Assembly: GCA_041937175.2 (NCBI GenBank)
Contig: CP166615.1
Span: forward strand, 1,344,001 to 1,408,000
Reading direction: 5' to 3'
Origin: Limnothrix sp. BL-A-16
Lineage (GTDB): Bacteria; Cyanobacteriota; Cyanobacteriia; CACIAM-69d
DNA: 64,000 bases
Every line of letters starts with the position of its first letter. The first letter of the stretch is position 1. A program made the translations under genes and the position numbers. Under the pieces are notes generated by a model. It did not search any database, had not been told where the DNA came from, and worked only from the letters and a program-made list of their open reading frames with translations. This document shows positions 1-64,000 of this stretch, piece after piece.

Positions 1-354
1 GGCTTGATTCGGACAATCTGTTCATACAATGTTGGTCATGCACTTTGGCTCAGACGGAACAATCTTCATGTGACCTTTCTCCGTGCCAGTTCTAGCCCCC
101 TCATCACTGGAGATCAACCCATGGTGAATATGAAAGCGATTAACCTAGAACCAGGATTGCTCCCACAGGAGCTTGAACTCTACTATCCAGTATCCCCAAA
201 TTTGGGAGTTTTATTTGACTTTGGCGCTCCTTCTCGTTCTGTCACTGTGAAGCTTCTAACTACAGAGGAAGTACGCGTCTATAATCGGATGATTATCCAA
301 AAATCGACACGGCAAATCTACGGCATCGACCGCGCTTCCATCGAAGATATCTAA
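1..354 (+). CDS. 3' part of a DUF4238-like hypothetical protein, truncated by the window edge
   Basis: The ORF ends at 354. Motifs LITGDQP, YYPVSP and YNRMII resemble the C-terminal half of DUF4238 proteins. AT-richer than the core genes. Confidence 0.45.
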   Translation, partial: GLIRTICSYNVGHALWLRRNNLHVTFLRASSSPLITGDQPMVNMKAINLEPGLLPQELELYYPVSPNLGVLFDFGAPSRSVTVKLLTTEEVRVYNRMIIQKSTRQIYGIDRASIEDI

Positions 355-417
355 TGTCAGAGCTGTAAGCTAATTTGAGCTTCTCAGAACTAAATTCGAT
401 TATTACAAAGCTTGCTA

Positions 418-444
418 CAGCCTTTACCTCAAACGATTGGTACG
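418..444 (+). mobile_element. Solo IS630-type terminal repeat (remnant)
   Basis: TA|CAGCCTTTACCTCAAACGATTGGTACG matches the reverse complement of the IS end at 48352-48378 (CAGCCTTTACCTAGAACGATTGGTACG) at 25/27 positions. Confidence 0.7.
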
Positions 445-474
445 TCAGATCGCAGATGATTACGAAGCTGTTAG

Positions 475-497
475 TCGGTGGGCATTGCTTACCCTAC
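475..497 (-). repeat. GTAG-type REP-like palindrome
   Basis: The minus strand reads GTAGGGTAAGCAATGCCCACC, i.e. GTAG followed by an imperfect hairpin. Confidence 0.5.
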
Positions 498-567
498 AGT
501 CCGCTGTACTTATTAAGCGAGGTAAGGGCTGTAGTGTCGATTGGATAACTCAACTTAGCCTAAGCAA

Positions 568-978
568 TTAAGGCGAAATGACTGGTATTTCTAGTCGGTT
601 AAAACGTCGATAGATTTGAAAATCACTATCCAGGGTCATAACTGTACTGTTCGGGCGTTGCTCTGATAAACAAACTAAGCAAGCATCCGCTAAAGACATA
701 GGCACAGATTGGTATTGACGCATCAGTTCGATGACCCTAGCCTGACTGTTCTGAAGCGAGAAATCAACCCTTAGCAATCCCCGCTCAATCCACTGAAGCA
801 TCATCTCTCGACCACAATTGGTACGCCCGAGCAGAAACCAAGATTCCGTAAGAACGGGTTCACAGGTAATCAGGGGAGATGGCAGTTGCCTAAGCTGTTC
901 TGTCGCCCAGTCATGGTAATGGTCACGCCGGTTAATGACGGCAACCAAGGGGCCGGTATCGATTAAAACCTCTTTCAC
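568..978 (-). CDS. vapC: PIN-domain (VapC-like) toxin
   Basis: Acidic PIN motifs IDTGPL, EPVLTE, SLADA and TLDSDF; 136 aa; overlaps the upstream small gene by 4 nt. Confidence 0.88.
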   Translation of the reverse strand: MKEVLIDTGPLVAVINRRDHYHDWATEQLRQLPSPLITCEPVLTESWFLLGRTNCGREMMLQWIERGLLRVDFSLQNSQARVIELMRQYQSVPMSLADACLVCLSEQRPNSTVMTLDSDFQIYRRFNRLEIPVISP

Positions 979-1223
979 TCGCGCCCCATACCTTCTAGAT
1001 AGTTGGGATTTGTCGAGAGATCACTTGGCCCTTCAGCGCTGCCAATTAAAGAACCAGCGAGGTCAAATACTGAAGTAGAAGGCTCCGGACGACTGAGGAA
1101 CGGAGTAACTTGCGATCGCTCGGCCAATAGCAAGTTGATGAATTGAATCACCAGTTGTTGGAGTGCCTGGGGAAGCTGGCGAAACTGGTTTAGGAGGGTT
1201 TGCTCGATCGGGCTGGGAGTCAT
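975..1223 (-). CDS. Putative antitoxin of the PIN toxin
   Basis: 82 aa, translationally coupled upstream of the PIN gene; C-terminal GPSDLSTNPNYLEGMG motif of the kind seen in small PIN-associated antitoxins. Confidence 0.75.
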   Translation of the reverse strand: MTPSPIEQTLLNQFRQLPQALQQLVIQFINLLLAERSQVTPFLSRPEPSTSVFDLAGSLIGSAEGPSDLSTNPNYLEGMGRE

Positions 1224-1461
1224 GGGGCGATTACTGGTGAGACTGTGACCATTTTATGAGAATGAATCAATTTGTTTTTCAAGGCCCGATCGCCCCGTTG
1301 GATCAAAACTCTGATTGCGAACGCTCAGACAAGTTGAGCGCCCAATCAAAAAATAGTGGACGGAGCGATCGCTTTCTGTTCCTCCACATGGGTTGGCGCT
1401 GAGGAAGTGGCGCAAGATATCTTGCAGGCATCCTCTTCCAAGTCAAGCTTTGATCGTTGCC

Positions 1462-1857
1462 ATGATGGATATCATGCCTGGAGAATTTGAAGCCCTCTCC
1501 CTCGTGGCCCTGGCGATCGCAGGGCTAGCGATTGGCGAAGTCCTCGCATTCAGCTTTTTGATGGTCTCGATCTTTGTGCGCCGAGACAAATCTCCAGGCA
1601 TCTTAAAAGGCTGGGCGATCGCCGCCGCCATCATCTTTGTCATCAACGTTTTCGCCTTTGGCTGGTTGAGCGAAATCGGTCGCCAAAATGTTGCCCGCGA
1701 TGGACAACAACAACCCCTAATCCAGCCACCCCAGCTCCTCGTGAGTAGTCTGAGCTTGATGAATGTCTTGGCCCCCACCGTGGGTGTCATGAGTCCGATC
1801 GTGCTGTTTTGGGTGAAGCACTCTCCCCGCTCTCGACATTCGCCTAGGCAAGATTAA
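1462..1857 (+). CDS. Hypothetical membrane protein (about 3 TM segments)
   Basis: Three hydrophobic stretches. The ATG at 1462/1465 is preferred over the TTG at 1393. Confidence 0.55.
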   Translation: MMDIMPGEFEALSLVALAIAGLAIGEVLAFSFLMVSIFVRRDKSPGILKGWAIAAAIIFVINVFAFGWLSEIGRQNVARDGQQQPLIQPPQLLVSSLSLMNVLAPTVGVMSPIVLFWVKHSPRSRHSPRQD

Positions 1858-1866
1858 ATGATCATC

Positions 1867-1893
1867 AAAAAACCGGGGTTATCCCCCGGCTCT
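1867..1893. terminator. Probable intrinsic terminator between convergent genes
   Basis: AAAAAA-CCGGGG-ttatc-CCCCGG hairpin with a U-tract on the minus strand, downstream of sbtB. Confidence 0.6.
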
Positions 1894-1942
1894 CGTGATC
1901 AAAGTTGTGTTTCAAAACTTGTTGTGTTTCAAAACTGACGAA

Positions 1943-2293
<351 letters not shown>

Positions 2294-2358
2294 CTACTAA
2301 TCTAACGAGTCTGTCGGGCCATGAGAGAGCACCGACAGACCTCACCTGCTCAGGGCGA

Positions 2359-3429
2359 TTAACCCCCGAGTGCTTGAGCCAGCCCGATAAAAAATGGAAT
2401 GCACAGACCGATCGCGATCGGCGTACCAACGGCCGTGGAAGCACCAATGTAGGCGGAAGGGTTCGCCGATGGGATCCCGGCGCGCAAGGTGGGCGGGCCC
2501 GAAATGTCTGAGCTAGAGGATGCAATGACCGCCAGAACGACCACACCACCCAGACTGAAGTTCATCGTGTAGTGAGCAATCATGCCCAGGCCGAAGGCAA
2601 TCAGCCCATGGAGAAAGGGGGCCACCACACTGTAAACAACGTACCACTGAGCCACTTTGCGCAGTTCGCCAATCCGCGACCAAGCTTCCATCCCCATCAC
2701 CAGCATCAGGATTGAAAGCAAGCCCCGGAAAGCCGGATCGTAGAAGCCTTTATAAACGCTTTCCGGCCGGGTGAGGATCCCCAAGGCCAAACCGAGCAAC
2801 ATGGCAGACAAAGCCGGCCCTTGCAGGCTTTCTTCAATAATCGGCCAGATTTTGACCTTAGTCTGACCCTGCTGCTGATCGCGATATTCCTGACGGGTGC
2901 TGGGCTGCTCCTGGGAATCCGCAGCGGCGGCTTTGTTGCGTTTTTTCTGGTTGAGATAGATGTTCGCTACAACAATTGCCGTGACCAGCGCCGGAATATC
3001 CATAAAGGGATAGAGTGCGCCCGCCCATGCTTCATACCCAATCTTTTGTTCTTCGAGCAGGGTCAGGGCTGCCGCCATGGTGGAACCACTGACCGCCCCA
3101 AACAAGCCACCCGTTGCGATCGCATCAACGGTCTTGACCTTCGGTAGTTTGGCCAAGGTATAGCGGGCGATGAAGACAACTAGAATCCCTACGGTTGCTG
3201 CAAATATTACCGGTAAAACCATCTCGGTCAGGTTGGAATTCCGGATTGCAATTCCACCGGTTAGACCGATTTTGGTGAGCAACATGAAGACGATGATTGT
3301 ACAAATCGATTCTGGAATCACCAATTGGCTACCCAGAGCAGCAATCACCATCCCCCCAATCAAAAAACCCAATGTTGGAGATTGCAACTGGGCAATGAAG
3401 TCTTTTACGAAAAGGGACAAGAAATCCAC
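2359..3429 (-). CDS. sbtA: Na+-dependent bicarbonate transporter SbtA
   Basis: MDFLS..QLQSPTLGFLIGG, GAVSGST and SSSDISGPPTLRAGIPSANPSAYIG motifs. Confidence 0.97.
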   Translation of the reverse strand: MDFLSLFVKDFIAQLQSPTLGFLIGGMVIAALGSQLVIPESICTIIVFMLLTKIGLTGGIAIRNSNLTEMVLPVIFAATVGILVVFIARYTLAKLPKVKTVDAIATGGLFGAVSGSTMAAALTLLEEQKIGYEAWAGALYPFMDIPALVTAIVVANIYLNQKKRNKAAAADSQEQPSTRQEYRDQQQGQTKVKIWPIIEESLQGPALSAMLLGLALGILTRPESVYKGFYDPAFRGLLSILMLVMGMEAWSRIGELRKVAQWYVVYSVVAPFLHGLIAFGLGMIAHYTMNFSLGGVVVLAVIASSSSDISGPPTLRAGIPSANPSAYIGASTAVGTPIAIGLCIPFFIGLAQALGG

Positions 3430-4212
3430 AAATACCTCCTAGTCCACTACATGAACTTTGAAAGTGTTAAAGAAAGTCAGAGGGAGGCGCTTCATTCCCA
3501 TAGCACAGGTTTTGCTCAAAAAACCTGTATCTAGGGTGTTGAGAAGGGGCCGATCTCCAGGCAGGTCTTGAAATAGTTGTGCTGAACTAATTTCTATAGA
3601 CTCGTTCATCAGTTTTCTATAAAGGTGTACGTGGTGTAAATCCTTATTGGCGCTGGATTATCTTGAAAAACTGATTACGGGGTAAATCAGAACAAATATC
3701 GTGATGCTTGACTTTTAATGGCTTTGAATAATGGATGATTGGGACAATTAGAACAGCTAATTGTTGGATCAATCAAGGCAAATATATTTTTCGTTAGCTC
3801 GGGATGCATCAGGTAATTTTTTGTCTCATTTGGACTGAAGGTTCTTGACTTTGATGCCGGATTTTGCTGAACCGGCTAGTGTCAGGCGCTGACTTTCCGC
3901 CTACGGAGGGCGCAACTGTGGCTTTGGGGCTGATTGGGGGCAATGCCTCACGGGTGTGGTTCCCCGGAATTCATGCTAGGACTGAGGGGGTATGATTTTG
4001 GGGCAATGGCTGCCCGGTGTTTCCCGGAACGGCCGCGGCGGTTGAGGAGTATGTCAAAATGCTCTCTGGATTGCCGCAACCCGTTTTGAGCCGTATTTTG
4101 CAAGCCGGTTGATGGTTGGTTGCCCGCCATTGATCAGGCCCCTAGGGGAGGTGTGATGCATCCTGTTTCGATCGCGATCGCACCCTATTGCCCCTGATGC
4201 ACCCCACTTGCT

Positions 4213-5133
4213 ATGAACAAACTCATCGTTGACCTCGAAGGCCTTCGCGAACAGTTGAAAAGCGCTCGCCGTCCCCCCAAACCCAAGATGCTCGTCGTCG
4301 ATGACGAGCCGGATAATCTCGATTTGCTTTATCGCACCTTCCGCCGAGATTTCAACGTGCTCAAGGCCGAAAGCGGGGCCCGAGCCTTGGAACTGTTGGC
4401 CGAGGAAGGGGAAGTGGCTGTCATCATTTCCGATCAACGGATGCCGGAGATGAAGGGAACGGAGTTTTTGAGTAAAACCGTGCCCCAGTTTCCAGACACC
4501 GTGCGGATTATTTTGACGGGCTTCACGGATGTGGAAGATCTGGTGGAAGCGATTAACTCAGGGCAGGTGTATAAGTACATCACCAAGCCTTGGGATCCTG
4601 ATGAGTTGAAAACCGTGGTGCAACGGGCAGCCGATAGTTACGATTCTTTGAAGAATCGTTCGATCGAGCTGGAACGGGCCCAGGCACAGATGCAACTGTT
4701 GGCGGCAATTTTGGCCGCGGCCGACAGCGGCACGTTTGAGGTTTGTGCGGAGCGGCTGGCGGCGGCGTTTGTGGAACGGTTCGAGGCCGATGGCTGCACC
4801 ATTCAACTCGTGCAAGCAGGGCAACTGGGCAACCACAGCGGCCAAGCGGGAGCCGTTTCCCTGGCGGGTGATCCACTCAGCCAACAGGCGATCGCCGAGA
4901 AAAAGCTGCAAGTCTGTTTGAATGCGGCGGCGAATGCGGATTTGGCCGGAACGGCATTCTATCAAGAGGGCGGGGTGGCAACCCATGTGGTGATTCCAGC
5001 CATCTATCGCGATGCAGTTGGGGCTTTGGTGTCGTTGCAGTTTGCCAATCCCATCACCCTGGAAGAAAGCGAAGCAACCCAAATGTATTTGGCGGTGCAA
5101 CAGGCGGCCTTTGTGTTGACCACGCTGCCCTAG
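4213..5133 (+). CDS. Response regulator (receiver + GAF-like domain)
   Basis: LVVDDEPDN, IISDQRMP and YITKPW receiver motifs, then a coiled segment and a GAF-like C-terminus. Confidence 0.88.
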   Translation: MNKLIVDLEGLREQLKSARRPPKPKMLVVDDEPDNLDLLYRTFRRDFNVLKAESGARALELLAEEGEVAVIISDQRMPEMKGTEFLSKTVPQFPDTVRIILTGFTDVEDLVEAINSGQVYKYITKPWDPDELKTVVQRAADSYDSLKNRSIELERAQAQMQLLAAILAAADSGTFEVCAERLAAAFVERFEADGCTIQLVQAGQLGNHSGQAGAVSLAGDPLSQQAIAEKKLQVCLNAAANADLAGTAFYQEGGVATHVVIPAIYRDAVGALVSLQFANPITLEESEATQMYLAVQQAAFVLTTLP

Positions 5134-5435
5134 GTTGAGCTGCGAATTTTTTGGGGGGATAGATTTTTGGTGAGTTGATCCCTTTTGGGGTGATTGTTAA
5201 CGAACATGTCGATCGCTCGATCGCGATCGCGCCCGAACGGTACGCTAGACCGCGCCTGATCCCACCGGATGCTCGGGTTTGCTTCTCCCAGTTAGCGAGC
5301 AAAGTCCCACAAAAATTCCAACCGGATGCGCACACTGGCGCTGAGGGGTGGCCAGATTGGCTCGATCGTCCGCCAACTGCCGATCTAGACAATCTGAGGA
5401 TTGCAACTAACGTTCGTTAACCGACCTCCAACCGT

Positions 5436-6398
5436 ATGTCCGTCGCTAGTCCCACCCGTACCATCCGCATCGGCTCTCGTAAAAGCCAATTGGCTCTTGT
5501 GCAAACGCACTGGGTACAAGGGGAATTGCAGCGGCATTTTCCAGACATTACGTTTGAGGTCTGCGCGATCGAAACCCAAGGGGACAAGGTGCTGGATGTG
5601 GCCCTGTCCAAAATTGGGGATAAGGGGTTGTTTACTCGCGAGTTGGAAGATGGAATGCGCGATGGGATCTATGATCTGGCGGTGCATTCCCTGAAAGATT
5701 TGCCAACCCGCTTGCCGGAAGGGTTGACCTTGGGTTGCGTGACAGAACGGGTGAACCCGGCTGATGCGGTGGTGCTCCATGCTCAACACAAGGGCAAAAC
5801 GATCGACCAATTGCCCGCAGGCGCTGTGATTGGTACATCGTCCCTGCGGCGGCTGGCTCAGTTGCGCTATCACTACCCCCATCTGAGCTTCAAGGACATT
5901 CGTGGCAATGTGAATACTCGGCTGAAGAAGCTCGACAGCGGCGAGTATGATGCGACGATTTTGGCGGCGGCCGGTTTGCAGCGGATGGATTTAGCCGATC
6001 GCATTGATCAATTGTTGCCGTCGGATGTGTCGCTTCATGCGGTGGGCCAAGGGGCCTTGGGCATTGAGTGCCGCGAGGGCGATGAGGACATTTTGCGCGT
6101 GCTGAAGGTGCTGGAACATGAACCCAGCAAGTGGCGCTGCTTGGCGGAACGGGCCTTCCTGCGCGATTTGGAAGGGGGCTGCCAAGTCCCGATCGGGGTG
6201 AACACCAGCTTGGAGGGTGACACCTTGACCCTGGCGGGCCTGGTGGCCAGTGTGGACGGTAAGCAACTGATCAAAGACACCGTGAGCGGCCCTCACACCA
6301 GCGCCGAAGATCTGGGCACGGAGTTGGCCCAAAAGCTGCGCGCCCAAGGGGCCCAGGAAATTTTGAATGAGATCCTGGCTCAGGTTAATCGAGGCTAG
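5436..6398 (+). CDS. hemC: Hydroxymethylbilane synthase
   Basis: [31 protein letters not shown] and [10 protein letters not shown]. Confidence 0.98.
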
Positions 6399-6560
6399 GA
6401 GGCTACCTGCGGGTAATTCCGACCCTGATGAGGCAATCCAGGCCGATTGGTTGTGAATGTTGGTTAACCCGGATCGTCCGGTTCATGCTGAATTTCGCTT
6501 GAGGATCCTGGGGGCGATCGGGCAAGATGGAACTGTCTTGCTCGATCGCCCCTTTGGCTC

Positions 6561-6869
6561 ATGGATATTGCCAGTCTTCTGTTGCGTGCGGCCGTTGCTC
6601 ACATTCCCCAAACGGTGATGATTCCCCTCTGCTTTGGGTTGGCTTGGTATTTGGTGGCCGTTCTGGTGCGATCGATCGCCAGCTTCACCCAAGAGGGCGT
6701 TTCGCGGGTGCGCACTTTGCACCAAATTCCCTGCGCGGACTGTGCCTTTTTCACGGGCGATTACCACCTCAAATGTCCCGTCCGTCCCAGCGAGGCCCTG
6801 TCAGAAGCGGCGATCAATTGTCCAGATTTCCAACCCAAAACCACCCCCCCTGGCTTAGGGGAGGTCTGA
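6561..6869 (+). CDS. Conserved cyanobacterial small membrane protein with Cys motif
   Basis: A TM segment followed by HQIPCADCAFFTGDYHLKCPVRP..A..CPDF. Confidence 0.75.
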   Translation: MDIASLLLRAAVAHIPQTVMIPLCFGLAWYLVAVLVRSIASFTQEGVSRVRTLHQIPCADCAFFTGDYHLKCPVRPSEALSEAAINCPDFQPKTTPPGLGEV

Positions 6870-7103
6870 GAAGTATTTTTTGGCATAGGTCAATCCATAA
6901 CCGTCGTCAGGGCAAGGGACTTAGGGCCGGTCGTCATTTCCATCGCCGTAGGGGTTGGGTCTCCCAACCCTAACCCGGGCGATCGCTACAACCCTGTCCA
7001 CCCCTGGGAACACCCAAGGATCACGGAAATGGGCGAGGAGACCTCGCCCCGACGACTGATCGGTTGGGAGAACGAGATTATTAGGGTTTCACGACACGTC
7101 CTA
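6858..7103 (+). repeat. Degenerate MITE copy plus nested REP-like hairpins
   Basis: 6858-6930 is similar to 41415-41485. It is followed by hairpins CGTAGGGGTTGGGTCTCCCAACCC and GGGCGAGGAGACCTCGCCCC. Confidence 0.6.
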
Positions 7104-7175
7104 AACCCCTTATCTTTGTTGATTGATAAGACCCGCAAGGTAGGCAGTCTCAGCGGGGTGAGCTTGACGGCTCGG

Positions 7176-7934
7176 TTATAACCAGCCTTCCTGCTCCAGT
7201 TCCGCAATGATTTGCAGGGCGCGGGAATCTCCCAGCTTCAAGAGGGCCGATCGCGCGTCTTCCTTAATGCCGAGTTCGCGATCTTCCACCAGGGCTTCGA
7301 TCAACCCATCCACAGCTCCCGCATAGATTGCATTGGAGGGCAAGTCGCGGCACAGTTGCCCCAGGGCCCAAGCACAGTTACTGCGCACGGCCGGAACAGG
7401 ATCTTGGCGCAGGGCCACAATCAGCGGCGGCACGGCCCCCACGATCGCCTCATAACCCACAGCTCCCATTTGCCCCAGGGAACTGGCCGCCCACAGGCGC
7501 ACGGCCGCAATGTCCCGCTGCAAGGTTTGCACCAACGGAGCCAAGGCCCGGCGATCGCGCCCATTGCCCAGGGCCCAGACAATGCCTTTGCGCACGTAGC
7601 CATTCCAATCCCGTTGGAGTTGGCCAATCAAGGGGTCGATCGCCCCTGGATCTGGGTTGCGGCCCAAGGCATAGGCGGCGCTCATCCGCACCAACGGACA
7701 AACATCGTTAATGAGTAAAATCAGCCGTTCGCTGGCTCTGGGGTCTTGCAGCTCACAAAACGCCCTGGCTCCCACCGCCCGCTGGGCCGGATCCGGATCT
7801 TGCAACAGTTGCAACATCACATCTGGATCGGGGAGCGGCGCGGCTTCGCTCGGGGGTGGGGTTTCGAGAATATTCAGATGATCTGACTCTGCTGAATCTA
7901 AGTCGAGTAACCCGAGGTCATCATTCACCGGCAT
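7176..7934 (-). CDS. HEAT-repeat (PBS lyase-like) protein
   Basis: Repeated VR..AA.ALG units. Confidence 0.9.
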   Translation of the reverse strand: MPVNDDLGLLDLDSAESDHLNILETPPPSEAAPLPDPDVMLQLLQDPDPAQRAVGARAFCELQDPRASERLILLINDVCPLVRMSAAYALGRNPDPGAIDPLIGQLQRDWNGYVRKGIVWALGNGRDRRALAPLVQTLQRDIAAVRLWAASSLGQMGAVGYEAIVGAVPPLIVALRQDPVPAVRSNCAWALGQLCRDLPSNAIYAGAVDGLIEALVEDRELGIKEDARSALLKLGDSRALQIIAELEQEGWL

Positions 7935-7945
7935 AGCAGTCCTCC

Positions 7946-8611
7946 TTAGCGATCGCGGTTGGTCGATTGCGCCTGGGAGGCCGGCTTGGCCGGCTCTGGA
8001 ACCAATTCCACATTCACCTCATTCACTTCCCGGCGGCGCAGTTCCACGGACTCCGAGCGCGGCAGCAGGTTAAACACCGCTCGGAATCGATCATCCAGTT
8101 CCTCGAAAGGCACTTGACCGGCGCGATCGAGCAATACTTTTCCCGATTGATCAATTAAGACCGTTTGGGGCACAACGCCACGGTAGTAGTGCGCCGGTTG
8201 CAGTGGATCCGCCACCGGCTCCAGGGGCAGAGAATCGGCCACAATGGGCAAAAAGTCCGCCGCTTTGCCGTAAAACGCCTGCAACTGGGAGATTGTGGAG
8301 GAAAACCGCTTGCAATCGCGGCTATCGTCCACAAAAAACACCAACAGGGTGGGGCGCTGCCGTTCCCGCGATTGGGCCAAGGTCACCCGAGGCGGCACTA
8401 AAGAACCATTGCCCGCATAGAGCGCAAAAATATTGCCATCAAAATTATCGTCATTCAATGTGGCCTGGGCTGGCAGGGCCCCCAAGGCCCAACCCCCGAT
8501 CGTTAACGACAGCAGCAGGGCGATCGCCCGAGTTAGCCCCTGTCGTCCCCACCAGCGAGCAATAACGCTACCCAGTGCCCAACCCCGAACCCACATGACT
8601 ATCCGTGACAT
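7946..8611 (-). CDS. Thioredoxin-fold thylakoid protein (photosystem I accumulation factor family)
   Basis: Signal/TM segment, then DDNFDGNIFALYAGNGSLVPP, DDSRDCK and VPQTV. Confidence 0.75.
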   Translation of the reverse strand: MSRIVMWVRGWALGSVIARWWGRQGLTRAIALLLSLTIGGWALGALPAQATLNDDNFDGNIFALYAGNGSLVPPRVTLAQSRERQRPTLLVFFVDDSRDCKRFSSTISQLQAFYGKAADFLPIVADSLPLEPVADPLQPAHYYRGVVPQTVLIDQSGKVLLDRAGQVPFEELDDRFRAVFNLLPRSESVELRRREVNEVNVELVPEPAKPASQAQSTNRDR

Positions 8612-9058
8612 TGAAACCGTGACATTTAAATCGTTAAAAAACGCAAGACAAAAACGCGAAACAGACAGCGTATAAGCCCCTTGCAGAGCCTATCCTATCG
8701 CGAACCGCGAAACCCCCCACGTCTGAATTGTGGCCCAATGCCCCGATCGGTTGCCGCAGCCCTGGGACAATTGCGCCGGTCTGCTGGGGTCTCTCCGGGC
8801 GATCGCGCCAGGCTTCGTTGGCGGAAGATGTGCCACCCAACGGGCCGATTGGAATTTCCATGGGTATGATGGGGGGCAAGATCAGCCCAAAACCAGCCCT
8901 GCTCCGGTCAGTTCTCCGCTTTTTCACCGAAAGGATCCTGGTCGGCATGCTGGGTCAAGGGTTTTAGTCACCACTCCTCTTCAGCGCCCCTCTCCCCTAC
9001 GCTTCCTGTTTTCTGTTCCATTCATTAACCCATTGAGCGAGCGGCTCTAGCTTTAGCT

Positions 9059-10042
9059 ATGGTTCGGTTCCGTATTCAAGCTGACAGTGATATTCCGGCA
9101 TCCACGCAGTTGTTTAACCAAATTCGGTTTGCGATCGCTTCGCGGCAGTTTCCGCCGGGGCACCGTTTGCCCAGCACCCGCCAACTGGCCATGGAAACGG
9201 GCTTGCATCGCAACACCATCAGCAAGGTCTATCGCCAGCTTGAAGATAACGGCCTAGTGGAAGCCCAGCCCGGCTCCGGTATCTACGTGCGGGCCTTGGG
9301 TCATGAAGGCGGGGCCCAACTGCGATCGCCTGTTTTTGACAAAAACCCCGAGGCCTATCAACTGGTGAAACAGAGCCTCGATCGGCTCATCGAAGCCGGT
9401 TGCAGCCTCAGCACCGCTCGGGAACTGTTTCTGGGGGAAGTGGATTGGCGACTACGATGCAGCGCCCGCGTGATTGTCACCGCCCCTCAACAGGACTTGG
9501 GCGTGGGCGAAATTATGGCCGGTGAAATTGAGCAATCGCTGCAAATTCCCGTGCAATTGGTGGCCATGGAAGACCTGCCAGCCGCCCTCGATCGCACCGC
9601 TTCCGCCACCGTGGTCACCAGTCGCTACTTCATTGGCGATGCGGAAAAAATCGCCGCCCCCAAATCGGCCCGCGTCATCCCCGTGGATATCTATGACTAT
9701 GCCGAAGAAATTGAATTCGTGAAGAATCTCCCGGCCGGTACGCGCATCGGCCTGGTCAGCATCAGTCCCGGCTGGTTGCGAGCTTCGGAAGTGATTGTCC
9801 ACAGCTTCCGGGGCGAAGAGATTTTGGTGATGACCACCCTTCCCAGCGACACCTACAAGCTCGGGGCATTGGTCAAAACCGTGCGGTATATCGGGTGCGA
9901 TCGGGACAGCTTCCCCAAGGTCAAGGCCGCCGTTTCCGCTCACCGAGAAGACATCATCCGCCCCCCGCAGGTGATCTGTTGCGAAAACTACATCGGCAGC
10001 CAATCCATGAACCATCTCCAACGGGAGTTAGGACTGGCCTAG
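9059..10042 (+). CDS. plmA: GntR-family regulator PlmA
   Basis: IPASTQLFNQIRFAIASRQFPPGHRLPSTRQLA winged HTH with the cyanobacterial PlmA-type C-terminus. Confidence 0.9.
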   Translation: MVRFRIQADSDIPASTQLFNQIRFAIASRQFPPGHRLPSTRQLAMETGLHRNTISKVYRQLEDNGLVEAQPGSGIYVRALGHEGGAQLRSPVFDKNPEAYQLVKQSLDRLIEAGCSLSTARELFLGEVDWRLRCSARVIVTAPQQDLGVGEIMAGEIEQSLQIPVQLVAMEDLPAALDRTASATVVTSRYFIGDAEKIAAPKSARVIPVDIYDYAEEIEFVKNLPAGTRIGLVSISPGWLRASEVIVHSFRGEEILVMTTLPSDTYKLGALVKTVRYIGCDRDSFPKVKAAVSAHREDIIRPPQVICCENYIGSQSMNHLQRELGLA

Positions 10043-10094
10043 CAACGGTCAAGTCCAATTATTGGCCGTAGCAAAATTACTGGCCATAGCGAAA

Positions 10095-10559
10095 CTATTG
10101 GCCACGATAGTTGGACAGTCGCGCCAGGGTTGCCAAGGGCTGGACACCCGGATATTTGCGCCCCCGAATTTCCCAGGTGGGATAGCCCTCGATCCCCGCC
10201 TGTGCACACAGTTGCGGCTGCGGGTTGCGGCCTCGGGGGTCGCACTCAATGTAGCGAATTTGGTTAAACGCCTGGCCAAACAGTTCCTTTTGATTTTGGC
10301 AATGGCCGCACCAATAGGCTCCGTACATTTTTGCGCCAATTTGCCGCAGGTGCTGGGCCAACCCTTGGGGCGAAACCGCCAGCATCCCTTCCCAGGACTG
10401 TTCGATCGCCCCTTGAACGCCGGGAGCTGCGGCCTTTGCCTGGTTGGCTGGGGTGGCTGCTTCTGCCAGGGCTGCCACCAGGCCTGCTCCGGCCACGGCG
10501 GCCGCACAGCCCAGTCCAATCCAGCCCTGATTCGTTAGCAATTTCCAGTTGAGTTTCAT
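10095..10559 (-). CDS. Exported stand-alone thioredoxin-like protein (VKOR-partner-type CxxC domain)
   Basis: AKMYGAYWCGHCQNQKELFG, YIECD and GYPTW; hydrophobic leader after the ATG at 10559. Confidence 0.8.
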   Translation of the reverse strand: MKLNWKLLTNQGWIGLGCAAAVAGAGLVAALAEAATPANQAKAAAPGVQGAIEQSWEGMLAVSPQGLAQHLRQIGAKMYGAYWCGHCQNQKELFGQAFNQIRYIECDPRGRNPQPQLCAQAGIEGYPTWEIRGRKYPGVQPLATLARLSNYRGQ

Positions 10560-10715
10560 AATCAGTCCTGTTGTTCGCGTTGGAGTGCGGGTTTGTAGGC
10601 TATTGATGCGCGGCGATCGGCAGCGGTTGCCCATTTGGTGGGGTGGAGGTTTTGTGCGATGATCGAACGACGCTTTTTGGCGGTTCATCACGCTTCAACT
10701 AACAGTTTTAACAAT

Positions 10716-11057
10716 ATGGCAGTCATTCAATTCATCCGAGGCATTAACGAAGAGGTGGTACCTGATGTCCGCTTGACGCGATCGCGTGATGGGAGCAATG
10801 GCCGCGCCATCTTTATCTTTGATAACCCTAAAACGTTGGCTGCATCCGCCGATCAAGAAATCACCGGCATGTACCTAATCGACGAAGAGGGTGAGTTGAT
10901 GACCCGTGATGTGAAAGGCAAGTTTGTTAACGGTCAGCCGTCGGGCATTGAAGCCTACTACGTCATGACCTCGGAGAACGATTGGGAACGGTTCATGCGG
11001 TTTATGAATCGCTACGCGGAAGCGAACGGCTTGGGCTTCACGAAGGCTGACAGCTAA
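10716..11057 (+). CDS. psb28: Photosystem II assembly protein Psb28
   Basis: [26 protein letters not shown]...[19 protein letters not shown]; start moved to the ATG at 10716. Confidence 0.97.
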
Positions 11058-11144
11058 CGATCGCCCAACTCTTCAATTACGCCTAGCCACTCAGCGCCCG
11101 ACCATTCCACCATCCCAGAACCATGCCCGAGGGGGTGATCGCCC

Positions 11145-11663
11145 ATGAGTCAGCCACAGTCCCTGGAGGGGCCCCATCCCGATCGCGAGTCTCTTCAGGT
11201 GCGTTGTGCGGTAATCACCGTCAGTGATACGCGCAATTTTGAGACCGATCGCAGTGGGCAACTGATTCGCGATCGCCTGACCTGGGCGGGCCACGTGATC
11301 GTAACCTACCAAATTTTGAAGGATGAGCCAGAGCTGATTGCGGAAACGGTGTTGCAACTGTGCCAAAGCCCGGACATTGATGCCCTGTTGCTGAATGGGG
11401 GCACGGGCATTGCGCCTCGGGACACAACTTACGACGCGATCGCCCGGTTGCTCGACAAGACCTTACCCGGATTTGGTGAACTGCTTCGGCAACTGAGCTT
11501 TGCGGAGGTTGGCTCACGGGCCATGGCTTCTCGGGCGATCGCTGGGGTTTGCCAAGGAAAATTGGTGTTTTCGATGCCCGGATCGAGCAATGCAGTTAGC
11601 CTTGCCCTGGATTCTCTGATCCTGCCGGAGCTAGTTCACTTGGTGACTCAGCTTCAGAAATAG
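11145..11663 (+). CDS. moaB: Molybdenum cofactor biosynthesis protein MoaB/Mog
   Basis: VITVSDTR, DRSG, GGTGIAPRDTT, PGFGE and MPGS. Confidence 0.92.
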   Translation: MSQPQSLEGPHPDRESLQVRCAVITVSDTRNFETDRSGQLIRDRLTWAGHVIVTYQILKDEPELIAETVLQLCQSPDIDALLLNGGTGIAPRDTTYDAIARLLDKTLPGFGELLRQLSFAEVGSRAMASRAIAGVCQGKLVFSMPGSSNAVSLALDSLILPELVHLVTQLQK

Positions 11664-11899
11664 CGAATTGGGATTCTGGGTTACAGATTGAAGTTATTGA
11701 AGTTACAGATCGAAAGTATGGATTGAAATTTTGATTTAGGAAGCTTTCTGGGTCGATTCAACCCGAGCTTAATTCGATCTTGCTTAATTCAATCTTAATT
11801 AATCACGAACTTGCTGATCAGCTAGGTGAGTTGATCGATCGAGCGATTTAGTTCGATTGACTTCTAACCTGACTGATTTTTAATTTGATGAGTCAGAAG

Positions 11900-11980
11900 T
11901 GGGCAAGGAGAGATTCGAACTCTCATGGATTTCTCCGCCGCATTTTGAGTGCGGTGCGTCTACCGTTCCGCCACTTGCCC
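11900..11980 (-). tRNA. trnL: tRNA-Leu(CAA)
   Basis: Minus strand GGGCAAGTGGCGGAACGGTAGACGCACCGCACT-CAA-AATGCGG...GTTCGAATC...CTTGCCCA; cloverleaf with a long variable arm; CCA not encoded. Confidence 0.95.
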
Positions 11981-11994
11981 GTAGCGCTCTGCAA

Positions 11995-12870
11995 TTATAG
12001 CGGATTTTTTGAAAAATGGTGCAACAAATCTCGATATTCTCGGCTGTGGGCCCAACGGTCAATTTCACGGGCCCGTAACACAGGAACGGGATGGGTCAAC
12101 GTCGCGGTGCGAGCGCGTTTGAGGGCGGCTCCCAGTTGGGATTGGTCGATCGCGTCATAGGCCCGAGCCTGGGCCAGGAATGCTTCGACATTCAACAGGG
12201 GCGCAAGGTTCGGCGAGCCACCCGCCAACTTCATCAACACCGAAGCCACCACCGTGGGATCTTGCACGGCCAGCAGGGCCGCCCGATCGCAGGTGAATTC
12301 TGCACAGCGAGACCACTCCAGCAGCCGCTCCTGCAAGCCCTGGGCGAACCACCGTCCCCACTCGGGCACTTGTCCCGCCGCCAAAACCAGCACGTTGGCC
12401 AAGGTCAGGTAGAGGCTATGTTCACACTTGAGATGGCCCAGCTCGTGGGCAATCACCGCCTGGGTTTCCAGGGGAGTGAGCAAATCCAACAGGGCCGAGT
12501 GAATGACCACAAAGGGCCGCCGCCCTCGCATCGCAAAGGTGTAGGCGTTGGGAACCGGATGTTGGCGCACGTAAAGCTGCGGTGCTTCCAAGTCCAACCG
12601 CTGGGCCGCCTCTTGCAAAAGATGGTGCAGGTGAGGCAGTTGGTTGGGCCCCACCAACAGGCTGGCGGCAATGTTTTCGAGATACATCACCTCTTCCGCA
12701 ATCGGGCCCACCAGATTACGCACCAGCAAATCCAAACCCGGCCAGCGATCGAGCGATTGGGTCGCGGCCAAGTCGAGGGGGTGTCGAAATTGGTTGGCGC
12801 GCAACCCCAACAGCCGCAGGGGCGTTTTGGAGGTGGAATGCTCGGAACCGTCAGCCATTGTGTTGGACAA
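11995..12870 (-). CDS. M48 family zinc metallopeptidase
   Basis: PNAYT, AHELGH (HExxH), EFTCDR and THP. Confidence 0.93.
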   Translation of the reverse strand: MSNTMADGSEHSTSKTPLRLLGLRANQFRHPLDLAATQSLDRWPGLDLLVRNLVGPIAEEVMYLENIAASLLVGPNQLPHLHHLLQEAAQRLDLEAPQLYVRQHPVPNAYTFAMRGRRPFVVIHSALLDLLTPLETQAVIAHELGHLKCEHSLYLTLANVLVLAAGQVPEWGRWFAQGLQERLLEWSRCAEFTCDRAALLAVQDPTVVASVLMKLAGGSPNLAPLLNVEAFLAQARAYDAIDQSQLGAALKRARTATLTHPVPVLRAREIDRWAHSREYRDLLHHFSKNPL

Positions 12871-12917
12871 AGGAAGATTTGGGGGATGGGCCGCGGGGCC
12901 CTGACTCTGGCTTGAGT

Positions 12918-14264
12918 TTAGCTCACGGCTGCGGGCACTGCGCCCTCTGCAAAGCCATTCAGGCGCTGAATGTTGGCCCCGATCGAGCGAAGTTTGTTTT
13001 CGATGTTTTCATAGCCCCGATCGAGGTGATGCAGGCCGCGGATCGTGGTTTTGCCCCGGGCCGCCAAGCCCGCCACCACCAGGGCCGCCCCCGCCCGCAA
13101 ATCCGAAGCGGTGACCGGCGCACCGGACAGGAACGGCACGCCCTTGACGATCGCCACCCGGTCTTTAACCCGGATGTTAGCTCCCATCCGGTTCAGCTCC
13201 GCCACATGGCGCAGGCGGTTTTCAAACACCGTTTCGGTAATGGTGCTGCTGCCTTCGCAGAGGGTGAGCAGGGCCATGAATTGGGCTTGCATATCCGTGG
13301 GGAAACCGGGGAATGGCAGGGTTTCCAGATCCGTGGCCAACAGGCCCTGACTGGGAAAAACACGGATGCTGGTTCCCTCGATCACCGTCTGCACCCCGAT
13401 CGCCTCCAACTTGGCCAGGGTGGCGCTCATGTGGTCGGGAATCACTGGCCCCACCAACAGGTCTGAGCGAGTGGCCGCTGCTGCCACCAAAAACGTTCCC
13501 GCTTCGATTCGATCGGGAATGACGGAATGTTCCGTGGAATGAAGCTTTTCCACGCCCTCAATCACCACCGTATCCGTTCCTGCGCCGCGAACCTTCGCCC
13601 CCATCGCGTTGCAGAAATTGGCCAAATCAATAATTTCCGGCTCCCGTGCCGCATTTTCCAGGATGGTTTCCCCTTCCGCGAGGGTGGCCGCCATCATCAA
13701 GGTTTCCGTGGCCCCCACGCTGGGATAGTCCAGATAAATGCGGGCCCCCGTGAGGCGCGACTTGCCGCGAATGCTGGCGAATACAATGCCGCTGTCGATA
13801 TGCACATCGGCCCCCATGGCCTGGAGACCCCGCACATGGAGTTCCACCGGCCGCGCCCCGATCGCGCAGCCGCCGGGCAGGGGGAACCGGGCCTCGCCCA
13901 TCCGAGCCAACAGGGCCCCAATGGCGAAAAAGCTAGCCCGCAGTTGACTGACCAACTCATAGGGGGCTTCGGCGCGGTTGATGTGGCGTGCGTCAATTTC
14001 CCATGTGTCGCCCAGGCAGCGGGTTTTCAGCCCCAGCGCTTCCAACACCTGCCCCATCCGCGCCACATCCACCAGCAAGGGCACGTTACGGATTCGGCAT
14101 TCTCCGGAGCACAGCACCGTGGCCGCCAGCAGTACGAGGGCAGAGTTTTTGGCTCCACTGACTGAGACATGGCCGCTGAGTGGCTGACCACCCACGATTT
14201 CGAGGATGGGTTCATCCGCTTCGCGGGAAGCAGAGAGGGGGGAAGTGCTAGACGGGGAAACTAT
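12918..14264 (-). CDS. murA: UDP-N-acetylglucosamine 1-carboxyvinyltransferase (start probably the ATA at 14264)
   Basis: [32 protein letters not shown] and DLRAGAAL. The frame stays open upstream of GTG 14195 to an ATA that follows GGAGG. Confidence 0.97.
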
Positions 14265-14624
14265 GGCCGTGGTCCTCCAAAAACGCGCGCCAAGCTGAAA
14301 TGTTGCGAGAATGCAAATTTCGTTTAGATTCTACACAACTCAACTTCCCTGGCAATGTTCTCCAGATCCCAAAACCCACGCATGGGGGGCGATCGGGCGA
14401 TTCCGATTTCGACGCTTCCCAGCAAGCTGAACCCTGGCCAGCGAGATCGGGCGGGGTGAGCCTGATTGCCTAGCCAATTCTCATCGAAGGGGGGTTAGCC
14501 AGTGCCCGAGTGGGTGCTTGAACAGGCGCTAAACATCATGGGCGATCGCCCGCGACTTGATCCCAATGGAACCCACTTTTTTAATGTTGTTCAAACAAAT
14601 CCCAAAAAAAATTTCTAAAAGGGG

Positions 14625-14652
14625 TTGCGCTCCAGACTGAAAGTGCTAATAT
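14625..14652 (+). promoter_or_regulatory. Sigma70-type promoter of tRNA-Leu(CAG)
   Basis: TTGCGC-N16-TAATAT ending 14 nt before the tRNA, with an A-tract upstream. Confidence 0.6.
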
Positions 14653-14665
14653 TGATTCCGCGCAA

Positions 14666-14749
14666 GCGGAACTGGCGGAATTGGTAGACGCGCAAGATTC
14701 AGGTTCTTGTGTTCGCAAGGACTTCCGGGTTCAAGTCCCGGGTTCCGCA
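14666..14749 (+). tRNA. trnL: tRNA-Leu(CAG)
   Basis: GCGGAACTGGCGGAATTGGTAGACGCG-CAAGATT-CAG-GTTCTTG...GGTTCAAGTCCCGGGTTCCGCA. Confidence 0.95.
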
Positions 14750-14763
14750 TCTTAAACGCCAAC

Positions 14764-15540
14764 ATGATTACAAGCGTCAAAAATCCACTGGTTAAGCAGC
14801 TTAAAAAGCTTCATCAAGCCAAGGGAAGACGCGAAGAAAATCAATTCTTAATCGAGGGAACTCATCTGTTGCAAGAAGCAATTGCAGTGGATTATTCCCT
14901 CGATTTTGTTTGTTGCACACCCGCCTGGCAAGAAAAATATCCAGTGGATTTTGCACGGGCGGCGGCCCACGCCCCGATCGAGCTGGTGGCCGAACCAGTG
15001 CTCCAAGCGATTGCTACCACGGTGAACCCGGACGGGGTGGTGGCGGTGGCCCAGCGTTGCCCGATCGCCCCTCAGCGATCGCTCCAAATTGCCTTGGGCT
15101 TGGAACGGCTTCAGGATCCGGGGAACCTGGGCACGATCGTGCGGGCAGCGGCGGCGGCAGGTTGTGATCAAATTTGGTTAAGCGACGACAGCGTTGATCT
15201 GGATCATCCCAAGGTGCTGCGCTCAACGGCGGGTCAGTGGTTCCGAATGCCGATGCAGGCGGCGGAAGATTTGCGATCGACCGTGCGCGACCTGAAGCAA
15301 CAGGGTTTCAAGATTGTGGCCACAGTACCCACGGCCGATCTCAGCTATTGGGAGGCGGATTTGCGATCGCCCGTGATGGTGTTGTTGGGCAACGAGGGCG
15401 CGGGTCTTTCTCCGGAGCTAATTGCTGAAGCAGACACGGCTGTGCGCATTCCCCTTGCGCCGGGGGTTGAGTCCCTGAATGTGTCAGTGACGGCGGCGCT
15501 TCTGTTGTACGAAATTCAGCGCCAGCAAACCCAGGCCTAG
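14764..15540 (+). CDS. TrmH/SpoU family RNA methyltransferase
   Basis: MITSVKNPLVK, LQDPGNLGTIVR, GNEGAG and ESLNV. The track start at 14707 lies inside the tRNA, so 14764 is used. Confidence 0.93.
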   Translation: MITSVKNPLVKQLKKLHQAKGRREENQFLIEGTHLLQEAIAVDYSLDFVCCTPAWQEKYPVDFARAAAHAPIELVAEPVLQAIATTVNPDGVVAVAQRCPIAPQRSLQIALGLERLQDPGNLGTIVRAAAAAGCDQIWLSDDSVDLDHPKVLRSTAGQWFRMPMQAAEDLRSTVRDLKQQGFKIVATVPTADLSYWEADLRSPVMVLLGNEGAGLSPELIAEADTAVRIPLAPGVESLNVSVTAALLLYEIQRQQTQA

Positions 15541-15582
15541 AACCTCATTTCAGCCCAGAGCTTCACCCAAGAGTTTCTCTCC

Positions 15583-15640
15583 AAATCTTCAACCAGAATC
15601 TTTAACCGGCATCTTCAATCCAAATCTTCAACCAGAATCT
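15583..15640. repeat. Short imperfect 13-nt tandem repeats
   Basis: About 4 units of TTCAACCAGAATC-like sequence between convergent genes. Confidence 0.5.
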
Positions 15641-15688
15641 CAGACCCAAACCTGTAGGGCCAATTCAACGGTTAGGAGCTGAGAAGTT

Positions 15689-16258
15689 CTAGGGTTCCGT
15701 GCTGGGTTGGGGCTGGCCTTCTGGTAAATCCAGTTCGATGTTGGTTCCCCGATCGAGCACTTCAATATCCCACTGACCTCGGGCCCCGCTTTCAAACACA
15801 ATAAAGCGACCATCGGGACTGATGCGGGGCGATCGTACCCAACCGCGATAGCCCTGGGTGAGCACTTGAACCTGGCCCGTTGCCCGATCGTATAGCTCAA
15901 CCTCCGGGCGGGCATAGTCGCTGGCCAGGTAAACCAAATAGCGACCGGTTTGGCTGAGGCTGGGTTGCTCGGCGATCGCGTCTCGGCGGTTCAACCGAGG
16001 CAGCTCAATGAAGCGGCGCTGCTGCAAGTCAAATAGCAAAATCTGGCGGTTGCCCCCTCGGTTGGAAACAAAGGCCAACATCCGTCCATCGCCGCTGAGA
16101 CTGGGCTGCTCATCGGCATAGCGGGAATTGAGGGTGAGGGGAATGTTGAGGTTGGCTCCGTTGCCACAAGCAACCAGGAGCGCGGCTGTGCTGAGAACAA
16201 CCGCGCTCCGGCTTAGGGCCCGTTGACCCAATCTGAGGGACGATCGCAAAACGGACAA
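15689..16258 (-). CDS. TolB-like (PD40 repeat) lipoprotein
   Basis: Lipobox LLVAC; repeats PSLSGDGRMLAFVSNR and PRISPDGRFIVFES. Confidence 0.85.
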   Translation of the reverse strand: MSVLRSSLRLGQRALSRSAVVLSTAALLVACGNGANLNIPLTLNSRYADEQPSLSGDGRMLAFVSNRGGNRQILLFDLQQRRFIELPRLNRRDAIAEQPSLSQTGRYLVYLASDYARPEVELYDRATGQVQVLTQGYRGWVRSPRISPDGRFIVFESGARGQWDIEVLDRGTNIELDLPEGQPQPSTEP

Positions 16259-16286
16259 GGGCGTTTAGGGGAAGTTTCGCTGGAGG

Positions 16287-17483
16287 TTAGCGTTCAAACT
16301 TAACGGGGCGATCGAAGTCGTCTTCGTAGCGATCGCCGCCGTTACCATCGGAAAAACGGGCTTCCGAGTCACGGTTGTTGCCCAGGGAGCCATCCCCTTC
16401 CTCATCCTTGGGACTCAGATCCAGGGGCGGACGACTGCTGGCCTGGTCGGCGTAGCGATCCCAATCTTCTTCGGTGGGTTCCGGGTCGATCGGTTGATAG
16501 GACACGTAGCTATCGGCGGGTTCCACCTCTGCGGCATAGCTATCGCTGTAGCTGCTTTTGCGGGCGGGCGGTTCGTCAACGTAGTTGGTGCGGCTGACCG
16601 GTGGCTCATCGGCCAAGGGAGCCGCGCCAGCACGACGCTTGCGAGTGGGAGCGCGATCCTCGGGGTTACTGGGTCGATCGCGCCGACTGCGAGGGGGACG
16701 ATCGGGCTGTTCCCAGCGATCTTCGCCCCAAGATTCCTCCGATCGAGTGGGTTCAACCCGTGCAGGGTCAACTCGGGTGGGGTCAACAGCAGGGCGACGG
16801 CTCGATCGGCTCACGGGCGGCTCGCTCCAATCAGCTCCCGTTTCGGGGCGGTTGGGCGGGCGCTGGGCGGGCCGACGCTTGCGCGGAACGCCACCACCAT
16901 CGGGGCTGGCTCCGGCACTGGGGCCGCCAAAGGAATCGCGGTCATCGCGTGGGGGGCGTTGGGTCGGCGGTCGGCGGCGTGGCGGTGCATCATACCCACC
17001 ATCACGACCATCGCGGCTGTCACGGACTTCACGGACATCGCGCGGTCGGCTGCCATATTCCTCGGCGGCGCGGCTGTCGCGGCTGTCGTCGCTGCCCCGA
17101 ATCCGGCGATTGTAGGGCTGGCGCTCGATCGGCTCCATGTCATCCAGTTCCGCCCGATACACCCGACTCACGGGCCGATCGTCATCCACCAGGGGCGCAG
17201 TGCGCTTGGCTTGCTCCGTGGTCACATTCCGCAACCGAATACTTTCGTAAGCGAAAAAGATGGCTGACCCTGCCAACAGGAATTGGCTGAATTGCAGAAT
17301 CGGATCCAGCCGCCAGCTATTAAAAAACAGAATGCCACCGCACAGCAGACCCACCGCCGCGAAAAAGATGTCGTAATCGCGGGCCAGTCCTGGCTTGTAC
17401 GATCGAATGAAATAGAGTGCAGCGCCCGCCACCGCGAGGATGATGCCGATGAGGCTGCCCCAGCTAAAGCCAACGTTAACCAT
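16287..17483 (-). CDS. ycf66: Ycf66 family protein
   Basis: LARDYDIFFAAVGLLCGGILFFNSWRLDPILQF N-domain plus a long R/P/D-rich tail. Confidence 0.93.
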   Translation of the reverse strand: MVNVGFSWGSLIGIILAVAGAALYFIRSYKPGLARDYDIFFAAVGLLCGGILFFNSWRLDPILQFSQFLLAGSAIFFAYESIRLRNVTTEQAKRTAPLVDDDRPVSRVYRAELDDMEPIERQPYNRRIRGSDDSRDSRAAEEYGSRPRDVREVRDSRDGRDGGYDAPPRRRPPTQRPPRDDRDSFGGPSAGASPDGGGVPRKRRPAQRPPNRPETGADWSEPPVSRSSRRPAVDPTRVDPARVEPTRSEESWGEDRWEQPDRPPRSRRDRPSNPEDRAPTRKRRAGAAPLADEPPVSRTNYVDEPPARKSSYSDSYAAEVEPADSYVSYQPIDPEPTEEDWDRYADQASSRPPLDLSPKDEEGDGSLGNNRDSEARFSDGNGGDRYEDDFDRPVKFER

Positions 17484-17619
17484 CGTCCCTCAAGAACGTT
17501 ACGGGTTTATTCTAACGACGAACGGCGGCTCCGATGGGGTTACCGGAACCGCCGTCCTTTGCGGGCGATCGCGCCGAGGCTATCCCAACCACAGGGGTTG
17601 AGCGACACGACAAGCAACC

Positions 17620-17742
17620 TTAGAAAGTGCGCTTTACCTTGTCGTTCTGGCTGATGACGATCAAGCCAACGGTAATCGGCAGCACCACAATTACGGCTCC
17701 CAAGAGCAGGCTCCACAGGAAATTCGCCAAAGAAGCAGTCAT
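17620..17742 (-). CDS. psbX: Photosystem II protein PsbX (not in ORF track)
   Basis: Hand translation gives MTASLANFLWSLLLGAVIVVLPITVGLIVISQNDKVKRTF*; GAGGA SD upstream; lies between ycf66 and yggT. Confidence 0.95.
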   Translation of the reverse strand: MTASLANFLWSLLLGAVIVVLPITVGLIVISQNDKVKRTF

Positions 17743-18001
17743 AGTTATCCTCGGATTGAAAACGCACAATTGGCTCTAGGGTTGTATTTTATCGCCCGAT
17801 CGGCGCTCTGTCGCCCCAGCGGAATTGAGAATTTCCCAGATTGATCCGCCAAGCTTTACGATCATCCATGCTGCGGCTGACTATCTCCGAGCGGGGTTGG
17901 GTGGCATCTGGGCCGGGCCCTGCCCTCTGAGCCAGATTTTGCGCTAGCCATCCCCCCAAGGCCGATCGCCCGCCCTTCTCAATTTCTACCCCAAGTTCGG
18001 C

Positions 18002-18289
18002 ATGAGTACCGTTGTGATTGGATCGTGGGCCCTGAGCCTGCTGTTGGGTCTGTTCATTTTGTTGTTCATTGTCCGAATCGTGCTGACTTGGTATCCCCAG
18101 GTGGATGCCCAAAAGCTGCCCTTTAAGTTGGCGGTGGCTCCGACGGAACCCTTTTTGAAGGTGACTCGCGCGATCGTCCCCCCGATCGGCGGTGTGGACA
18201 TCAGCCCAATCATTTGGGTTGGGTTGGTCAGCCTGTTGCGTGAAGTGCTGCTGGGGCAACAAGGACTGATTACCATGAGCTTGAACTAA
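18002..18289 (+). CDS. YggT family membrane protein
   Basis: RIVLTWYP, PTEPFL and PPIGGVDISP. Confidence 0.93.
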   Translation: MSTVVIGSWALSLLLGLFILLFIVRIVLTWYPQVDAQKLPFKLAVAPTEPFLKVTRAIVPPIGGVDISPIIWVGLVSLLREVLLGQQGLITMSLN

Positions 18290-18340
18290 CCGAAATGCCG
18301 ACCCCTAGCCCAGTGCAAACGTTGTTTAGGTGGACTGTGC

Positions 18341-20041
18341 TTAGGTAGGCTGTCGATCGCTGTTGCTGGCATAGACCGGGCAACAACCATCGGGGGCCAC
18401 GCGCCGATCGGCCAGGGGAGAGGCGGGATTCCGGCAATGTTGCCCCCGATAAAACTGGCAAGTTTGGCAACAGATCAAGTCCGGTGTGTCGGGCCAGGCG
18501 GTGTTGCGATCGAGCACTTCCCGAGGGGACATGCCCCGCAACACCAAATCCGCCCCCTGCCAACGGACTTCCACCAACCCCGTTTCCGCAAAGGCTTTCC
18601 AGCGGGGGCTATGGACGATCGCATCGGGCAGATGCACCGTGGCGGCTCCTTCTCCGGTGCTGATTTCTCCTTCGTATCGCTCGATCGGGGCGGCCGGTTG
18701 GGCAAAGCTTTCCCCGATCGGCAACTCCAAAGCAGCGCCCGCACTGGGGCAATGGATTTGGTAGCGGCTGTTGAGTTCATCCAGGGCCGCCAAGCCCGCC
18801 AAATGGTCAATGCCCCCATGGACAAACACCACATGCTGGGGGCGCATGTTGTGGATCAGTTGCAGCGTGCCCAAGCCGTCCGAATGTTCCGACAGCTCGT
18901 AGGTGCTGTAAAGAATCCGATCGCCCTCATTAGGGCTGCGGAGGGGTTCGGATTCCAACCGGCCACCCGCAGCCGCCTGCACAGACACCAACCAACGTCC
19001 CGTCTGACAGAAGCGATCGCACAGTTGGGCCACGGGCAAATCATCATCCACCAACAGCAGGCAGGGGCCTTCCAACGCCAGATCGGGCCCGTTTTGATCG
19101 CTCGACAGCCGCCGCACCAGCGGCCGCACCCGATCGTCCCAAAACAGGTTTTGATGGCGGGCAAAATTCTGCACCGACTCCGGCAACCGATCAAGAATTG
19201 CCAAATAGGCATCACAGCCGGCCGCCACCTGGCGATCGACCCAAATGGTGAATTCGCGCCCTGTGAAGTAGTGGTGGCTGCGCAACAGCATCAACAGCTC
19301 TTGGCCCAGACCAAGCAGCGGCACGGGCAACAGCACCGATCGCCCCTGGGCCAGGGCTTGGCTAACCTGATCCGCTAGATCATTTTCCTGGCGGCGACGA
19401 CGCGATCGGCGGGCCACCCCGTAGGATCCCTCCACGATCAACACATCTGGCGCAAGGCCGCGCACCTCCGTGAGGGGCATTCCTTCCACCAACCGGCCAT
19501 TGGACAGAAAAAAATCGCCACTATAGGCCACGCAATATTCGCGCGATCGATTGCTGCGGGATTCGGCCCGGGACTGGTATCGCAACAGGGTGAGGGCTGC
19601 TCCCGGCAAATGACCAGCGGGCAACAACTCCACCGTCAAATCATCCGCCAAGGCCACAGGCGATCGCCAAGGAAGGGCCTGGCAAAACAGCGGAATCGAC
19701 TCCAAAGGGCGATCGAGCCAGTTGGTGGGCAACAATTGGGCCGTTTCGCCACTGGCAAAAATTGGCAAATGGGGGAACTGCTCATGGAGCTTCAGCAACC
19801 CGCGCGCGTGATCGCGGTGGGCATGGCTGCAAACCACCCAATCGGCCGGCATTCGGCCCCAACCCACTATTCCCGATCGCGGTCGGATGGGGTTTGGATG
19901 ATCCCACCCTTCGCCCAAGAGAGGCGACAGGCTCCGCAAGCCGCAGTCCAACATGACGCGATGGGTTCCCAATCGCACCACCAGGCACATCCCTTCGCCC
20001 CCATGGCCCACGGCATAGGGCAAGCACTCTAGCTCGGTCAC
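18341..20041 (-). CDS. MBL-fold beta-CASP metallo-hydrolase with Cys-rich C-terminus
   Basis: LDCG, SHAHRDH, AGHLPGA, YSGD, EGSYG and VFVHG. Confidence 0.88.
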   Translation of the reverse strand: MTELECLPYAVGHGGEGMCLVVRLGTHRVMLDCGLRSLSPLLGEGWDHPNPIRPRSGIVGWGRMPADWVVCSHAHRDHARGLLKLHEQFPHLPIFASGETAQLLPTNWLDRPLESIPLFCQALPWRSPVALADDLTVELLPAGHLPGAALTLLRYQSRAESRSNRSREYCVAYSGDFFLSNGRLVEGMPLTEVRGLAPDVLIVEGSYGVARRSRRRRQENDLADQVSQALAQGRSVLLPVPLLGLGQELLMLLRSHHYFTGREFTIWVDRQVAAGCDAYLAILDRLPESVQNFARHQNLFWDDRVRPLVRRLSSDQNGPDLALEGPCLLLVDDDLPVAQLCDRFCQTGRWLVSVQAAAGGRLESEPLRSPNEGDRILYSTYELSEHSDGLGTLQLIHNMRPQHVVFVHGGIDHLAGLAALDELNSRYQIHCPSAGAALELPIGESFAQPAAPIERYEGEISTGEGAATVHLPDAIVHSPRWKAFAETGLVEVRWQGADLVLRGMSPREVLDRNTAWPDTPDLICCQTCQFYRGQHCRNPASPLADRRVAPDGCCPVYASNSDRQPT

Positions 20042-20091
20042 AGGTTTGGGTTCCTTGATCGATCGGCCGCCACCGGGCCGATCGCCCTTCG

Positions 20092-20214
20092 TTAGTGAGC
20101 CGAACCGTTGCCGTGATAGTTATCCGTGTCGTAGAACCCGTTGCGCGTGCCAAAAAACAGGCAAGCCACCGTAAACAAACCGGTCAACACCGCCAAAATC
20201 AATTTCACATCCAT
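20092..20214 (-). CDS. ndhP: NDH-1L complex subunit NdhP
   Basis: MDVKLILAVLTGLFTVACLFFGTRNGFYDTDNYHGNGSAH; start at ATG 20214. Confidence 0.93.
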   Translation of the reverse strand: MDVKLILAVLTGLFTVACLFFGTRNGFYDTDNYHGNGSAH

Positions 20215-20436
20215 GGGACGCAACCACTCACACCAGCTAAAGGAAATAGGGGGGGAAGCTTGGGGAAATGTTAAATTCCCAAATTTCCCCAAATTTCATT
20301 GATGCCCCGGGCCGAAACCAAGGATCCGGCGGCGGGTTTGAGGCTTCGAGCCTTTCTTCTACCGTATCGAGCGGCTCCCAGGCTGTCAAATCGGGACGCA
20401 GCTAACGGCCCTGAGTAGATTGGGGCCAGGGCAGAT

Positions 20437-20472
20437 CAGACCCAACTCAGACCCAACTCAGACCCAACTCAG
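20437..20472. repeat. 11-nt tandem repeat x3
   Basis: CAGACCCAACT occurs three times. Confidence 0.8.
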
Positions 20473-20543
20473 GCGCGATCGGTTGGCAGCAAATTCCAAA
20501 AAATTTCAAAAGTTAATTCCAAAAGCTAATTCTAAAATCCAAT

Positions 20544-21446
20544 TCAAATCGGGATTTCCTCGATCGCATCCCACAGGCGATCGAGCGGTTCCGTCAACGT
20601 CCAAGGCAAAGCCGCCACGGCCGATTCCGCCACCGAGGTCGATCGGCCGCAACGGCTGGCAAAGGCACACGATCGACAGGCGGGGCTGTGGGCCGGCAAT
20701 TGCGGCAGCGCCTGCCCCCCGTGGTAGGCGGTAATTGACGAGTCGATCGCCTGGGACATCTCCAGCAATTGCGCCCGAGTTGCTTGATGCCAATCTGCGC
20801 TGTATGCAAACGTTTCGCAAGCCAACTCTGGCCCGTTGGCAGCGGTTGAAGCGGCCGGTGATCGCACAAACCAGTAGCTCATGGTCAGGCGATCGGGCGG
20901 TAAATGGCTCGTTTCCGCCAACACAAAAAGATACAAACGGGTTTGCCAATCCTCTTGCAACCGATCGCGCGACAGGGGTTGGGCGTGAGTTTTCCAGTCA
21001 AAAATCTGCGCTTCCGTGGGCCGCGTCGCCAACAGGTCATACACCACAGTGAGCAAGTGATCACCCATTACCCAAGTGCGGCGATGTTCCGCATCCAGTT
21101 CCCAATCGCTGGCTCCCGATTGATCCCACCACTGGCGCAATCCAGCCCAAGTGCGATCGACCGCTTGATGGAGCGCTTGGGCTTCCGCATCCTCTCCTGC
21201 CTGCAAAACCAAGGACATCTCGGCCGCCGATTCAGCCCCCAATTCAGTGAGCTTGCATTCCGCTCCACGGTTCTGAATGGATTGTTGCATCAACCAATGG
21301 AACCGACTTCCCCAAACCATTCGTTCCTGTTGGTGGGGATTGGCCGGCAACAGTAAGCAATCCAAATAAAGATGTTGAAACTGTCGCGGACAGGTCATCC
21401 AAGCATTCAAAACCCCTTGGGACAAATGCTGCATCATGCAAGGCAA
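20544..21446 (-). CDS. PD-(D/E)XK nuclease family protein (RecB-like)
   Basis: LSQG.LN...CPRQF, YDLL, IFDWKT, WQTRLY and a C-terminal CxxC...C. Confidence 0.85.
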   Translation of the reverse strand: MPCMMQHLSQGVLNAWMTCPRQFQHLYLDCLLLPANPHQQERMVWGSRFHWLMQQSIQNRGAECKLTELGAESAAEMSLVLQAGEDAEAQALHQAVDRTWAGLRQWWDQSGASDWELDAEHRRTWVMGDHLLTVVYDLLATRPTEAQIFDWKTHAQPLSRDRLQEDWQTRLYLFVLAETSHLPPDRLTMSYWFVRSPAASTAANGPELACETFAYSADWHQATRAQLLEMSQAIDSSITAYHGGQALPQLPAHSPACRSCAFASRCGRSTSVAESAVAALPWTLTEPLDRLWDAIEEIPI

Positions 21447-21464
21447 TATGGCTATCCAAAGCCA

Positions 21465-22070
21465 TTAAAAATCAAGTTCTTGAAATAATTCAGCGATCGG
21501 GAGGCTGAAACCTGGAATGATCGCTTCACCATCGAGGCGATCGGCTGTTTTGAGCAGGCGATCGGGTTCTTGGGGCGATCGATAAACCAAAATATAGCGC
21601 TGCTTTGGATTAATCACCCACATTAACCTTGTGCCGTTAGCAAAATATTCCGTGATTTTCCCGTCAATTTCTTCGACGGTGTTTCCTGGCGATAATCCTG
21701 GCAATAATACTTCTACGGCTAAGTCGGGTGCGCCTTCGAGAAATCCGGTGGGAAGGGTGGTGAATCCTTGAAGTCGGTTTTTGGCAAAAAAGGCTAAATC
21801 AGGCGATCGGGTGTTGCCATTTTGCATCTTGAAGCCAGTACTGGAATCAAACAGCAATCCCGGTTTTTGGCTCCGAATATAACTCCCCAATAAAATGATC
21901 AAGGTGCTGCAAATATAGCCATGTAAAGCACCGGAGTTTCCCAGATCAATGAGTTGATGATTGACGATTTCGTAGCGATGGCCGTCGTTGGGCAGCGCCA
22001 TGAAGGCGGCATCTGTCCAAGGAGATGAGGCGGAGGATTCGGGGGTGGGTCGCGGTTGCGTGAGGGTCAT
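21465..22070 (-). CDS. Uma2 family endonuclease
   Basis: RYEIV, RSPDLAF, APDLAVEV and YFANGTRLMWVINP; likely start ATG 22070. Confidence 0.9.
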   Translation of the reverse strand: MTLTQPRPTPESSASSPWTDAAFMALPNDGHRYEIVNHQLIDLGNSGALHGYICSTLIILLGSYIRSQKPGLLFDSSTGFKMQNGNTRSPDLAFFAKNRLQGFTTLPTGFLEGAPDLAVEVLLPGLSPGNTVEEIDGKITEYFANGTRLMWVINPKQRYILVYRSPQEPDRLLKTADRLDGEAIIPGFSLPIAELFQELDF

Positions 22071-22216
22071 GGCTGGCCTCGGGCGATCGCCTGGGAATAG
22101 ACCGATTATAGCGATCGCCCCTGGGCTGACCCAGAGCGGTTGACAGGGCATAATCGAGGGGATGCAGTCGCGGACAATGGCAAGCGAGATGACGCTGAAC
22201 CCCGGAGATCGGTTAA

Positions 22217-22780
22217 ATGGCGATCGCTACAAAATGGCTATTGGGTTGCATGATTTCGTACACCATTATTGGCATTGGTGTTAGCGCCTCAGCGACCCAA
22301 CTAACATGGCTTGGGTGGTTGGCTTTTGTAGCAGTTATGGCCTGGGCTGGGGCTTGGTCTTGGGCTGGATCTGTGACGGGAACGAAGGTGGTTGGCGATG
22401 TGTTCGGCCATCTATTTAGGCTTGCAGCCAGATTCTCGCCGAGTCTTACATTTGTTCCTAACGATCGAACCTCGAAAGCTGTATACGACATCTTGATGGC
22501 GGCTTTGATGCTGGCTGTGGGTGCAGTAGCCGTTGCCTGGACGATCGCTGGGGCTGGGGTGGTGCTATGGCGCGGATCGTGGGAGTTAGTGAGTGGTTAT
22601 GGATTGCTGTTCGCAGTGCTGTGGTGGGGGAGTTGGCCCCTAAGCTTGGGTATGCTCCCGGGATTCGCGGCTGATGACCTGGGAGGCCGCAAAGCATTGA
22701 CGGTTGTTTGGCTAACGTTGGCGGCTGTGGTTGGCTTGGCGATCGGGTGGTTGATTTATCGTGCTGTGCATCCTACCTAG
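22217..22780 (+). CDS. Hypothetical polytopic membrane protein
   Basis: Several A/W/G-rich hydrophobic segments. Confidence 0.6.
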   Translation: MAIATKWLLGCMISYTIIGIGVSASATQLTWLGWLAFVAVMAWAGAWSWAGSVTGTKVVGDVFGHLFRLAARFSPSLTFVPNDRTSKAVYDILMAALMLAVGAVAVAWTIAGAGVVLWRGSWELVSGYGLLFAVLWWGSWPLSLGMLPGFAADDLGGRKALTVVWLTLAAVVGLAIGWLIYRAVHPT

Positions 22781-22945
22781 CCCATTTTGATTGCGGATTC
22801 GCCGTCATTCCGGTAACAATCATTTGCAAGTCATCCAGATTTGGTGTTTATTGGATCGGCTGGTCATCGATCAACGCAACATGTAGCGTTGATCGATGAC
22901 CAGCGGCCTTTCGTGTCGTCTCAACTGTTGTTCACAGCCAATCCC

Positions 22946-25900
22946 ATGGTGCAAGAACTGAACCGCGCTCAGCAGCAACCCGTCGATTTCCCTGACCACG
23001 CCCCCACCGCCTACCCGGTGTTTTACCGCACCTACAGCCGTCGGATGGACGGGGAGCGGGAATCGTGGCAGCAAACGACCGATCGCACCCTGCGCGGCTT
23101 GGTCAAGTTGGGCAATCTTTCCGATCAGGAAGCGAGCCTGCTCGATCGAATGCAGAAGCGGATTGTGGCGCTGCCGTCGGGGCGTTGGCTGTGGGTTGGG
23201 GGCACGGACTGGCTCGAAAACCCGCAAAACTTTTCAGGAGCCTACAACTGCACCAGCACCAATGTCATCGACTGGAAAGCCTTCGGGCTGATGATGGACT
23301 TGGCAATGATGGGCTGTGGCACGGGCGGCGTGCTGGAACCGCGCTACATTGAACAACTCCCGCCAGTGCGCAACTCAATCACCGTGACGGTGACGGGCGA
23401 GCTGGGTACGGTTCCGGTGGGTCAACGCTTGCAGGAAACAACGGTGGATATCGTTGGCAACGCGGTGCGTGTGGTGGTGGGCGACAGTCGCCAGGGCTGG
23501 GTGAAGTCTTACCAAACCTTGCTGGATCTGTGCAGCGATGAGCGCTTTGATGGCGAAGTGCAAGTGGCGATCGACCTCAGCAACGTGCGGCCGGCTGGGG
23601 AAACGCTCCGGGGCTTCGGTGGTGTGGCTAACCCGATCAAGCTGCCGGAACTCTACGATCGGGTGACTCGCATCTTGAACCGGGCGATCGGTCGGCAACT
23701 CACCTCGGTGGAATGCTGCTTACTTATCGACGAAGCGGCTGTCACAATTGTAGCCGGAAATATTCGCCGCAGTGCCGGAATCCGCCAATTTGACAGTAAC
23801 GACGAGCTGGGAGCGACTGCCAAAGACAATTTGTGGCAGCAAGATGAGTCTGGTAATTGGCGAATTGATCCCGATCGCGACTCCCTGCGGATGGCGAATC
23901 ACTCGCGAGTTTTTCATCACAAACCCACGGAAACGGAGTGCATTGACGCAGTTCGCAAGCAGTTCTATTCCGGCGAAGGTGCAATTCAATGGGCTGGCGA
24001 AGCGATCGCCCGCAGCAATGCCGATTTGATTTCTGGAACCGATGAAAAGAAAGCGTTTATTGCTGCTTTTCAGGAACAGAAGGGCGCAGAGTGGCTGAAA
24101 GCAAAGTCACCAGAAATTGATGAGCGAGAATCTGCCCATCGTCTGCAACGCTATGGCTTGAATCCTTGCATCACGGCTGATACCTGGGTACATACAGAAT
24201 TTGGCCCGCGCCAGGTCAAGGAGCTGATTGGTCAACAGCATGGAACCTATGTCAATGGCGAGCTTTTCAGCACGACGGCAGAAGGCTTTTTCTACACAGG
24301 CGATAAACCAGTCTTCAAAGTAACCACTCGCGAAGGGTTGTCGCTGCGACTGACTGCAAACCACCAACTCTTGCGCGTGAGTGCTCAAACTCAAAAACGG
24401 CAGTATTTGGAATGGACTGCTGTTGAAGATTTGCAACCGGGCGATCGCCTCTCTATTCATAATCACCGTGACATTCAACCCTGGTCGGGTCACGGGACTT
24501 CTGATGAAGGCTGGTTGCTCGGAAACCTGGTTGGCGATGGCTCCCTCGCAGAAACAAGCTGGAGCGATCAAGGAATTCTGCGTTTTTGGGGTGATTCGCA
24601 ACAGGAAATGGCTGAGTATGCTGTGGCAACGCTCCAGAAAACGGTTGCCTGTGGCGCGAACTTGGCTGGTTCCTATCATCCCCATCATCACCTACATCAA
24701 ATTGCTTCGAGTGGCTTGGCGGCCCTAGCCGATCGCTTTGGAATTCATCGACGCGAAAAATGGGTGACGGGTGAAATTGAGCGATCGAGCTATGAGTTTC
24801 ACTGCGGTTTCTTGCGGGGACTATTTGATGCTGATGGCAGTGTTCAAGGCACTCAGCAAAAAGGCATTAGCGTCCGCTTAGCCCAAAGTAACTTGGCAAC
24901 CCTAGAAGCCGTTCAGCGGATGTTGCTGCGGATTGGCATTGTTTCAACGATCTATCAAAATCGTCGGCCAGCCGGTGTCCGTTTGATGCCCGATTCTGAT
25001 CGCAACTTGGCTCCTTACTTCTGCCAAGCGCAACATGAATTGGTGATTGCCAATGACAACCTCACGGAGTTTCGTGATCGGGTCGGCTTCCGGCAACCAG
25101 AGAAACAAGCCAAGCTCAACGAGCTATTAAGTCACTACAAGCGCAAGCTGAATCGCGATCGCTTCAGTGTCACGATCGCTGAAATCGCACCTGACGGAAT
25201 TGAAGCAGTTTATGACTGTACAGTTCCTGGCCCATCACGATTTGATGCGAATGGCTTCGTGGCTCACAACTGTGGTGAAATCCTAGGCGCTGATTTCCAC
25301 TGTGTTGCCGGGAATACGCTGCTGATTACCCGGGATGGACTGCATGAAATTCAGTCCTTGGTGGGGCAATCCGTGGAAGTTTGGAATGGACGGCGCTGGA
25401 GTTCTGTCACGCCGATTTTAACCGGCCGCGATCGGGCGCTCTTCCGCGTGAATTTTGCCGATGGCACGCATTTGGATGTGACGGAAGGCCACCGATTCTT
25501 TGTCAAAGATCGCTTTGGCAAAGACTATCAAGAACGGACGACGGCCGAATTGATTGACCAGTTGCCGAATCTGAAATATGCCCTCCATACGGAACCTTTC
25601 CAAATTGACCATCGGGATGGTGAGGCGATCGATCCAATTTGGGCCTACACCCTCGGGCAATTGGTTGGGGATGGTTCTCTGTGCCAATCCCATGGCAAGC
25701 CCCAACTGCAACTGCGGCTCTATGGAGTCAAGAGCTACCAGAAGGAATTGGCGATCGCGGGTCGCACATCGGGTCAACCTCGGTTCTATGCGGAAAACCC
25801 CGACACCCCCTGCTTGCTCTACACCGGCTTTGATCGAGAATTTGATCCGGAGCAGGTGCGGAACCTGAAGCAGACCGCTGAACCCTTTGAGGCGATCGCC

Positions 25901-27355
25901 CGCTGGAATCGTGAGGCCATTCTGCACTTCATTGCAGGTTTGATTGATGCGGATGGTTCCCTAACGGCGACCGGTGGCGTTCGCCTCTACCTCTCGGGCT
26001 ACGATCGCGCCTATCGGATCTATCTGTTGTTGCTGAAATGCGGCATTCGCTCTTCCATCAACCTGATGGCCCGGGCGGAAGAAACGACTAACCTAGGTGT
26101 TCGTCAGAAAGATTTGTGGTATTTGCAAATCACCGACTGTGCCGCCATTCCTTGCCAGCGAGTAGATACCAGCCGTGGTCATCAACCGGCCGCTAAGGGG
26201 AAATGGCAGGTGATTCGCTCGATCGAACCGTTGGATGGTCGCCACGACACCTTCTGTTTCAATGAGCCAGAGTTCCACAAGGGCGTTTTTGGTGGCACTT
26301 TGACCGGCCAGTGCAACCTGAGCGAAATTCACCTCAATCAAATCGATCCGAAAGATTACAAAACTCAAGAGGATGCCTTCAAAGCCGGTGCTCTATCGGT
26401 TGCTGGGTTGCTGAATCATTGCTTCCAAGAAGAGCGCTACCAATACAGCCGATCGATTGACCCGATCGTGGGTGTTTCCTTCACCGGTTTGTTCGATTTC
26501 TTTGTGCAAGCCTTTGGGGTCGATTGGTTGCGCTGGTGGGAAGCGGGTCGCCCGGACAGCGTGCAAGGTTTGGAATTTAAAGACCAGGAGCGGCAATACC
26601 TCAGCCGTTGGCGGGAAATTGTCCATCAAACGGTTTGGGATTACTGCGATCGCCATGGTCTGCGCCGGCCCAATCGCTGCACGACGGTGCAACCCTCGGG
26701 CACAAAATCGCTGTTGACGGGGGCTTCACCCGGTTGGCACCCACCCAAGGCTGCGCGGTTCATTCGGCGGATCACGTTCCGCAAAAACGACCCGGTGGCG
26801 TTGGCTTGTCTGGACTATGGCTACAGTATTGTGCCGTCCCAGTCCGATAAGGATGAAAATGGCAATTTGCTGAATGATCCGTTTGATCCGCGCTGCACTG
26901 AGTGGCTGGTGGAAATTCCGGTGGCGGTGTCTTGGGCGGACTTGCCGGGGGCGGACACGATCGCGATCGAGCAGTTCAGCGCTCTGGCTCAGTTTGACTT
27001 CTACATGCAGGTGCAAACCCACTACACCACCCACAACACCAGCGCCACGATCGAGCTGCGGGAACCGGAAATCGAACTCCTGGGCCGGCGGATCTATCAG
27101 GCCATCCAAAACGACGAGGGCTACATCTCAGCGGCCCTGTTGGCCCGGTTTGACGATCTGCAAACCTTCCCCCGGTTGCCCTTTGAGCCAATTTCGCGGG
27201 AAACCTATCAGGAAATGTACGATGCGGCGCTCCAGCGGCGGCGGATCAGCAGTTTCCACGAGGCCCTGCGGCGCTATGACAAGGGCGAAATGGCGGAAGC
27301 GGGCCCGGCGGGCTGCGATTCGGACAAGTGCCTGCTGCCAGAAACGAAGGGCTAG
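22946..27355 (+). CDS. nrdJ: Class II (B12-dependent) ribonucleotide reductase containing two inteins
   Basis: PVFYRTYSR, PSGRWLWVGG, YNCTS, GNIRRSA, NP|CGE, CNLSE, TTVQPSGT and C-terminal CDSDKC; predicted 764 aa after splicing. Confidence 0.95.
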   Translation: MVQELNRAQQQPVDFPDHAPTAYPVFYRTYSRRMDGERESWQQTTDRTLRGLVKLGNLSDQEASLLDRMQKRIVALPSGRWLWVGGTDWLENPQNFSGAYNCTSTNVIDWKAFGLMMDLAMMGCGTGGVLEPRYIEQLPPVRNSITVTVTGELGTVPVGQRLQETTVDIVGNAVRVVVGDSRQGWVKSYQTLLDLCSDERFDGEVQVAIDLSNVRPAGETLRGFGGVANPIKLPELYDRVTRILNRAIGRQLTSVECCLLIDEAAVTIVAGNIRRSAGIRQFDSNDELGATAKDNLWQQDESGNWRIDPDRDSLRMANHSRVFHHKPTETECIDAVRKQFYSGEGAIQWAGEAIARSNADLISGTDEKKAFIAAFQEQKGAEWLKAKSPEIDERESAHRLQRYGLNPCITADTWVHTEFGPRQVKELIGQQHGTYVNGELFSTTAEGFFYTGDKPVFKVTTREGLSLRLTANHQLLRVSAQTQKRQYLEWTAVEDLQPGDRLSIHNHRDIQPWSGHGTSDEGWLLGNLVGDGSLAETSWSDQGILRFWGDSQQEMAEYAVATLQKTVACGANLAGSYHPHHHLHQIASSGLAALADRFGIHRREKWVTGEIERSSYEFHCGFLRGLFDADGSVQGTQQKGISVRLAQSNLATLEAVQRMLLRIGIVSTIYQNRRPAGVRLMPDSDRNLAPYFCQAQHELVIANDNLTEFRDRVGFRQPEKQAKLNELLSHYKRKLNRDRFSVTIAEIAPDGIEAVYDCTVPGPSRFDANGFVAHNCGEILGADFHCVAGNTLLITRDGLHEIQSLVGQSVEVWNGRRWSSVTPILTGRDRALFRVNFADGTHLDVTEGHRFFVKDRFGKDYQERTTAELIDQLPNLKYALHTEPFQIDHRDGEAIDPIWAYTLGQLVGDGSLCQSHGKPQLQLRLYGVKSYQKELAIAGRTSGQPRFYAENPDTPCLLYTGFDREFDPEQVRNLKQTAEPFEAIARWNREAILHFIAGLIDADGSLTATGGVRLYLSGYDRAYRIYLLLLKCGIRSSINLMARAEETTNLGVRQKDLWYLQITDCAAIPCQRVDTSRGHQPAAKGKWQVIRSIEPLDGRHDTFCFNEPEFHKGVFGGTLTGQCNLSEIHLNQIDPKDYKTQEDAFKAGALSVAGLLNHCFQEERYQYSRSIDPIVGVSFTGLFDFFVQAFGVDWLRWWEAGRPDSVQGLEFKDQERQYLSRWREIVHQTVWDYCDRHGLRRPNRCTTVQPSGTKSLLTGASPGWHPPKAARFIRRITFRKNDPVALACLDYGYSIVPSQSDKDENGNLLNDPFDPRCTEWLVEIPVAVSWADLPGADTIAIEQFSALAQFDFYMQVQTHYTTHNTSATIELREPEIELLGRRIYQAIQNDEGYISAALLARFDDLQTFPRLPFEPISRETYQEMYDAALQRRRISSFHEALRRYDKGEMAEAGPAGCDSDKCLLPETKG
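24167..25270 (+). mobile_element. Intein 1 with LAGLIDADG homing endonuclease (368 aa)
   Basis: Starts CITADTWV; block B LTANH; LGNLVGDGS and FLRGLFDADGS; ends VYDCTV...FVAHN|C. Confidence 0.95.
25301..26311 (+). mobile_element. Intein 2 with LAGLIDADG endonuclease and C-terminal Gln (337 aa)
   Basis: Starts CVAGNTLLITRDG; block B VTEGH; LGQLVGDGS and FIAGLIDADGS; ends DTFCFNEPEFHKGVFGGTLTGQ|C. Confidence 0.92.
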
Positions 27356-27468
27356 GGCCGGGGGCGATCGCACCGGTTGAGGCTGGGGCCTATCATGATC
27401 AGCCCAAATGGCTGATTTTCAGCGCCCCGGCCATCCTAGACTAAAATCTGTCTTGGGTTGGTTTTGGG

Positions 27469-29235
27469 GTGATTTTGAGTTCGATCATTGCGAAATGGCG
27501 CGATCGGTTGTGCCACACACCGAATGCTGCTGAGTTCTATCAGCAATTAGCGATGGATTTGTGGGCCGCCGGTCAACTGGCCGCAGCCGATCGCGCCTTG
27601 GCCCAAGCACTGAAATTAGCTCCCGATCGCGCCAGTTTTTGGGTGCAGCGATCAGCCCTGGCCCACCAATTGGGAAACATTCAACGAGCTGCAACCGATC
27701 AGTGGCGGGCCCTGGAACTTGACCCGCAATTGGTGAGCAGTCGTGACCATTTGCAATTGGGCAATCAACTGGCCCAGCAGGGAAAATTAGCCCAAGCACG
27801 ACAATGCTATGAGTGGGCGATCGCCCAAGATCACCAATGCTGGGAAGCCTATTTCAACTGCGGTTGGATTGCCCAAAAAAGCCAGGATTTTGCGGCAGAA
27901 GTTCAAGCCTATCAACGGGCGATCGCTCAGGGTTGTCCCGATGCAAGACTGCCCGATCGCTTAGCCCAAGCCTGGGCCCGACTCGGCAAAGCGGCCTATC
28001 TCGATCGAGCCTATAAACCATCAATTCAGGCCTATCAAAATGCCCTGAGCCTGAATTCCCAACAAGCCAGCTACTGGAGTGATTTGGGTTGTGCCTTAAC
28101 CGCAGTGGGGCAATGGTCTGAGGCAGAAACAGCGCACCAAAAAGCAATTGCTCTCGATCCTCAAGCTGCCAATTATTATTACAATCTAGGAAATTTTTAT
28201 TGGAAAAAGGCTGATTATTTGCAAGCAATTTCAGCCTTTCAGGATGCGATTCAATGCAATCTTCACGATGCCAAAAGTCATTGGAATCTAAGTCATATTC
28301 TCTTGGCGCTGGGACGACTCACCGAAGGATTTCGCGAATATGAGTGGCGCTGGACAACGGTGCAACCACCGCCGGAATTATCCCATCCCCAATGGCAAGG
28401 AGAATCACTACATGGCCGCACCATTCTCTTGCAAGCAGAACAAGGGTTAGGAGATTCTTTGCAATTCATTCGCTATGCGGATTTGTTAGCAAGCTGGGGA
28501 GCAAGCGTTTGGTTTAGTGGCCCTGCCGTTTTGCATCGGCTTTTTGCCCAATTGCCCGCCATCGATCGGGTTTTGCCTGTATTGGAACCAGGACAAACTA
28601 TTCCCGGTGTAGACTATCGATCGCCCCTCTTGAGTTTGCCCCACCAATGCAAGACCGATTGGGCAACAATTCCCAACCAAATTCCCTACCTAACCGTTGA
28701 TCCTGCCTGGCCACTGCCGCCACCTTTCAAGGAATTACCCGCAAAACCCAAAAAGATTGGCATCGTTTGGGCGAGTGGCTATCGAATGGAAGATGAACTG
28801 CATGATATCTATCTGGATAAGTCCCTACCTTGCGAACTTTTGCTGAAGGCTTTGCAGGAATTTCCAGTGATGCTTTATAGCTTACAAGTTGGAAAAAATG
28901 CCCAAGACTATCAACCCTTGATGGGTCAATTTCCAAATCTCAATTTAGTGGATTGTAGCCCTTGGATTCAGGACTTTGCGGATACGGCGGCCATTTGTCA
29001 GCAGCTCGATTTGTTGATCTCGGTGGACACTTCGGTGGTGCATTTAGCAGGTGGGTTGGGCAAGCCCACTTGGGTGTTGTTGCCGGCCCGCTGTGATTGG
29101 CGGTGGCTGCTCGATCGCCCCGATTCTCCTTGGTATCCCACCATGCGGCTATTTCGACAAGCGAAGCCGGGCGATTGGTCAGAACCCTTGCAACAGGTGC
29201 GATCGGCCCTGAGCAATTGGCTCACCACATCCTAA
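27469..29235 (+). CDS. TPR-repeat protein with C-terminal glycosyltransferase (GT9-like) domain
   Basis: TPRs, then EQGLGDSLQFIRY, DLLISVDTSVVHLAGGLG and SPWYPTMRLFRQ. Confidence 0.9.
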   Translation: MILSSIIAKWRDRLCHTPNAAEFYQQLAMDLWAAGQLAAADRALAQALKLAPDRASFWVQRSALAHQLGNIQRAATDQWRALELDPQLVSSRDHLQLGNQLAQQGKLAQARQCYEWAIAQDHQCWEAYFNCGWIAQKSQDFAAEVQAYQRAIAQGCPDARLPDRLAQAWARLGKAAYLDRAYKPSIQAYQNALSLNSQQASYWSDLGCALTAVGQWSEAETAHQKAIALDPQAANYYYNLGNFYWKKADYLQAISAFQDAIQCNLHDAKSHWNLSHILLALGRLTEGFREYEWRWTTVQPPPELSHPQWQGESLHGRTILLQAEQGLGDSLQFIRYADLLASWGASVWFSGPAVLHRLFAQLPAIDRVLPVLEPGQTIPGVDYRSPLLSLPHQCKTDWATIPNQIPYLTVDPAWPLPPPFKELPAKPKKIGIVWASGYRMEDELHDIYLDKSLPCELLLKALQEFPVMLYSLQVGKNAQDYQPLMGQFPNLNLVDCSPWIQDFADTAAICQQLDLLISVDTSVVHLAGGLGKPTWVLLPARCDWRWLLDRPDSPWYPTMRLFRQAKPGDWSEPLQQVRSALSNWLTTS

Positions 29236-29302
29236 TAGCGCGGATGCCTTAATTCACTGGATCAAATTACATGACTATTACCGTCACCTGATCGTTAAGC
29301 AG

Positions 29303-29322
29303 CAAGGGGCTTAAGCCCCTTG
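29303..29322. repeat. REP-like palindrome CAAGGGGCTTAAGCCCCTTG
   Basis: Perfect palindrome; related copies near 31184, 31260, 36926, 40264, 41470, 47014, 47101 and 53019. Confidence 0.85.
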
Positions 29323-29443
29323 TTACCACGACTGACTCCGCAACTTTGACCCAATGCATTAAGCCTGTCACACTACTGGATTCTGATTATGGTGATCGCC
29401 TTGAGTTAAAGATTAAGTCAAAGAGTGGAGACGAAATTACAGG

Positions 29444-31081
29444 TTAGATCGGACAGTGTAAATTGCCGGATTTTTGAGAAAATTTGAAATTTTCCTGATA
29501 GTCCACGGGGCAATCAATCACAGCAGGTACAGAGTCTGCCAAGGCCTGTTTCAAAATCGGCATCAAGTCATCATTGGACTCCACTCGATAGCCTTTTAGT
29601 CCCATACTTTCGGCAAACTTCACGAAATCAGGATTACCGAATTTGACATAGTGTGATCGCCCAAAAGCATCCTGCTGTTTCCACTCAATCAGTCCATAGC
29701 CGCTGTCATTGAAAACCAACGTGACAAAGGGCGTGCCAATGCGCAGGGCTGTTTCTAATTCCTGGCAATTCATCAAAAAGCCACCATCACCAGTCACGGC
29801 CAAAACCTTGCGATCGGGATAAACCAGCTTGGCAGCGACGGCTCCCGGGATCGCAATGCCCATGGCTGCAAACCCATTGGAAATAAGGCAAGTGTTGGGG
29901 CGATCGCAGTGGTAATTCCGCGCAATCCACATCTTGTGGGCCCCCACATCGGAAATCAAAATATCTTCGGGGGCCAGCACTTGCCGAATGTCATAAACAA
30001 TTTTTTGGGGCTTAATCGGAAACGCCCGATCGCCCGCATATTGTTCATAATCTTCGCGAATTTCAGCCCGCAATTGCACCGCAAAGGGTTCCGGCTGATG
30101 GGAGCGATCGGTGCGTCGCAACAGCTCCAACAGTGAATCAGAAATATCGCCAACAACTTCCACTTGGGGGATGTAGCTACTATCAATTTCAGCGGGCATT
30201 GCCCCCACATGGATAATTGGAATTGAGCCGTGAGGATTCCAGCGTTTTGGGGAATATTCCACCAAGTCATAGCCGATCGCAATGATCAAGTCGGCGGCTT
30301 CAAACGCACAGGTAATAAAGTCTCGTTTCTGGAGTCCCGTTGTCCACAAAGCCAAGGGATGGGTGTAGGGAATAATGCCCTTGCCCATAAAGGTGTTGAC
30401 CACCGGAATGTGCAATTGGGTGGCAAACTCGGTAACCGCTTGATCGGCCCGGGCCCGAATGGCTCCATTGCCAGCCAAAATCAGGGGATTTTTCGCTTTG
30501 GCAATCAGGTTTGCGGCTGAATTGAGGGCACTGAAAGAAGCAAAGGTTTTTTCGTTCTGATCCGTGGCCAAGGGGTTGCCTTCTACGGCCATGGCAGCAA
30601 TATTTTCTGGCAAGTCAATATAAACAGCGCCGGGTTTTTCACTTTGGGCCCGTTTGAAGGCTTTGCGAATAATTTCCGGGGTGTTGCTGGGGCGAACGAC
30701 TTGGCTGCTCCACTTGGTAATTGGGGCAAAAATTGACACCAAATCCAGATATTGATGGGATTCAATATGCATTCGATCGGTGCCCACTTGTCCCGCGATC
30801 GCCACGACCGGTGACCCATCCAAATTGGCATCGGCCACACCGGTAATCAGGTTGGTGGCTCCGGGGCCCAAGGTGGATAAACAAACCCCAGCTTTGCCGG
30901 TTAAGCGACCATAAACATCAGCCATGAAAGCAGCTCCCTGTTCATGGCGGGTGGTGATGAATTGAATTGAAGATTGGCTGATGGCTTCTAACAAATGGAG
31001 ATTTTCTTCTCCAGGCAGTCCAAAAATATATTGCACGCCTTCGTTTTCAAGACATTTGACCAATAATTCTGCGGTATTCAT
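29444..31081 (-). CDS. ThDP enzyme of the acetolactate synthase family, probably 2-oxoglutarate decarboxylase
   Basis: FGLPGEEN, RHEQGAAFMAD and GDGGFLMN; downstream of a succinate-semialdehyde dehydrogenase, as in the cyanobacterial TCA shunt. Confidence 0.85.
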   Translation of the reverse strand: MNTAELLVKCLENEGVQYIFGLPGEENLHLLEAISQSSIQFITTRHEQGAAFMADVYGRLTGKAGVCLSTLGPGATNLITGVADANLDGSPVVAIAGQVGTDRMHIESHQYLDLVSIFAPITKWSSQVVRPSNTPEIIRKAFKRAQSEKPGAVYIDLPENIAAMAVEGNPLATDQNEKTFASFSALNSAANLIAKAKNPLILAGNGAIRARADQAVTEFATQLHIPVVNTFMGKGIIPYTHPLALWTTGLQKRDFITCAFEAADLIIAIGYDLVEYSPKRWNPHGSIPIIHVGAMPAEIDSSYIPQVEVVGDISDSLLELLRRTDRSHQPEPFAVQLRAEIREDYEQYAGDRAFPIKPQKIVYDIRQVLAPEDILISDVGAHKMWIARNYHCDRPNTCLISNGFAAMGIAIPGAVAAKLVYPDRKVLAVTGDGGFLMNCQELETALRIGTPFVTLVFNDSGYGLIEWKQQDAFGRSHYVKFGNPDFVKFAESMGLKGYRVESNDDLMPILKQALADSVPAVIDCPVDYQENFKFSQKSGNLHCPI

Positions 31082-31163
31082 AGATCAAGTTCCGGGAGCG
31101 TCAATGGTGGTTGGTTAAACAGATAAATTCCTGAAGGATGAAAGTATCTGTGGGTAATAGCAA

Positions 31164-31318
31164 GGTACAGATAGTCGTAGGAGCAAGGGGCTGAAGTCCC
31201 TTGTTTCCGTCGATGTTCAAATACCTAATGAACCCAAACGGTACAGGTAGTCGTAGGAGCAAGGGGCTTCAGCCCCTTGTCTTCTTCGATGTTCAAATGC
31301 CTAGTGAACCCAAACGGT
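31164..31318. repeat. 76-bp tandem duplication containing a REP hairpin
   Basis: Units start at 31164 and 31240; each has GTCGTAGGAGCAAGGGGCT..AG.CCCTTG. Confidence 0.9.
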
Positions 31319-32692
31319 TTTGGCGTTCATAAATTCCAACATGCCCTGACGAGCCAGTTCGCGACCATAGCCGGAACGTTTGATGCCGCCAAAGGGCAAT
31401 CGCGGATCCGATTTCACCAGGCTATTCACAAACACAGCACCCGCTTGTAGTTGTTGAATTCCTTGCTCAATTTCTGAAGAATCCGTAGTCCAAATGCTGG
31501 CCCCCAAGCCGAAGGGCGTGTTGTTGGCTAGGGCGATCGCCTGGTCGAGGGTTTCGGTGTGAAATAGGAGGGCAACGGGGCCAAAGAATTCCTCTTGGGC
31601 GATCGGGGCGTTGGGGGGCAAGTCCGCCAGCAGGGTTGGGGGATAGAAGTGCCCACCTTGCAGGGAGGGCGGCAGGCGATCGAGCAAGGCGGCCCGATCG
31701 CCCCCAACCACCACCCGGGCCCCGGCAGCGATCGCCCGGTTCACCTGGTCTGCCAACTCCTCCAGAATTTGGGCCGTGGCCAGGGGCCCCAACTGGGTTG
31801 CGCGATCGCCCGGATCGCCAACCACCAACTGAGCAAAGGCTTGGGCAACGGCCGCTTCAAAGGCCGGCCCGATCGATCCCACGGTGATGAATCGCTTGGC
31901 GGCGATGCAGGTTTGGCCGTTGTTCAGCATTCGAGACGCGACGGCCGTGGCCACCGCTTGCTCAAAATCGGCACTGGGGCAAACGATCAGCGGATCGCTG
32001 CCGCCCAACTCCAACAGGGTTTTTTTGAGGTGGGTTCCGCAATGGCTCGCCAGGGCGCTGCCTGCCCCTTCGCTGCCGGTGAGGGTGGCCGCCGCGATTC
32101 GCGGATCCGCCACCAGGGCCGCCACCCGATCGCTCCCAATCAGCAAGGTTTGGAAGATGCCCGCCGGAAACCCTCCCGCCAAAAATAAGTCCTCTAGCTT
32201 TTGGGCCACCTGCGGCACATTGGACGCATGTTTCAGCAGGGCCCCATTGCCGGCCATCAGGGCCGGAGCAGCAAAGCGAAACACTTGCCAATAGGGAAAA
32301 TTCCAAGGCATGACGGCCAAAATGAGGCCCAAGGGTTGATACCGGATAAAGCTGCGATGAGCATCAGTTTCAACCATTTCATCCGCTAAGAATTCGGCTG
32401 CTCGATCGGCATAAAAACGACAAACGGCGGCGCATTTTTGCACTTCCCCGATCGCTGCGGTTAGGGGTTTTCCCATTTCCAAAACAGCCAGCCGGGCGAG
32501 GGCTTCACAGTCTGTTTCCAGGCGATCGGCCACTTGATTTAACCAGGCTGCTCGTTGGGCGATCGGGACAGTTTGGTAAGCCTGAAAGGCGCGATCAGCT
32601 AAATCCAGTTTGGCGGCTAATGCCTGATCCGTGAGCGGTTCAAAACGTTGAACCCATTGCCCGGTTGTGGGATTGACAGTTGCAATGGCCAC
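31301..32692 (-). CDS. gabD: NAD(P)-dependent succinate-semialdehyde dehydrogenase
   Basis: (M)AIATVNP, MPWNFP, LELGGSD, NNGQTCIAAKR, EEFFGP and PFGGIKRSGYGRE; GTG 32692 follows AGGAGG. Confidence 0.92.
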   Translation of the reverse strand: MAIATVNPTTGQWVQRFEPLTDQALAAKLDLADRAFQAYQTVPIAQRAAWLNQVADRLETDCEALARLAVLEMGKPLTAAIGEVQKCAAVCRFYADRAAEFLADEMVETDAHRSFIRYQPLGLILAVMPWNFPYWQVFRFAAPALMAGNGALLKHASNVPQVAQKLEDLFLAGGFPAGIFQTLLIGSDRVAALVADPRIAAATLTGSEGAGSALASHCGTHLKKTLLELGGSDPLIVCPSADFEQAVATAVASRMLNNGQTCIAAKRFITVGSIGPAFEAAVAQAFAQLVVGDPGDRATQLGPLATAQILEELADQVNRAIAAGARVVVGGDRAALLDRLPPSLQGGHFYPPTLLADLPPNAPIAQEEFFGPVALLFHTETLDQAIALANNTPFGLGASIWTTDSSEIEQGIQQLQAGAVFVNSLVKSDPRLPFGGIKRSGYGRELARQGMLEFMNAKTVWVH

Positions 32693-33333
32693 TGGACACC
32701 TCCTAGATTTGTCCATGTCCCATCAGAACCGATTCTGCACTGACCCAAAATCGCTTAAGGATTGATCAAGTACCAATTCTGTTCTGAGTTAAAGATTGAT
32801 TGAAGTATTTGTTAAAAGTCAATTAGTGATGAGCTAATCACGCCAAAACAGCGTTGAAGCAATAGCCAAAAACCAACGATTGAGAACCGATCAATAATGA
32901 TTGAAAAAATAATTAAAGAAACGATTGAAAAGTTAATGGCCAGTCATTGCTGATCCATTTCTCATCGAATACCTATTCCTATCCTAGATGGGTTTTGGGG
33001 TCTAATTCTCGGTATTTCGCCAAAACTGTGTAACCTTATACAAAACTACATCATGCCAAGTGACCCTGGCCGCTGATTGGTCACTGATTGGTCAAACGAT
33101 TGCCCATTGGGATGCAGTGCTTTGCGATGGTCGGAAGCCTATCTTGAGTGGCTGAAGCGAAAGGTCGTTGTCTTGAATTGTCGCTCTTGAATTGCCGCTG
33201 TTTTTTGGATTAAGACTGTGCTGAGTTGCGCGTAACCTAATCGTTCTGCCGAGGTCGATTCAACCTTACCTGCGATTAACTGCCGCGTCACTGGTTTCTC
33301 AGCTCTCCTCTTAGTAACCCAAGGACAACTCCC

Positions 33334-36300
33334 ATGGCAACTTGGCTCCATCGCTCTGGTAATCGGTTGCTGGTGCTGCTGTTGTGGGGAAGTTGTTTGG
33401 GGAGCGGGGGCGATCGCGCCTGGGCCTTTAATCCCGAGCATTTGCGCCAACTGTTTGCCACCAATCAATGCGAGGGCTGTGACCTGTCGGGGGCGGATCT
33501 CAGTGGCCAGCGGATGAGCTATGCCAACCTGAGCGGGGCCGATTTGCGGGGCGCGAACTTATCGGGGGCCAATCTGAAGTCGGTTTTGGCTTGGCGTGCC
33601 AACTTGGCCGGGGCTAACTTGACGGGAGCCAATTTGGAAGATGCCACCCTGTCGAGGGCGAATTTGCAGGGGGTGAATTTGCGATCGGCCATCCTGGAGG
33701 ATTGCGATCTAGAGGGCACGGATTTGGCGGGGGTTGACCTCAGCGGCGTGGACTTGTCCAGAGTCAGTTTCAACGGAGCGAACCTGACAGAGGCCAAGTT
33801 GATGGGGGCCGATTTGTCTTGGGCGGAGTTAAACCGGGCGAATTTGACCAATGCTGATCTAACGGGGGCAATTCTGTTTGGGGCCGATTTGAATGGGGCG
33901 AATTTGACCGGGGCCAAGCTGGACGGAGCCAACATCGATGGGGCCGAAATGGCGGGGGTGATTGGCTACGGTGGCCCGCTGCCCAAGGAGGGGCCGGCAA
34001 TTCTAATTCAGGAGCAACCAAATTCGGCGGAGGGCGATCGCCTGTTGGAGCAGGGCGTGAACCTGTTGGGCCAAGGTCGGTTGCCGGAAGCACAGACCAC
34101 CTGGGAACAGGCCCTGGGAATTTATCGGCGCGATCGGGATGGGGCCGGAGCGGCGGTGACCATGGCTCAGTTGGCTATGGTCACCTTTCAGCGGGGGCAA
34201 TTGGATCAGGCGATCGATTGGGGATTCCAGGCGCTGAATCTGGCTCGGCAGGAGCGATCGGCCAGTGCGGAATCGGTGGCCTTGGGGATCATTGGCAATG
34301 TTCACTACGAGCGGGCAGATTATCTGAAAGCCCTGGAGTTTTATCAACAGCGGTTACAGGCCTCCGCTGGTGGGCCCTTCTACCATGCGGCTTTGATCGA
34401 TCGCGCCAAGGGGGCGATCGCCATTGGCGACTATGCCACCGGAATGCTCGACAGCTTGGAGGTGCTCAACGATCCGCTGCAAACGGCCACACCCGTTCGG
34501 CGCTTAGGAGCCTTGATCACCATGGTGCAAGGCCTGATCGGCGCAGGAGACTATGCCCAGGCTCGCCGCTACCTGAACGAAGCCCGCCAAGACCTGAAAG
34601 GGGTCAGCAATCGGCTGTGGGAGCCGGAGTTTTGGCAACTGAGCAGCGCCCTTGATCTGAACCAAGGCAACTTTACAGCGGCGATCGCAGCGGCAGAACA
34701 GGCCTGGGAAATTGCCCCCAGCCCCCGATTGAAATATGCGGCCCAACGCTCGATCGGCCTGGCCCAAGCGGCCCAAGGCAACTGGGGTGCGGCCATCAAA
34801 TCCTATGAAGCGGCGCTGAACATTGCCCAAACGGTGAACGATCGACGGGGCCGCGTGGAGGTGCTCAGTGATTTGGGGTTGGCTCTACACCAATCCGGCG
34901 ACCTAAACCGAGCGGCCAGCGTCCTCACCCAAGCGAGCGAAGGTTGGGATGAGCTGGTGCAAACCTTCATTGGCGAGGATTATTTCAAGGTGGGGTTCAT
35001 GGAGCTGCAAACCCAGGTTAATCAACGGCTTCAGGATGTGTACTTGGCTCAAAACCGCCCGGAACAGGCCCTGGTGGTGTCAGAACAGGGGCGATCGCGC
35101 GTGTTTTTGGACTTGATGATGGGGAAATTGGCTGCCCAAGGTCGTTTGGCTAACCCCGATTCCGCTGTGTCGGTGGAAAGCATCCAGGCCACTGCCCGAT
35201 CGCAGCGGGCCACCCTGGTGATCTACGCGGTTCAGCAAGAGGACAGCACGACCTATTGCAGCATCTACAGCAAGTCCTGCCAATTAACCACCGCCAAGCC
35301 CCAAACCAGCGCCCTCAACCCGCCGCCACCGGACAAGGTGAATATTTGGGTGGTGTCGCCCGAGGGACAAATTCACTTTCGGCGCGGCCAGTTACCTCAG
35401 GCCGAAAACCAGCCTCATCCCGTTCCCTTGAACGATTTGGTGAGCCGCAGCCGCAGCAAGGTGACCTTTCAACAGTTGCCCAGCCTGCGCCAACTCCACA
35501 GCCTGTTGATTGAACCGATTGTCGATCTGTTGCCCAAGGAGCCGAGCGATCGAGTGGTGTTTATTCCCCAAGGCACGCTGTTTTTAGTGCCCTTTGCGGC
35601 CCTGCGCAATCCCGATGGCCAATACCTGATCCAAAATCACACCCTGTCGGTCTCTCCTTCCATTCGCGTGTTGGCCCTGGCCAGCAGCCAACTGCCCCCA
35701 CTATCAGCGGGACAACCCCAACCCCTGCGCGGCCCGGCTTTGGTGGTGGGTAACCCAACCATGCCCCAAATTCCCGATCGCAACTTGGGCGACCAGGAGC
35801 GCTCCTTGGCCCCCTTGCCGGGAGCCAGCCTGGAGGCCCGGGCGATCGCCCAATTGCTGAACACTCAGCCCCTGGAGGGCGCAGCGGCCACCGAAACCGC
35901 CGTCACCGCCCGGATGGAAGAATCCCAAATTATTCACCTTGCCACCCATGGCCTGCTGGATGACTACTTCGGTGAGGGGGTCATTCCGGCGGTTCCGGGG
36001 GCTTTGGCGTTGGCTCCCAGCCCCAATCCGGAAGGGGATGACCAAGATGGATTCCTGACCACCGAGGAAATCTTGAACCTGAAGCTAAAGGCGCAGTTGG
36101 TGGTGCTGAGTGCCTGCGATACGGGACGGGGCCGACTCACTAGTGATGGGGCGATCGGGCTGTCGCGGGCGTTCATTGTGGCGGGTGCGCCCAGCACGGT
36201 TGTTTCCCTTTGGGCAGTGCCGGATCAGCCCACTTCGGAGTTGATGTTGACGTTCTACCGGGAATTTTTGAAGTCGGGCGATCGGGCCGCGGCCCTGCGG

Positions 36301-36381
36301 GCGGCCATGCTGGATACCCAACAGCGTCACCCGGATCCGGTGAATTGGGCGGCCTTTTCCCTGGTGGGGGCAGCCCGTTAG
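33334..36381 (+). CDS. Signal peptide + pentapeptide repeats + TPR + CHAT (caspase-like) protease
   Basis: AWA|FNPEHLRQLFATNQCEGC, A(D/N)LxG repeats, TPRs, HLATHG, VVLSACDTG and WAAF. Confidence 0.9.
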   Translation: MATWLHRSGNRLLVLLLWGSCLGSGGDRAWAFNPEHLRQLFATNQCEGCDLSGADLSGQRMSYANLSGADLRGANLSGANLKSVLAWRANLAGANLTGANLEDATLSRANLQGVNLRSAILEDCDLEGTDLAGVDLSGVDLSRVSFNGANLTEAKLMGADLSWAELNRANLTNADLTGAILFGADLNGANLTGAKLDGANIDGAEMAGVIGYGGPLPKEGPAILIQEQPNSAEGDRLLEQGVNLLGQGRLPEAQTTWEQALGIYRRDRDGAGAAVTMAQLAMVTFQRGQLDQAIDWGFQALNLARQERSASAESVALGIIGNVHYERADYLKALEFYQQRLQASAGGPFYHAALIDRAKGAIAIGDYATGMLDSLEVLNDPLQTATPVRRLGALITMVQGLIGAGDYAQARRYLNEARQDLKGVSNRLWEPEFWQLSSALDLNQGNFTAAIAAAEQAWEIAPSPRLKYAAQRSIGLAQAAQGNWGAAIKSYEAALNIAQTVNDRRGRVEVLSDLGLALHQSGDLNRAASVLTQASEGWDELVQTFIGEDYFKVGFMELQTQVNQRLQDVYLAQNRPEQALVVSEQGRSRVFLDLMMGKLAAQGRLANPDSAVSVESIQATARSQRATLVIYAVQQEDSTTYCSIYSKSCQLTTAKPQTSALNPPPPDKVNIWVVSPEGQIHFRRGQLPQAENQPHPVPLNDLVSRSRSKVTFQQLPSLRQLHSLLIEPIVDLLPKEPSDRVVFIPQGTLFLVPFAALRNPDGQYLIQNHTLSVSPSIRVLALASSQLPPLSAGQPQPLRGPALVVGNPTMPQIPDRNLGDQERSLAPLPGASLEARAIAQLLNTQPLEGAAATETAVTARMEESQIIHLATHGLLDDYFGEGVIPAVPGALALAPSPNPEGDDQDGFLTTEEILNLKLKAQLVVLSACDTGRGRLTSDGAIGLSRAFIVAGAPSTVVSLWAVPDQPTSELMLTFYREFLKSGDRAAALRAAMLDTQQRHPDPVNWAAFSLVGAAR

Positions 36382-36389
36382 GGATCGAC

Positions 36390-36473
36390 GGGAAAACAGG
36401 CGATCACGCTTGAATTTGTAACGTTCTTCATGGGAAAGCAGGCGATCGCGCTTGAATCTGTAACGTTCTTCAA
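36390..36473. repeat. 42-bp direct repeat x2
   Basis: GGGAAA(A/G)CAGGCGATC(A/G)CGCTTGAAT(T/C)TGTAACGTTCTTCA at 36390 and 36432. Confidence 0.9.
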
Positions 36474-36480
36474 CGGAACA

Positions 36481-36517
36481 TTGACAGGTCTGATGACAAT
36501 TCCGTAGCTTTGGATAC
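36481..36517 (+). promoter_or_regulatory. Promoter with overlapping NtcA-type box
   Basis: TTGACA 36481-36486; TAGCTT 36505-36510; GTA-GCTTTGGA-TAC 36504-36517. Confidence 0.5.
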
Positions 36518-36570
36518 AGAAAAAGACTGGTCTTTTAAGCTGGGCGTTGATGTCCAAAGGAGTTGAGGCC

Positions 36571-36816
36571 ATGCAACTGAGCGATCGCGTCACCCGTTCC
36601 TACAGCCCCACAACTTGGACGGCCGCGGCTAACATTGCCCACCCTCAGGAGCGCTGCTGGGTTGATCTGCTCTGGTTGCCGAATGATACCTGCCACGATC
36701 GGGCGCTGTTGCTTTGTGAGCATGAGGATGAAGCCTGGACGGTCTGGATTCCTGGCCATGGCGAAATGGTGATTGCTCGATCGCAAATGGGCCCGATCGT
36801 CTGCGAAGCGGCCTAG
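36571..36816 (+). CDS. Small conserved cyanobacterial hypothetical protein
   Basis: WVDLL..P....RALLLCE....WTVWIPGHGE; GGAG/GAGG SD before ATG 36571 (alternative start 36550). Confidence 0.75.
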   Translation: MQLSDRVTRSYSPTTWTAAANIAHPQERCWVDLLWLPNDTCHDRALLLCEHEDEAWTVWIPGHGEMVIARSQMGPIVCEAA

Positions 36817-37210
36817 GCGCACAGCCAAAAGCTTGCATTGTTCCTCGATTCATTCGCCCCAAACGTAATCATTCGCCCAGATCACCCGCCTAAAGGCCAA
36901 ACCCTAGAGGCGCAACCATCCCAGACAAGGGGTTTAAACCCCTTGCCCCTACGACTTTGCAGCGGCCGTGATTTGGCTCCGGCGAAGACTTTCGGCAAAG
37001 ACTTTCAGTAAAAACTTCGGGCCAAGATTCTTGGTAGAAACTGCCAACCAAAACGGTGGCCAAACGGCTGTTACTGCCGCTTGGCCACCATCTTGATGAG
37101 CACCGTCATGAGTCACGGGGGAGTCAGAGGCACGAATCGGGGAACTGGAGCCAGATCGAGTTCAGCTCCCCGCAACGCCGCCCCTGAAAACTCTGATCCA
37201 ACTAATCCAA

Positions 37211-39358
37211 CTAAGGCGCGAGGTAGGTATAGCCCTGAAGGCTGCGCTCATAGTTTTGTAGCAGCAGTTGCGACTCCCGCAAGGAAATGTGTTTTTCCTG
37301 CATGGCTTGCTCCGCTTGCCGGCGCATACTTTCCACCAAATCCTCCGGCTCGTATTGCACGTAGCTGAGGGCTTCCTTCATGGTGTCACCCCTCACCACA
37401 TGCTCAATTCGGTAGCCCTTGGGGGTGAGGTGGATATGAACGGTGTTGGTGTCACCAAACAGATTGTGCAGGCTGCCCATAATTTCCTGATAAGCGCCAT
37501 TCAGGAACATGCCCAGGTAGTAGGGTTCATATTCCCGATCGCCATAGGACTCCTGTTGACTGGGATCAACCGGCTTTAGGGCGTGCAGTTCCAACACGTT
37601 TTTCACGTCGCGCAAATCGATGAATTGGTCGATTTTGCCGTCGCTGTCGCAGGTGAGATCCGCCAAAATCCCTCGCTCGGTGGGTTCCTCATCGAGGCGG
37701 TGGATCGGCGCGATCGGGAAAAGCTGCCCGATCGCCCAAGTATCCGGGGCCGACTGAAACACCGACATATTGATGTAGTAGATCGACGACATCATCTGTT
37801 CTAGGTATTCCAAATCATCGGGCACATAATCTTCCTTGCGGACAATTTCCCGAATCTTGGTGCAGCAAGCCCAATACAACCGCTCAATTTTGGCGCGATC
37901 GGTCAGGCTCAAATAACCAAAACTAAACAGGCTCAAGGCCTCATCCCGAGTTTGCGTTGCATCGTGGAACATCTCTTGATAGTTGTCCCGATCGATCAAC
38001 GAATAGGTTTCATAAAGGCTCTTGAGGGCCGCGTGGTCTTCCGGTTCCGAGGGTTGCGGCTCCGTGAAAGCCATTTGGCTCACACTCAACACATCAAACA
38101 CCAGCACCGACTGGTGCGAAGCCACCGCCCGCCCGCTCTCGCTAATGAGGGTGGGAACCTTCACCCCTCGCGACGAACAGGTATCATTCACCGCCGCCAC
38201 AATGTCATCGGCGTAATTTTGCAGCGTGTAGTTGGTGGAAGCGTGGAAATTCGTCTTGGAACCGTCATAGTCGATCCCCAAGCCGCCTCCCACATCCAGG
38301 TATTGCATCCCCGCACCCAGTTCATGCAGTTCCACATAAATCTGGCTGGCTTCGCGGATCGCATCCTTAATCACACTGATTGAGGAGATCTGAGAACCAA
38401 TGTGGAAATGCAGCAACTGCAAACAGTCGAGCATATCCGCTTGGCGCAGTTGATCCACCGCGCCCAGAATTTCCGGAATCGTCAGGCCAAATTTTGCCCG
38501 ATCGCCCGCCGAATCTCCCCAGCGGCCCACGCCCTTCGCATTCAGCTTGGCCCGGACACCCAAAATCGGCTTGATGCCTAACCGTTGACTGGCGGAGATG
38601 GCCAGTTTCACCTCTTCCACCTGCTCCAGCACAATGACGGGCGTTTTGCCCAAGCGCTGGGCCAAGATTGCCGTTTCGATATATTCCCGATCCTTGTAGC
38701 CATTGCAAATCAGCATGGCTCCCGGGGTGGTCAACATCGCCAGGGCGATCATCAATTCTGGCTTTGACCCGGCTTCCAGCCCAAATTGATAGGGCTGGCC
38801 AAATTCCACCAGGTCTTCAATCAAGTGGCGCTGCTGGTTGCACTTGACGGGGAACACGCCCTTATAGCCCCCGGCGTATTTGTATTTGGCGATCGCCTTA
38901 GCAAAAACCGCCGTGAGCCGTTCAATGCGATCGGCCAAAATATCCGTGAACCGAATCAACAGAGGCAAACCCAAATTTCGCTGCTTGAGCGCTTCAACGA
39001 GTTCGTGCAAGTCGATCGCCCCGCCGCGCTCCGCTTTTGGCGAAACCGTCACGTGACCCGCCGCATTAATCGAAAAATACGGCTCACCCCATGCCCGAAT
39101 GCGATAGGTGGCTTCGCTGTCCTCGATCGTCCAGGGACGTTCCCCGGTCACGCTATTTGTTTTTTGTGCCAATTCCGTTAAACCCTGAATTGCCGTGCGT
39201 GCATCGGCCCGCATTCCGCGCTTGCGTCGTCCGCCCCGGTCACTGCGGGCTGATTCTTCAGTTTCCTTTGCAGTAACCGACCCGTCCACCATTGGACTTT
39301 CGGCCTGGGCGATCGTCGATTCCGCCGTGGCAGTCTCGACCGTCAAATCGATCCCCAT
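37211..39358 (-). CDS. speA: Biosynthetic arginine decarboxylase
   Basis: FPVKCNQ, GLEAGSKPEL, HFHIGSQI, DVGGGLG, TCDSDG and HNLFG. Confidence 0.97.
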   Translation of the reverse strand: MGIDLTVETATAESTIAQAESPMVDGSVTAKETEESARSDRGGRRKRGMRADARTAIQGLTELAQKTNSVTGERPWTIEDSEATYRIRAWGEPYFSINAAGHVTVSPKAERGGAIDLHELVEALKQRNLGLPLLIRFTDILADRIERLTAVFAKAIAKYKYAGGYKGVFPVKCNQQRHLIEDLVEFGQPYQFGLEAGSKPELMIALAMLTTPGAMLICNGYKDREYIETAILAQRLGKTPVIVLEQVEEVKLAISASQRLGIKPILGVRAKLNAKGVGRWGDSAGDRAKFGLTIPEILGAVDQLRQADMLDCLQLLHFHIGSQISSISVIKDAIREASQIYVELHELGAGMQYLDVGGGLGIDYDGSKTNFHASTNYTLQNYADDIVAAVNDTCSSRGVKVPTLISESGRAVASHQSVLVFDVLSVSQMAFTEPQPSEPEDHAALKSLYETYSLIDRDNYQEMFHDATQTRDEALSLFSFGYLSLTDRAKIERLYWACCTKIREIVRKEDYVPDDLEYLEQMMSSIYYINMSVFQSAPDTWAIGQLFPIAPIHRLDEEPTERGILADLTCDSDGKIDQFIDLRDVKNVLELHALKPVDPSQQESYGDREYEPYYLGMFLNGAYQEIMGSLHNLFGDTNTVHIHLTPKGYRIEHVVRGDTMKEALSYVQYEPEDLVESMRRQAEQAMQEKHISLRESQLLLQNYERSLQGYTYLAP

Positions 39359-39681
39359 TTTTCGTCAACCTCCAGACGACAGTCCAGCTAGCAGCGGGTC
39401 TGCTTGATTGATAATGACCGGCAATGACCGGACTAAGATAAACCAGCTTCTCAGTGTATCCTAATTCCAATCAAAAGGGCGGCAATCCCGGTGGGGTAAG
39501 GATTCGGTTAACTTTTGGTTATACCCCCGCAGCCCTAGGGCGACCTGTGAAGTCATCCGCAAAGCCCTAATCGACAGTCCCGGCGATCGATCCTGACCAA
39601 ACTGGCCCATTTTTTTGCACTATTAGAAGGGCAAAAATTTCCCGCCCCTATTATTTTTCCCTTTCTTGAGGAGTGCAAGTC

Positions 39682-40131
39682 GTGGAACGTACGTTTATTG
39701 CCATCAAACCCGATGGCGTGCAGCGCGGTCTGATTGGTGAAATCATCAAGCGTTTTGAAGTCAAAGGCTTCACCCTCGTGGGTCTCAAGCTGCTGAACGT
39801 GAGCCGCGAGCTAGCTGAAGAGCACTACTCGGTACACCGCGAGCGCCCCTTCTTTGCTGGCTTGGTGGAATTCATCACCTCCGGCCCCGTGGTGGCGATG
39901 GTGTGGGAAGGTGACGGCGTGGTGGCATCGGCCCGCCAAATCATTGGGGCCACCAACCCCCTGACCGCCAATCCGGGCACGATCCGGGGTGACTTTGGGG
40001 TCAACATTGGCCGCAACCTGATCCATGGTTCCGACGCAGTGGAAACGGCCCAGCGCGAAATCGCATTGTGGTTCAAGGATGAGGAGCTGGCCAACTGGTC
40101 TCCGACGATCAGCAAGTGGCTGTACGAATAG
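39682..40131 (+). CDS. ndk: Nucleoside diphosphate kinase
   Basis: [25 protein letters not shown] and NLIHGSD; start GTG 39682 or 39673. Confidence 0.98.
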
Positions 40132-40305
40132 GATCGTTCACTAACCCTCGCCACTTGCGAGATTGGGGCGCGTCCTCAAATTCGATTCATGAAAACTCGA
40201 TTCAATGGGGCTGGGATATGTGGATCTGCTCAATGTAGATCTGCTCACCCCCATGATCTTGGGCAAGGGGCTGAAGCCCCTTGTCTTTGTTGATTTTTGG
40301 GTCTT

Positions 40306-41289
40306 TTAGCCGCGACTGTGGAACTCGATTTGATTGCCCCGAATGATCAGGTCATAGCCACCGAAAAAGTTTTGACCCAATAGCCCAATTTCCAAGACCG
40401 GTGCAACGCCCACTTCTAGGTTGCTGACCGACAGGCCTTCCACTTGCACGGTGTCAATGCGGGCCAAGTCCATGGTGACACGGCGATCGCTCGGGGTTGA
40501 AACCAAGATCTTGTCATGGGGCCGAATGCCGAGAGCTGACAGCATTTTGCTGGTGATCACGGTGGCGCTGGCTCCGGTGTCCAACATCATGGGAAATTTG
40601 CGCCCGTTGAAGGTCACTTCAATGACGGGAATGCCACTGACCCGCTGAATGATGGGGATGGTGGCGATGACGGGCCCGGAACTGGCAACGGTGCTGTTTG
40701 GGCTGTCGCTGCCGGTTTCTGGAGCGGGCAGGTTGGAACTGGTGTCAGGGTTGCCGCTGGGGCTGCTGACGGGGATGGGGGTGGCGGCGGCTCCCGGTTG
40801 GGTTCCGCCGTTGTTGCTTGGGGTGGTGTTGCTGGCGGGGGCGCTCAGGGGTTGGGCGGCAATGGTGGCGGGGGGTTGGGCGATCGGCTGGCGCGATCGC
40901 TCCCGGGCATAGGCCAAGTTGCTGCGGTATTCCTGGATTTTGGCTTGGGCTTGGGCATGTTGAGCACTTTGGGGTGGCACTGATTGCAGCACCACGATCG
41001 CCTCTTGCCAACGGGACATGACATATTGCCAATCCGCTGGGATGTAGGCCGATTGGGTGAGCTTTGCTGCGCCATAGCCCAAGTCCAGGGCTTTTTGGAA
41101 GGTGGCGGCTCCGTCGATCACCGGGGTGGGCGTGGTGGGTACTTGGGGCTTCGCGGCGATCGGGGCGGGGGCGCTTTCGTTGGTTTCGGCGGGCGCGGCG
41201 GTCGGGGCAGAGCCAAGGGGCAGCGCCTCACAACCGGCCAGGGCGATCGCCCCTAGCCCAATCCAGGTTGCCCACAGTTGCTTCCACAT
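40306..41289 (-). CDS. Lipoprotein with retropepsin-like aspartyl protease domain
   Basis: Lipobox LAGC, P/S/T linker, LDTGAS and GLLGQNF. Confidence 0.88.
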   Translation of the reverse strand: MWKQLWATWIGLGAIALAGCEALPLGSAPTAAPAETNESAPAPIAAKPQVPTTPTPVIDGAATFQKALDLGYGAAKLTQSAYIPADWQYVMSRWQEAIVVLQSVPPQSAQHAQAQAKIQEYRSNLAYARERSRQPIAQPPATIAAQPLSAPASNTTPSNNGGTQPGAAATPIPVSSPSGNPDTSSNLPAPETGSDSPNSTVASSGPVIATIPIIQRVSGIPVIEVTFNGRKFPMMLDTGASATVITSKMLSALGIRPHDKILVSTPSDRRVTMDLARIDTVQVEGLSVSNLEVGVAPVLEIGLLGQNFFGGYDLIIRGNQIEFHSRG

Positions 41290-41414
41290 GGCTTTGATTC
41301 TTGGTTTGAAGGTTAACGGCAACGTTGACTGCAAAAAAGCCCCTTAATTTGGGGGGTGGGTCGGGAAAATCAGCCCTTGACATCTTGATTGATCGAACAG
41401 GCAACAACCCCTGA

Positions 41415-41545
41415 GAGGATGTCTGAAAAGTGTCTTTTGGCACGGGCAATGCACCAATAGTCGTGGGGGCAAGGGGCTTAAGCCCCTTGTCTTCGTCGAT
41501 CAATGAGGCGTGCAGAGTATTGATTTTGGCTTTTCAGACATCCTC
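41415..41545. mobile_element. 131-bp MITE with IS5-type terminal inverted repeats and internal REP hairpin
   Basis: Perfect 16-bp TIRs GAGGATGTCTGAAAAG / CTTTTCAGACATCCTC, with TGA on both sides (41412-14, 41546-48). Confidence 0.9.
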
Positions 41546-41696
41546 TGAGACTGACCTTTCCCCAATATTTTTTCCTAGGTTTCCCAAAATCCTATAGAAA
41601 ACTGTCGAATTTGATAGCACTCGCGGGCCAGAAATGATTCTATATAGACTTGATTTTATGCCCACTTCATCGACTGCTGCACAGGCATTGCTCACC

Positions 41697-42878
41697 ATGT
41701 CTTCAACTTCCGATCGCCCAGCGCTTTTAGTCTTGGCCGATGGCAGCGCCTATTTGGGTCGCAGCTTCGGAGCCACCGGCACAACCGTTGGCGAAGTCGT
41801 CTTTAACACCGGCATGACTGGCTATCAGGAGGTGCTGACCGATCCGAGCTATTGCGGCCAGATTGTGCTGTTCACCTATCCGGAGTTGGGCAACGTTGGC
41901 ATCAACCCGGAAGATGAGGAGTCCGATCGCCCCTATGTGTGCGGGGCGATCGCCCGCAACGTGTCTCGCCGGCCGAGCAACTGGCGATCGACCGAGGCCC
42001 TGCCGGACTACATGGCCCGCCATGATATTCCAGGGATCTACGGGGTTGATACTCGGGCGATCGTCCGCAAAATTCGGGCCGTGGGGGCCATGAACGGGGC
42101 AATTTCCACGGAAATTTTGGATCCAGCAGATCTGCTGCGGTTGGTGCAACAAACCCCGAGCATGGCGGGCTTGAACCTGGTGAAGGAAGTCACCACGGCG
42201 GAAATTTACGAGTGGACGGAAGGAACCCAACCGGAATGGGAATTTAACCCGGCGACGGAGGCGGCCAAGGCCACCACGGGTGATCAGCCGTTGACGGTGG
42301 TGGCGCTGGATTTTGGTGTGAAGCGGAATATTCTGCGCCGGTTGGCGAGTTTTGGTTGCCGCATCATTGTGGTGCCCGCCAGCACCCCGATCGACACCAT
42401 TTTGGGATTCAATCCCGATGGCATTTTCCTCTCCAACGGCCCCGGCGACCCGTCCGCTGTCACCGAAGGTATTGAAACGGTGCAACAACTGGTGAATGCC
42501 AACAAGCCCATGTTTGGCATTTGCATGGGTCACCAAATTTTGGGTTTGGCGCTGGGAGCCGAAACCTTCAAGCTCAAGTTTGGTCACCGCGGCCTGAACC
42601 AACCGGCCGGCTTTGCGGGGCAGCAGGTGGAAATTACCAGCCAAAACCACAGTTTCGCCATTTCTGACGGTTCCCTGACGGAAGGGGAGGTGGAAGTGAC
42701 GCATTTGAACCTGAACGATCGAACGATCGCGGGCTTGCGCCACCGCCAATTGCCGCTGTTTTCGGTGCAATATCACCCAGAAGCCAGCCCCGGCCCCCAC
42801 GATGCCGATTATCTGTTTGAAAAATTCGTGCGATCGATGCAAGATGCCCGCCGCACTCGATCGACCGTTCCGGCCTAG
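41697..42878 (+). CDS. carA: Carbamoyl-phosphate synthase small subunit
   Basis: [29 protein letters not shown] and [12 protein letters not shown]; start uncertain (41658/41697). Confidence 0.97.
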
Positions 42879-42951
42879 GCAACTGGGATCGTGTTTGGGC
42901 AATCAATCCCAATCGACAGGAACTCAAGCACGCTAACCCAACAAATTTAAG

Positions 42952-42977
42952 GTAGGGGCGCACATCAGTGCGCCCTA
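42952..42977 (+). repeat. GTAG-type REP-like hairpin
   Basis: GTAG-GGGCGCAC-atca-GTGCGCCC. Confidence 0.6.
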
Positions 42978-43028
42978 AATTGATCGTTTTATTTACTATT
43001 CTCGTGCAGAAATTTCAAATTCTTCCAT

Positions 43029-43050
43029 AAAAAAAGGGGCCGAAGCCCCT
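43029..43050 (-). terminator. Intrinsic terminator (minus strand)
   Basis: AGGGGC-TTCG-GCCCCT followed by a T-run. Confidence 0.8.
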
Positions 43051-43243
43051 CAACCACCAAAATTCCACCAAAGATTTAGAGAACTTGACCAGTTAACGAT
43101 CGCTCTCATGCTTCATGCTTTGAAAATGATCATCAAGCATCAAAGTCGATCGCAGCACCGACCGAGGAAAGCACTCAATCGCGGACAATTCAGCGTGGGT
43201 CACTGAGTTAAAAACCTAGTTAGCAACTCAGCTAGCACCTCAG

Positions 43244-44305
43244 TTAGCGAACGGTTCCCCGTAATGCTTCCGCATCCACTCCCGGTAACAGGAACAGACG
43301 CAGCAAATGCCCAAAAATTTTCACCTGAATCGGGAGCTTCTTCAGGGATTTCAACCACTTGGGCTGTGGTGACTTCTCGATCGTGCTCATCTGCTGATTC
43401 AGATCAGAACATTGATGGAGCCGATCGAGAAATTCTGGATGATCCACATTCAAAACGGAGGGGAAAGCCCGCGCCGCCGTTTCGTTGGTTTTGCGAATCA
43501 CTTCCGCATCAAAATCCGTGGGATCGATGCCAAGGGTGTGATAAAAATTCGCGCGCTCATGTACCGTCAGGGTGTGGGTTGCGAACACCGTCAGCAGGAA
43601 AAAGCGGCTCCAGAGGCGCGATTGCCAGGTTTGCCACAGGCTGGGCTGCGATCGCAGGAGGGCCTTGAAGATATCTCCATGGCGATTTTCATCCTGACAC
43701 CAAGGTTCAAAGTATTTGAACAGTGGATAAAACTGATTTTCGGGATGAGCAGCCAAATGGCGATGGATCAGAATATAGCGCCAGTAGCCAATTTTTTCGG
43801 ACAAATAAACCGTGTAAATCACCCACTCGATCGGGAAGAAGGTGTACTGACGATTCTTGGTTAAATGTCCCAAATCCAAAGTACGGCCAAAATCTCCCAT
43901 GGCCTTATTCAGAAATCCCGCGTGGCGAGCCTCATCCCGCGCCATTAATTGGAACATTTCCGCCAACAACGGGCTGCGTTGCTTCACGCGGCGCGACAGT
44001 TCCTTAAAGAGTAAAAACCCCGAAAATTCAGAAACGCACGATCGCTCCAGGTAGTCAATAAACGCCTGCCGAGCCTCACCCGTAATGTGATCCCAGGACT
44101 GATTAAACGATTGATCGCGCACAAAGTGATCGCGATTGTAGTCCGCGCGCATTTCCGCCAACATCGCTTCTAGTTCCGTTGCTTGGGCTGACAAATCCAG
44201 GCCCGCCGCCACCTCAAAATTTGTGGTGTAAAAGCGTGGTGTCAGGAGATTTTCTTGAATTGCGACCTGCTTGGCGATCGCGGGTTTTGCCAATGAATCA
44301 ACCAT
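43244..44305 (-). CDS. acsF: Mg-protoporphyrin IX monomethyl ester oxidative cyclase (likely low-O2 paralog)
   Basis: ENLLTPRFYTT, SEFSGFLL, DEARHAG, SEKIGYWRY and DENRHGD; start ATG 44305. Confidence 0.95.
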   Translation of the reverse strand: MVDSLAKPAIAKQVAIQENLLTPRFYTTNFEVAAGLDLSAQATELEAMLAEMRADYNRDHFVRDQSFNQSWDHITGEARQAFIDYLERSCVSEFSGFLLFKELSRRVKQRSPLLAEMFQLMARDEARHAGFLNKAMGDFGRTLDLGHLTKNRQYTFFPIEWVIYTVYLSEKIGYWRYILIHRHLAAHPENQFYPLFKYFEPWCQDENRHGDIFKALLRSQPSLWQTWQSRLWSRFFLLTVFATHTLTVHERANFYHTLGIDPTDFDAEVIRKTNETAARAFPSVLNVDHPEFLDRLHQCSDLNQQMSTIEKSPQPKWLKSLKKLPIQVKIFGHLLRLFLLPGVDAEALRGTVR

Positions 44306-44601
44306 GGTTAAAGATCGAAGATCAGAAATTAAGGACTGAACCAAAACGGAACGAAGACTAAACAAAAGCTCAAGTTGAGTCTGCGCTGGCGCTCGGAAAC
44401 CCCCAACTGTCAGCGCTGAGCGCTGGGATGGGGCGGGAAGTGGGTCTGCTGGCGGTGCTGGGAGAGCCGAATCGTCGGTGGTGACCGCCTGCCGGGGGAC
44501 TGGTTTGTTAAGTTATGAGAATTTCCTACTATTGAATCATTTAATCGCTATATGGTTATTTATCGTTAACAGAATTTTACGCAGCCTAGGAGCGGGCCAC
44601 C

Positions 44602-45366
44602 ATGAGCCACGACCTGAGCCACAGTCCCCAACCCCTCGCCCCCGGACATCAACTCGCCGCGCGCCTGCGGGAGGGAACCCAGCAATCCCACACCAGCGCC
44701 GAGAACACGGCCTACATGAAGTGCTTTCTGAAGGGCATTGTGGTGCGCGAGGCTTTTCAGAAACTTTTGGCGAATTTGTATTGGGTTTATGATGCCCTGG
44801 AAACGGAACTCGATCGGCTGAAAGATCACCCGATCGTTGGACAAATCTACTTTCCAGAGTTGCTGCGGCGCGATCAATTAGCCCGCGATCTTGCCTTTTA
44901 TTACGGGGAAGATTGGGAAGCGAAAATTAATCCCAGCAGCATCACCTTGAACTATTTGATGCGGATTCACTGGGCAGCTTCAGAGCAGCCAGAACGGCTA
45001 ATTGCCCATGCCTATGTGCGCTATTTGGGTGATTTGTCGGGCGGTCAAGGCCTACGGACGATCGCGCGATCGGCTTTGAATTTGCCAGCCGATCAGGGAA
45101 CCCGTTTACATGAATTTGACTCATTGCCAACGCCCGAAGCCAAGCGGGATTTCAAGATGCGCTATCGGGATCTTTTAAACGCACTACCCTTGAGTGAAGC
45201 GCAAGTGGCGGGCATCGTTGAAGAGGCAAACCTCGCCTTTCGTTTGAATCGCCAGTTGGTGGAAAGTTTGGAACCGGTGATTCAAGCGGCCGTGAATTCC
45301 GCCATTTTTGAAGAAGTGGTTTTGCAATCTCGCAAGGGCAGCACTGAATTGGTGAGTGTGAGTTAG
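44602..45366 (+). CDS. Heme oxygenase (Ho2-like)
   Basis: LREGTQQSHTSAENTAYMKCFLKG and AHAYVRYLGDLSGGQ. Confidence 0.95.
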   Translation: MSHDLSHSPQPLAPGHQLAARLREGTQQSHTSAENTAYMKCFLKGIVVREAFQKLLANLYWVYDALETELDRLKDHPIVGQIYFPELLRRDQLARDLAFYYGEDWEAKINPSSITLNYLMRIHWAASEQPERLIAHAYVRYLGDLSGGQGLRTIARSALNLPADQGTRLHEFDSLPTPEAKRDFKMRYRDLLNALPLSEAQVAGIVEEANLAFRLNRQLVESLEPVIQAAVNSAIFEEVVLQSRKGSTELVSVS

Positions 45367-45573
45367 CGATCACCCACCATGTTCGCCATTCATCTGCTGT
45401 TCACTCGCAATTGTTGGTGAATTCTCAGCCAATCAACTGTTCATCCCACAACAACCATTGCTCGGGCGATCGCTCGGTGAATTAATTTATTGATTTTCTG
45501 GGCGATCGCTCCTTTTTTGACCTGTTCGTATTTTGCCGTTTGGTGTTTTTGAATCCCGCTAGGAACTCCACCC

Positions 45574-46977
45574 ATGCAAGTTTTAGATCAAGCTTTAAAT
45601 TTGGCCTTTGATGCAGATTTGATTCAAAAATATAATTGCTCTTTACCTCGCTATACCAGCTACCCACCCGCCACAGAACTTTCGACTCAGTTTCCAGAAC
45701 AAGACTGGATCCAATCCATTCAGCGTGGCAACGATCGCAAAACGCCCCTTTCGCTGTATTGCCACATTCCTTTTTGCGAATCGGCTTGCTATTTTTGTGG
45801 TTGCAACACGGTCATTACTCAACACAAGGCCGTCACAGAAACCTATTTGGATTATCTGCAACGTCACATTGAGCAAGTCTCAAGGTATTTATCAAATGAC
45901 CGATTGGTCAATCAGATGCATTGGGGAGGCGGCACTCCAAATTATTTATCGATCGAGCAGGTACAACATCTTTGGAAAATTCTGCACCAACATTTCCAAT
46001 TTACCGATGATGCAGAACTGTCGATCGAGGTGAATCCGCGTCCTCTCACGGAAGCCTATGTTTCTGCCTTGCGATCGCTCGGCTTTAATCGCATTAGCTT
46101 TGGCATTCAAGACTTCAATCCTGTTGTTCAGGAAGCCATTAACCGCATTCAACCGGAAGAAATGCTTTTCCAGGCGATGGATTGGATGCGATCGGCTGAG
46201 TTTGAAAGCATCAATGTAGATTTGATCTATGGGTTGCCTTTCCAGGATCTCAACACCTTCCGGGAAACGCTGCATAAAACCCTGGCGCTGAATCCCGATC
46301 GAATTGCAGTGTTTAACTTTGCCTATGTGCCTTGGATGAAACCAATTCAGCGGCGGATTCCCTACGATGCATTGCCATCGGCGGAAGAGAAACTCGACAT
46401 TTTACAAATGACGATCGCCACCCTCACGGAAGCGGGCTACACCTTCATTGGGATGGATCACTTTGCCAAGCCCAATGATGAATTGGCGATCGCCCAGCAC
46501 CAGGGACAGCTTCACCGCAACTTCCAAGGCTATACAACACAGCCCGATTCTGATCTGATTGGGTTTGGGATGACTTCGATCGGAATGCTGAATGATGTGT
46601 ATACCCAAAATCAAAAGCGTCTGCGGGATTATTACCGAGCCATTGACTATCAAACGCTCCCGATCGAGCGTGGGGTTACTCTGGACGCTGATGATATTTT
46701 GCGGCGTTCCATCATCATGGAGCTGATGTGTCAATTTCAGGTCGATCGGGATGCGCTGGCCCAAAAATATGGGCTGTCTTTTAAGCACAGTTTGGAAGCC
46801 CATTTTTCGCAGGAATATTTGGATTTGCGAAATCTGGAAAGCGATGGACTGTTGACCCTCAATCCGAACCGCATTACTATCACCCCGATCGGTCGGTTGT
46901 TGGTGCGAAATATTGCTTCTGTGTTCGATCATTATCTGCGTGCCCAGACCTATAACGGTTTCTCAAAGGCAGTTTAG
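45574..46977 (+). CDS. hemN: Oxygen-independent coproporphyrinogen III oxidase
   Basis: PRYTSYP, HIPFCESACYFCGC, GGGTP and RNFQGYT. Confidence 0.96.
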   Translation: MQVLDQALNLAFDADLIQKYNCSLPRYTSYPPATELSTQFPEQDWIQSIQRGNDRKTPLSLYCHIPFCESACYFCGCNTVITQHKAVTETYLDYLQRHIEQVSRYLSNDRLVNQMHWGGGTPNYLSIEQVQHLWKILHQHFQFTDDAELSIEVNPRPLTEAYVSALRSLGFNRISFGIQDFNPVVQEAINRIQPEEMLFQAMDWMRSAEFESINVDLIYGLPFQDLNTFRETLHKTLALNPDRIAVFNFAYVPWMKPIQRRIPYDALPSAEEKLDILQMTIATLTEAGYTFIGMDHFAKPNDELAIAQHQGQLHRNFQGYTTQPDSDLIGFGMTSIGMLNDVYTQNQKRLRDYYRAIDYQTLPIERGVTLDADDILRRSIIMELMCQFQVDRDALAQKYGLSFKHSLEAHFSQEYLDLRNLESDGLLTLNPNRITITPIGRLLVRNIASVFDHYLRAQTYNGFSKAV

Positions 46978-47138
46978 ACTCAGGATGAAAATCCTTTGGC
47001 GGATCGTAGGTGGGTAAGGGGCTTAAGCCCCTTGTCTGGGGCGGTTAGGGTAAGCCAGTTTAGACTCAGGATGAAGATCCTTTGGTAGATCGTGGGTGGG
47101 CAAGGGGCTTAAGCCCCTTGTCTAGGGCGGTTAGGGTA
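46970..47138. repeat. 86-bp tandem duplication containing a REP hairpin
   Basis: Units start at 46970 and 47056 with CAGTTTAGACTCAGGATGAA...AAGGGGCTTAAGCCCCTTGTCT. Confidence 0.9.
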
Positions 47139-47350
47139 TGGAGAATTAACCGTTCTGAAATTAACTGTTTTGATCTGAAATTGAGCCTCAACTTGTCTTC
47201 ATAAACTAAAGTTTGCATTCTAAAACCCATTGCTAAACAATTGCAGCTTCAAATCGGTGGACAATGGGCGATGTGACCCATAGTTCATGACGATCAGGTT
47301 GTCAAAAACAGGAACCAAATAGCAGGGGCAAAATGATTGGTAGCAAAATA

Positions 47351-48378
47351 CAGTTCTTACCGTAATCACTAGGTACAATAACAACATTTGGTAAACCAGT
47401 TTTTCAGGCACTGTAAATCCACCAGTCGGGCTGCCAATCTAGTTAATTGTTCCAACACTTCTATGGTTTCTGTTCTAAATTTCCACAAAAAGATTTTTAA
47501 CTGTGACCACATCATTTCTATAGGTTTAAAATCTGGTGAGTACACTGGCAGATATTCTACTGTTGCTCCTACTGCTTCTATCATTTCTTTCACTTCTGGA
47601 CGATGATGAGAGTTTAAGTTGTCCATGATAACCACATCACCCACTTTTAACTGCTGTGCCAAATTTACTTTAACAAACTCTAGAAAATCTTCCTTTTTCA
47701 TTGAGCCTTTCAATCCTTTTATTGTGACAACTCCTGATCGCCTGATCGCACTAATGACTGTCATCTTTTTACCGTAATAGGGCTTCTGGGTTTCATAAGC
47801 CTTCATTCCTTTTTTAGCTCTGGCCATGGGGCGATTCATCCCAACCCAAAAACCGCTTTCGTCAATGAAGACAAGCTTTTCAGCTTCCACTTTCAAAATT
47901 CGCTGCCAGTAGCTCACGCGCTCGGCTTGTACTTCCGCCGTGATTACTTTTTCGCTCCTGTATGTTTTTTTGAGGCTGATGTCATGTTGCTTTAAAAATC
48001 GATCCATCATGCTTGTGTTAGAACTGACACCCAATTTTTCTTGCACTGCTTCGCAATACTCTCGCAATGTAAAATCAGGATTAGTCTCTACAATTTCTAA
48101 GATGGCTTCTTCATGCTGAGACAAGATGCTCACTCGCTTCGTGCCACACTTCTTAGGTACTAAGCTTCCAGTTGAACGATATAGATTTAGAAGCCGCCTG
48201 ACGGTATCTGGACTAATCGAAAACTGTTTTGCCACTTTCCGAATTGAAGTGTCTCCCTTTTCGTAGGCTTCTACAATCTTTCGGCGCAAGTCCAGAGAAT
48301 AACGACCCATGAGTTTTCCTGACGATAACTCAACTACACTTATAATTATGTCGTACCAATCGTTCTAGGTAAAGGCTG
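47351..48378 (-). mobile_element. IS630-family insertion sequence
   Basis: Imperfect terminal repeats CAGTTCTTACC...GGTAC and CAGCCTTTACC...GGTAC; TA on the left flank only; low GC; no HIP1 seen. Confidence 0.8.
47369..48310 (-). CDS. IS630 transposase
   Basis: YSLDLRRKIV HTH, FIDESG, IMDN..SH and YSPDFKPIE. Confidence 0.93.
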   Translation of the reverse strand: MGRYSLDLRRKIVEAYEKGDTSIRKVAKQFSISPDTVRRLLNLYRSTGSLVPKKCGTKRVSILSQHEEAILEIVETNPDFTLREYCEAVQEKLGVSSNTSMMDRFLKQHDISLKKTYRSEKVITAEVQAERVSYWQRILKVEAEKLVFIDESGFWVGMNRPMARAKKGMKAYETQKPYYGKKMTVISAIRRSGVVTIKGLKGSMKKEDFLEFVKVNLAQQLKVGDVVIMDNLNSHHRPEVKEMIEAVGATVEYLPVYSPDFKPIEMMWSQLKIFLWKFRTETIEVLEQLTRLAARLVDLQCLKNWFTKCCYCT

Positions 48379-48594
48379 TTGGCTGGCGTGTTTTAGGCGA
48401 AATTGTCCCTGAAATGGATTGCCGATCGGCTGAGGCGGTGTTTGGGCCAGTGGTTGCCGTTGATCCTTCAGTGGATTCCATGCGCACAATTTGTGGCCCA
48501 GTCATTGCGAGAAGGGCCATGAAGCGGTACAAAGCGATCGCAGCGGGGCACTGTTCACCCGGGGTCTTGTGGCAATTGCGGAGCAGTGTAATCC

Positions 48595-49503
48595 ATGACA
48601 GCGGACTTTTGGACTTGGTATGCACAAGCGCGCCGCCAAGCATCGGAGCAGCAAGTACCCATCGGGGAACTGGATTGGCTCCTGGTCGAATGGGCCGGGG
48701 TCGATCGGCTGCGGCTGCGGCTCCAGGTGGGCGATCTGCCTTCGGGAATCGACCTAGAACGCTTGGATCAACTGTGGCAGCGGCGATTGGTCGATCGCGT
48801 GCCGGTGCAGTACCTGGCGGGGGTAGTGGGCTGGCGTAACTTTCGGCTGCGCGTTTCCCCGGGGGTGCTGATTCCTCGACCCGAGACGGAGTTAATTGTG
48901 GACTTGGCTTGGGAGCTGACGGCGACTAACGCCCTCTTGCGGCGCGGGGTTTGGGCAGATTTGGGGACGGGGAGCGGGGCGATCGCCCTGGCGCTGGCGG
49001 AAGCCATGCCAGAAGCAACGATTTGGGCGGTGGATCAATCGACAACGGCGCTGGAAATTGCTCACCTCAATGCCACGCACACAGGGCTGGATCACCGAAT
49101 TCACCTCGCGTTGGGGAACTGGTTTGAACCTTTGGCAGATTTGGCCGGCCACCTGGCGGGGATGGTTTCTAATCCGCCCTATATCCCAAGCGCGGAAGTG
49201 CCTGTCTTGCAGCGGGAGGTGGCCGACCATGAACCCCATGGGGCTTTGGATGGTGGGCCCGATGGCCTCGATTGCTTGCGCCATTTGGTGAAGTTGGCTC
49301 CGGCCTATCTCCGACCGGGCGGCGTTTGGCTGGTGGAGGTGATGGCTGGGCAGGCTCCGGCGGTGATGGAACTGTTGTGGGCCAAGGGGTCGTATCAGGA
49401 GATTATGACTCATCGGGATTTGGCGGGAATTGATCGATTTGTTTCAGCCAGATACCAACCGCTACGTCGCCCGCTCCCTGTGGAAATCGCCCCCACCGCG
49501 TGA
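48595..49503 (+). CDS. prmC: Release factor glutamine methyltransferase
   Basis: VLIPRPETE, DLGTGSGAIA and SNPPYI. Confidence 0.96.
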   Translation: MTADFWTWYAQARRQASEQQVPIGELDWLLVEWAGVDRLRLRLQVGDLPSGIDLERLDQLWQRRLVDRVPVQYLAGVVGWRNFRLRVSPGVLIPRPETELIVDLAWELTATNALLRRGVWADLGTGSGAIALALAEAMPEATIWAVDQSTTALEIAHLNATHTGLDHRIHLALGNWFEPLADLAGHLAGMVSNPPYIPSAEVPVLQREVADHEPHGALDGGPDGLDCLRHLVKLAPAYLRPGGVWLVEVMAGQAPAVMELLWAKGSYQEIMTHRDLAGIDRFVSARYQPLRRPLPVEIAPTA

Positions 49504-49766
49504 TAATAGGAAGGTTATCTGAACGGGCTTTTGCCCTGGGTTGCCTGAGCGATTTCTAAGGGGCGATCGGGACTGCGATCGGGTGATGGGTGCTTGATTG
49601 GGTGGGTGCGCTGGGATCAGTGCCGCCTCCAGAAAGAGCCGGATCCAGTTCAATGGCATTGACCGCATCCGGAAAAGCGTTCAGGCAAAAATGTTCAGAG
49701 AAAACGTGGCTTCTAGTCTGGGGCTGCGGCGTTGGTGATCGTTCAGCTATGGTGTGTTGAAAGTTC

Positions 49767-50960
49767 ATGTCCGTCACCGGTTCTACTTTGCCTAAAACCT
49801 TTTTGCTGCTTGGCTCCGGCGAGTTAGGCAAAGAGTTTGCGATCGCGGCCAAGCGTCTGGGCAACCAGGTGATTGCGGTTGATCGCTATGCCAATGCGCC
49901 CGCGATGCAGGTGGCCGACGAGGCAGAGGTCATCTCAATGTTGGATGGGGATGCGCTGGAGTCGATCGTCACGAAGCATCGTCCAGATTTCATCGTTCCG
50001 GAAATTGAAGCGATTCGCACCGAAAAGCTCGCGGAATTTGAAGCTCGCGGAATCACCGTTATTCCAACGGCCGCCGCCACCCACTACACCATGAACCGCG
50101 ATCGAATCCGGGACTTGGCGGCGGGCGAGTTGGGGGTGCGCACGGCTCGCTATGGCTATGCGGCCACCTTGGCGGAATTGCAGGCCGTGGCGGCGGAGAT
50201 TGGCTTTCCGAATGTGGTGAAGCCGGTGATGTCTTCGTCAGGCAAGGGCCAATCCGTGGTGCGATCGCCCGAGGAGCTAACCACCGCCTGGCAATACGCC
50301 ACCGAACAGGGGCGCGGTGACCAAGCCAAGGTGATTGTTGAAGAATTTATTCACTTTGAGCTGGAGATCACGCTGCTGACCATTCGGCAGTGGTCGGGGC
50401 CGACGTTGTTTTGTCCCCCGATCGGCCATCGTCAGGAACGCGGTGACTATCAAGAATCCTGGCAACCAGCCCCGATCGCCCCAGAACTGTTGAAACAGGC
50501 CCAGTCGATCGCCCAGCGGGTGACGGAGGCCCTGGGCGGCGCGGGCATTTTTGGGGTGGAATTTTTCATCACGCCTGACGCTGCCATTTTTTCTGAGCTG
50601 TCACCCCGCCCCCACGACACGGGCATGGTTACCTTGGTCTCCCAAAACCTGAATGAGTTTGAGTTGCACCTGCGGGCCATTTTGGGGTTGCCCATCCCAG
50701 AAATTACGGTTTACGAGCCGGCTGCGAGTGCTGCCATTTTGGCCAATCGCCAGTCAGATCCCGCAGAGTCGGTGGTCTATGACGGGTTGGCGGAAGCCCT
50801 GATGGAGCCGGGCACAGATGTTCGGTTGTTTGGCAAACCCAGCACCCGTCAATACCGGCGAATGGGGGTGGCCCTGGCGCGAGCTGACTCGATCGACCAG
50901 GCCCGGGCCAAGGCAAATCGAGTGGCGCGATCAGTTCAAGTCAACCTGACAGGGCTATAG
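49767..50960 (+). CDS. purT: Formate-dependent phosphoribosylglycinamide formyltransferase
   Basis: [23 protein letters not shown] and [10 protein letters not shown]. Confidence 0.97.
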
Positions 50961-51263
50961 GGAGCCGACGGGGCCGCTGAATATGCTGCTGGAGCGATCA
51001 CCCCAGCGGCCAGCGACGATCGCTCCCCGAGGTCAGCCAGAGCTGAGGCCCCAACCGGTTTTCGATTGCGTTTTCTGGAGTCCAGTGTTTTTGCAAGGAG
51101 AATCTCGGTATGATGAGGGCGATCGTCCAAACGCATCCTCAAAAATCTTGAGAAATGTTGGCCGCTGTGGTTTTGGGACTCGCTCATTGTTGAAAAACCT
51201 TCAGCCCCATTCGGCCGCTTTTAAGTCAAGCCATCTTTAGGTTAAGCCGCCAATCAATTCTTG

Positions 51264-51320
51264 TTTCAATGCTGGTCATTTCTGCGCTAATTTCAATGCT
51301 GGTCATTTCTGCGCTAATTT
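51264..51320. repeat. Perfect 27-bp tandem duplication
   Basis: TTTCAATGCTGGTCATTTCTGCGCTAA at 51264 and 51291. Confidence 0.9.
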
Positions 51321-51707
51321 GTGGCCTTTCAATCCGATGCTATGGAAGACCCAACTAATCAACCCATCCAATGAATTGCATCAGTCCGGTTGAATTAGCC
51401 TGAGCGAATTAGCCTGACTAAATTAGCCCAATGAAACTAGCTTGATTAGACTGGCTTGCTTGAATTAGATTAAGTTCGTGTTCCGCCTGTGATTCAGTTC
51501 GCGATTCAAGGGGGGGATCCTAGCCAAATCACAGACCAACTACAGATCAATAGCAGATCAACAGCAGATCAATATCGGTGTTGCCCATCTAATTGCAGTT
51601 GAAATTGAATTTTTTGGGGTTTGTTTCAGATTTTTTGCGCAGCCAACTCCGTTGTTTGAAGACGGAAGGCCGGTCAACCTCCCTAACAGACATTTGTAGC
51701 CTGCACC

Positions 51708-52868
51708 ATGTTGGAGTTTTTGCGTCCAGATTTGGTTGAGTTTGTCGCCTATCAGGCTCACCCGGGGGGAGAGTTACCCACGGGCGTTGAGATTGATCGT
51801 CTGGACACCAATGAATGTCCCTATCAGTTGCCGGAAGCGCTGAAAGAAAAACTCTGCTTAACCTATCAGAACCTGATTGAAACCAACCGTTACCCGGGAG
51901 GCGATCATACGGACCTGAAGCGGGCGATCGCCCAGTACGTGAATGAAGCCTGCTCGGCCATTGCCAACGGCACGGCGGAGGCGATCGCCCCTGGGCAAAT
52001 TTCCGTGGGGAATGGCTCGGATGAATTAATTCGATCGATCCTGATTGCCACCTGTGTGGGCGGTCGTGGTCGTGTGTTGGTGGCCCAGCCCACCTTTGGC
52101 ATGTATGGGATTTTGGCCCAAACCCTGGGAATTCCGGTGGAGCGGGTGGGCCGATCGCCCAAAACCTTTGAAATTGACCTGGATGCCGCGCGTCAAGTCA
52201 TTGCCCAAGCACAACTGACCCCCTCGCCCGTGCGGGTGGTGTGGATGGTGCACCCCAACTCTCCCACTGCCAACGCTCTGACGACAGCGGAACTCAACTG
52301 GCTGCGGGGACTGCCATCCAATATTTTGGTGGTGATTGACGAAGCCTATTTTGAATTCAGCCGTCGCACCGTGGTGGGTGAACTGCAAGCGCGGCCCAAC
52401 TGGGTGGTGTTGCGGACGTTCTCGAAAGCGTTTCGATTGGCGGCCCATCGGGTCGGTTACGCGATCGCCAATCCCGAGTTGTCCGCCATCTTGGAAAAGG
52501 TGCGCCTACCCTACAACCTGCCCAGTTTTACCCAAGCGGCCGCCCTCGCTGCGTTGGCCCACCGTCGAGATCTGTTGGCGATCGTTCCAGAGATTTTGAC
52601 GGAGCGCGATCGATTGCTCCAGCAGTTGCGGGCCCTGCCAGGATTGGAACTGTGGGATAGCCAAGCGAATTTTCTTTACGCTCGCCTGAAGGGAGCCGCC
52701 AACACCGATGAAGCCATGGCTCATCTGGTGCAGCAGCTTAAGCAGCAGGGAACCCTAATTCGTCACACAGGAGGCGGATTGCGCATTACCGTGGGCACCC
52801 CGGCGGAAAATGCGCGTACGGTCGATCGAATGCGGGTGGCGTTGGCGCAAACTGTCGCCTCCCGCTAG
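51708..52868 (+). CDS. hisC: Histidinol-phosphate aminotransferase
   Basis: LDTNE, GNGSDE, PNSPT, DEAYFEF and [16 protein letters not shown]. Confidence 0.93.
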
Positions 52869-53000
52869 GCTATCGGGCTGAAATTGGCTGAACCGTGCTG
52901 AAAAAATTTGCAGCAAAAGCGCTTCTCCCCGATCGGTTGGCGGGAAGCACTTTTTCAGAAGCCAGATTTTAGCAGCCAGGTTTTAGGAACCAGAACAAGT

Positions 53001-53092
53001 CTCATCAATCATCGAAGACAAGGGGCTTCAGCCCCTTGCCCCACGGCTATTCGTGCTTTGCAAGTCCCTCAAGTTGCTTCTCAGACACTCGC
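53001..53092 (-). mobile_element. Partial inverted copy of the 41415 MITE
   Basis: GAAGACAAGGGGCTTCAGCCCCTTGCCCCACGGCTATT...CTTCTCAGACACTCGC|TTA parallels the reverse complement of 41415-41508. Confidence 0.7.
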
Positions 53093-53126
53093 TTAGAAGC
53101 TGGATGAAATCTCACTTATATCAGAC

Positions 53127-54404
53127 TTAATTGCCGTAATTCCACCGGGCCCGATATCCCCGATTATCCACATGGGTGAAGGTGGAGCCATACCCCAGGC
53201 CGCCTTCCCACCAAGGATCCAAAATCCGCTGCACCGCTTGGGGCGAAAGACCCTCCACCACAAAATCCACCCCATGGCCTCGCATGTGGGTTGAGTTGGA
53301 AGCGCCGCCCACGGCCCGGTTCACCGCTGGCGGTCGATACCAACTGGTGATGGTGATGGCGCGATCGCCCAATTTGGTGCGAATTCGCTGCATCTGTTGA
53401 GCCATCCGCACAATGTTGCGGGCAATTTCTTCCGATTCAGGAAGTCTGGTGCCGTCCTTAGTCGCTTCTCCCCAGAAAAAGGAACCGTTCGGCACAATTG
53501 GATCACGGGTTCCCACCACCCCATAGCCAGGGATCCGAATGGCGGGGCCGCGGGAAGGTGCTGGGCTAGGACTGGGCGCGGGCTGAGGTGCGGGCGCAGG
53601 AGCAGGCCTTGGGGCGGGGGCAGGAGTCGGGGCGGGGCTAGGAGCGGGAGCCGGGGCAGGGCTAGGAGCCGGACTGGCCGAAAGCAACTGATCGGCATCA
53701 ATTAAATCCACATGGCCGGCAAACACAAACCAAGTTTGGCGATCGCTCACCGGCTCACTAAGCTGCACCTGATAGTGGCTGCCCGATCGACTGATGGCCC
53801 GAATCCGAAAATCGCCCGGTGCTACAGACACCTCTTCATCATCCTTGAGTTCTGCGGAAGAGACGGGGCGTTGCTTAAAGATGGTGGGCACTTTGACCCG
53901 AATTTTGGGCAGAGGCGGAAAATTAGTTGCGTCCTTTGGCGGCGGGTAGGGCGGCACGTTCAACAACTCAATGTGCCCCTTAAACACGACCCAATTTTTG
54001 CGATCGCGCAGGGGCTGCATCAACACCACGCTCAGGTGGGAATCGGGCGCTTCTTCGTAGCTTTCAAGGGGAAACTCACCCCGGGCCACGCTCAACTTTT
54101 CCGCGCTGCTCAGGGCCGAAGACAGGGCCACACGGGTTTTAAAAACGGTTTCGCTCTTGACAACCAGGGTGGGGACGGCGGCAATTTCCAAGTGATCTTT
54201 AAATATGAACCACTCTTGACGATTCCCGATCGGCTCAATCAGGGTCACCCGATAGTGATTTCCTTCCAAGACGGCCGCCTGTACCGTGAGTTCGCGGGGG
54301 GCAACCGAGAGTTTTTCTGCGGTTGGCAGTTCACTCGACGAGACTGGCCGGCTTTTGAAGATCGTGGGTTGAACGATTTTCAGCTTCACCATAGGTTGCA
54401 CCAC
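53127..54404 (-). CDS. Peptidase M15A-like (Zn D-Ala-D-Ala) protein with three N-terminal repeats
   Basis: ITSWYRP..N..VGGA..S.H..G.GVD and FTHVDNRG; 3x T.FK.R...S..L repeats; PA-rich linker. Confidence 0.88.
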   Translation of the reverse strand: MVQPMVKLKIVQPTIFKSRPVSSSELPTAEKLSVAPRELTVQAAVLEGNHYRVTLIEPIGNRQEWFIFKDHLEIAAVPTLVVKSETVFKTRVALSSALSSAEKLSVARGEFPLESYEEAPDSHLSVVLMQPLRDRKNWVVFKGHIELLNVPPYPPPKDATNFPPLPKIRVKVPTIFKQRPVSSAELKDDEEVSVAPGDFRIRAISRSGSHYQVQLSEPVSDRQTWFVFAGHVDLIDADQLLSASPAPSPAPAPAPSPAPTPAPAPRPAPAPAPQPAPSPSPAPSRGPAIRIPGYGVVGTRDPIVPNGSFFWGEATKDGTRLPESEEIARNIVRMAQQMQRIRTKLGDRAITITSWYRPPAVNRAVGGASNSTHMRGHGVDFVVEGLSPQAVQRILDPWWEGGLGYGSTFTHVDNRGYRARWNYGN

Positions 54405-54625
54405 ACCGAAATACAGCGCCCAGTTATCGTGAACTGGTTGCAGTTACTTGGACATGCTAGCCATCAATGGGTTGGATGGCTTGAAGCTTCAAGGATTTTT
54501 ACGAATTTTGCCACTCTCGTTGCTCGATCGCCATGGGGCTTCAGCCCTCGATCGCTTGGATTGGCCCTAGCAACTCATGCGCGGTGTCTACCCCATGCTG
54601 ATCATTGGTTTAGGCCAGCTCAACG

Positions 54626-55996
54626 TTAGTAGTCATAGCTGCTGCCGCCGAGGCCGCTGGGGGGCGCAATTCGGGGATCCGGCGCGATCGCCAGCCATAG
54701 GGGAAACTGCAACAACGAAAGGCTAATGCGGCCGTCGGACTCATCCACCACAATGAACGGCACGCCACCGCCCCGCTGGATTCGATCGGCCCGTTGCGCC
54801 AAGGGATCCGGGGACTCAAATAGCATCACGCCCTGTTCGGCTCCGAAGTCAGCGCGGGAAATGCCCAGGGAATCTTGCAGGCCGCGCCGCCAGTCGCCCA
54901 GTCGCTCGGGACTGTCGATCAGGATCAGGGTTCGGAGTCGATCGCCATGGATGGCCCGCAGCACGGAGATGGTGGCGGAAACCACCAGGATGTTTTGGAG
55001 GCGGCTGCCCATGGTGCGCAGGGCCCCTCGACCGCTGAGGTCAAAAAACCACTGACTGACCCGATCGGCATGAACCTGCTCAAAGGTGCGCCGCAAACGC
55101 CACGGGGGGCCGTAATAGTCCGGCCGGGTGCGATATCGCTCGAGAATTTGCTCAATTTTGCGACGATCGCCCTGAAATTGCCCCTCGATCGCAGTGGGTG
55201 GCGTGGGGGTCGATCGCTCCGGAGTCGGGGCTGGAGTTGGGGCGGGCGGCGGCGCAAAGGATAATTCCTCAGCGGCGGCCACCAACTCTTGCAAACTACC
55301 CACCAGGTAGTCCTTAAACCCCTGAACCCTGGCGGCAACGTTTTGGGATGCACCGGCAAAGGTGCTTTTCATTTCCTGGCGAATGCGTTCCTGACGGCGC
55401 TCCAGTTGCTCAATGCTGGCGGTCAGGTTTTGGCGGCGCTGTTCCAGCTCGGCGGTTCCCAAGCTGAGAATGCGGCTGAGGTCGCGACGGGCTTGGGCAA
55501 TTTCCGCCAGCAGTTGATCTCGCTGGGTCTGGAGATCGGCCACGCGATCGGCCAGGGATTGGGCAGCCGAGTTGGTACTTGCATCTAGCTCTGGGTCTAG
55601 ATTTGGAGTTGAACTTTGATCGGGATCGGGGTCTGCACTTGAAGTGGCTGCTGGCGTTGCCCGATCGGGGCTGTCCGCCGGAGGCGCTGCCGACTCTGAA
55701 GCCGTGACGATCGGGGCCGGAGCCACCGGGGAGCTGTCGATCGGGGATTGTGAGTCGATCGTTTCCGGTGTCGCGGCCGGTTCCGGTGGGGGGGAAGCCT
55801 CGGGAGCCGAATTGGCGATCAATTCCCCTGCTGCTGTGCTCGATCGATCCGCCGAGCTGACCGGTGTTTCGGCCGCCGCCGCTTCTCCCACCTGGGGCAA
55901 TGGGGCAGGGGTGGGCAACGGTTCATCGTCCCAGTTGGTTTCCGAGGGGCGATCGATCGATTCGGACAGATCAGCAATATCAGACATTTCAAGCAC
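54626..55996 (-). CDS. DUF3086 family protein
   Basis: Coiled coil, FAGASQ..A.RVQGFKDYLVGSLQ, PDYYGPPW and FPLWLA. Confidence 0.88.
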   Translation of the reverse strand: MLEMSDIADLSESIDRPSETNWDDEPLPTPAPLPQVGEAAAAETPVSSADRSSTAAGELIANSAPEASPPPEPAATPETIDSQSPIDSSPVAPAPIVTASESAAPPADSPDRATPAATSSADPDPDQSSTPNLDPELDASTNSAAQSLADRVADLQTQRDQLLAEIAQARRDLSRILSLGTAELEQRRQNLTASIEQLERRQERIRQEMKSTFAGASQNVAARVQGFKDYLVGSLQELVAAAEELSFAPPPAPTPAPTPERSTPTPPTAIEGQFQGDRRKIEQILERYRTRPDYYGPPWRLRRTFEQVHADRVSQWFFDLSGRGALRTMGSRLQNILVVSATISVLRAIHGDRLRTLILIDSPERLGDWRRGLQDSLGISRADFGAEQGVMLFESPDPLAQRADRIQRGGGVPFIVVDESDGRISLSLLQFPLWLAIAPDPRIAPPSGLGGSSYDY

Positions 55997-56188
55997 TAGA
56001 TTGCAAACAGTGGAACGCTCAAGGGGAACAACACCGAGCGTTTAAACCTTGGCCGCCATCATCCCAGTTCCTTGAACGATTATGATTCGTAACTCCACCC
56101 GATTTTCGGTCGGGTTTCCCGAAAGCGACCGAATCCCGCTCAATCGCCCCCAGAAATTTCCCCAGCGCTCGATCGTGCCACAGCGGCC

Positions 56189-56656
56189 CTATTGCCAAGA
56201 GCGGCGCTTGGGCAGTTGTTTTGCTTCCAAACAGGCCCGCAAGAGCTTGGGATCAAACAAAATGGGCAGGAAATGCAGGCTTTTCACTTCCTTGAAATAG
56301 AACAAAGTCGGTAGGTAGTACCAAAAGATATCCCAGTTTTCCCAATCCTGGTAAGGAAAGCGCCGAATCAGCTTGTCGCCCCGGTAAATGTCCAAAGCCG
56401 TTGCCGTGAACAACAGCCGCAGGGTGGCCGCTTGTAGGGTCAAAAATGCTGAAAACGCCGCCAGTGCCAGCGCCGCCAACAAATTCCAAGCCAAAAACAG
56501 AATCGAAATGGCCGCCAAACCCGTGGGCAACACAAAATCCGGCGGGAGTTCAATCACCTCCGAATCGGGCAGCGAGCCAGCGGTGGTTTCCTCGGGGCCG
56601 ATCGGGGACAGATCGGGCGACTGGACAGCGGATGGGGTTGCGTTGGGTTCAGACAT
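56189..56656 (-). CDS. DUF3119 family membrane protein
   Basis: IRRFPYQDW.NW.IFW and LFYFKEVKSLHFLPILFD. Confidence 0.88.
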   Translation of the reverse strand: MSEPNATPSAVQSPDLSPIGPEETTAGSLPDSEVIELPPDFVLPTGLAAISILFLAWNLLAALALAAFSAFLTLQAATLRLLFTATALDIYRGDKLIRRFPYQDWENWDIFWYYLPTLFYFKEVKSLHFLPILFDPKLLRACLEAKQLPKRRSWQ

Positions 56657-57061
56657 ACTTGGGCGATCGCGAGTTGGGATCAGTTGGGACGCGAGTTGGA
56701 ATTAATTAGAATCAATTGGGATCAATTGAGATCAAAAAGATACAGCAATAGTTCTGGAATAGCTCTGGGTATGGCTCTGGGGTTGCTCCAGGCCGCTTTG
56801 GCATTGGGCGCAACCATTCCAACGCGGCGAAACGCGGCGATTGGATGACCACGAACAGCGGTCGCTGTCCCATTCTAAGAGGATGTCCGAAACGACGCGA
56901 TCGATCCTGCGATTCACCCCTGATCTGTGATTCATGCGCCGGTTATCAGCGCATTTCTCAGCACACCTTTCAGCCCCTTTCTCCGCAAATTTACGGCAAC
57001 GACACCCACCCGATCGCCCTGTTACCCTGAAAGACAGGAAGCGTTGGGGAAGCGGTGAGCA

Positions 57062-57589
57062 ATGGAAACAGCAGTCGATCGAGTGGCGAACCCTACAGCG
57101 ATCGCGCCGGGAACTGAGACACAAGCGCCCAGGGTTGGTTTAGGACTGGGAACCCTACGACAAGTGCATCATATTGCCCTCAACGTTCAAGATATGCAGG
57201 CCTCTCGCCACTTTTACGGCTTCCTGTTGGGTCTGGAGGAGTTGACGGGCGATCGGGTTCCCAGCACTCTCAAATCCCTGGTGGCGGCGGGCAAGGTTGC
57301 CAACTTTCTGCTCCCCGATGGCTTGATTTTGGATTTGTTTTGGGAGCCAGACCTCCAACCACCGCACCCAGATCCGGATCAGCAATTCACCCGCGCCAAT
57401 CATTTGGCCTTTGATATTGCCCCAGAACTGTTCGATCGCGCCCTTGCCGTCCTTCAGCAGCACCAAGTGGCGATCGCCCATGGGCCCGTCACTCGCCCCA
57501 CCGGTCGCGGCGTTTACTTTTACGACCCTGACGGATTCATGGTAGAAATTCGCTGTGATCCGGATCCAAAGTCTTCGGAGTCCAGTTAA
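57062..57589 (+). CDS. VOC/glyoxalase family protein
   Basis: VHHIALNV, HLAFDI and YFYDPDG..VE. Confidence 0.9.
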   Translation: METAVDRVANPTAIAPGTETQAPRVGLGLGTLRQVHHIALNVQDMQASRHFYGFLLGLEELTGDRVPSTLKSLVAAGKVANFLLPDGLILDLFWEPDLQPPHPDPDQQFTRANHLAFDIAPELFDRALAVLQQHQVAIAHGPVTRPTGRGVYFYDPDGFMVEIRCDPDPKSSESS

Positions 57590-57697
57590 AAAATCACCGT
57601 TGTTGCATTCACCCTTCGCCCCATCTTTGAACCCAATTTTAAAACTCAATTTCAAAACCCAGTTTCATAAGCCAGTTTCATAAGCCAATTTCGGAAG

Positions 57698-58702
57698 ATG
57701 TCTGAAAAGATCAAACAGACACCTGAATATAGCCATTACTTTCAAGCAAAAACCATGACTAATCTGCAAAATTCGACCGATCGAGCTACTCAATTTTATG
57801 ATTGGCAAGGCTATCGCTGTAGCTATGACCAATGGGGAACGGCCCAACCGAACCAGCCAGTTTTGCTGTTAATTCACCCGATCGGGGTTGGCCTATCGCG
57901 ACACTTTTGGAAGCGGTTCATTAATGCTTGGGGGCGATCGGGCAGTGCCTTAGCCATTTTTAATCCAGACCTGTTGGGTTGTGGGGATGCGGCCAAGCCT
58001 CGTTATGCCCTGTATCCAGAAGATTGGGCTGATCAACTGCTGTATTTTGTGAAAACGGTGGTGCAGCGGCCAGTGATTTTGGTGGTGCAGGGGGCGCTGT
58101 TTCCTGTGGCGATCGAGATGGTGGAGCGATCGACCAATGCCAACAATGCCAACGGGGCGATCGATATTCGCGGTCTGATTCTCTCGGGGCCACCTGCTTG
58201 GCAAGTGATGGCCGAAGTTGCACCCAAATGGCAACAAAAACTGCTCTGGAATGGGCTGTTTGACTCTTGGATTGGGGCTGCTTTTTTTCAATATGCGAAG
58301 CGGCGGCAATTTCTGAGTTCTTTTTCGGCAAAACAGCTTTTCGCTTCCTTGCCAGACATTGACGAAGAATGGCTTTTCATGCTGGATCAAGGTGCTGCGG
58401 ATCCGGCCAGTCGCCATGCGGTTTTTGCGTTTCTGGCTCGGTTTTGGCAGAAGGGCTATGCTGAAAAAATTCGCAAAATTCCTTACCCAACCTTGGCCTT
58501 GTTTGGAGAAACCGCCTCTAGCATCAGCAAAAGCGGCAAGCAGGAAAGTCCTGATCAGCGTCTCAATCTTTACCTTGAAAACCTTCCCCAAGGTGAAGGC
58601 TACAAACTTCCAGGACGGAATGTTTTGCCCTATGAATCTACAGCAGCTTTCACCCATGCGGTTTCGGAATTCATCCTTAAACTGCTTGTAAAGATAGATT
58701 GA
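57698..58702 (+). CDS. Alpha/beta hydrolase fold protein
   Basis: LLIHPIGVG, PDLLGCG and PTLALFG; start may be 57755. Confidence 0.85.
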   Translation: MSEKIKQTPEYSHYFQAKTMTNLQNSTDRATQFYDWQGYRCSYDQWGTAQPNQPVLLLIHPIGVGLSRHFWKRFINAWGRSGSALAIFNPDLLGCGDAAKPRYALYPEDWADQLLYFVKTVVQRPVILVVQGALFPVAIEMVERSTNANNANGAIDIRGLILSGPPAWQVMAEVAPKWQQKLLWNGLFDSWIGAAFFQYAKRRQFLSSFSAKQLFASLPDIDEEWLFMLDQGAADPASRHAVFAFLARFWQKGYAEKIRKIPYPTLALFGETASSISKSGKQESPDQRLNLYLENLPQGEGYKLPGRNVLPYESTAAFTHAVSEFILKLLVKID

Positions 58703-58920
58703 CTGGAAGAGAATAAAAACTAAATCAATCGATAATTAAGCCAACTCGTTTCTACTCATCGTTATTCTGAACAGAATAGAGGGAAGCAGTGAGATGGTCG
58801 ATTGCCCAGAATTGATGACAATACTTCGTCATAATTCAGTCATATTGAGCGGTAATAGTCCTTTGTGACGACAAGGGGCGATCGATTTGGCTCATTCCCA
58901 AGCCAATTGAAGTAAATGGG

Positions 58921-59514
58921 GTGAATAACGTCATGGATGCAGATGAACTGTTGGGGCGCTATCGCTTAGGAGAACGGAATTTTCGAGGTGCAGATCTCAG
59001 TGAAGTTAATCTGATTGCGGCTGAGCTACCGGGAATTAATTTGAGCGAAGCCAATTTGGTGTTGGCTAACTTAACCCGTGCGAACTTGAGTGAAGCCAAT
59101 CTGAACGGTGCAAACTTGATTGGGGTGGATTTGATTGGGGTGAATCTCAGCCGAGCTAGCCTCACTTGGGTTAGGGCGATCGGGGCCAACTTTACCGGAG
59201 CCAATTTATCAGCCACTAACTCGATCGAGGCAGTCTTCACCGGGGCGACCTTTGATGGCGCTAATCTTCATCGGCTCTGTGCCTTGGGGGCTGATTTTGT
59301 GGGCGCATCGTTGGTGGGAGTGAACCTACAAGAGGCAAATATTTTGGGAGCTAATTTTGCCGGGGCCGACCTGCACATGGCAAAGCTAGCCGAGTCCAAT
59401 TTCCAAGATGCCTATTGGAAGTCTGCCAAGTTACCTCCCGATTTGATGTTGAAACTACGTCAACATCAGCGCCATCGGATTCATAGTGCTGACACGAGTG
59501 CTGAAACGGCCTAA
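58921..59514 (+). CDS. Pentapeptide repeat protein
   Basis: ELLGRY..GERNF followed by A(N/D)L repeats. Confidence 0.92.
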   Translation: MNNVMDADELLGRYRLGERNFRGADLSEVNLIAAELPGINLSEANLVLANLTRANLSEANLNGANLIGVDLIGVNLSRASLTWVRAIGANFTGANLSATNSIEAVFTGATFDGANLHRLCALGADFVGASLVGVNLQEANILGANFAGADLHMAKLAESNFQDAYWKSAKLPPDLMLKLRQHQRHRIHSADTSAETA

Positions 59515-60283
59515 AGGCGCTTGACTGATTTTTTGGGGTGTGGTTTTCGCTCTGTTCACCAGTTCAAAAAGCAGGCCATAAGCTTGTAATTCAAAAGATC
59601 GATGGCATTGATCAATAATTTCTGGCCCCTGTGAGTGATTGCAAAAATGGCAGAAATTTTGAGTACCATGCCTATTTGAATGTTCAAGGATGCCTGACAG
59701 CCATCAGGGTTTATCTTTTTTGTTTGAAAATTGATCGCAAAATTACAACAAAGTTACGCAATTATTTGAATCTAATTTTCGAGGCTAATTTTTGAATCTA
59801 ATTTTGATGTTTATCTGATATTCGTTAATTCTGATATTTATTAAATTTCTATCATTAAATGATAATGCCTGTGAAGTGATGATTTTCATTGAAGATTACT
59901 GATGCAGTAAGGCTTTCACCTGCTCATCATTACTAAATTACGACACTACCCATTCAATTAAAGAACTATGGATAAGAAATTTAGCGTTTTGGCTGTAATG
60001 CAGAAAATCAGCAATAGAACTTGGCTAGTAATTTAATTGATTGTCTCATCAGCTTTTGAATGGATCCAGAAGCGGATCTTGAACAGCCTGAATCGTCTCT
60101 AAATTTCATAAACAAATGTTCTAGACTGGCCGCGGGGCGTATGGGATCAAATTTTTGCGAAAACTGGGTATGTTGCTTGTTGAGCAGCTCTCCCGAAACT
60201 TCAGCGATTTGATGGCATCTTGATTTTGATTGCGTCTTGATCTCGCTGGATCTGACTCCTACTCACTGCTTGTTGTTCTTACC

Positions 60284-63200
60284 ATGCATGTCTTGCGGAA
60301 CTTAGGTGGCTGCTCCTTCGTGGGGGCGGGCGTTGGGGGATGTTTAATAATTGCGGGAATTGCGGGTTTTTTGACGATCGGGAGCCTGGGTGCTGACTCA
60401 GGGGCGGCTTGGGCCCAGTCGATCGCCCCGGCGGCCGACGGCACGGGCACGGTGGTGACTCCCCAGGGCGATCGCCTTGATATCAGCGGCGGCAGTCGAT
60501 CGAGTGATGGGGCGAATTTATTTCACAGTTTTGAGCGGTTTAATCTCAACACCCAGGAAATTGCGAATTTCCTGGCCACGCCGGACTTGCGCAACATTCT
60601 AGGGCGTGTGGTGGGGGGCGATCCATCGCGCATTGATGGACTCATCCAGGTCAGCGGTGGTAGTCCCAATCTATTTTTGATGAATCCGGCGGGTCTGGTG
60701 TTTGGGCCCAATGCTCGGCTGAATGTGCCCGCTTCCTTCACGGCCACTACGGCTACGGGTGTGAGCTTTGGGGAGTCCGGGGAATTTTGGTTCCAAGCGA
60801 CGGGATCCAATCAATACGCGAATTTGCTGGGCGATCCGACGGGGTTGGCGTTTGCCTTATCGCAACCGGCGGGAATTGTGAACCGGGCGGCGCTGGCCGT
60901 ACCAACGGGCCAAAGCCTGAGTTTGGTGGGGGGCACGGTGTTGAGCGTGGGAACTCTGTCGGCTCCGGGAGGACGGCTGATGGTGGCGGCGGTTCCGGGC
61001 GATCGCTTTGTGCGGTTCACGCCGGAAGGATCGGTGCTGGCGTTGGATTTGCCGATCGGGGGGCGGCCCGGTGCGGATTTGACCTGGGGCCCGATCGCCC
61101 CGCGAACAATTCCGGAACTGCTGGCGGGGCAACCGGTCACGGCCAATGCCTTGACGGTGCGGCCCGATGGCACGGTTTCGATCGGCCATTCCGAGGGCCC
61201 CTTGGCGGCGGGGGATGTGGCGGTGCAGTCAGCCACGGCCGGAACGGCTACCCTGTCGGCGGCCAATAACTTGCTGCTGCTGTCTAGTCAGCTCAGCACC
61301 ACGGGCGATTTGCACTTGTTGGCGGGACAAGCGGCGATCGGGCGAGACAATCCCACAAATCCTTTACGGTTGAGTGCCGGGGGACAGTTGACCCTCTGGG
61401 GCGATCGGCAGGTGGATCTATACGGCTTGCACCACCCCGACAGCGGCATCATCAGTGATCACAGTCTTTTTTTAGTGAGTTCAGGGGCGATCGCTGGGAA
61501 TTTGCCCCTGCGCACGGGCGGTCAATTGTTTGTGACGCAACCGACGGGCGATCGGGTGCTGTTTCGCACGGTCTTTGAACCGATTTTCAGCGATCGCAGC
61601 GGTCAAATCACCCTCGCTTTCGGTACCACACCGGCCCGCAGCAATCGCGCTCCCTTCATTTCCTCGCCCGTGGTTGCGACCACCACCACCCGACCCACTA
61701 CGCCCTCACCCAGCAGCACCAGTTCCAGCAGCAGCACTGGCTCCACAACCCTACGTCCTGTCGTTCCTCTGAACCCCACAGGCACAGGGACAACGGGCAC
61801 GGGGACAACGGGCACGATCAACCCCGGATCCATCACCCTGATTCCCGGCACAACCAACGATCCCCCCACCACCAATCCAACCCTGAGCAATTCAGTGTCG
61901 CTGATTCCGGTGGCTCCCATGCAAACTGGCTCCAATTCCAGCACCACCAACACCACCGTTAGCGGCCTGAATACCTCCTTTAGCTTGATCCCGATCGCCC
62001 CTGTGGACTCGCCCACGACCAATTCCACCAGTTCAGAGGATGAGGACGATCGATCTGCTTTCTTGCCGGTGAAGCCGATCGTGGTGAACAACAATTCCAA
62101 CACCGGTAACACTGGTTCTTCATTCACGGTGGCTACGGTTAACCTCAGCCTTGATAGCGCGAACTTTGGTGGGTTGGTGACACCCACTAATCAAGGAATC
62201 CATTTCTCTACAGGTAAGTCGCCCATTTCGGCCCCTTGGGCTGCCAATGTGGATGGGTTAGTGCAGTCCACCTTGGCCAACACCACCGAGCAACCGGTGA
62301 GCGCGGGGGGAAGTAGCCCAGTGGCGGGAACTGTCAATGCTGGCAATACAAATCTGGTTGGCAATAACCTAAGCACGGCCATTAGTTCCGATGCGATCGT
62401 GCAGCGGGCGAATTTGGCTTCTGCGACCTTTGCGGCGAATCCGGGATCCGTGAACGGGGTTGCCGGAAATGTGGCTCCCGTAACCGGGGCAGTCCCCACA
62501 TCCGCGAATGTGTCGATCGCGCCTTCTTCCGGCCAGTCTCCCAATGCAGCACCTTTGGTTCCGCTCTCGGGGGTAACGGATGCGGCCAACAATTCGACGG
62601 TGGGAACCTTGGTGACGGGGCTACCGGTGAGCAGTAACCCCTTACCCAACAGTGGTGCGATTGGAGAGGGCGGCTCGAACCTGGCGCATTCGGCCGGCGT
62701 GGGCAATAACCAGGCCATTAGCCAAACGGACTTGCTGGGGCCCCGATCGCCCGGCTTGGAGGGCACAAATCCCTCGGGTATCCCCGCCAACGGCCCAGTC
62801 ACCGACCCGGGGCAAGTGTTGAATCTGCAAGCCTTGCGGGCCGAAACCCTGCAAGTGGCCCTTTGTGACAACACCGTTTGGTTAGATTGCCAACGCAAAG
62901 ACCTGGAACGGGCCCGCAACAGTGGCGATCGCAAGGCGATCGTGGTGGCCTTGCAGCGGTTGGGCCGGGCCCACTACCAAGCGGGTGAATATGGCGATGC
63001 GATTTTGGCCCATCGCGAAAGTCGTGATTTAGCGGCCGATCAGCCCCTGTTGGCCGCGATCGCAGAAAGTGACCTGGGCAGTAGCTACGGGGCTTTGGGT
63101 CAATATTCGGAAGCGATCGCCCATTACGGGCAGGCCTTGGCCCTGTTGCGATCGAACCCTGCGCCTACGTTGGAAAGCAATATCCTGAATAACTTGGGTC

Positions 63201-64000
63201 TGATAGCGACCAACCAACAAAACCTGGAACAAGCCCGCGCCTATTTTGAACAGTCCCTGGCGATCGCCCAGCAACATCGGGATTTGAGTAATCAAGCCCG
63301 CGCCCTCACCCAAATTGGCCTGCTGGATTACCAAGCCACGCGCTACGAGGCGGCCGTGAGGGCACATCAGGCCAGCTTGGCCCTGGCAGAGCAGGCGAAC
63401 GACCAACCGGCGATCGCCCGCACCCTCGATAATTTGGGTTTGGCCTACTATGCCCAAGGAGACTACGGGGCCGCGGCCACGGTTCAACAAAAGTCCCTGG
63501 CCCTGTCGCAGGCCTTGGGCGATCGCCATGGTACGGCGCGGGCCCTGTCCAACTTGGGAGATACGTACTATCGACTCCAAGACTTTGACGCGGCCACGGA
63601 TTATCTGCAGCGGGCGATCGCCTCTTGGGAACAGGTGCGCGAAAACCTGACCAGTGATGGGGCCCGGCTGGCGATTTTTGAGACCCAAGAAACCACCTAC
63701 AGCACCTTGCAAACGGTGTTAATTGCGGCCCAAAAACCAGAACAGGCCCTGCTGGCCAATGAACGGGGCCGGGCCCAAGCCCTCTTGAAACTGTTGGCGG
63801 AAGAGAGTCAATGGGCCGATCGACCCGCCGCGCGATCGACCCCAACCCCTAACCCATCGGAATTGACGGACTCGATCGACTTAGCACAAATCCAGCGGGT
63901 GGCCCGCGAGCAGTCCGCCACCCTGATTTCCTACGCGATCGAGCGGGATACCCGAGACCACGGAGGCCAACGCCAACTCCTCGACTTGGCTATCAATATT
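60284..64000 (+). CDS. Large filamentous-haemagglutinin (TPS) N-domain + S/T/N-rich linker + TPR protein, probably ending in a CHAT domain; runs off the window; absent from ORF track
   Basis: Hand translation from ATG 60284: AWA|QSIAPAADGTGT..GANLFHSFERF..NLFLMNPAGLVFGPNARLNV; in-frame TPRs from about 62900; ALLANERGRAQALL near 63750. Confidence 0.9.
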   Translation, partial: MHVLRNLGGCSFVGAGVGGCLIIAGIAGFLTIGSLGADSGAAWAQSIAPAADGTGTVVTPQGDRLDISGGSRSSDGANLFHSFERFNLNTQEIANFLATPDLRNILGRVVGGDPSRIDGLIQVSGGSPNLFLMNPAGLVFGPNARLNVPASFTATTATGVSFGESGEFWFQATGSNQYANLLGDPTGLAFALSQPAGIVNRAALAVPTGQSLSLVGGTVLSVGTLSAPGGRLMVAAVPGDRFVRFTPEGSVLALDLPIGGRPGADLTWGPIAPRTIPELLAGQPVTANALTVRPDGTVSIGHSEGPLAAGDVAVQSATAGTATLSAANNLLLLSSQLSTTGDLHLLAGQAAIGRDNPTNPLRLSAGGQLTLWGDRQVDLYGLHHPDSGIISDHSLFLVSSGAIAGNLPLRTGGQLFVTQPTGDRVLFRTVFEPIFSDRSGQITLAFGTTPARSNRAPFISSPVVATTTTRPTTPSPSSTSSSSSTGSTTLRPVVPLNPTGTGTTGTGTTGTINPGSITLIPGTTNDPPTTNPTLSNSVSLIPVAPMQTGSNSSTTNTTVSGLNTSFSLIPIAPVDSPTTNSTSSEDEDDRSAFLPVKPIVVNNNSNTGNTGSSFTVATVNLSLDSANFGGLVTPTNQGIHFSTGKSPISAPWAANVDGLVQSTLANTTEQPVSAGGSSPVAGTVNAGNTNLVGNNLSTAISSDAIVQRANLASATFAANPGSVNGVAGNVAPVTGAVPTSANVSIAPSSGQSPNAAPLVPLSGVTDAANNSTVGTLVTGLPVSSNPLPNSGAIGEGGSNLAHSAGVGNNQAISQTDLLGPRSPGLEGTNPSGIPANGPVTDPGQVLNLQALRAETLQVALCDNTVWLDCQRKDLERARNSGDRKAIVVALQRLGRAHYQAGEYGDAILAHRESRDLAADQPLLAAIAESDLGSSYGALGQYSEAIAHYGQALALLRSNPAPTLESNILNNLGLIATNQQNLEQARAYFEQSLAIAQQHRDLSNQARALTQIGLLDYQATRYEAAVRAHQASLALAEQANDQPAIARTLDNLGLAYYAQGDYGAAATVQQKSLALSQALGDRHGTARALSNLGDTYYRLQDFDAATDYLQRAIASWEQVRENLTSDGARLAIFETQETTYSTLQTVLIAAQKPEQALLANERGRAQALLKLLAEESQWADRPAARSTPTPNPSELTDSIDLAQIQRVAREQSATLISYAIERDTRDHGGQRQLLDLAINI

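What the first reader, a model, noticed from the sequence alone, without database searches (positions are those of the whole stretch)
24167..26311. Two back-to-back inteins gate both predicted catalytic cysteines of NrdJ, leaving a 10-residue extein
Seen: the NrdJ reads YGLNP|intein 1 (368 aa)|CGEILGADFH|intein 2 (337 aa)|CNLSE. Established: in class II RNRs the Cys of NPCGE is the thiyl-radical residue, and the nearby CNL Cys is one of the redox-active pair. Inference: each catalytic Cys is also the +1 splicing nucleophile, so dNTP synthesis needs two ordered splicing events around a 30-nt extein. This could act as a redox/metal-sensitive switch, and the two endonucleases would have overlapping homing sites and co-convert each other. 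Multi-intein nrdJ genes are known in cyanobacteria (Trichodesmium), so the class is not new; this pairing may be.
Basis: partly seen in the sequence, partly recalled or inferred. Interest (0 to 1): 0.75.

Follow-up and report, generated by a model that had tools for sequence, protein, structure and literature searches.

The report
Two common inteins in cyanobacterial NrdJ
A cyanobacterial B12-dependent ribonucleotide reductase gene carries two self-splicing, mobile protein inserts ten residues apart, each sitting directly before an active-site cysteine; the arrangement is real but is widespread among cyanobacteria, so it is ordinary.

Summary
One ORF (ATG 22946 to stop 27355) encodes an RTPR-type NrdJ. 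It is interrupted by a 368-aa intein (24167-25270), a 10-aa extein CGEILGADFH (25271-25300) and a 337-aa intein (25301-26311). In silico splicing gives 764 aa. The two +1 cysteines align with C408 and C419 of L. leichmannii RTPR.

The pairing is not new. Of the 120 best intein-bearing relatives, 66 carry inteins at both sites, including named Synechococcus PCC 6312, Geitlerinema PCC 7407, Nostoc, Nodularia, Dolichospermum and Trichodesmium genomes. Cyanobacterial NrdJ has four recurrent sites (a-d), and nine different combinations of them occur.

Relatives with at least 90% extein identity have no intein (Limnothrix), b+c, b+c+d, a+b+d, or b+c with an unrelated intein at site b. The inteins are therefore dispensable, and they come and go independently.

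Both inteins keep their splicing residues and both LAGLIDADG motifs. The Gly-Gln end of intein 2 is typical of its RNR-associated family.

I found no evidence for ordered splicing or a redox switch; both remain untested. Best reading: two independent selfish homing inteins at known RNR hot spots. Interest is low.

The parts
22946..24166 (+). nrdJ N-extein (407 aa), ending YGLNP. Contains AYNCTST (23240-23260), the likely counterpart of RTPR C119.
   Evidence: TIGR02505 and Pfam RNR-II_ins_dom/RNR_Alpha hits. The ATG 22946 start is supported by the homologue consensus MVQEL. The C119 equivalence is inferred from the NC motif; it is not aligned by phmmer.
24167..25270 (+). Intein 1 (site b), 368 aa. 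Cys1 at 24167; block B LTANH at 24350-24364; LAGLIDADG motifs LLGNLVGDGS at 24515-24544 and FLRGLFDADGS at 24809-24841; C-terminal FVAHN at 25256-25270.
   Evidence: C1, the T and H of block B, H-N and the +1 Cys are invariant in 36 sequences.
25271..25300 (+). 10-residue mini-extein CGEILGADFH. Its first Cys corresponds to RTPR C408.
   Evidence: Predicted as a low-confidence linker (pLDDT <50 for cassette residues 400-407) between two well-folded inteins.
25301..26311 (+). Intein 2 (site c), 337 aa. Cys1 at 25301; block B VTEGH at 25478-25492; LAGLIDADG motifs TLGQLVGDGS at 25649-25678 and FIAGLIDADGS at 25928-25960; block F/G DTFCFNEPEFHKGVF at 26246-26290. The C-terminus TLTGQ (26297-26311) has Gly-Gln in place of His-Asn.
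   Evidence: C1, T61, H64, D124, D218, C319, H326 and G336 are invariant in 42 sequences.
26312..27355 (+). nrdJ C-extein (347 aa plus stop), starting CNLSE (Cys corresponds to RTPR C419). Contains the C-terminal GCDSDKC pair at 27311-27331.
   Evidence: (TIGR02505 stretch 1122-1465 matching profile 387-724). Calling the CxxxxC tail the counterpart of RTPR C731/C736 is recalled knowledge.

Best explanation
The locus is a functional nrdJ gene (monomeric, RTPR-type class II ribonucleotide reductase) of a Limnothrix-like cyanobacterium. It has been invaded by two separate homing inteins at two recurrent RNR insertion sites. Site b lies directly before the thiyl-radical Cys of NPCGE, and site c lies directly before the redox-pair Cys of CNL, ten residues later. 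Each insert is a class-1 HINT splicing domain with a nested double-motif LAGLIDADG endonuclease. After translation, each intein removes itself autocatalytically, using its own Cys1 and the extein's +1 Cys, and the three extein pieces are joined into a 764-aa enzyme. Shown: the anatomy, the conservation of all splicing and endonuclease motif residues, the fold of intein 2, the alignment to RTPR C408/C419, and the presence/absence pattern in relatives. Inferred: that both inteins splice, that they do so independently and constitutively, and that they persist as selfish elements by endonuclease-driven homing into empty alleles rather than because the host uses them. The catalytic cysteines are 'gated' only in the trivial sense that inteins need a nucleophilic +1 residue and home to highly conserved sequence, which is where catalytic residues lie.
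For: Anatomy and family. Catalytic alignment.

Splicing residues are conserved. For intein 1, C1, block B T..H, HN and the +1 C are invariant in 36 sequences. For intein 2, C1, T61, H64, H326 and the +1 C are invariant in 42 sequences. The LAGLIDADG acidic residues are invariant or nearly invariant, which suggests selection on the endonuclease. The intein 2 fold matches HE-bearing inteins.

Mobility and dispensability: among the 120 best hits of 807-2571 aa there are nine combinations of four sites: b 27, c 14, ab 4, ac 8, bc 39, abc 21, abd 1, bcd 5, abcd 1. All 120 best shorter hits have no intein. Relatives with at least 90% extein identity show five states: none (P0121, P0122), bc (P0001), bcd (P0002), abd (P0022), and bc with a 30%-identical intein at site b (P0004).

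Composition: GC3 is 0.50 in intein 1 and 0.61 in intein 2, against 0.65 and 0.70 in the exteins.

The Gly-Gln end is the family norm: 120 of 133 full-length matches among the 150 best 50%-representatives end in Gln, and 75 of 133 precede CNL. The review PMC4031507 (passages read) says that the Gln-ending CIV RNR intein splices efficiently and that inteins lacking the penultimate His can be functional. Barzel et al. 2011 (PMC3159444, passages read) showed that a Nostoc PCC 7120 RNR intein endonuclease cleaves empty RNR targets.

The cassette AF2 model gives two well-folded inteins joined by a low-confidence linker, with pTM 0.54.
Against: No splicing, endonuclease or RNR activity was measured for this sequence.

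The 66/120 frequency comes from a search seeded with a b+c protein and is biased towards b+c. In an independent, differently biased sample of 78 species genomes, only 2 had b+c.

Intein-b and intein-c distances keep a small but significant partial correlation (0.16, p 0.001), so some joint inheritance or co-conversion is not excluded.

Novikova et al. 2016 (PMC4760082, passages read) argue that clustering of inteins at functional sites may have functional importance. The same review that calls inteins parasites also lists redox-sensitive disulfides between catalytic cysteines. Four such cysteines lie within or at the edges of this 10-mer.

Pfam/TIGR HINT models do not reach cut-off on intein 2.
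Confidence: 0.85

Rival explanations
1. Conditional gate: the two inteins act as a redox- or metal-sensitive post-translational switch on dNTP synthesis. Disulfides or metal binding among Cys1/Cys+1 of both inteins would hold NrdJ as an inactive precursor under oxidative stress.
For: Both junctions use Cys1 and Cys+1, and the +1 residues are the catalytic C408/C419 equivalents. The review PMC4031507 lists disulfides between active-site cysteines and divalent cations as known modulators of splicing. The b+c pair is frequent in cyanobacteria, which are oxygenic organisms.
Against: Nothing in any call shows conditionality. The closest relatives (96% extein identity) lack both inteins, and every combination of sites occurs. 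Site b turns over independently of site c. The endonuclease motifs are conserved, as expected for selfish homing. The 2014 review states that no physiologically relevant role for conditional splicing had been found. Later work that I recall but did not read reports stress-sensitive SufB, DnaB and RadA inteins.
Confidence: 0.08
2. Obligatorily ordered or cooperative splicing: one intein must leave before the other can fold or react, because only 10 residues separate them.
For: The very short shared extein supplies the +1 side of intein 1 and the -1 side of intein 2. Intein 2 ends in Gly-Gln, and some Gln-ending inteins are slow at the cyclisation step (Pab and Mma PolII), which could give a kinetic order.
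Against: b-only (27) and c-only (14) alleles exist among the 120 hits, so each intein works in a context without the other. Unrelated inteins at site b coexist with the same intein c (P0004, P0051). The AF2 cassette model shows two separately folded domains and no confident packing. I recall, without having read the paper, that Liu et al. 2003 showed each of the four Trichodesmium inteins splicing in E. coli.
Confidence: 0.05
3. Decayed element or pseudogene: one intein no longer splices and the gene is non-functional, with another RNR elsewhere in the genome supplying dNTPs.
For: Intein 2 lacks the canonical His-Asn and misses the HINT HMM cut-offs. The rest of the genome was not available.
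Against: The 1469-codon frame is intact. All catalytic positions are conserved. Gln termini are the norm for this family (120 of 133). A 98% identical b+c allele (P0001) and many others at 60-80% identity keep the same open architecture, which is not expected of pseudogenes.
Confidence: 0.02

Closest known systems
Trichodesmium erythraeum nrdJ with four inteins (Liu, Yang and Meng 2003, J Biol Chem 278:46826). The paper is not held; its title and the 'four inteins' statement were seen in PMC2874743 and PMC1635734.
   Same: Same host enzyme and, by my survey, the same four recurrent sites a-d. A 2196-aa abcd allele (P0070) and b+c alleles named Trichodesmium sp. (P0047, P0049) are among the hits. 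I recall from the abstract that two of its sites are 10 residues apart next to catalytic residues and that all four inteins spliced in E. coli. That is recall, not something I read here.
   Different: The window has only sites b and c occupied and no group II introns. Its site-c intein is the 337-aa Gly-Gln type, whereas the Trichodesmium-named relatives have the 323-aa Gly-Asn type.
b+c double-intein NrdJ alleles in named cyanobacterial genomes (Synechococcus sp. PCC 6312 P0021, Geitlerinema sp. PCC 7407 P0025, Nostoc, Nodularia spumigena, Dolichospermum, Kamptonema, Okeania)
   Same: Identical architecture NP|C...HN|CGE-x5-FH|C...G[QN]|CNL. Full-length coverage at 61-79% identity.
   Different: The host lineage differs (Limnothrix-like; extein 96% identical to Limnothrix sp. 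FACHB-708). Nothing differs architecturally.
Gln-terminated inteins (Chilo iridescent virus RNR intein; Pyrococcus abyssi and Methanoculleus marisnigri PolII inteins), as summarised in PMC4031507
   Same: Intein 2 ends in Gln and lacks the penultimate His. Gln cyclisation replaces Asn cyclisation. The family is RNR-associated.
   Different: No direct sequence or structure comparison with the CIV intein was made; it was not among the top 50 BFVD hits. The splicing rate of intein 2 is unknown.
Nostoc sp. PCC 7120 RNR intein homing endonuclease (Barzel et al. 2011, PMC3159444)
   Same: A LAGLIDADG endonuclease inside a cyanobacterial RNR intein, shown to cut empty RNR alleles of other cyanobacteria.
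   Different: I could not establish from the passages read which site (b or c) that intein occupies. The endonucleases here are untested.
Redox-trapped or disulfide-controlled inteins (references 79, 99 and 100 of PMC4031507)
   Same: Cys1 and Cys+1 at both junctions could form such disulfides.
   Different: No evidence here for a disulfide or for conditional splicing. This is a resemblance in residues only.

Membership tests
RTPR-type (monomeric) class II ribonucleotide reductase, TIGR02505 | Whole-protein HMM score above the curated cut-off | tested here: met
   748.8 bits against a cut-off of 340.05, in two stretches around the inserts.
RTPR-type (monomeric) class II ribonucleotide reductase, TIGR02505 | Thiyl-radical Cys in NPCGE and the partner Cys in CNL (RTPR C408 and C419) | tested here: met
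   The alignment of P0121 (96.1% identical to the spliced product) to 1l1l_A places them on C408 and C419. In the window they are the two +1 residues. The residue roles are recalled.
RTPR-type (monomeric) class II ribonucleotide reductase, TIGR02505 | Adenosylcobalamin-dependent NTP reduction | not testable with these tools
   This needs an enzyme assay.
Class 1 intein (HINT domain): intein 1 | Cys/Ser1, block B T-x-x-H, C-terminal His-Asn, +1 Cys/Ser/Thr, HINT HMM hit | tested here: met
   C1, LTANH, HN|C. Pfam Intein_splicing 46.8 bits (cut-off 35.8), TIGR01445 25.9 bits (24.5), TIGR01443 20.1 bits (15.6). The residues are invariant in 36 sequences.
Class 1 intein (HINT domain): intein 2 | Cys1, block B T-x-x-H, +1 Cys, HINT fold | tested here: met
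   C1, VTEGH, |CNL, invariant in 42 sequences. The AF2 model (pLDDT 91) matches intein-HE structures at E down to 8.8e-16.
Class 1 intein (HINT domain): intein 2 | Canonical C-terminal His-Asn and HINT HMMs above cut-off | tested here: not met
   It ends Gly-Gln. TIGR01445 scores 22.2 bits, below 24.5, and there is no TIGR01443 or Pfam Intein_splicing hit. Gln termini and loss of the penultimate His are accepted intein variants and are the norm in this family (120 of 133), so this does not exclude membership.
Class 1 intein: both inteins | Actual protein splicing | not testable with these tools
   This needs expression and a gel or mass spectrometry.
LAGLIDADG (double-motif) homing endonuclease | Two LAGLIDADG motifs with conserved acidic residues; family HMM; fold | tested here: met
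   Intein 1: LVGDGS and LFDADGS, LAGLIDADG_3 82.2 bits. Intein 2: LVGDGS and LIDADGS, 27.3 bits (cut-off 22.5). D124 and D218 of intein 2 are invariant. The fold matches PI-PfuI, PI-SceI and I-DmoI.
LAGLIDADG (double-motif) homing endonuclease | Site-specific cleavage of the empty allele | not testable with these tools
   Only an analogous enzyme was shown to be active (Nostoc PCC 7120).
Conditional (redox- or metal-controlled) intein | Splicing demonstrably blocked or released by a physiological signal | not testable with these tools
   Only the presence of Cys1/Cys+1 pairs can be stated.

The most novel reading that the evidence does not exclude
The b+c pair is more than two parasites. The four cysteines packed around the 10-residue active-site segment (Cys1 and Cys+1 of each intein) would make NrdJ maturation a two-key, redox-sensitive step. 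A kinetic order would be set by a fast His-Asn intein and a slower Gly-Gln intein, and this would tune dNTP supply in an oxygenic phototroph. A related and somewhat better supported variant is that the 30-bp segment is a contested homing hot spot for three self-splicing elements: intein b, an intron 6 nt downstream, and intein c 30 nt downstream. Intein b and the intron would be mutually exclusive, since none of the 9 site-b loci carries the intron although 29 of 78 loci do.
Probability: 0.07. Interest if true: 0.55.

Novelty: already known. Interest (0 to 1): 0.15.

Why it matters
It matters little beyond correct annotation. The gene should be annotated as one nrdJ with two inteins and a mature product of 764 aa, not as a 1469-aa or 1504-aa enzyme. 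The locus is a clean natural example of two homing inteins 30 bp apart. Close relatives show empty, single, double and triple states, and one shows a swapped intein. That set could serve as material for studying the intein homing cycle, co-conversion over very short distances, and whether splicing at catalytic cysteines is ever conditional. None of this is shown here.

Tried and rejected
1. phmmer of the whole precursor against the PDB aligned only distal parts of RTPR and not the active-site loop. I used the intein-free P0121 instead.

2. The first gap-tolerant alignment mis-called odd insertions at reference positions 398/399 and 'WDG...' starts. Inspection showed ordinary site-b inteins in hosts that lack a variable N-extein segment. 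The motif-based re-classification had a faulty site-c pattern, which caught an FHC inside intein 1; one search corrected it.

3. Reading Liu et al. 2003 and Meng et al. 2007 failed because neither is held. The search 'Ter RIR1' gave 0 papers. The search 'inteins' + 'residues apart' + 'ribonucleotide reductase' gave only Novikova 2016, where the phrase refers to DnaB. None of the passages I read, from the ten papers opened after nine full-text searches, describes the 10-residue spacing. The library lacks the primary paper, so this says nothing about whether the spacing is in print.

4. Hot-spot test: among 27 intein-free ORFs, the 30-nt windows centred on sites b and c rank 589 and 775 of 2262 for nucleotide conservation. 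They are above the gene mean (0.83 and 0.81 against 0.78) but not exceptional. The sample was itself selected by conserved peptide patterns, so I draw no conclusion.

5. Rfam on the window found only two tRNAs, with no riboswitch or other RNA near nrdJ.

6. The AF2 model of the two-intein cassette gave no confident inter-intein packing (pTM 0.54, linker pLDDT <50). I treat this as no information on cooperation, not as evidence against it.

7. The BFVD search did not bring up the CIV RNR intein among the top 50, so a direct link to that characterised Gln-ending intein was not made.

No DNA-level comparison of the empty homing site in the closest relatives was therefore possible.

Full report
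**What is there**

The window holds one long open frame, 22841..27355 on the + strand. Relatives start at the Met encoded by ATG 22946 (consensus MVQEL...), which gives a 1469-aa precursor.

- N-extein, ending YGLNP.
- Intein 1: nt 24167-25270, 368 aa, C...FVAHN.
- Mini-extein: CGEILGADFH, nt 25271-25300.
- Intein 2: nt 25301-26311, 337 aa, C...TLTGQ.
- C-extein, starting CNLSE.

Removing both inserts in silico leaves 764 aa. That is the length of the intein-free NrdJ of Limnothrix sp. FACHB-708 and L. redekei (P0121 and P0122).

**Identity of the parts**

The precursor scores 748.8 bits on NCBIfam TIGR02505 against a cut-off of 340. This is the adenosylcobalamin-dependent ribonucleoside-triphosphate reductase, the L. 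leichmannii type. The match is in two stretches, the second starting at the residue before the CNL Cys.

Intein 1 passes the Pfam and TIGR intein models and LAGLIDADG_3.

Intein 2 passes only LAGLIDADG_3 (27.3 bits). It is just below cut-off on the N-terminal intein model and has no C-terminal hit, because it ends Gly-Gln rather than His-Asn. I therefore modelled it with an alignment of 42 sequences. The model has pLDDT 91 and pTM 0.91. Its best PDB matches are endonuclease-containing inteins: TliVMA 7qsu at E 8.8e-16, then PI-PfuI, PI-SceI and PhoVMA, followed by I-DmoI for the endonuclease half. In BFVD the best matches are intein-bearing viral ribonucleotide reductases and terminases.

In the 42-sequence alignment, Cys1, the block B Thr and His (T61, H64), H326, the penultimate Gly and the +1 Cys are invariant. 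So are the acidic residues of both LAGLIDADG motifs. The corresponding residues of intein 1 are invariant in 36 sequences. Both inserts therefore look like intact, selected inteins with intact endonucleases.

**Are the +1 cysteines the catalytic ones?**

phmmer of the whole precursor against the PDB did not align the active-site loop. The intein-free Limnothrix protein P0121 is 96.1% identical to the spliced window product, and its 10-mer differs at one residue. It aligns GLNPCGEI-LGSDFHCNLSE to residues 404-421 of 1l1l_A, GTNPCGEISLANGEPCNLFE. The two cysteines fall on C408 and C419.

That C408 is the thiyl-radical residue and that C419 pairs with C119 is recalled from the RTPR literature.

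**Is the pairing new?**

No. I classified two sets of hits by insertion site: the 120 best hits of 807-2571 aa (1447 proteins had E <= 1e-10) and the 120 best shorter hits. It was corrected after inspection, and the final motif-based counts are.

Cyanobacterial NrdJ has four recurrent intein sites:

| Site | Junction |
|---|---|
| a | NIRR\|C...\|SAG |
| b | NP\|C...HN\|CGE |
| c | FH\|C...G[QN]\|CNL |
| d | QPSG\|C...HN\|TKS |

Among the 120 longer hits the combinations are:

| Combination | Count |
|---|---|
| bc | 39 |
| b | 27 |
| abc | 21 |
| c | 14 |
| ac | 8 |
| bcd | 5 |
| ab | 4 |
| abd | 1 |
| abcd | 1 |

Sixty-six of the 120 therefore carry both b and c. All 120 shorter hits have no intein.

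Named b+c genomes include Synechococcus sp. PCC 6312, Geitlerinema sp. PCC 7407, Nostoc, Nodularia spumigena, Dolichospermum, Kamptonema, Okeania and Trichodesmium sp..

This list was seeded with a b+c query, so it over-represents b+c. There, site b is occupied in 9 loci, site c in 10, and both in only 2, L006 and L011.

The four-intein Trichodesmium erythraeum gene is cited in reviews that I read in part. The primary paper is not held. I recall that its abstract already notes two sites 10 residues apart next to catalytic residues, and splicing of all four inteins in E. coli. That is recall only.

**Do the inteins behave as a unit or a switch?**

Relatives with at least 90% extein identity to the window show five states:

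| Protein | Extein identity | State |
|---|---|---|
| P0001 | 98.2% | b+c; inteins 97% identical |
| P0004 | 98.4% | b+c; intein c 96% identical, site-b intein only 30% identical (a different intein lineage, CHSGDT...GCLTHN) |
| P0121, P0122 | 96% | no inteins |
| P0002 | 93% | b+c+d |
| P0022 | 90% | a+b+d, no c |

The inteins are therefore dispensable and turn over on the time scale of a genus.

Over 67 b+c alleles, pairwise distances correlate as follows:
- Intein b with intein c: r = 0.35.
- Intein b with exteins: r = 0.43.
- Intein c with exteins: r = 0.53.
- Partial correlation of b with c, given exteins: 0.16 (permutation p 0.001).

Some shared history is not excluded, but there is no fixed cassette.

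Fourteen of 98 site-b inteins are shorter than 340 aa, which indicates endonuclease-domain deletions. The 88 site-c inteins span only 322-339 aa. GC3 is 0.50 in intein 1 and 0.61 in intein 2, against 0.65 and 0.70 in the exteins. This fits foreign origin, more recent for intein 1.

The AF2 model of the whole cassette shows two well-folded inteins. The mini-extein is a low-confidence linker, and the domain arrangement is not confident (pTM 0.54).

No call gives evidence for ordered splicing or for redox or metal control. Single b and single c alleles show that each intein functions without the other.

**The Gly-Gln end of intein 2**

Among the 88 site-c inteins, 59 end in GQ (331-337 aa) and 29 end in GN (322-339 aa).

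A full scan of 1.84 billion 50%-representatives with intein 2 found 731 proteins at E <= 1e-10 and 101 at E <= 1e-30. Of the 150 best, 133 match full length. Of those 133:
- 120 end in Gln, 11 in Asn and 2 otherwise.
- 75 precede CNL, 12 precede CLV and 8 precede CGE.

I checked 20 of the 150 with Pfam:
- 14 have recognisable RNR domains.
- One has only an ATP-cone.
- One is a phage portal protein.
- Four show only intein or endonuclease domains.

A terminal Gln is therefore the norm of a large, mostly RNR-borne intein family. The review PMC4031507 (passages read) records that Gln-ending inteins splice: slowly in the two PolII inteins, and efficiently in the Chilo iridescent virus RNR intein. 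It also records that inteins without the penultimate His can be functional.

**Context**

The surroundings are an ordinary cyanobacterial chromosome: Psb28, Ycf66, an SbtA-like transporter, HemC, heme oxygenase and others. There are two tRNAs and no riboswitch. Nothing nearby bears on the inteins.

**Side finding**

In 29 of the 78 genome loci, mostly Nostoc and relatives, the same 30-nt segment is interrupted by a non-coding insertion of 244-1156 nt.
- It lies between the Gly and Glu codons of NPCGE, 6 nt after site b and 24 nt before site c.
- It always follows a T and always ends in G (2 of the 31 pattern hits were false).
- Thirteen copies fold into a common structure of 66 pairs, 32 of them with compensatory changes.
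- Rfam gives no group I intron hit.
- A review (PMC12702839, passages read) cites Meng et al. 2007 for a group I intron in the Nostoc punctiforme PCC 73102 ribonucleotide reductase gene. I could not read that paper.
- The insertion co-occurs with intein c in three loci (L005, L007 and L022) and never with intein b (0 of 9). This is not corrected for phylogeny.

**Verdict**

The feature is real and correctly delimited, and the catalytic-cysteine mapping is right. It is, however, the standard b+c configuration of a well-populated family of cyanobacterial nrdJ alleles. The regulatory reading rests on nothing beyond the position of the cysteines. The most likely explanation is two independent selfish homing inteins at known RNR hot spots.

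Noticed in passing
L067:7228-7515, and the equivalent position in 28 other loci (for example L034, L044, L005, L007, L022, L019, L030): A structured non-coding insertion of 244-1156 nt splits the NPCG|E codons of nrdJ in 29 of 78 genome loci. It lies 6 nt after intein site b and 24 nt before site c. The upstream exon ends in T and the insert ends in G. RNAalifold on 13 copies gives 66 pairs, 32 with compensatory changes. There is no Rfam hit. It is probably the group I intron reported for Nostoc punctiforme (Meng et al. 2007, not read). It was never seen together with a site-b intein (0 of 9) and was seen three times with a site-c intein.
   Followed up: partly
P0004 and P0051 (relatives; window equivalent 24167-25270): A different intein (365 aa, CHSGDT...GCLTHN, 30-32% identical to the window's intein 1) occupies site b. 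In P0004 the exteins (98.4%) and intein c (96.4%) are almost identical to the window's; P0051 is a more distant host (extein 76.4%, intein c 82.2% to the window) that pairs in the same way with P0003. This is intein replacement at one site while the neighbour 30 bp away stayed.
   Followed up: partly
site-b and site-c inteins of the 120 hits: 14 of 98 site-b inteins are shorter than 340 aa (down to 273 aa, endonuclease-domain deletions). All 88 site-c inteins are 322-339 aa. The two sites seem to be at different stages of the homing cycle.
   Followed up: no
window 25301-26311 and P0241-P0390: Intein 2 belongs to a large, mostly RNR-borne intein family in which a C-terminal Gln is the rule (120 of 133 full-length matches). 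Members sit before CNL (75), CLV (12) and also before CGE (8), the thiyl-Cys site. One is in a phage portal protein, P0287.
   Followed up: partly
window 24029-24140 approx. (N-extein residues ~363-400): This segment of the N-extein just upstream of site b is absent in several relatives (for example P0008, P0009, P0046 and P0117). They read ...AGEAERRAQGEGRYGLNP|C. It misled the first alignment.
   Followed up: yes
window 22841-22945: The open frame extends 35 codons upstream to a TTG, but all relatives start at the ATG at 22946. An automatic caller could over-extend the gene.
   Followed up: yes
window 20547-22151 (-): A PD-(D/E)XK nuclease family protein (20547-21446) and a Uma2-family putative endonuclease (21468-22151) lie upstream of nrdJ on the opposite strand. 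No link to the inteins is apparent.
   Followed up: no
window 47372-48310 (-): An IS630/DDE_3-type transposase ORF.
   Followed up: no
L019:3967-4750: Five tandem NsiR1 (nitrogen stress-induced sRNA) copies lie upstream of nrdJ in Dolichospermum sp. UHCC 0259.
   Followed up: no
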